A stretch of DNA of 64,000 bases from Aplysia californica (lineage: Eukaryota), in contig NW_004797417.1 of assembly GCF_000002075.1 (NCBI RefSeq), positions 1,180,048 through 1,244,047 on the forward strand. The letters run 5' to 3'. Within the stretch, counting starts at the first letter, position 1. Each line of letters opens with the position of its first letter. Positions 1-64,000 of the stretch are shown here, one piece after another. The notes under the pieces were generated by a model. The model was not told where the DNA came from, ran no database searches, and saw nothing but the letters and a program-made list of their open reading frames with translations. Position numbers and translations under genes: made by a program.

Positions 1-163
1 TCTCTCTCTCTCTCTCTCTCTCTTCTTAACATTGTTCTTAACACTTTCTATTATGTTTTTCTCTCTACCATCCTATCTTTTGAGAGTAAGTGAGAGTATA
101 CGAGTCAGTAAATAGGAAAAAAAGAAACACTTAGAAGTCAATTATTTGTGTAGGTCCGTAAGC

Positions 164-748
164 TAGGGCTGGGTCACGAGCGCGAGAACGGAACTGAATC
201 GCCACTCTTGCCTGCGGAACGCGATTCGCGATTCACTTCATCGGAACGCAGAACAGTATCGCCAAACGATTCTCGATTCCCTCCCCTGTCACTGTGACCA
301 CCTTGTGGCTTGTTTAACCTACTGCTGAGTCGAGTCACGAGCGCAAGAACAGAACGGAACACTTAGTATGGCTCCCCTTATTTTACAAAAGATGGTATAG
401 TCCAACCCCCCTATTTAAACAAAATGAACGGGGTCCAACCAATAGACAGAAGGAATTTTATGGGGCCATTGTTTTAGCGAATCATGGGGTTTGGGTGGGG
501 GGTTGAATTTAGGGGGGTCACTAATTGAGGTCAGTTAATAGAGCAGCACAACAAAGGGTGTGGGGCGGAGAGGATGACGGAACAACAAAAATGGGACTCG
601 CCCTCACCGAGTGGCGTTGATATGACACTGTTCCGTTTCAGTCAGTGATCCGCCGCAGTTCCACGAGCTCTCGCGTACTCGCGATTCTTTAAAGCCGACT
701 GAATCGCGAATCGCCACTCTCAAATTTCACGAGCAGGATCTAGCCCTA
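164..748. mobile_element. hAT-like MITE
   Basis: Termini TAGGGCTGG...CTAGCCCTA. Flanked by an 8-bp near-identical duplication: CCGTAAGC (156-163) and CCATAAGC (749-756). CpG-rich subterminal repeats; no ORF. Confidence 0.75.
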
Positions 749-1195
749 CCATAAGCCAGTGTGCATGAATGTGAGTTAGGATGAATATTTATGAATAATA
801 GTCATCAGTGTAAGCTTGTGTGTATGTGTGAGTGTTTGAAAATGTGTGTGAATTTCCTCCTTTCAGTCTCTGTCCGACTACCTCTTAGTCTCACAATCCC
901 ATGCAGCTTCCTGCCAGAAGGACCCTTTAAGAATCTGAGGCAACTTGAATATCACAACATAGTGCTCAGCACGATGGAACCATGGAGTTCAGTATCCCAA
1001 ATTTGATATAGTAATACAGGTATCACTGAAATAAAGTAAGACTTCTACAAACTAATTGGACTGAAGCCCATAAGGAAAAGAGTCTACATTTAATATTTCT
1101 CAAAAGCTGGCAATCTATGAAAAAAATGAAAACCTATTGGCAAGAATAATGCCTCAGGGAATTTATTTTTTTTCTATACAATAGAAACCACTTAC

Positions 1196-4100
1196 GTCAG
1201 ATCAAGCACTTTGAGTGTTGTGTTCACCGGTAGAGCTTTCTGTAAAGCCATAGCACCCTCCAGACCAAATCCATTCCAACTCAAATCTAGAACCTCCAAA
1301 GTGACATTGTACTGAAAAAGAAGAAAATGGGAAAATTTGAAGGAAAAAGAAAATTCATTTACAAAGACAATCTGTGATGAGATTAAATCTTAAATTATTT
1401 ATCCTTGTGTACAAAAGTGGAAATTGGTTGGAGAGAAATGAAAGCTGCAAGACATCGCACAGTGGAACTTCCCAATATTGATGAAAATAAGTTTGCTGGG
1501 GGGGGGGTGATTGTTTTGGGGGGGTTTTTGTTGGGAAGTTTTGTTTGTTTGTTTGGTTTTTTTGGTTCTTTTTTGTCTTAACATTTTTTTTACCTAGCAC
1601 TGCCAGGGAGGGGAGTTGGATGACTCTATCAATATCAGGGGATAAAATGCTTTCCACTTAAAACTTTATTTTTATGATAAAAAGGTGGTCTGAATGACCC
1701 TTTGCTTTGAAGGCAGATAAAAGATATAAATGGAAATCTGACAAATACCATTGTGTTTGGTAGAGTATTAGTTCATAACAAAAAAAAAACATTTTTCAAT
1801 TTATGAAACTCTAATGAAGCTTTTATAAAACAATAAAAAACGCCAATGCAAAACTATGACCTAGAGCTGACCAGTTTACAAATGTACATGAGAGGGGGCT
1901 AGTTTTCAGATTTAAGATCAGCAGGATTGACCTCAGATTGATTTGTTCTAGCAACAGATCATTACCCTTAAACAGTTTACGATGGCAGCAGCTCCTTGTT
2001 TCCGTAGGCAGTTCCAGCTCAGGTCAAGATCAACAATACCTTCATTGACTGACTGCAAAACAAGGAAATCAAGACTCTGCTATTATTACGACAAAAAGAA
2101 ATCAACATCAGGTACAAAGACTGAATAAATATTTCTTCTGCAGTTACGAAACTATAGATATTATCTTAAATCAGTTCAATGTGAGAGAGAAAAGTAACAA
2201 AAATCATATGCCAGTAGCCAGTGTTAAGAAAAAAAGTCTTTAAAAAATAGAAACTCTGTAAAGGAAATAGTATGTATTTGAACACAGAGCAATGAGCCAA
2301 ATAAGTGTTTCAGATAAAGTTGCAAGCTTGAGGTATGGCTACATATCTGTCTTAAAATAGAGAGATAATTTTAAAGCAGCAAACTTCAATTTAATTCCTC
2401 CTCCAAAAGAATCACAGAAACTTCAATGTAGGAACTTTGTTACAACACTATAATGATAGTGCTTTACATCATACCATTGCAGCCATATGGTCAAAAAGAG
2501 CAAAGACAACCACAATGGAGAAGTGCAAAGCTATACAGGATACAATAAGAAGCATTTGAGCTCATGACAGAATGCTCAGACCACAGCAAAATATTACAGG
2601 AAGGAAAAGCAACGTTTAAAAAATATCAAATTAAAATCTTGAAACTCTGTAAAATAATCAAACATCAGCCCTGGTATGATAATTCCAAAACATTAAAAGG
2701 ACAAAAAAGTACAAAATCCCCAACCATCATCTTTCCCATCTTTTCTCCCCCCGTGATGTAAATCATTTGTTTTAACTGTTTAAACTGCTCAAATGCTACT
2801 GCATCGCTAACAACAACAACAACAACAACTATTTAAGCCCTGAGTTTTTTCCACCGTTTCCGGGATTTTTTTCTGTACAGTCACCTAAACCAAGTGCACT
2901 ATGTCTCATTATAACCCCAAAAGCTTGCCTTCAACTTCTAAATGGCAGAAACAAAAGGCATAGTCATTACTTTAAAAAACTTGGTTCAGGAATAGTTCCG
3001 AAAAACAAAGACTAAATAAAACGAAACAGTTGTCACTACTATCAGACGCTGGAGCGTCCAATGGGGAACAGGGTTATTACCGGCAGACGCTCCCAGCGCC
3101 AGAAAGGGTTTAAAGAGTTAATCACCGAACTTTTGCAATGGTTGCAGTTGCCTCTATAATGGTTGAACCTTTCTTTTTACCCAATCGATGTTTCAAGTCC
3201 TCCTCAGGAAAAAAAACAGCAAAGGCCAAAGCCAAAGGAATGAAGGTGTACTAAAAGCTCACCAAAGCACCACCTAAATGGATCCCTCCCATGACTGAGA
3301 ACTCATTGTGGCTCAGATCAAAGCTCATCAAGGACATATTGTTCTTCAAAGGGTTTATAAAATGGTAGGCATCTGTATCTGAAAGCTGATTTCCTGAAAA
3401 TCAAAATCAAAACAACTGTGAATCAAAATATGACCTTTTAAGTTGAAAATATGTTTATCAGAATAAAAAAGAGAATAAGATTGCACTGGAATGCTAAGCA
3501 CAATTTTTAATTTCTCTTTAATGCATAAACCTCGATTTGCAACCCAAATCCCAACCCTTGCTAAAACAGAAGCTGTGAACACAAATCTCTGTATTTGCTG
3601 AAAATGGTGAAAAACAGGTTTCTCTCCAGACCAGTGGTCATGTGTTTCTCCAACAATAAAATAGTACAAACTATTTGGTTCATCCCCCCCCCCCCCCCCC
3701 CAACTTATTCAACCCTTCAGTTCCCATTCAACCGCTTGAAGCTTTCTTTTTTCCACATTCTGTTCACCAGGAGCCTGTGACTAATTTTTTTTAATGCCTG
3801 TCATTACATCTCAGGGGTTGTGTTACCGAGAAATCTGAATCCTCCCCCTGCTCCTTTTTTGGTAGATTTCACACTCCCATCTACTTATTGGCTGGAATAT
3901 CAGCAGGCACTTTGAACACCCCAACTTCCCCTCCCCCTCCTTCCAGCCCTTTTCTCTTTACTGACTTTATGAAAGAAAAGTACAAGCAGCTTTGATAATC
4001 ATATAATAATATTTATTCTTTACCCCATTCTTGCGCTGTGATCAGATTAAATCTATATAATAAGGCATATACTTACATTAGGAAAACTGGTTGTATATTT

Positions 4101-7100
4101 CAATTTTTTTTTTAAAGAAGACAGTGATAAACTAGTGTCTCACTTTTGCACATTTCTTTTTTGATTACACTTTCATCACTAATACTGTGTTAGCACTGAA
4201 TTCAAATCATAAGGCATGTTAATAACAGAGGCATCAAAAGTACATAATGTACTGCAGATAAAAAAAAGGTACCACTTTGTGAATAAAATCTAGTTTTTGA
4301 GTCTTTACAGTTTTTCTCACATGTGAGCAATTCTGAGCACTCTAAAAAGTATATCATGTTATAAAAATAATATTTTGGTGCTCACTTTGGGCTTACCATC
4401 CCAACAAGTAGAAAAATGGCATTTTTCTCCCAACCATGAGGCCGATTTTTCTATTCTTTGTTGGGTTTTTTAAATGAAGTTTAGGTCAGCGTTTACCAAA
4501 AGCCGCAATAACATCTGATCATTGTCACCCATGAAAGATAGCAGGTTTAACTGAACATCAGAGAAATTGAGCCATTGCATGCTCTGCTGGTTTTTGCTTT
4601 TTCCAAGACATTCAACGTCTGTTTTTTTATTGATGTTAAATGTCCTGGCAACAGCAGAAACAAAAACACAATAGTTATAAAACCAAAATGTACTGTATAT
4701 TTAAATCCTAACAAAACAAATGCCCACTGAAGTTTGAAATGTCAATTAAAAAATAAAAAAAATATTTAAAAAACTGAAAAAATTCAAGGAAAATAATCCA
4801 TGACATATCATTACAGTGGTGATCACTTTACCCATTATTTCCCTTTGACCAGATCCAGAAATATTCTAGTCTTGCAACATAGTTCATAACACTTTTTTCA
4901 GCTCAAAACATACCAAAAAACATCAACACCTAACAGTTCATGGATTTTTGCCAATTTTCTCACATAAAGAGGGTGGTCATAGAAAAAAAAAAACCCACTC
5001 TATGCTGAAGCACCATACTAGGTAAATTTGCTGACATTTATCGCATCCAAAGATGATTGAACTCTTTGCCTAATTTTAAATAGAAAAAATTGTTGAAAGT
5101 CCAGAGAATAATAGCCCTTATCTTACTAAAAATGTAGAATCAGACACCAACATCATTCAAAAACAATCATAACAATCCATTGCACATCTCTGGAACTGAC
5201 CGGCAAGGGAAAGCATTTTGAGGGTTGTGTTGACTTCAAGCATTTCAGCAATAGCCTCAGCACCAAGAGACCCAATAACATTGTTGGACAAAGTCTGAAA
5301 CAGTGAGAACATGACAGTGATAGCACAGCACTGTGAATAAACAAAGCATACAGTAAAGGATATGGTTCTAACAAGAAATTAAATTTTCTCATTATTTATG
5401 AGCAGAACTCACTTTCAAAATGTATTATTCAAAAATAGTTTTCTTTTATTTTTTATTCAAAATTTGTTGGCCTTTTTTATAGTATATTGCAGAGTATATA
5501 AAGATAACAATTTGATGCCCTTTAGATATCAGACATGAAGTTAATGAAAAAGAAAGACATATTTTCAATATATCTCAGAGGCCCTAAATCTATCAAAGGG
5601 TATTCAAATTCTCAACTCCCACAAAAGTATCATGGGAATAACCACACTACGAAAAGAAAATAACTCACCAGTGACGTAATGAAATGGTTTTCTTTCAGCA
5701 TATTTGCAATATAACATGTACCAGAACTCTCAATGTAGTTATCACCTAGGTCCAGGTTTTCTGTTACAGTGTTGTGCTGAAAACAGAGAAAAGGACATTT
5801 TCTTCCTTTTTGTTCTATTAAATACAAATGAAAACATACTGTTCCTCCACATTTCTATTATATCTTCTAAGTATTTCTATTTGGTATTTCAGACAGGATT
5901 TTTTTTCAACAAACTGTTTCATATCAAGGTCATGGCAATAAAATGTATGAACCATTGCTAAAAACAATTTTTTAATCTATGTGTGTTTGGAGGGGGGGGC
6001 ACAAATATAACAGTTTCATCATGCTGTAGATGACAGAACAATACTTTGCACCACAGTAAAGTAACCATGACAAATAAATACATCGATAACTTTGATAAAG
6101 AAGAGGAATTGATAATGCAGTATTGAATAAAGTGATGAAGATGACAAAGTCATGATGAAAAATAAATTGAAGCCATGATTATCAAAAGCTGGAAGAAAGA
6201 TTAGGATTTTAAAAATCTACAAGCAATAAAGAAATCAGAGGAAAGAGGAAAGAATAAACAGAATAACCAGTTGCCCCCTCCCATCACCTAGTAAAAAAAC
6301 TGCAAACAAAAGACATTACAAGACCTTACTGAGAAGGACGAGAAATATATATCAAAGCTACACTATAAAAAGTATACCTTAAATGCCAGAGCAAGGGGTT
6401 TTGTCGCTGTTCCTCCAAGATATCTGTGCCTCATTCTCACATTACGCTCCCCAATGTGACGGCACAGATATGACACTGGTATAAATCCTACAACATTTAT
6501 AAAAAATCATCAGCTTTGAAGATACTACAAGAATTTTGTTTTCATGAAATAAAGGAATATTTCATCTCGATAAATCTGTATGTCTGAATCAGTCTTCTTA
6601 TCTCAGATAGTCCTCATTTTTTTAGACAATCTCTCTATTTCAGGCAAGCTTTATATCTCTATAATTCTCTTCATAACCATACAACTTTCCCATTTAATGT
6701 CTGCAAAAGAACTTGGGAGCTCGACTGATTGGCAAATTTAGACGTGGTAAATACTCATGTCTCTCTTTTAAATTCCATTGAAGAGATGAGGGGGGGGGGG
6801 GGGGGGGTAAATATTTCAGAATGTTTAATGAACACAGTATCACTCCTTGTCCTTATATACACCGCCAAAAGTCCAACTCACTACCTCTGAACAGCAAAGT
6901 GCCAGTATCTAAATAAAAAGAGGACTAATTTAGAGGCCAATAACTTTGTCCTCTTTGGACCAACTTCAACAAAACTTGAAACAAATTATATTTAACCAAA
7001 GGAAAATCAAGTTTATCAATATGAAGAAAGTCATTATATTTGAGAATTATCAGGGTTATTTTTATTTCAACTATCCAACAATTAAACAATCTCAAACCAT

Positions 7101-10100
7101 GGTCTAACGAAAAAGAGTACAAAATTTAAGGAAGAAGTTGGACCTTATAACAGCCTCAATTCTGAGAACTGTTAAGAATCTATTTATCAACTGATTCACT
7201 GAGATCCTTTGATTTTCCAACTCTATTTCACCCATCAAAATAACATGTGGCACGACATTGTGGAATCAGGCACTCGCCAATTTTGGGGAAAATAGGGATA
7301 TTGGTGTCATCTGAAAGCCTGTTCATTTGGTGAAAAATATATCCATCTATGTTGATTAGAAGTCGAGATATTTGCAATTGAAGGAGGGGAGGGTTGCCTG
7401 GTTTCAGAGGTAAAATTAAGGAGAAAATGGCCGCCAAAGTTTGGAAACTTCCATAGCTTGACAGTCTTTGGAAACTGAAAATTTTAATTTTTTGTGCCTT
7501 TAATTCATGTTTTTCTTTTAAAAATCCCACACAGCGCCGAATCAGCGGTCGTTTAGTTTCGCCAGGGCGTGACCGGGGTCAGCTGCCGGTCAGTCTACCT
7601 GCGCTCACTCCACGCGCGGAGTTACATACCACAGCAATTTTACACAGTTTTGTTTCAACGCTCACGAATGAAAGCAGGGTTATCAATATACACATAGTGT
7701 TCCATCTTTGAGTTTCTTCTTTCAATGTACAGTTTGTGAAAACGCAACGAAGATATCTAGTATAGTTTTTTAACTGCATGTGATCAAATACAGCCGTTTT
7801 ATATGTGGTAATCAAGGAAATATGCACCGAATTAAAAGTTATGTAACTACCAAAGTGCGGGAATAAATTCACTAAAACTCGCTCAGAATAAAGACAATTA
7901 ATGTGGGTATCTACTTACCAAAGGACACCGTTGTTGGAAGATTAGTAATCCACATTTTTGTCTTTTCGTTCAACAGCCAAATTCGTAGGGGCTTGTGATG
8001 AAATTCTCATTACAGTATCCTTCATTAAATTCATGACACAGATCTCTTTACACAGCTTATCTATGGCGCCCTGGTTGTTTTCTCGGTGCCTGCAATGAAG
8101 ATGCTCTCTGGAGCAAATTAATGTGCGTTCATAACGTATCGTAGTTTTTCCGTATTGTTTACGATGCCTTGAACCCACTTTTCAATTTTTAAAATAGACT
8201 GGTGTCAGCTTTCGGTTCCTTTTCTCCCAGCGGGCCCAAGCCAAAGCCATGTTGTGTAATGGATGGAATGCAGTGTTGTTCTAAATTGCGCTGTTTGGGG
8301 ATTTACTTTTTTGGAAAATGTTTTCTGTACAGCTTCATGTACGTGTCTATTGCTGTCTGAATTCCTGGAATAGAGGTTTTCTGAATAGGTGCAATGTGTG
8401 AGTTGTCATTATGAATTTGACTGTATTACTATGCTTGGTTGAGAGAGTCGAAAATCAAACCTATAGTGTGCGCTTTGTCAACAATGATTGGATGATAAAA
8501 TATCCCTTGGCAGTGACTCATATTATTAAGTCCGAGCCTTTCTTATCAGCCTCTGTTGTACTTTAGTCACGTTCTTATTAAACGCGACAAAGTTCATTCA
8601 GAGAGGAGGAACGGGAAAGTCTCCCGTGTGTGTGTTCCATACGGAGATTTCAGTAAACCTGTTAGAAATGAATCACGGGCAAATGGATTCTACCTCATAT
8701 CGTAACACGGCTCAATCAACGAAGATGAAATTTATACACATTAAGCACAAATATATCTGCCTTTCATAGAAACAACAAACTATGAAATTAACGGAGAAGT
8801 GTTGAACTTAAAACAGCATAGAATCCAGAATACGCAATTGCACGGGTCAATTAAAAAGGCACTGGATGAGAATCAGATGTAAGCGACTTAATATTGCAAG
8901 AACTATTCTTCAAACAATGATGAAAATTATACACGTACAGCACAAATATGTCATCAGTGCATGCACCAAAATTTGTTGAGATTGAGCGAGCACTTTGGAA
9001 ATTAAAAGTGAATTAAGTGCAGCACACACAGATTAAATTATATGAAAATCAGAACATTTTGCACACTCTGTAGCATAGGCACATATCGTCGCATTGAGAT
9101 CGGGTTTTCGCAGACTGAGAGGGGGAATCTTGCTCTTTTCTTATTGTATGGAATAATTCGTGGTTAGAGTGAGGATACTGCCGATAATTAGTGTCAAAAG
9201 TGTCGATTACGCCATGACCTGCCCGCCTGTAGCTGATGCGCAACGGAGCGGCCAGAGACCCCCGCGTAACCCGGCACGGAGCGGTTCCGACGGTGATTTA
9301 ATGACTTCCAGATATGTCGCTGGCCTGGGAAACTAAGAGGCACGATTTCGGCCTGTTTTCGGCGCTGTGCCCACAGAAATGTGTTTTTTAAATAGAAATA
9401 ATAGGTCTGGAGCCAAAAAAAAAGAGAGTTAAATAGGCCTAAAAATTGTCCAGAGGCAGGAAAAATGACGGTTTCTTTGATTGTATTATTTTGACGAGCA
9501 CCTGATTCCATCACGATGCCTCACATATGTTTGCAATGTCATCTGTTCATTACCCATGCAATTGAAAGCTGAAAGGCAGGTTCTACCTTGAAAGTATTAT
9601 TTTGAAAGGGAACACAAGCATATTATTGTGTGCCACCATCATGGAGCACTGACACTATTGGCACTTTGGTATTGGTTTATAAGTGAAAAAAAAAAAGTAG
9701 GCTTACATTACAAAACTTTTTATTTATCTATCTATTTTACAACAATTCTCTGCATACAAAAATTTGATAAGCTTCTGCTGGTTACCACTTTCAATGAGCT
9801 GAACATCCAAAACAGGTATGTAGCTTCAAAGAGTCAATAATTAAAATAGATGTACTCAAAGCATTCAGTTCATAATAAATAAAGACACATTGGGTTTGGG
9901 ATTGTGCCTCCAACAATGAAATCGATCAAATGAAGAAGTGATAGCTTGCCATGGGAGGCTTATTACCGGGTTTTACTCTTACAAGTCATAAAGCCCTGCT
10001 TTGTTGCAACAAGCTTAGTTTAAGATAAATGTAAACATTAGCATTTATACAATTTAAAAAATAGGTTTCAAGCTACTAGCATGTACATACTACACCGACT

Positions 10101-12850
10101 AAATTTTAAGGAAAGATTGAGGATTTGATATATGAGGACACAATTGTAGAATGCACTTGTAGATACTTTTGATTAATGATTAAAAAGCAGAAAGAAACAA
10201 CAACAATGCAGCATCTAGCTAGTAGACGAACTGGGAGGTTTAAGACTTCACAAAGTTAGCACTGTGTCCATGTAGGTATGAGGAGAGAATAGCATAAGAT
10301 TTTTCTTAGAAAGGATCTTAAGTTGTCATAACTCTGATCCAAAATTAGATTGAAGAACCTACAGTCCATTACCCTTGATTTTTCGTAGGGCAATAGAAAA
10401 GAAAAAATCGAAAAAATTTGATTATAAAATTATTATAATTGTACCATGTCTCCGACACTGCTCCTCATACTCAAGTCTCCCTGTGGCATCCAGCTGTGTG
10501 CTCATAGGAGCTGAAAAATATTCAAAATAAATAGATCTAGTAAGTTAAATTCCTGAAGTGATACACTTAGATTAGTATCTAGATGCAAATTTTTTTTAAA
10601 AACATAACAGCATACAATATTGTTCCAATTTTGTGATTGCTATTCACTTCTGCACTTATCTACAAGATTTAATTAACATCAATGCTTCCATTAAGTCTTT
10701 TAAGATCTAATTCATATGGTGTTTGGGTAATAATAACCAGTTGTGGGCCCGATCTATCGGAAACGTCCTGAAAGGGTTTAAAAGTAGAATTCAGAAAATT
10801 TCTTTTAAAACAGAAATCTATGTTCTATGCATAAAATAATGCTTCAATTTCATGCAAGTAATAACCACATGTTTACAATTCTTAAAGAACACACACAAAC
10901 ATTTAGTGACAAGTGTGGTGAAGAAATAAGACTCTTTTGCAACAAAATATAGAAGACATGATTTCCATTCCCAGTGAAGGGAAGTTACCTTATTCAGTAT
11001 CTCTGCCTGTCAGCTGAGATGCTGTATCCCATTTAATCCTGGAAGGCCCTGACAGGCAGGGTCCAAGCAGCCTACCTCCTACAGAATCTAGATTGTGCCA
11101 ATATGGGGTTTAACCCTTTGAGTCCTGACCTCTTGAGGGTACCATGCCTCTCTACCTGAGCTCCTGGGCGATTCATGCGTATATTACCCACATTCATATC
11201 ATTGTCAGAATCACATTCCATAACCCACTCAGGGCAGTCTCCATCATTACCAACATATAATTCAGAAAGACTTTGATATTAATAAATAATGTCTTGCCAA
11301 GCAAACTGTTTTACGCACATGTTTTGTACCAAACTAGGTTGGGGATGTAATCTCTCTCTACAGGGTACTGATGGCTATGCATAAGGACAATTTTATGCAC
11401 AAGAGGTGTACCGATGGTTAGTACTCAAAGGGTTAAGCATTTGCAATTATTTGCAATCAAAACTATATACTCTTGCACCACACACATTTTTTTTTTTTTT
11501 TTAAAGAGCGTCTATCACCTTTGAGTATGAAAGTGTTTAAGTGCATCAAGTTGTGAGCATTGTATTACTTCAAGAAGTTGGAGGGAGCCACGCATCTAAC
11601 ATAATACGTTGACAGTGAAAGATTCTAAATTTAAAAACATTTCACAATAACAAAGACAAAAATACCATTTATTATGGCAGCAATTTTAATATTTTGTTGT
11701 GCACAAAAATCTTTTTCAAACACAAGCGGATATACCACAAAGTATTTCTGGTTGCCGTTTAAGAAAAGAAAATATTATAGACAGATACTCACTCTCAGAA
11801 AGTTCATCCTCAACATCAGTATCAAACTCTTCACTAGAATGAGGAGATCCAGACAGCCAGGTCTCAAAGGACGGGTGTCTGTTTCTTGCTGATTCAGTAG
11901 ACAATGGAGTAAGTTCCGCAGATTCTAGCGCCACTGCTTGAAAAATGGAATATCAATTTAAGATTTATTGCATTATCCTGGTGAACAAAATTTGTCTTTT
12001 TAAAAACATGACTTGAAAACATANNNNNNNNNNNNNNNNNNNNNNNNNNNNNNNNNNNNNNNNNNNNNNNNNNNNNNNNNNNNNNNNNNNNNNNNNNNNN
12101 NNNNNNNNNNNNNNNNNNNNNNNNNNNNNNNNNNNNNNNNNNNNNNNNNNNNNNNNNNNNNNNNNNNNNNNNNNNNNNNNNNNNNNNNNNNNNNNNNNNN
12201 NNNNNNNNNNNNNNNNNNNNNNNNNNNNNNNNNNNNNNNNNNNNNNNNNNNNNNNNNAGAGGCATTAACAGCAATTAGATGGGTGACTGAATGTTTCTTT
12301 TATGCAAGGCACCACCTTCAGTTCACACAGACATTTATTGCTCTGGCCAACAACGACCTAGTATGATGATGTGAAAAAAATTAGAATTCTAAGAAGGGAA
12401 GTTTACTTCCCACCACAAAAAAAAAATCACGGAAATAAAAGTAAAAACACAGGCATAGATCACAAGAGCAGGAAAATCAGGCTATGAGAGGAAAACTCAA
12501 TTCAGTAACTTACCACAGTCAATTTCTGTTTTATTATTCTCTTCCACGATATCAATCAGCTCTGAATCTTCTGGCACATCCTCAATAGGAGTCAAATCAA
12601 AAGGGGAATCAACTTGAGAAGCAAAATCTGACTCTGATGATCTTCCTGTAGCATGTAAATGGGACTTTTGCAAGCTGTGTCGAGCAATGGCCTTCTTATG
12701 ACCATTGACATCACCTCTGCCACGGGCAACGGAGGCTGTGACAGGCCGAGAGTCACCAGATTTGGAGGCAGATGGCCGGGATTTCTTCGGAGCAGCAGTC
12801 AGAGGCCTTAGATGCCTCTGCATCTTTATAGACAGTCTTTCTTTTTCCAT
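1196..12850 (-). CDS. LRRC74-like (RI-type leucine-rich repeat) protein, spliced, 3' end beyond the window
   Basis: Phase-consistent GT-AG exons: 12850-12514 (MEKERL...), 11936-11793, 10510-10445 (RLEYEEQCRRHG), 6487-6378 (FIPVSYLCRHIGERNVRMRHRYLGG), 5776-5669 (NLDLGDNYI), 5294-5201 (LSNNVIGSLGAEAIAEMLEVNTTL), 3393-3263 (FDLSHNEF), 2052-1966 (LDLSWNCL), 1311-1196 (LDLSWNGFGLEGAMAL). 28-aa LRR periodicity; the N-cap resembles LRRC74A/B. Probable non-coding exon 1 ends at 16744. Confidence 0.85.
7530..9369 (-). mobile_element. Internally deleted Chapaev/Transib (RAG1-related)-type DNA transposon
   Basis: TIR CACAGCGCCGAA at both ends; 4-bp TSD CCCA (7526-7529 and 9370-9373); contains a decayed transposase C-terminus on the - strand. 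Confidence 0.8.
8050..8495 (-). pseudogene. Decayed Chapaev/Transib/RAG1-like DDE transposase, C-terminal catalytic part
   Basis: Manual translation: ...IQTAIDTYMKLYRKHFPKK*IPKQRNLEQHCIPSITQHGFGLGPLGE, then a 1-nt frameshift, then GTES*HQSILKIEKWVQGIVNNTEKLRYVMNAH. The (H)x4H...GxGxxGE(Q)GxE layout parallels RAG1 HKTLAH...GAWASEGNE. Several stop codons. Confidence 0.7.
11114..11432. mobile_element. piggyBac-type MITE
   Basis: TTAA-CCCTTTGAGTCCTGACC...GGTTAGTACTCAAAGGG-TTAA: 17-bp TIR with 2 mismatches and a TTAA TSD. Confidence 0.85.
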
Positions 12851-13883
12851 GATGATGCTTTTAACCGTAGTCTCTTGACCTAAGGTTTCTGAAAAGAAGA
12901 ACAATTATGGGCAGTGTAATGGCCTATAGCCTGCCTATTCATGATAGGTCTCCGTCACATAATATGAAACTAAATAAAAACAGAAACTATTGAAATAAAC
13001 GCAGGTGCCCCTGGGGTGGTGTCCTATTCCCAGTTTTATACACCACACCAAAGACTTAATAAGCCTGAACACACAAATGCAGTCAAACTTTGTTATACCG
13101 CCTACCTTGGAATGAGCATGAAGTTGGCTAGTGGTGTAATGAGGTTCTAAAAGTGTCTCAATAGCCTCGCTACCCGACATCAAGGGAAACAATTCTGCTG
13201 TATGATCTTAAAGTGTCTTTTTGCTGGCTATGTATTTAGAGCTAAGAGTTGGAGCGAACGTGTAAGCCCTACCCACCCAGCGAGTGATGATAGTTTAGGG
13301 GGAGAGCTCTGGTGTGAGTGCGAAGTTCAGGGAAAACAAACGTGTCGGTCAGTTCACACCCCGATGTGATCCCGTCTGGGGCAAACATTGTATCGCTTCA
13401 TCGAGTTTTACAACGTGTATGTGATCACATTCACGATAGTGGCTGATCTTCGATGCGACAGAGAGTCTATTGATCTCAACTTTTCACTCTTGGTTGATCG
13501 GCTGTCCCGCCCGGGTTTTTGTTCCGCAAATTAAGATCTGAAATGCGGGATCTTAGTCGAATGTAGACCTTCAGAGTGAATCAGAGCAGGATTTTAGGGG
13601 TGACTTTTGTATAGTAAAAATTCTGTTTTCTTAAAACAGCGGGATGTAAAGCGAACCGGGATCGTAAGCGGTGGGATCTTAGGCGGAGACTACTGTATAT
13701 CAAATGAAAGTATGTCCATTTTCCAGTTCATGTTGAAAGTTTCAGAGGTTTCTGACACACACAAAAAAGTTTTTGTAACTTTGAAATAAGTCACTCAAAT
13801 ACAGGTAAAAAAGCACATACACCACACCACTGGATAAGAACTCTATAAAAAATATTTACACTATGTACAGTTCACAACCCCAG

Positions 13884-26627: not shown

Positions 26628-28164
26628 TGCTTCAGATATGACATGATGTTATTCATACTTCATCTACAAAAACAAATGTGGAAACTGATTTTGATTTGTT
26701 GAGCAGCAAATTTCATAGTAATTGCTGTAGTTTGTTCTTGCATACTTGGAAGGATAGTTTGTTGTTGAAAAATCAGTTCTGTCTTATTGGAAAGAAAGAT
26801 CTCTGTGTGCTCCGACATTGTACAAACCTATCACCCTTTGAGTAAGGTGTTCTGAATCTGATGGAAGAGGATTGACTTAAAGCATAGAAAACATCTGCTA
26901 TATATATATATAGTAGTAACAGATGCTGCCATTCTGATTGTTTGTCAAGTGTGTGTCAGTGTTTTTTCATCTAGTTAATTTTTAAAAGTCAGTCAATAAT
27001 GGAATACTGAATGATATGAACAAGTAGAGCTATTTATAACTATAACCGGATGTCCAAGACAGTCAGAAGTGTTGCATTACAGTGCTCCTGGTACCGAGTG
27101 CTAAGATTTGTACTGTTTAAAAACTCTTTTTTTGTTGTTTTCTTAAATGTATATATTGAAAAGTGAAAGTATTTTGTTAAATTTTTTGTTTTTTTAATTT
27201 TGTGTATACCTCTGTTCTTAGCTATGAAAAGTAGGTGGTTGGCGGGTGCTCTGGTGTGGTTTGTTCCTTCTTTCCTATCAAAGATCTATCGTCATTATCT
27301 CTCCTTTTTTGTTTTACTCTCTTGTTTGGTTTTAGTAGAGGTTTTGCGGCGCTCGCATCTGCTTAAGGTCATATGAGCGCCAAATTACTCTCTTGTAACA
27401 CCTCTATTCTTCGGCACTTATATATAATATGACCTTATTGTGTTGCAAGTGCCGTAAAACTCTTACTATAACTAAACTAAAGTAAAGCTATGAAAAGCTC
27501 GGAAATATGTGGTACATTGTTACAATGATGCTACTTTATGTGATATTGTAAAATAATAGTGATGAATAGTCAGCATTTTGATTCATTTTCTAAGTTAGCG
27601 TAGTTTTTTTTTAAATTCTTGTTCATGATGAATACCGTCTTGGTGGGTGGTTAGAGGAGACCTCCTGGAAGGTCCTGTGTTAAACAAGCAAAAACAGTAG
27701 ATAAACAGTTAAAAAGTGGAACAGTTGTCAACCATACTCTTTCCAAGTCCCATACCAAGTGGCTGTTATTCCGTAGACCTACTTCTCTTTGTTGTTCAAA
27801 CTAAACTAATTGAGTGGTTGGTGGGTACTCTGGTGTGGTTTGCTCCTTCATTCCTATCAAACATCTGTTGTCCTCATCTCTTTTCCTCCTTTTTTGTGGT
27901 TTTTATTCTCTTGTAACCCCTCCAATCTTCGGCACCTAAATGACCTAATTATGTTGCAAGTGCAGTAAAACACTTACTAAAACAACAATAAAAACTAAAC
28001 TACTTCCACGTTGGTGTATCTAGCAACACTTTTTGGAAGTGTGCTACCAGTAGACACCAAATTGGCAGGTGATTTATAAGTCTCCTGACTTAAATCGAAT
28101 CCTGGTTGTTACTTGTAGAAAAAAGAAAGTGACGTAAAAGTCTGATAGTTTAGTTTTTTTCTTG

Positions 28165-28490
28165 GCATCGGTAGTCGAGTTATTAGACCATTGAGCTTAC
28201 AACTGAAAGACCATGGGTTTTCAAATCTTTAAAGTTGTGTCCTCAGGAAAGTCACTTTACACAAATTGCCCTCACTTCACTCAGGTGGGAATAGGCACAC
28301 AGCTATAGAGAGCAAAAGATCTTGTCAGTTTGTTACTGTTTGAGCACCTAATCAGCTGCTTGCACTGTATGCTTCCCAGGAAGCCAAGAATGTTTTTGAG
28401 TGTTTTAGGGTCTGCTGGGGTTATATAGATTGTAAAGTGCATAGAGGTTGCTGTTGAGTGGGAATGTGCACTATACGAATTATATTATAT
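28165..28490 (+). mobile_element. Old CORE-like tRNA SINE
   Basis: Degenerate tRNA head, core GTGTCCTCAGGAAAGTCACTTTACAC...CACTCAGGTG and tail GTAAAGTGC...CACTATACGAATTATATTAT. A 3' fragment also occurs at ~45470-45600. Confidence 0.6.
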
Positions 28491-28907
28491 TCGTTTAACA
28501 AATGATTTGTTTTGATTAAACTGATCTGCACACATTAGGTGAAGTAGTAACACATTTTATAAACATGAAAATATTTTTTTCTTTCTCAGATATCACAATT
28601 CTCTTTGAAGTGGGCTAGGTATATTTTATGATATAATCCAGAGAAACTGCAGTCCATTATTTCTTCACTCCTACAAAAAATCTGGAAGAAAAAACATCAA
28701 ATATACAATTAAATTCACATCAAGGAAACACAAAGGATACGGCTCCAATAAAACACGGACTGATTCGTATATCTTGAAGATATCACATTATAACAGCTGT
28801 ACGTGACGCGTCACCTATTCATATATCGAGGACCCGGTGTTCAGCACTTTAAGAAAATCACAAAGCTGCAGAGAGGGCGTAACCGGAGCAGCACGCCCTC
28901 CAACGAA

Positions 28908-31900
28908 ATGTCAACAGGAAATGGGGGAGCTACGGGTGACAGCAGACCATCTCAGTTCACTCGGGATGCTGTTGGTACAGGGGACTCTGGGAGTGGCTTG
29001 AGCCCGGAGACCTCGAGCTTAGCTGTCAACTATGAGACGGATTGTGGAGGAGAGAGCATCAGTTCCTTCCCGATGTCAGACGACCTTGAGGAGCCTGTTG
29101 CATGCCGGCGGAAGGTCAGCTTCCCACTTCATACCCCAGGGGAGCTGGGGCCTTTACTCAGATCTGATATTGATGTAAGTGCAAACGATGGGCATCCCTC
29201 TATGAAATGTTATTAAATAAGGCTTTTTTTTTTTCAAACATAGAAATGCTTTCCTCCAATTATCTGGTACTCTTTAATCTTTACTCTGGGTTTTTTTGTT
29301 TGTTTTTTTATACTGTGTTCTCCTTAATTAGTAGGTGATGAGTGCCACAGCAGGGCCTGGCTTATGTGCTGTCCCTTGGTTGTTTCTGTCTGATTTGCTT
29401 TTTTCCATCCTAAATGACCATTATTATGTTGATGTGCTTATTTCGAATGCTGACAACTAATACTCTTTGACTCTCTGACAGCTGTTCCTTGGATGGTAGG
29501 TGCTCGTGTGGTTTACTTCTTCTTTCCTATCAAACATCTTCTATCCTTATCTCTCCTCCTTCTTTCCATATTTGTATGTTACTATTAATCTTTGGTACAT
29601 ATATATAATATGACTTGTTTGTTTTGAAAGTGCTGTAAAACTGTTTCTAAAACTAAACAACTGTCCCCCTTTCAACGTCTCAAGTCTCAGCTGCATTTTG
29701 TGCCGTTGTTGTCCTCAGGGCAGCAAACTTCCTGAGTTGGAGGATGATCTTCCCGGTGTGGAGACATCGCTGCTCCATGTGCCCAGCAAATGTGCCGAGC
29801 AAGCGGAGGAATTCGTCAAGAAAGTGAGTAGAGTAGAATGATATTATCTTGGTTTGAGTTTGAAACGCAAACATGCGCGTGCGCGCACACACACGCACAC
29901 ACACACACACAAACCCCACCCCCATACATCCCCTGCCAGTTGGTGGGTTCTCTTGTACTATGTTCCAGCGACCTGTTGCCCAAGTAAGTTTTCTGTTAAA
30001 TATGCTTGCATGTTGCAGTTCAACAACAATTTAAAGACTGCTTCCTTCAATCTACTGTAATTTGTTATCTGTTTAAAGATGCCAACTTGTGTCATTTAAT
30101 CAAATATGCTCTGGATGCAAAAAATATATTTTATTCTATAATATTTTGCATCCCTTATTCTTTGGAGAGACGTTTTCCTTTTTCATGTTGCTTACTGTCT
30201 CATTTTTGTTTTGAATTTTAAGATCCTTGAAACAGGAAAGAGGTAACTGGTATGTTACTTGATTCTTGCACAGGGCTCTACTGAAATTACATTTTCCTGT
30301 AAAAATAAGGCAAAATTTAGACCTCCACAGTATCATGTCTCCCAAGATAAATTGAGCTTCCGGAGGTTTACTAGGTCTGAATGACACCCTCTAACTGTCA
30401 TGATTTGTCATTTTCTCCCAACCTCACAGGTGTGGGCAGCGGGCTGGAATGTGGCCCACCACCATACCCTTCCAGACTGGCTGAAGGATAATGACTTCTT
30501 GCTGAGAGGCCATCGTGTCCCAACAAACTCCTTCCTCGCCTGCTTCAAGTCTATATTTCGTATCCACACTGAGACAGGCAACATATGGACTCATTTGCTA
30601 GGTATGTTCACGGAGCATATCACTGTCTGAAAACGTCATTAGAACTGATTTTTTTTCTTTTTAAAGTTTCAAAATCTTGGGAAAACTTCTTTGAACTTTA
30701 GTAAGAGGCACTTTTATTGAATGTCTATGTAGTAAATGGCATGGAGATTTGGATTGCATAGATGAAATTTGAAATGCCTTTTTTTGTTTCACATACCTTT
30801 ATCTCCAAATCACTTTGCAAAAAATACCGAATTCATATGATTTTTAAAAACCTGAACATAATATTTATTGTATTTGGCTGATCTCAACTGTCTACAACAG
30901 AAATGACATTACCCTTCACCACAGATTATAACCAAGTAAATTGTTAGGAGTCTTTAAATGTAGTCTGTCGCAAAAATCTCAAGCACAAAATGTATTTGTT
31001 TATTTTTTTCCACTGCGGTAACAAATTTGCATGTGAGGTTAACCATACATATCTGAAAAGTCAACCCCTTGCAGTGGATACTGCATTTGATCCTGGAACT
31101 TTTGTTTTTAACTCCTGTCATAGGTAGACAGTAAATTGGATCTGGGATTTAGATGATATGGTTGCTAATAAAAAATCTCTTTTGATTTCCGTCTCCACCA
31201 GGCATGATAGCTTTCCTTGGCATAGCTGCCTACTTCCTCACCCGTCCTTCCATCGAGATCCAGTGGCAAGAGAAGGCTGTGTTTTCTGCCTTCTTCATTG
31301 GGGCCATCCTGTGTCTGGGGTTCTCCTGGGTGTTCCACACGGTCTACTGCCACAGCGAGAAAGTGGGACGCTTCTTTAACAAGTAAGGAGCTTATCTTTC
31401 TATTGATATTTCCTTTGCTTGTAATTTTTAAACTGCAAAAGCTACCAAACTGCACCTGCTCCAGGGTTCATGATCAGCAGAAAGGAAATATCTGTTCAGA
31501 AATGATGAAGAAACCCTGGATTCTTGTCTGACGTGCATGTATATTGTGTTTATTTTAACAGATTAAAAGATTTTTTCATTTAATTTTGTGTCTCTACCAC
31601 CTTTCAAATCTTCCATTTCATTTTGTTTAAACTATCATTCTGAAAAGTGGTGAAAGGGAATACAACCAAAAGTGTTTCTTTTCCACAATTGTACTGTATG
31701 AGTGAGAGGAAGCAGCAGACCCAGCTAGTGTTTTTTACTGCTTGATATGAGAATTTCCCATTCATAAGAATTTCAGTTTGTCCATTGTCATGTTGTCAAG
31801 ATGTGATTCTTTAAAAGAAGTGTTTAAGAATACTCAATTTAACAATTTTATTAACTGTCTGTTCAAAGCATGCTTTGTGTCCCTTTTCCTACTTAACATC

Positions 31901-34900
31901 TAATACTGTATGGTGTGTCAATTTGTGGAGAGTGTGTTATGTGCACATCTCAATCCAGTTTCTCTTCCCACCCCATAGCTTGTGTTGACACAGCCTCATG
32001 GTAAGTTTTAAAAAACTATTTGTATTTCTCAGACTGGACTACTGTGGTATAGCCCTATTGACCATCGGCTCGTTCGTGCCATGGCTCTACTACAGCTTCT
32101 ACTGCAGGCTGGAGCCAAAAGTCACCTATCTGGCACTCATTTTCTTCCTAGGGACCATTTGCATTGTCGTTTCCATGTGGGATAAATTTGCTCAGCCGCA
32201 GTACAGACCACTCCGAGCAGGTGAGAAATGCCTTTGTTACCCTTTCTTTTTCTTGATTGGGTGTTGCTTTATTGAACATTTCAAGGATATCCAAGAGCTT
32301 TTCTGATATTCAGACATTTTTAGCGTGCTCATATGACTGAATGCAGTTGTGAGCGCCATACAAATTTTACCATACTGAAGACTTTCTTCTTTACATTGAA
32401 AACACAGTGTAGAACATTTTCTTTAGACAAAACCGTGATTTGTTTTCAGTATCTTTAGCTGGTCGTGGTGTCCGTTCCAGTAAATGTCAGAAAATGTTTT
32501 TCCTTTTTGTGAACGCAAAATGGTCCGAAATATTGTTTCCATTCAGCAGACTTTCCCTCCCTTTACTGAGTTTTCTGAAAAACTACTAATCTTTTGTCTT
32601 TACATATCAGTCTCAGCATGAATATCTTAATTTACTGATAATGCTTCTTTTTCATCATCAATCGTTTAGGGTTCTATATGCTGCATTTCAAGTCTCCAAC
32701 TAATAATGATGCTCTTTTTCCAGCACTTGTTGCCACAGGCTGTTGAAATGTTAGTTACCTGCATGTTGTTGGTTAAAAGTCTTTCTAAATGAAGGACAGA
32801 GGACTGTGTAATCTGCCTTTTAAAAAAAAGAGGTTTTTGTCCGTAAGTTTGGAAACAAAGACAAAAACGCTACATAGTTTTTCTGCCCTTGCCATTGCCT
32901 TCTTACTTTCCTTCTCTCTGCCATCCAGGGCAATATCCATCTTTATTTTAGTTTAGTTGGGGGGGGGGTCACTCTAATTTCTCTGAGGAGCTGTCAACGG
33001 GGGGGTTGGTCCATTTCAACACAAGACCTGATCCCTTATTAATTAATTATCATGCTGTCCAGTGGTGTGTAGGACAAGGTGCTGCATAGTGGCGACTAAC
33101 AATGGCATGTTTCTAAACTTGTTCTGTATTGGTGTAATATTGTGTAATTATGTGTGTATGTGTTTCTAATTGTGTGTTTTATGTATGTATGTTTGCCAAT
33201 ACAACCCAAATTCCCACACAGGGATCAATAGAATATAATTTACATTTATTTTTATTTAACTACTTATTTCACTTTCCTGCTCACAGGTGTGTTTGTGGCG
33301 CTTGGCCTTAGTGGAGTGGTGCCGGCCATGCACTATGTGATCACTGACGGCTTCTGGCATGCCATCAACTACGCGGCCCTGGGCTGGCTGGTGCTCATGG
33401 CTGTCTTGTACATCGTTGGGGCTGTCATCTATGCTGTGCGCATTCCAGAGAGGATCTTTCCCGGCAAGTTTGACATCTGGGTATGTAAATTTATACTTTT
33501 TTTTTTGTCGAGTTGGTTGATAGGTTGATAATTCAGCAAATGCACTTACTTACACGGGGTATCCAAAATCTATGAGAGTAGGCTTCAGCCGCCCCCAGGG
33601 CAAAATTCAAAATTTCCAACCAACTGAAAATGTTTTATATGTCCCGCGCATTCATATGACCATATTCAGTTGCGAGAGGCGTAAAACACCAGCCAAAAAA
33701 AAAAAGAGTGGTTCTACTGTACTTTACTCAGGAGGCTTTGGGGCCTTGGTATATGTACTTCTAGGTGTTCACTTGGTGGTGTGGTTGTTTCTGGCATCTG
33801 ATTGTTTTGTCAGTGATAGGTTCAAGGTTGCCAGTAGAAACGAGAAAAATTAAGTCAGTGTCTCATATTACCAGCCTGGGAGGGGTGTTTTTCAAGAGCT
33901 TATGTCTTTACTTCTTGTTTTTCCAAGCAAAGCACGTAATTTAATTACTACCAGTTGTTGTTTGTTTGTTGTTGTTGTTTTTTTCTTACATGCATGGTTT
34001 GTTGATAACATTGGTTTGCTTTGTTTGGTGTTTTTTTTTCTCTTTCCAAACTTTTGGTGTTGTTAGATAAGAATTTACTTTATTTTTTCTGTGGTATTTC
34101 CTTCCTTTACCAAAGGGTTGGTGGATTGAAGATTTTGTTTTGTCAGATAAGAACATGCGAGGAGTCCCATGTGCATGAGGGTTGAGTTCAAGATATTCTA
34201 GCAGTTGAAAATTGAAGAACTTGGGCATGCTGGGGCAAAATTTGAAACATAGGCCTCCTTGTCTGAAGAAACTTTGAACTGAAGAACTTTCGCAAAAGTA
34301 TATATGGCCATAGTCGTTTTGGCCTACTTTCTCTGAGGTGATGGCAGTTTGGCACAACATAATTTGATTGCCCCCAGCAGTTTGAATTTTCCTCGACGTA
34401 GCCAAATAGCCTATGACTCTGGGTGAAACAACTCTGAAAATATCAATATTTTATTTTGTTTTGAAAAAAGGGTCGACGTTTACTCTTGATGGTCATTATA
34501 ATATTTAGAAGACTCTTGTAGGACTTAAATATTTTTCATTTGGCCAAAAGATTATCTGCACGCACTTCACGTTAGCAAGAGGCTTTGTTCGTTTTGGACT
34601 GGTATTGCTCTTATCTTACGGAGGTCAAAGTCCTGTCAAGCCTATTGGGGTTTTATGTGTACCCTGACAAGGCTCTGTCCTTCCAACCTGCCTGGCTGGG
34701 TTAATGCAGATCCCATTTAAAGAAAAGCTTTCCTTCTTTACAATGCAGTATGGTTAACTATTACCCAATGTATCCTATTTTCCTCTCATGTGTCCCAATT
34801 TCTGACACTTTAAAAAAATGTCACATGAAGTTTGCAAGGTTATTAATGCTGAGTCACCAGTTTTTCTGATTTCATCTAATCTGTGACAGAAAAGATAAGC

Positions 34901-36136
34901 TATGGTTATTTGTGTTACTAAAAGGTCATTATCTTGTATGTCTTCTGTTTAAGTTTGAGATTATCTCAGTTATTTGTGTTCAGCATGCAGAGACACTTAA
35001 ATGGACTATTTATGGTGAACCCTTATTTCTCATTTCTCCCCCCCCCCCCCCTTCCTTACACATTCTTTAAAGTGGGTGGTTGGGGAGTGCTCTGATGTGG
35101 TTTGCGCCTTCTTTTCTATCCAACATCTATTGTCCTTAGCTCTCCTCCATTTTTACTCTCTTGCAAGACCTCTCTTCTCCAACACTTTTGGACCTTATTG
35201 TGTTGCAAGTGCCATAAAATTCTTATGAAAGAAAAAAAAGTTCCATAAAGTGGCCTCATGCGAAAAGGCAAAGGCTCAGTGGCTGCAGTTACAATGAATT
35301 CAGTGTTGGAAACTATTTAGTGTAATGGTATTACTTATTAATTGTTATTTTTTTAATGTAAATTGTAATTTTTAAAACTAAAATGGAATTTTTAACTAAT
35401 CATATAATAAAACCAAGCCTTGCTGTGAACTGTCATGAATACAACTAACTTGTGTTTCGCTCACTCTTGTGACCTTTTGCAGTTGCGAGCGCCATGAAAC
35501 TCTTACTAAACTAATATCATGTTGACTTAGTTTAGGTTTAGTAAGGTTTTTACGGCTCTCATATTTGCATAAAGTCATATGAACGCCATGGGGTGGATGT
35601 CAACAGGAAAGTCCAAATGGGGAATCGCGCTTACTCTGCTCACCTCTCTAGCCTCTACAGCACAAAAGTCTGCTACTACTATCAAGGCACCCCGGAAATA
35701 CCAGTTCACAAGAGAGTGACAAACTTACAAAAGAAGTGAGGAAAAATGACAATAGTAAGTAAGGATGAGGAAAAAAAAAAGCAGCAGTTCCTCCTGTGTT
35801 GTTCCAGCACAGTATGAGCATGACATTGATAAATCAGCCCATTTACAATTTTACTGTACATAAGAACACAATATCCCCCCTTTGGGAATGGCCTAAAGAC
35901 AACTTCAGTCAGTAGGACTACCCTGGTGGGGAGGGTTATGTTGACTTAGATAATGTGTTGTTCATTTTCTATATAAGAAAATGCCTAAAGTCTCCTGCTT
36001 TGTATTCCAGTTTCAGAGCCACCAGATATTCCATGTGTTTGTGCTGGCTGCAGCGTTTGTGCATTACCACGGGATCTCTGAGATTGCCAACTATCGTCTC
36101 ACCCTGGGAGACTGCATTGCAAGAGAAATACAGTAA
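28908..36136 (+). CDS. AdipoR: Adiponectin receptor protein (PAQR family, 7-TM, Zn-binding), ~410 aa
   Basis: Exons 28908-29174, 29719-29823, 30430-30601, 31202-31382, 32033-32220, 33287-33480 and 36011-36136, all GT-AG and phase-consistent. Motifs: LPDWLKDNDFLLRGHR, IHTETGNIWTHLLG, FHTVYCHS, LDYCGI, RIPERIFPGKFDIWFQSHQIFHVFV. The 5' UTR portion of the first coding exon starts at 28590. Confidence 0.96.
35530..35930 (-). mobile_element. ~400-bp retroposon family sharing the 3' stem-loop; second copy at 48820-49230
   Basis: Two clearly homologous copies (GGGGTGGATGTCAACAG...ATCAAGGCACCCCGGAAATA...CTTCAGTCAGTAG), each ending in the GGCGCTC/GAGCGCC-type hairpin tail. Confidence 0.75.
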
Positions 36137-39100
36137 TTTAGGTGCACCCAAGACTCCTCAGATGTCAGGGGCGCTGAGAGACTGTTGATACCTGAGGACT
36201 GGATGTTATACCTGGGCAGACCCCAACATGGCCGATAATTTTTTTTTTTTTTAAACATTAATACCAGATCAAACATTTTTAGCAGGTTTCTTAAGATAGG
36301 GGCGCCTTTTTTGTCCTCTGCATGTCTGAGAGGTCTTTAACTTTATGTATGAAACAAAGAGATCAACCTAGTCCTCGAGGGACCTGCAAAAAAATAAAAT
36401 CTGCTTTTTTTCCACAAATAGATGTCCAGAAGTCTTTCTAGGTATTAAGTATGTCTCTTCAGTAGACGTCAGCTGTGATCTCTCTTTACCCCTGTTTTAT
36501 GAACTCTTGTTACCTCACCTGACTCCCATCTCACTTGCCATAAAGGGAAAGTAAAACAAAAGAGATTAAGTCTCCCTGCTGGTCACTTTTTCCTGTTTGT
36601 TTGCCAAACTGTTTTGCGGACAGACTAAGTGTAAGTCTTTCGTGTTTGACGTGTGTGTACCACACTGGGGTGCTGTGATGTGGGGTTTTGCACAAAACAT
36701 GCGAGTGCTGTTTCAGTCGGTGATTTTAAAAAGTTCTAATGGGTTCAATGTCATCCATCTCAGGGCAGGCCATTCATTAGGAATCATCCGAAATGTTCAG
36801 TTCTTTGTTCATTTAAATCTTATAAATATAAGCTTTGTCCTTTGCGATGCAAGGAACCATTGTTTTTCCTTTTGAGTGTTCAGCTCAATTCAGGCGAAAT
36901 GTGAAAGAAATGAACAACATAATGGCTACTGGTCTTGAATTCACTCTTGTTACCAAAGATCTGGGTTATGTTGGTTTTGTTGTTGTTTGTTTGTTTTTTT
37001 TCTCCTCTTAGTCTCACTATTTTCATGGTACTCTTCTCCTGTTGGTTGGGATGTCCCATGCTACTTTTTTCTCCCCTCATTGAGGTGGTACAGCCATTGT
37101 TGCTTTCTATTTATTACCAAATGCTTCACGGATCAATGATGGTGTTTGAGAAATACAAATGGGGATTAAATTTTTTTTTCTTAATTTATTGGGGGTGGGT
37201 GTTTACTGGAGTGAAAAACATGACTGTATGCAGGGTCTTTTGTTCATAAAAGATAATCTTACTCTTTTTTTTTGTGCCTTTTGTCTTGGCGTTACTGAAA
37301 AAATGTCTAATCTCTTCTTGGAATTGCTTCTTGTATTGTTATCAAGACTTTGTCATTTGTGTCGAGAGCAAAGTGGCCACGTCAGAGCTAGCTGCTCGGC
37401 ACAAGTCAGAAACATACTTCAGTGACAATATTTGAGAGTATGTTTGTAGCATTATTTTGCTTCTGAGATAGATGCAGGTCTACACAATATTGTTGATCAG
37501 GTTGTAGTTCAAGGACTTGGAATGAATATATTTTTTTAATAATTTCAGACCTGGCCACTTTGTGCCAGGTACCGTCGTTATGTTGTTATGCACACTGGTT
37601 GTCACGATATTTTCCATTTGATTAACTCAGGTCTTTTTCTTAACACAATGAACAGTCATGAGCCTTGACTTCTCAAGAATCTATACAATACTCACATTTC
37701 ACATCCACGAGTTTTGGTTTGCGTAGCTGCACCTTCTGCTCAAAGTTCAATCTGGAAATTAGAGGTTAGTCTGTTGTGGATTTTGTGGAGTGGTGGGTAG
37801 ACTAGCTGTTGAAATATTCATACCAGAGACATTTAAAGCTTTACTGGGAATTTTAATGCTAGAATAAACATTAATCAAAACCCAGTGTAAGGGACATGAT
37901 GTTTTGGCTTCCCCTTCAGCGTGTAAAAAAGAAAGGATTACAGTTGACATTAGTGCAGCTTCCCCCCTCCCATAGAGACAACCATTTCCCTTCTTCTCTG
38001 TCACTTGTTGTTCTGTTCCCTGGTTCCATTTTTTCACTTTCCCAGAGGGAATACGAACCCTTTCATTTTCACAGCGGTAGTTTGAGGTTGCCGCTGGTAG
38101 GTCATACCTCTATTCCGTTTCTGTTGTGATGTATTTATCCTGTATCTGTACGACAGTGTTCTTCCCCCCGTCCTTCTCCCAGTGATAAACTCTGCAACTG
38201 AAATATATGTCACTATCTACAGAGCAGCAGGAGTTGTCAATGTATTGGTGTGTCATGGGTCTTGTCATTGTGAAGCTTATGTCACTGAGTAAAAGGCAAT
38301 AGATTATCATATATAATATATAACTAAATATGAGCTGAATTCAGTAAATGGCAAATTGATACATTTTGTGGTAATAGAAAGTAACAGCGATTTATTTAAG
38401 AACTGAAAGGGGAAGGGGGTGGTTTTATCACATTAATTTGATGATTTTACTTTAGTTTTGGGGAAATTGAATCGGGAGGCGAAAAATTTATATATGCCTT
38501 TTTAAAAAGTGCTGCTGTTCTGAATTAACATTTAATAACTGGGTCTGTGACATGAGTCTTTTCTTGTTTCAGACTACATGTTATATGCCTTTTAAATCAA
38601 AATCTGTGCTGAAAACTTATATTTTGTCTTTCTGCCATGGTCTTGTAGCAGGTGCATAAATCCTGGAATCGAAAGATCATATATATATATATTTGGTTGA
38701 ACATTTTGCACTTTGCATTAGACATTGACAAATGGAGATCAAGAGCTGGCCCCAATGGATGTAAATTGTTTTGTTGTTCATGCAATTAGTAATGTGATCC
38801 TCATGATTATTTTGTATATGTTGCTGAAATGATCAAATTATATATGAATGATTTGTCTCATTGTTGCATCTTTCTTTTACATTATGTGGTGTAGCTGTGC
38901 TTTGATTTCTCATGAAGAGCATTTGTAAATCTTTACATTCATCGACAGGACAACAGAAATTTTTATTACTAATGGAAGAAAATTAACATTCATTTCTCTT
39001 TTTATGTATGCTGTCATTTTCTTTTTCTTGTGTATTGCAGTGTTTTAAAAATTATGTCTCCTATTGGCACAAGACAACGGTGTACAAGTTGATTGGAGTA

Positions 39101-42100
39101 ATTATGCCAGTTTGGTAATGCTTGGGGAGGGTTGCTTCCAAAGTATTTAATTATTCCTTTTAATTTTGTTAATGAAGTTTGTAAACTTCTATGATGATTC
39201 ATGTCATTGGGCTTACAGTGTGTTATAGTTTTGTCTAAAGATGTCTGCAAATGGTTGGAATGTGAACCCATGAGTCATCTGTAATTGGTTCATCATCTTT
39301 AACAAAGATGTTCAGTGTTCAGATGTCTCTACTTCATTACAATGCAGCAAAACTGAATCCTCCATATTGGACTCTTGTCAGCAACAGATGAGTTTGTAAT
39401 CAGGATTCCTTGTCTCGCAGTACATCAGACTGAGTCACTTGTCAAATTGTAGGCAGATACTGATATTTTATGTCGATAATGCCTTTTGAGTATTGTGCAT
39501 TATAATGATTATGGTAATCAGGAACGCTCACACTTTAATCTTTCATGCGGATGGTAGAAGGGTCCAAATGGGTGGTCTTACATCTTTTTAATTTCTTTGC
39601 TCTTTCTGTTTGTCTGTCTTACTTTTTCTGAGTGCTAATGTGGCATTATTGTGTCAGTGTGCTTTCCTTCAAATCAATTGAAATATGATTCATTTTACCA
39701 CTTTCTGTTTGTAATTTAAAATGCAGTACACGATCTGTTAAAAGAAAATAAATTTTTATTTTTTCCCTTTTCATTCGTTTGAAGTATGCATTATTGGCCT
39801 TCCACTGAGATGTTGTAATAAAGTGCACAAATAATCTGACCTTGTCTAGATCAAAAGATTTGCACTTCATACGATAACATCATTTGTCAATTAAAAATGC
39901 CTCTGAGAACTAATAGATCTGAGATGATTTCTATGTAGAATTACATCATGGCATGACTGTTGACTACAGTGGGTAACATTATGTGCATACTAGATAAAGA
40001 GAAAATATCTTTTACTGATATTGTCCTGGTACAAAACAGATATGTCCAATCTGCACTCAACAACGCGTAATGACAATCCGACTCCTTCTGTATAGAAAGA
40101 GATTGAGCTTGTTGTGGGATTGCCACTTTTCCCTAATATTTCTTCCTCTCTGGAGGACATTTTATTTCTATTTAAACAGACGAGAGGGTGTCCTTCCAGG
40201 GTGTCATCATGTACAGTGAGTTTTGGAACTAGTTGACTTTGAACCAGATGACCACCCCTCTTTCTCCCTCCCCTTTTAATGTTAATTACATTTGCTCATG
40301 ACACTCACTAGTGATGATAACAAGAATGTGCCTTTATATTGTGTTGTAATGAAAAATACACAGCTCCCTGTTGCATGCCCAACACTTGTTATGAAGTATG
40401 GAGCTGTTTGAGTAGCTCACTAACAGACGTTCAGATGTTTTGCCTGATACCAGTTTATTTCTTTCTGGCCATTAGAAGCAGATCCGAATACAGAAATCTG
40501 TAAGAGTGTTTAGATCTGTTTGTGGTTTCGGTTATATTTAAGTACATATCTATATAACTGGTCTTTGGGTCCCATGTTGATGATCTAAGATACTTTATGC
40601 TATGATGAGAAGGTTTATTACCATAAGAAGTAAACTGATTACCTTTATAAAGAGTTTTATAGGTTGCAGTTGTATTTGAGTGCATATTTGTATCTCCCGG
40701 TTTTGGGCCATCTGATGAAGGTCCAGGATACTGTGGGGTTTTTTTGTTTTGGAATGTCATAAGCAGATCCTGTTGCTGTGATGTGTGGATTAGAACATGC
40801 TGCTTATGTTTGGCTGACTTGTATTTATCAATGGCATGCCTGCATTATCGGGGTTGGAACCTGGTAAAAATCCAGTATTGAAATTTGTATTCCTTTTTTT
40901 TTAAGGAATAGAAGAAAAGGTTCTGCCTGCCTTTCGGTTCCCAGTACTTGAAAGTTGTTCTGGGTTAGTTTTTTTAAGGTAAAGTGTAAGGGTGGTATTT
41001 CTGCAAATTTGCTGTTCATATTAAGTAGCTGTCAGACCTGACGTCTAAATCAGTCATACCCAGTGTAGTAATGACTTTGGTTAAAGTGGAGCATGATTTT
41101 GAACTATTTATTGATATGGAGTACGTTTTCTTGGTTGATGTATAGATTGAGTTTGAAAGTCCACAAGTTGTAGTAGTAACTTGATGTTGTGTGATATGAG
41201 GTCTATGTATCTGATGTGATGTTGAACTGATGTTGTGTTCTAGAGAGTCTGAGAATTCCAAACTAAACTTACACACTGCTATTGTTCTTTGAATGTAATA
41301 TCCTTTATTGAATGACAAGTTTTCCATGTTCACACTGTGCAGTCTGCCCCTTGTCTCATCACACATGGAGTTTGCTGATAAGAGTAAATTTTATAGCTTT
41401 ATATATATCTGCATTTATGTTAAAGGGATAGTAGTGTGTATTACTGTTTTTGAGTAGGTAAAAGCGGTGTTTTCTTTGTCTTAACCAGAGTATCAGGGCT
41501 AAAGTTTCCAGGTTTTTCCAATACTTGCGTGTATGCTCTAAGCTTTTCCGAAATTTTGTAAGTGATTTGAGCCTTGGAACCTATCAGGTTGGTAGTTCGA
41601 GCCATAAAAAAAGAGCTTTTACTTTTATTTTACTAGTACCACAATTTAATCTACTAGAAAATTTTCTCAACTGTTAAAAATGAAGTTTGGTAGCTCATTG
41701 TAGTACATGTAGTCGTGAGAATTATATATATTTTTTAAACCTTTCTTTGGGCAAGGTAACCCGACAGCAAGGGGTTGCCAAGTGCTTTAGCATCAAATAG
41801 ACCCTTCCTTTGTCTAGCTGAGCGTCAGAAGACTGATAATGAAGTGGTAATTCTGAGCTGTGTGAGATGAGGCAAGAGTGCGGCAGCAGCACTATCCTGA
41901 GTAGCGTCCCCTGCATTCCTCGACAAAAGGAAAGAGTAGCCCACCCCCCAGTCCAAACCCCCTTGTGCTTTCAAATACACATACATATCACTCACACTAC
42001 GCTGGTGTCTTCAATGACAGTAGCGTCGCCGGCGCTGGGACGTTGGTTTGGTGTGGGTGGGTTACTGTCTCCCTTTGCCTATTCCTGTACCCCCTCCACC

Positions 42101-43518
42101 AGATAGATGGCGGCGGTCAAGATTACTACTGCTACTTATCATACTTAGCCTCTGTTCTCCCCTCTAGATGTGTCTACTGCTCAGTGTGGTCCGAATCACT
42201 CACGTGTGCACAGACACCAGCCCCTGTTCGTTATTTCCACCACTCTCCGACTCACTGTCGAGCTCCTCCGACTTGGCCCTCTTCTTTTCTGTATATTTTT
42301 TTCTCGTTCAAGAACATCAAATAAAAAAAAATAAAAGAATATATAATTCATTTCTCATTGTCAGTGTTTTCTTATATTACCTGTGTTTCAGTTTACTGTG
42401 TTTATTAAGTGTGCATGTATACGTGATATCTAATTATCAGTACGGTTTGTGAACAATAGAAAAATTGTTGAGATTTATCTGATCTGGTGTGGTTTGCCAC
42501 TTTTTTTCTCTCGATTATCGTCCTTATCTCCTTCCTCTTTTTTGTGTTTGTTATGCTCTTGTAACATATTTAATCTTCAGCCGTTAAATGGCCCTATTGT
42601 GTTGCAAGTACCATAAGTGGGTGGTTGGCGGGTGCTCTAGTGTGGTTTGCTTCTTCTTTCCTATCAAACATCTATCGTCCTTATCTCCCCTTCTTTTTTA
42701 TGTTTGTTACTCTCTTGTAACACCTCTAATCTTCTAGCGCTCATATGACTGTATGCAGTTGCGAGCGCCGTAAAACCTCTACTATCAAAACTAAACTAAA
42801 TGAACATCCCAATCTCAAGTGTGAATGCTGCTGTTCGCCACTGGTCCTCCAGGTCTCGATAGTTTTGGGTCTCTGCCTAAGGTTGGCCAATATTTTTTTC
42901 TTAGCGCCTCGAGCATTGGCAGGCTATATGAGTAATGAAAAGCAACATTTCAGGAGTGTAGAGGACTATGTATGTACAAGATGTATATAGTATTCCCTCA
43001 CCATATAAAAGTTCAAATTCAAGGGAGGATAGAAGTGTACTAAAAATATATTATGTTCATGATATTTAATTGGGTGAGTGTAAAAGAATATTATTAGTTC
43101 GGTTTTCGTTAGCTCTGGTTTCTTATACCGCCTGTGTCAGAGGGAGAGAGAGAGTGGCCTATTAATGGCTTGTCCTCAGCTTGTCAAATAAGAGTGTTGA
43201 CATTACTAAGGGATATTGATTTTAGGTGAATGTGTTTGTGTGTGTGTGATTGATGTGAGCTTTGGTAAGTCATATCCTTTATTTACCTTTTCAGTGTTTT
43301 GTTTCCCCTTTCTATTCCTGAGGAAAGATAACCACTTTAGTCTTGATCGCTCTTAAATGCAACTCGGAGACACATCGTGGTTAGTTACAAAACCCCAAGT
43401 CAATGGTCAGTTTAATCGTATTTATAAAAACTTCAGGGAATGACATCGAAAAAAGGTTCAAAAGCACAGCACTTGCAAGAATGAAACGACATTATTCTCC
43501 TGTGTTATGGCAAGCAAA

Positions 43519-46500
43519 TCAGCCGATTGGATTAGTGTCACAGAGCCCGTAGTGATGCCGCTCAAAGATGACGTTTATTTGCCCCGCTTTGTCGCCCAAG
43601 ACGGACAGGTCGATCTTCACACAGGTCATGCCTGGTGAATAAGGATAATGGTAGATGTAGACCGCATTATAGATATTACATAGCCAAGTACCATACATTT
43701 ACATTATATAGGCCTATATATATTATGCACTGTATTTTTATATATAAAAGACAAAATATACACACATACAGAAGTTCAAAAACATCTTATACATAATTTA
43801 TAACACAATATCCAGGAGTCTAGTAATACACAGTACGAACTGGTTTCAAAAATAATCACCATCAGCATAAACAAGAACATCTCTATCTTAATCTATCATT
43901 GACTCCTTCTCTCTCTTTCACATGTACATGACATATTTCTGCGGTTTATAAATTCTCATTTATAACACCACGTCAAGTATTCAGGCTATAATGATGGAAG
44001 ATGACTGTAGGCTACGCAAAAGATGGATTGTAGGAGTCAAGGGAACCCTTAGAAACTATGACATCCCATTTAAATTTAAAAGTAGAAGAGCTGCAGAGTT
44101 AGCCTACTATTTTAAAAAAATGCATCATCACGCAACGCTTAGATATCTAACGGCAACAAAGGATGAAAGCATAAATTCTCACCGGACGCTACCTTATTTA
44201 TGTAATTACAGAATCCACGGTTAAGGAGATGCATGTACCCAAAAAGAGGGGGGGNNNNNNNNNNNNNNNNNNNNNNNNNNNNNNNNNNNNNNNNNNNNNN
44301 NNNNNNNNNNNNNNNNNNNNNNNNNNNNNNNNNNNNNNNNNNNNNNNNNNNNNNCTGTTGTTGTTTCCGTTATGGAGACATGCTGGTTCTGTATTTGTTG
44401 CTGACGTTGTTGTTGTTGCTTTTTAGAAATTGTTGTTGTTGCCATTCTGGATTCATGCTTGTTGTTGTTGTTGTTGTTGTTGTTGACGTTATTATTATTG
44501 CTGTTGTTGCTTTTTGTTATTGCTGCCGTTTCTGTTATCTTGCTGCTGTTTCTGTGGTTGCTGTTGACAGATAAAATTAAAAACTTCAAAAATCCCACTA
44601 CCGTAAAAAATGTGTATGTTACTGTTGCTGTGTTGTTCTTGTTATTTACTACTGACCACAGTGAGCCACAAACCTTCAGTCTAACAATGAACATCTAGGC
44701 TAATTTGCAGTTGTGTACTAAGTATTCTATTTGGCGTTTTGTCTCTTCCTTCTTTTGTTCTGTCTTTATTTTCATCTTTAACTTCCTTTCCGTTCTCAAA
44801 CTTTGCCGTGAGGATAATTAACAGGAAAGATTTTCTGCTGGATATAATGTGTTCATTGCTTTATGTTGGCAGGACTGGAACTTTGAGAAAATATTTTTTG
44901 GACAATTTAAAAATATTAGATTGCCTGCCCTTTTATTTAAATTCACTATATCTATACCTGAAAAAGAAAAACAACCAAAGAAACAAACAGATGCCCTTGA
45001 AGCTTTGCTACGACCATATAGCGTCAGTATCACACAAGTAAGACGTAGCCGTTTGTTTATGGAACACTTTAAAAAATCACCAATTGAGTTGAAACGGTCT
45101 TGAAACTCAAACTACCTGATGTTACCAGCCACGTCTGTCAATGGTCTCATTTTTTCTGCTTTGAAAGCTAATGATATAGATTGGCATGTCTTACCCCATG
45201 AATCTTAGGTTTAGAAAAACTGAATAGAGTCGAATTCCCTCGACAACCGCCCATTGTAGGGGAGAAAAGGTTGTCTTAGACTGAAGAACGTCTTGGGCAG
45301 TGTCATGATCATAGAAAAAAAGTAAAGGGGGAAATGGGAATTGGCCATTTGGACATGTGATCGTTTTGGACAGGTGGCCATGTTCGACTGTGTCAGCCAC
45401 TCTCAAAGAAACTTTTTAAAAATCGTATAGAAAAATAGAAATAGCAAAATATTGGCGTATTTCTTCTACCTGTATGCCTCCTGGGAAGCAGAGAATATTT
45501 TAAAGTATTCTAGGGTCTCCTATGGTAATTATATAGATTGTAAAGCGCAGAGATCATTTTGTTGGGCTGAGGTAAGCGCTAAACAATAAATGCTATCTAT
45601 TTTGTATTCATTTTATCCAGATTATTTGCGCTTTAATGAACAAATCTGAGTCGATAGCGCCGTTAAACACCTACTTTAACTCAAATTCCAACTCCAGCCC
45701 AAACCCAAACCCAAAACCCAAATCCAAACTCAAAACCAAACCCAAACTCAAACGCCAACTCAAACTCAAACCATCACAATTATCCCCCCCACAGGTGAAG
45801 ATCTGGTTCCAGAACCGGCGAGCCAAGGCCAAGAGACTGCAGGAGGCGGAGCTGGAGAAGCTGAGGATGGCAGCCAAGCCGATGATGCCTCCGCTGCTGA
45901 GCATGGGCTTCCCCGTGAGTCTGTACAGCGGCTTCCCGCGGGGCCCCATGGTGCCTCAGGGGGTCATCTCGCCCTTCTCACTGCACAACGCCGCCGCGGG
46001 GCTGCAGTCCGGCGTCTCCTACCTGCACTGAGCACACCTGTGACCTCATGAGTTTGTGCTTGGTTTTGTAGACACTCTAGCCAAGAAGGAAGTCTATAGG
46101 CCTAATGGCGTTGAGAATCTGTATGACGTTATAAGAGCTCTGAACATCTCTATGACGTTATATGAGCTCTGAGCATCTCTGTCACGTTATATGTGTTCTG
46201 AGCCTTTCTATGACGTCATATGACAGAGTTTATTAGACAGTCCCAAAGTCCAGAGTCTCCAACCTGTGTTGAAGCAGAGTGTGACGTCATGAGGAGGATC
46301 GCCCTGACATGAAATGTCATGCAAACACACCTAGAGACGTTGCTGGGAACACCCTCTATAAATGAGTAAAGAGCAACCCATTTCTCGGTTGAGCCAGAGC
46401 TGACATCGTGTACTGAACTACAGTTATTCAAATTTGACTTTGACTGTAAGGATGAAAACAGCTCTTTATCTAAACTTATTTTCCCTCACCCAAGTTGAGA

Positions 46501-46995
46501 AGAAACCTAGGCTACCATTCTCCAATCCGATCTCAGTCAAGGGTCCGGAAATATACTGACCTATGCCAATGCGACGAGCTCAGATAATTGATCGCATTAA
46601 AGTTTAATTTAAGAAACAATTCTAACTTATGACCGCGGCAATCAAACCCAACCAACAAGCAGAATGTTGTGTTATATCCGATCGATCCACGACGAAAATG
46701 TCACCGCCGGGAAAAAGAAATTGAGTATCTTTTTCCCGCTGATGTATGTTCCGATCCTCTCCTGTTAAAAGTAAGCTCTCAATGTTTTTTCTTTGTCTAC
46801 AAGCGAGATGGGACTGCCGGTGAAAACAAAAGAGAATAACAATACCATTATGTGCTTGAAATGAACGCTGATGACATAAGCTGGTGAAACAATGTGTACG
46901 TTCGTAGAACAAGTCAAGTGCAAGGCTTGGAGTTGGAGTCAGCCAAGGACTGGGTTTGACGAGTGCTGAATGGTCTTCAAACCCTACCCTCCACC

Positions 46996-47045
<50 letters not shown>

Positions 47046-49984
47046 ATTTAGACATGCATGTGTCTCTATCACTCTCTTTGTGTGCTGGGATGGGCATAGT
47101 ATGAGTGTCTGCCTTTGTGTCTGCGTGTTTTGTGCTTTTCCAAGCAAGTAATATTGGATTTACCTGTTCTAGGAATGGACTGGGTACAGTGTCCCAAATC
47201 AATGTTTGAATATTTTCTGTCCTGTTATTAATGAACTAGTTGTCCTTTGTCAAGACATTGAATATGGAACGTAAAATGATGCTGTTTTAGTTTGAGATTC
47301 GGAACCAAATCGCTTTCAATCTGTTTATTAAAATAATTATGAATGATCTCTTCTGGAAAATAAAAATTCTGTCATCTCACCGCGTTGTCCTTTCGTTGAA
47401 CAAAATACAGTAATCATAAGACGACCACCCATTGTCGAGGAGAAAAGTGGTCGTCTTAGATTAGACAGCTGGACCTCTTACACAGTGATATCATAATGTA
47501 AAAAAGCAGAGGGAGATGCCAATTAATTATCATTTATATACATACGAGGGGCATACCAAAAGTTTTTTTTACCTGACCATGAAAGAATAAAGGTAGAAAG
47601 CTGAAATTTGGTGTGAAAGCCAACAATCACCTTCCTTGAATGCTTGTAAGTTTTGGGGGATTTCAGATTACTGGTTTTACCACCAGCGGACTGTAAGTGA
47701 ATGGGGGTATGTTGTTCTCCAGTTTCAACATAAAAATGGAGAAAATTGAGCGCAGGACAATAATGAAGTATTTGTTCTTGCAAGGCAAGCAACTACAGGA
47801 TATTTTTACGGAGATGCATGCCGTATATAGAACCGATTGCCCATCCTACGCTGTGATTAAATTTTGGTGTAAAAAAGTGATGATGAGGTCAAAGAAGCGG
47901 TAGAGGGCTGGTTTTCTGACATAGAGAGGGTCCTCTATTCTCAAGGTCTTTTCAAGGTCATACACAGATGGCAAACATGTATAACTGTGGGAGGCGACTA
48001 CATAAAGAAAGACTAAGCGTAGAACCAAATTTAAGCTTTTTACCTTTATTCCTTCATGATCAGGTAAAAAAAAAAACTTTTGGTATGCCCCTCTTTATAT
48101 ATGTCATATCGTGTAGAACTACTATGTGTGCATTCTTCAAACTCGAGAGTGGTAGCACCCCCATCCCCACGCCCTTTCTTCCTACCTTTCAACTCTTACT
48201 CCTGTACCAGATGCCCCGCCTAAATGGACTATTTATCATTTTATATATCTATTCGACGAGTGCACTCCTTTGAGAGCTAAAAAAAAGATATGTTGAGAAT
48301 GTGTACCTGTCTCGCATACACACACGTCTTTGGCCAGACCTTTCCCCTCCAGATCACATACGTCCCCCTTCTTCCCCAGGCTTTTGCAGACGTGCCCAGT
48401 CCTGGTGTAGGCGCAACAGCCACCGGGACAGTCCGCGTTAGTAGAGCACGCGACGGCCGCCCTTGTCTGTGCGTNNNNNNNNNNNNNNNNNNNNNNNNNN
48501 NNNNNNNNNNNNNNNNNNNNNNNNNNNNNNNNNNNNNNNNNNNNNNNNNNNNNNNNNNNNNNNNNNNNNNNNNNNNNNNNNNNNNNNNNNNNNNNNNNNN
48601 NNNNNNNNNNNNNNNNNNNNNNNNNNNNNNNNNNNNNNNNNNNNNNNNNNNNNNNNNNNNNNNNNNNNNNNNNNNNNNNNNNNNNNNNNNNNNNNNNNNN
48701 NNNNNNNNNNNNTATACAGCGCTCCATCCCATACTAGTATAAGCTCTGAGCGCTTTACATCAATCACATGATCACTGAGCTATCCACACATGATAAAATA
48801 TTTCATTGTTTGTTTGTTTTAGTATGTAGAGGATTTACGGCGCTCGCAACTGCATAAGTTCATGTAAGCGACAAGGGGTGGATGTCAACAGAGAAGTCCT
48901 TACAGGGAATCAGACTTCTCTGCTCACCTCTCTAGCTTCAACAGCACAAAATCTACTTCGACTAGATCTATCAAGGCACCCCGGAAATAGTACGTCACTA
49001 GAGTGTGACAAACACACAAAAGAAGTAGAGGGAAATGACGATAGTAAAGATTAGGAAAGAAAAAAAACAGCGGTTCCCTGTTGCAGTTCAGGCACAGTAT
49101 GAGCATGACATTGATGAAGAAGCCCACTTATAATTACAATTCTACTGTGCATAAGAACTCGAGATTTTAATGTCCACCTCTTTGGGGATGGCCTGAAGAC
49201 ACTTCAGTCAGTAGCATCCCCCGGAGGAGTATAGAATATTTCACAATAACAAGAAAAACCAGTTCATCAACCACATAAAGAAGCACTTTCACAACCATAC
49301 ATAACAGAAACAAGTTGACATAAATTAGAACACTAGTTTCGTATAAGATTAATTTTGTTTTTGCTTAGTTTATTATTTCAAGAGTTTAAAAATCCTTAAC
49401 TGCCTGGCCCGAGACTGTCTCGGGCTCTCAGGTTGGACGATGGGTTAAAGGGAATTCCTGTGTAACATAAATCGTATTACGTGTTGTCGAAAAAGAACAT
49501 TTGTGAGACAGCGTGGTGGAATCAGGCTCTCGTCAAAATGATTAAATCAAAGATATTTGCATTTTTCTGCCCGTTTGGCAATTTTCATCAAATTTTTGTT
49601 TTTAAGCTCAACAGCTTTTATGTCCATTTTTTAAAAAAACAACATTTCTGTGAGGAATATCCCGATAAACGTTGATTATAGGTACAAAAAATGTAAATTT
49701 TCAGTTTTCAAGGACTCTCACGCATTGAAAGATACCAAGCTTTGGCGGTCATTTTCTCCCTTAACTTTCTTCTGAAATCACGTTACCCTACTTACTTCAA
49801 TCACAAATATTTCAACTTCTATTAAAGATAGATGGGTACTTTTTTCACCGAAAGATAGACAAATGAACAGGCTTTAAGATTGCACCAATAACTCCATATG
49901 TCCAAGAATTTACGAGCGCCTGATTCTATCACGCAGCCTCACATTTCTTGTTGTCTTCATTTCCGTCACACACACACACACACA

Positions 49985-50043
<59 letters not shown>

Positions 50044-53000
50044 GCGCGCGCGCACACACCTTCATACACACTCCCCTATCTCTTCCCGACCCCATCCTAA
50101 TCCCAGAGCCCCTCATCCCACCACCCATATCCTCCCGATATCTCCCTCCGTTGCCCACAGCAAGCAGTACCGAGATCTCAGTTAAAACGTCATTGGCTGT
50201 AGTAGGGCCTACAATAGAACTCTGTTTCAACGAACTCGGATTCAACGAACATATAAATGAGAAAGTTCGGATTCAGTGAAGCCGTTTGCAGGGTGACTGC
50301 CTCATGCGACCAATAAGCGGCCTACTTTCATACCAAAAACAGCACGTACACATGTCTTAGCGCATGTTGAGATCGGACGGGCGGCCAGCACACATGTGAC
50401 TGTGTGTGCATGTGTCTGAGGGGAGGGAGGGAGGGAGCACAAGCGATCCGGGAGTAGAAGTTCAATAGATACAGACACATCTCAGCTATCTTTTCAAGAT
50501 ATATATATAAAGTTTCATTATTTCTCCCATTGAATCTAGTTTTCACTCAATTTGGTTAATCATTGTATCGATTGAGGACTCCTAAGAAACGTGACACCTC
50601 TTGTCACTAAACACACTATACTGGAAAACAGGCGATTAATTTATAAGCATCTCTGACATTTTTCAAAGTTGTGCTTGAGCTTAAAATCATCCTCAAATTG
50701 AATACATATTGCTATAAACCAGTTGCCCTGGAGACGACCTCTTTATTTTACCCACTGTTTATGGGTCCACAGTCTTATGTTTGTTTACACTCATTGACCT
50801 TTACAAACATGGATTCCAAAATCAAGACCATATTTTTCAAAAAACTTGTGTTTTAATCATTTCACAGTAAGTGTGCAACGGTTAGATCATTACAATGATC
50901 TATTTAGTATTTTGTTGACACAAAATATGTGTTTTATATGGATTTTCAAACTAATTGTCACAATATCTGATTTTAAGTTAGGTATATATAAAGTAGGTCA
51001 CCTTTTGACCTCTGCACAGATACTGGTCAACGTTACAATGATAAGCTAGTCTTGACATAGATCAACTTTATGAATTATGCGTTGGACTGTGAAATCAAAC
51101 GCTGCCGTATGCTAAGCTCTATACAGCAACATAGCTTGTTTGGCAAACAAAACGTTTAAGATTATAGATGCCACAGGCACGCATTTGACTGAATCTGCCC
51201 TTTTGCTAAGTGTAATTAGGTAGAGTTCAGTATATTTTTCCTGGAATTATCCAGCATTTCTTAGGTATAAAATAAACGAAAACTCATTTGAAACCAAACT
51301 AGTTCAAAAAAAGAAACCTGACACTCACTTTTAAAATTGGATTTTTTTATAAAACGAACTTAATAAATAGAGCAAAATAAGGCAAAGTTCTGGCAGATGA
51401 TAACTATACACACGTTCAAAACGTTAGCCCTGGTAAACAAACCGAATGTCCTGCACAAGCTTGTAAACAGACTGGGGTACATGAAAAGTCAGTACCTGTT
51501 AGGAACACCATTTGCGTTGATCACTGCTCGGCATCGGGAACCAATAGATGCAATCAATTTTGCAATAAGATGTTGCGTGATGCTTTGCCACTCATGCTGA
51601 AGTGTCACAAGGAGTTCTGGAAGGGCCTGAGGAGGCAGATTTCTCTGCCACACACGTCAATCCAACTCGTCACAGAAGTATTCGATTGGAGACAAATCTG
51701 GTGAAACGGGCAGGCCATGGTTGAGCCGGAAGGTTTCTGGCACGCAGGTCTCCACATAGCTGTGCAACATGCGGACGAGCGTTGTCCTGCTGCAAAATGT
51801 CAGCATTAGCGTTCAGATATGGAACATGAGGCTGCAGGATCTCATCCCTGTACCTGTCACCCGTCACCCGTTACTCTGTGCTGGCACCAGTGGAGACGTT
51901 CTGCCATGTGGTGAGCGGCCAACACGTTACATCGAACTGGTCTTCGAGCAAAGATTCCTGCCTCCCTGAGACGATTACGGAATGTCTGGTCAAAAATGTT
52001 TCCATGTCCAGGGATTTGAGCAGCTGTAGACGTTGCTGTTGTGGTTCGATTTCGAAGGTAGCCCACATGGACATTATAACGATCCTGGGCCGCAGTAGTA
52101 ACCCTGGGTCGACCTGACCTAGGCCTATAATTATCACTTTGGGTGTCGTTGTATCGTGTCCATAACGCAGCAATGGTCTGTCTAGACACGCCGAAGTGCC
52201 TTGTACGGCTGGCCGAGTCACCCCTATTTCCAATCGTCCGACTGCATTATTGCGCTCAGCATCAGTCAACCTTGGTACTTTTCAGTTGTCTACGGTTGTG
52301 TTACATGGACTGTGTGAACCGTGGGTGTTGTAGCTTTTTTTTACGAGTGAGAGAGGTTACATAATGTTGAATTGCAGTCCACTGCTGTGCACGAGAAAGG
52401 CCGCCAGTATGGATTCAGTAAAAACTCGCCTACACGGACGTTTTGATGTGCACTGCACGTGATTTTTGGTGTTTTGACGACAACACTTGATCCTTTACAA
52501 AACTCTGTCCCTAATGTTTACAATTTTGTTTTGCGTTTCCTAATATTCAAAATTTACCAAGTGTCAAGTTTCTTTTTTTTTGAAGAGTATACTTTTGATT
52601 AAGAAAGTCGAATACATTATACATTACTTGCTCGGTGCCTGTCCTACACTATAATTATTTACACATACATGTATTTGCTGTAACGAACACTCGGCAGACC
52701 CAACGACCTCGTCGAATCCGAGTTCCACTTTCTTTCTTTTTTATGAGGACGTTTCCATCCACTAAATATATTATAGAGCGAAAGGATGCTACCTGAACGA
52801 CACCCGTGGAATACCAAATAACATGACTGAATATAATACTGACAATTTTAAAAATTGTTTATATTTTATGGGATTTGATTATTTGCATACGCCGTACCTG
52901 ATCACAGGTGCTTAATTCTAACTGACACCATTTTTCGACTTAATGTTAGTCACTTGCTGATAAAAGGCAATCTAAGCAATAATATCTAAGCAACTGGTCT

Positions 53001-64000: not shown

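What the first reader, a model, noticed from the sequence alone, without database searches (positions are those of the whole stretch)
7530..9369. RAG1/Transib/Chapaev-type transposon with RSS-like asymmetric bipartite ends (16/26 spacers)
Seen: both ends begin CACAGCG, one mismatch from the V(D)J heptamer CACAGTG. Both have a second shared box, TTAGTTTC(G)CCAGG, lying 16 bp from the heptamer at one end (7553) and 26 bp at the other (9336). The 10-bp difference is about one helical turn, like the 11-bp difference in the 12/23 rule. The TSD is 4 bp (CCCA). Inside is a decayed transposase C-terminus with an (H->R)x4H pair and a GE(Q)GTE motif 21 residues later; in mouse RAG1, H942 and E962 are 20 apart. 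Established: CAC termini with 4-bp TSDs typify Chapaev, whereas Transib/ProtoRAG make 5-bp TSDs, and RAG1-related mobile elements are known in molluscs. Inference: this family may use a 12/23-like paired-end recognition rule, an invertebrate parallel of RSS asymmetry. The ORF track does not show it because of stops and a frameshift.
Basis: partly seen in the sequence, partly recalled or inferred. Interest (0 to 1): 0.85.

Follow-up and report, generated by a model that had tools for sequence, protein, structure and literature searches.

The report
Chapaev transposon with RSS-like unequal ends
This is a gutted copy of a known jumping gene (Chapaev, a cousin of the antibody-gene enzyme RAG1) whose inner end signal sits one DNA turn further in at one end than at the other, a layout kept in 14 related families from sea slug to amphioxus and much like the 12/23 signals that RAG1 reads.

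Summary
Window 7530-9369 is a 1.84-kb non-autonomous Chapaev DNA transposon with a 4-bp TSD. It lacks codons ~47-791 of a 937-aa transposase that survives intact in 4.1-kb copies in this genome. Within the family the 16/26 spacing is trivially fixed, because the spacers are inherited.

The real test was across families. In 14 families with transposases 25-56% identical (this genome, Amphiura, Branchiostoma, unidentified metagenome hosts), ends called without using the box carry TTAG(N)T at offset 32-35 at the 5' end and 22-24 at the 3' end. The difference is always 9-11 bp, and the spacer sequences are ~31-36% alike. Only CAC is invariant, so this family's closeness to CACAGTG is partly luck.

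The predicted transposase folds like the RAG1 core, with an NBD-like segment (weak match) and no RAG2. A 12/23-like pairing rule is inferred, not shown. Such asymmetry is published for Transib and RAGL; I found no report for Chapaev, but could not read Repbase or the N-RAG-TP paper. This scan noted the same layout before on other copies in this genome.

The parts
7526..7529 (+). Left target-site duplication CCCA
7530..7541 (+). 3' (short) end: 12-bp terminal inverted repeat beginning CAC
   Evidence: (I21)
7553..7558 (+). Inner TTAGTT box of the short end, offset 23 from the terminus (16 after the heptamer)
7570..7592 (.). Subterminal TGACC/GGTCA motifs; enriched near both ends in most related families (46 seen vs ~6 expected)
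8064..8497 (-). Decayed C-terminal transposase remnant (parent aa 792-937: H-x4-H, GEQGTE with E881/E885); stops and a frameshift
   Evidence: tblastn, 82% identity E 4e-39 and 54% E 3e-15
8495..8497 (.). Deletion junction (parent positions 861/3096; ~2.23 kb lost), shared by 14 of 15 aligned 1.85-kb copies (L009 rejoins at 3105)
8496..8640 (-). N-terminal transposase remnant (parent aa 1-46, start of the Chapa zinc finger)
9331..9336 (-). Inner TTAGTT box of the long end, offset 33 from the terminus (26 after the heptamer)
9358..9369 (-). 5' (long) end, upstream of the transposase: 12-bp terminal inverted repeat beginning CAC
9370..9373 (+). Right target-site duplication CCCA

Best explanation
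Shown: a non-autonomous deletion derivative of a Chapaev cut-and-paste transposon, copied in trans as a 1.85-kb subfamily; its ends are bipartite (CAC terminus plus inner TTAG(N)T box), and the box lies one helical turn further in at the 5' end, throughout this Chapaev clade. Inferred mechanism: the single DDE transposase (D480, D551, E885) acts as a RAG1-like dimer. The catalytic core reads and cuts at the CAC terminus; an NBD-like helical dimer (aa ~305-366) binds the inner box on both ends. Boxes one turn apart stay on the same helix face, and the NBD-like dimer tilts to take one long and one short end, as in the 12/23 synaptic complex. This favours pairing a 5' end with a 3' end, without any RAG2. 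Integration with a 4-bp stagger gives the TSD.
For: Parent: 4105-bp element, one 937-aa ORF, three copies 98.5-99.3% alike; empty site shows a 4-bp overlap (joint 996-5106). Ends: 14 families, offsets 32-35 / 22-24, difference 9-11, mean 10.07, long end always 5'. In the 13 families there is exactly one TTAGNT in the first 60 nt of each end; best shared 4-mer in 13/13, at most 5 in 2000 shuffles. Spacer identity between families 31-36%; transposase identity 25-56%. Box variants co-vary between the two ends of a family (TTAGCT in L055, TTAGGT in L056). In several families the 5' end is the 3' end plus one 9-11-nt block. All 46 inward-facing end pairs I counted are long+short, including a 272-bp element. 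A natural 10-bp-shortened 5' end is found at one locus only. Fold: Foldseek RAG1 E 5e-16, VIA Z 26.8 (model 313-931 vs RAG1 405-1008); segment 270-420 ranks RAG1/Transib chains first and aligns aa 305-366 to RAG1 NBD 393-456 (Z 4.1). RAG NBD enforces 12/23 by pivoting (PMC10462144).
Against: No binding or cleavage data. The NBD match alone is weak (Z 4.1, rmsd 3.8, Foldseek E>0.05), and the GRPR motif is reduced to x-PRK. The box is T-rich TTAG(N)T, unlike the A-rich nonamer on the same strand. The families share one ancestor, so the shuffle test shows conservation, not independent origins; long+short pairing among copies is expected from inheritance alone. RAG1 alone reportedly shows no 12/23 preference without RAG2 (as stated in PMC8355894), and in BbeRAGL the NBD-like domain is minor (PMC10462144, PMC8289069). 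Two loci (L057, L061) gave only one candidate end each. An earlier scan note (s1-716534) mentions 14 vs 7-nt spacers in another copy; I could not check it.
Confidence: 0.55

Rival explanations
1. The box is a true transposase site, but each end is read independently and tolerates n or n+1 helical turns. The asymmetry is an ancestral one-turn insertion that is permitted but not required.
For: Helical phasing alone explains differences of 9-11 bp. Several 5' ends look like the 3' end plus a ~10-nt block, and in two families the block looks like a local duplication of GCCGAAA. Symmetric and asymmetric families coexist in Transib (PMC1131882).
Against: No symmetric or reversed family among 14 whose spacers have diverged almost to background; the one natural long-to-short variant did not spread (a single event).
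Confidence: 0.28
2. The asymmetry serves something other than synapsis: TTAGTT resembles an arthropod-type initiator (own knowledge), or box and TGACC motifs bind host factors, and the longer 5' spacing suits the transposase promoter or autoregulation.
For: The long end is always upstream of the ORF; TGACC/GGTCA motifs are enriched at both ends; runs guessed to be RNA cover the whole element.
Against: The same box stands at the 3' end at a fixed distance from the cut site; non-autonomous families down to 272 bp keep both boxes; an initiator has no reason to be tied to the terminus within 1-2 bp.
Confidence: 0.12
3. The layout is a neutral relic of common descent or of recent horizontal spread.
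For: Chapaev elements are known to transfer horizontally (PMC4079192).
Against: TTAG is invariant and the spacing is held while neighbouring columns carry almost no information, and proteins are down to 25% identity.
Confidence: 0.05

Closest known systems
Chapaev superfamily (CMC group; 4-bp-TSD Chapaev, not Chapaev3); Repbase holds Aplysia members such as Chapaev-3_ACa; N-RAG-TP of Aplysia
   Same: CAC...GTG ends, 4-bp TSD, N-terminal Chapa zinc finger, C(2)C, LH and H(4)H motifs, single DDE transposase (PMC4079192, PMC4411706, 10.64898/2026.01.24.700457).
   Different: Nothing tested differs. The bipartite, one-turn-asymmetric ends are not described in the papers I could search. I could not compare with Repbase entries or read Panchin and Moroz 2008, so this family may be catalogued already.
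RAG1 and the 12/23 RSS
   Same: Core fold, N-terminal zinc domain (profile hit to 21WB, E 2e-7), CAC terminus, inner box over the same positions as the nonamer (24-29 and 34-39, 1-based, vs 20-28 and 31-39), difference of about one turn.
   Different: No RAG2, no RING in this family, 13-14% identity, box TTAG(N)T rather than ACAAAAACC, no full GRPR, 4-bp TSD, mobile.
Transib
   Same: Single transposase of RAG1-like fold (Foldseek E 7e-9; VIA Z 17.8); some families have 12/23-like ends (PMC1131882).
   Different: Transib lacks the Chapa domain, makes mostly 5-bp TSDs, has CACAATG and an A-rich nonamer, and most families are symmetric; here all 14 families are asymmetric.
RAGL transposons (ProtoRAG 27/31; PflRAGL-A)
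   Same: Bipartite TIRs; PflRAGL-A has a 10-bp spacer asymmetry (PMC10462144); ProtoRAG prefers the 5'/3' pair (PMC8289069).
   Different: RAGL carries a convergent RAG2L gene and 5-bp TSDs (PMC7204232); neither is present here.

Membership tests
Chapaev | Invariant 5'-CAC ... GTG-3' termini | tested here: met
   28/28 ends
Chapaev | 3-4-bp TSD (4 for Chapaev proper, TWA for Chapaev3) | tested here: met
   13 of 18 two-ended copies with perfect, varied 4-bp TSD; empty site for the parent
Chapaev | N-terminal Chapa zinc-finger domain (H-x7-C-R-x-C-G, C-x2-C, W..C-x2-C) | tested here: met
   motifs at aa 8-20, 66-69, 99-114; profile hit to RAG1 N-terminal domain 21wb_A E 2e-7
Chapaev | DDE core with C(2)C, LH and H(4)H motifs | tested here: met
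   D480, D551, C570-C573, L637-H638, H859-H864, E885 invariant or nearly so in 77 homologues
Chapaev | Phylogenetic grouping with Repbase Chapaev transposases | not testable with these tools
   Repbase sequences not available; tree holds only the families found here
Transib | 5-bp TSD, CACAATG heptamer and A-rich nonamer | tested here: not met
   4-bp TSD, no 5-bp match in any of 14 families
Transib | No N-terminal Chapa/NZD domain | tested here: not met
   domain present
RAGL / ProtoRAG | Convergent RAG2-like gene | tested here: not met
   single long ORF in the 4105-bp parent
RAG/RSS 12/23 system (works-like) | Two conserved blocks separated by a variable spacer, lengths differing by one turn | tested here: met
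RAG/RSS 12/23 system (works-like) | Nonamer-binding domain with GRPR motif | tested here: inconclusive
   three-helix segment at the right place, aligned to 3gnb at Z 4.1; only PRK kept
RAG/RSS 12/23 system (works-like) | Efficient cleavage only of a long/short pair | not testable with these tools
   needs biochemistry; genomic pairs are all long+short but inheritance explains that

The most novel reading that the evidence does not exclude
Chapaev transposases enforce a true 12/23-like paired-end rule with a single protein and an NBD-like dimer, and this geometry was already present in the common ancestor of Chapaev, Transib and RAG1, before RAG2 was acquired.
Probability: 0.35. Interest if true: 0.85.

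Novelty: new variant of a known kind. Interest (0 to 1): 0.62.

Why it matters
The origin of the 12/23 rule is debated (Transib seed, PMC8355894, versus RAGL-A, PMC10462144). A third, more distant RAG1-related lineage in which every resolved family keeps one-turn asymmetry would push the geometry back to a common ancestor, or show that it evolved twice on the same protein scaffold. Near-identical intact transposase copies with defined ends make it a one-protein system in which asymmetric end recognition without RAG2 can be tested directly. The window copy itself is an ordinary dead element.

Tried and rejected
Within-family fixed spacing as evidence: rejected, since the spacer sequence is inherited too. 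Heptamer identity to CACAGTG as a family trait: rejected. The long box TTAGTTTC(G)CCAGG: family-specific; only TTAG(N)T is shared. Single-sequence phmmer against PDB found nothing; the profile of aa 270-420 hit only designed repeat proteins. Empty-site pattern for the window copy gave four 2-mismatch matches, inconclusive. L044's ends were found by scanning for the box and lack a TSD, so I left them out of the counts. L057 and L061 gave one candidate end each (offsets 24 at 3' and 32 at 5'), unresolved; P0058 had no contig. Panchin and Moroz 2008 and one RAG review are not held. Contigs cannot show start sites, so the initiator idea stayed untested. Reading the box as a 9-mer that starts 3 nt before TTAG gives spacers of 22-25 and 12-14; that register is my own post hoc choice, not a result. 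No N lies inside the element; none was filled.

Full report
Observation. The element runs 7530-9369 with a perfect 12-bp TIR and a CCCA duplication. The transposase remnant lies on the minus strand, so the long end is the 5' end. The element is inserted in an abundant host repeat. The genome has 927,310,431 bases in 4,332 contigs; from memory this is the size of the Aplysia californica assembly, and the named homologues are largely gastropod, but no tool named it.

The family. The genome search gave 58 matches, 16 of them near full length. 13 of 18 two-ended copies have perfect and varied 4-bp TSDs. Copies differ from their consensus by 2.3-7.7%, the window copy by 2.3%. All 55 exact ends have the box at offset 23 or 33. 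A protein search found three copies with 906-941-codon open frames. The C880 copy is 4105 bp with the same ends and one 937-aa ORF, with no second gene; the three are 98.5-99.3% alike. The window copy matches parent positions 1-861 and 3096-4105 at 85-89%, and 14 of 15 aligned 1.85-kb copies share this junction. So one deletion derivative was amplified in trans. Public runs show the parent's empty site with a 4-letter overlap, and three runs guessed to be RNA cover the whole element; expression is suggested, not shown.

The protein. It has the Chapa motifs at the N-terminus, with a profile hit to the RAG1 N-terminal zinc domain (E 2e-7). The core has near-invariant D480, D551, C570/C573, L637-H638, H859, E881 and E885 among 77 homologues. 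The AlphaFold model (pLDDT 85.8) matches the RAG1 core best (Foldseek E 5e-16; VIA Z 26.8), then BbRAG1L, Transib and P element. A separate model of aa 270-420 (pLDDT 92) again ranks RAG1 and Transib chains first. The DDBD-like half matches well (Z 5.7-7.3, rmsd ~2). The three helices before it align to the RAG1 nonamer-binding domain in register (aa 305-366 vs 393-456) but weakly (Z 4.1). A conserved PRK stands where RAG1 has GRPR, with a conserved TGGQP upstream. By termini, TSD, Chapa domain and core motifs this is a Chapaev element (criteria from PMC4079192 and PMC4411706); it fails the tests for Transib and RAGL.

The test that matters. Copies of one family share their spacer sequence, so they say nothing about a rule. 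I therefore called the ends of divergent relatives from CAC/GTG, a TSD and inverted-repeat identity alone, and then looked for the box. Five families in this genome, seven from metagenome assemblies of unnamed hosts, one in the brittle star Amphiura filiformis and one in Branchiostoma lanceolatum resolved. All 14 have TTAG at offset 32-35 at the 5' end and 22-24 at the 3' end; the difference is 9, 10 or 11, mean 10.07, and the long end is always upstream of the ORF. For the 13 tested there is exactly one TTAGNT in the first 60 nt of each end, and no shuffle out of 2000 exceeded 5 of 13. Spacers are 31-36% alike between families and transposases 25-56%. The variable fifth base of the box changes at both ends together in two families. 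Genome-wide patterns give 778 matches against 183 controls and 189 against 13, with two length peaks, and all 46 inward-facing pairs I counted are long plus short. A 5' end shortened by 10 bp exists at one locus only. The families share an ancestor, so this shows long-term conservation of box, spacing and polarity, which implies selection; it does not show which step is selected.

Mechanism. Shown: bipartite ends, one-turn asymmetry, RAG1-like fold, 4-bp TSD. Inferred: the core cuts at CAC; an NBD-like dimer binds both boxes and tilts to take one long and one short end, as the RAG1 NBD does (PMC10462144). The invariant TTAGNT occupies positions 24-29 and 34-39, overlapping the nonamer positions of 12RSS and 23RSS, although its sequence differs. 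I give this 0.55. The main rival (0.28) is that each end tolerates n or n+1 turns and no pairing rule exists. A promoter or host-factor role (0.12) and neutrality (0.05) fit worse.

Novelty. The element kind is known, and Aplysia Chapaev families are in Repbase (named in 10.64898/2026.01.24.700457 and PMC4079192). Asymmetric bipartite ends are published for some Transib families (PMC1131882), ProtoRAG (PMC8289069) and RAGL-A (PMC10462144). Searches for Chapaev with asymmetric termini, or with heptamer and RAG1, found no description, but Repbase Reports and the N-RAG-TP paper could not be read. Earlier notes of this scan report the same layout on other copies in this genome; I reached the reading before consulting them and do not count them as support.

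Verdict. Observation confirmed; interpretation partly supported. An ordinary dead copy that points to a real, clade-wide and apparently undescribed RSS-like geometry in a RAG2-less transposon with testable intact copies. Interest 0.62.

Noticed in passing
window 13884-15326 (-): Intact 480-aa piggyBac-like transposase ORF (Pfam DDE_Tnp_1_7, E 1.8e-61) with a C-terminal cysteine cluster; no clear TIR pair found in 12500-16500.
   Followed up: partly
window ~7234-7529 and from 9374 on: The element sits inside an abundant host repeat (7316 candidates, ~81-84% identity); a 20-bp inverted pair lies at 7261-7280 / 9491-9510.
   Followed up: partly
ends of most families, nt 40-160 from the terminus: TGACC/GGTCA motifs, often as a TGACCnnnGGTCA palindrome, 46 seen vs ~6 expected; absent in L056, L059, L060. 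They resemble nuclear-receptor half-sites (own knowledge); binding partner unknown.
   Followed up: partly
G000:C3:342615 and 345818: Two copies of a family-B 5' end that lost 10 bp between GAAATC repeats and now has the short spacing; found nowhere else.
   Followed up: partly
G000:C7:1588895-1589166: A 272-bp miniature element that keeps one long and one short end.
   Followed up: no
L057:7918-7947 (-): Candidate 3' end of a RING-bearing Chapaev that begins with a perfect CACAGTG and has the box at offset 24; partner end not found.
   Followed up: partly
L051 and L055, L056, L058: The heptamers differ between the two ends of one element while box and spacing are kept.
   Followed up: no
P0009, P0010, P0029, P0039, P0045, P0076: Plakobranchus homologues of this transposase; five are annotated 'amine oxidase' in public databases, apparently in error.
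   Followed up: no
L031 aa 124-245 of the transposase: Long Ser/Thr/Pro-rich disordered linker between the Chapa domain and the core, where RAG1 and some Chapaev have a RING finger.
   Followed up: no
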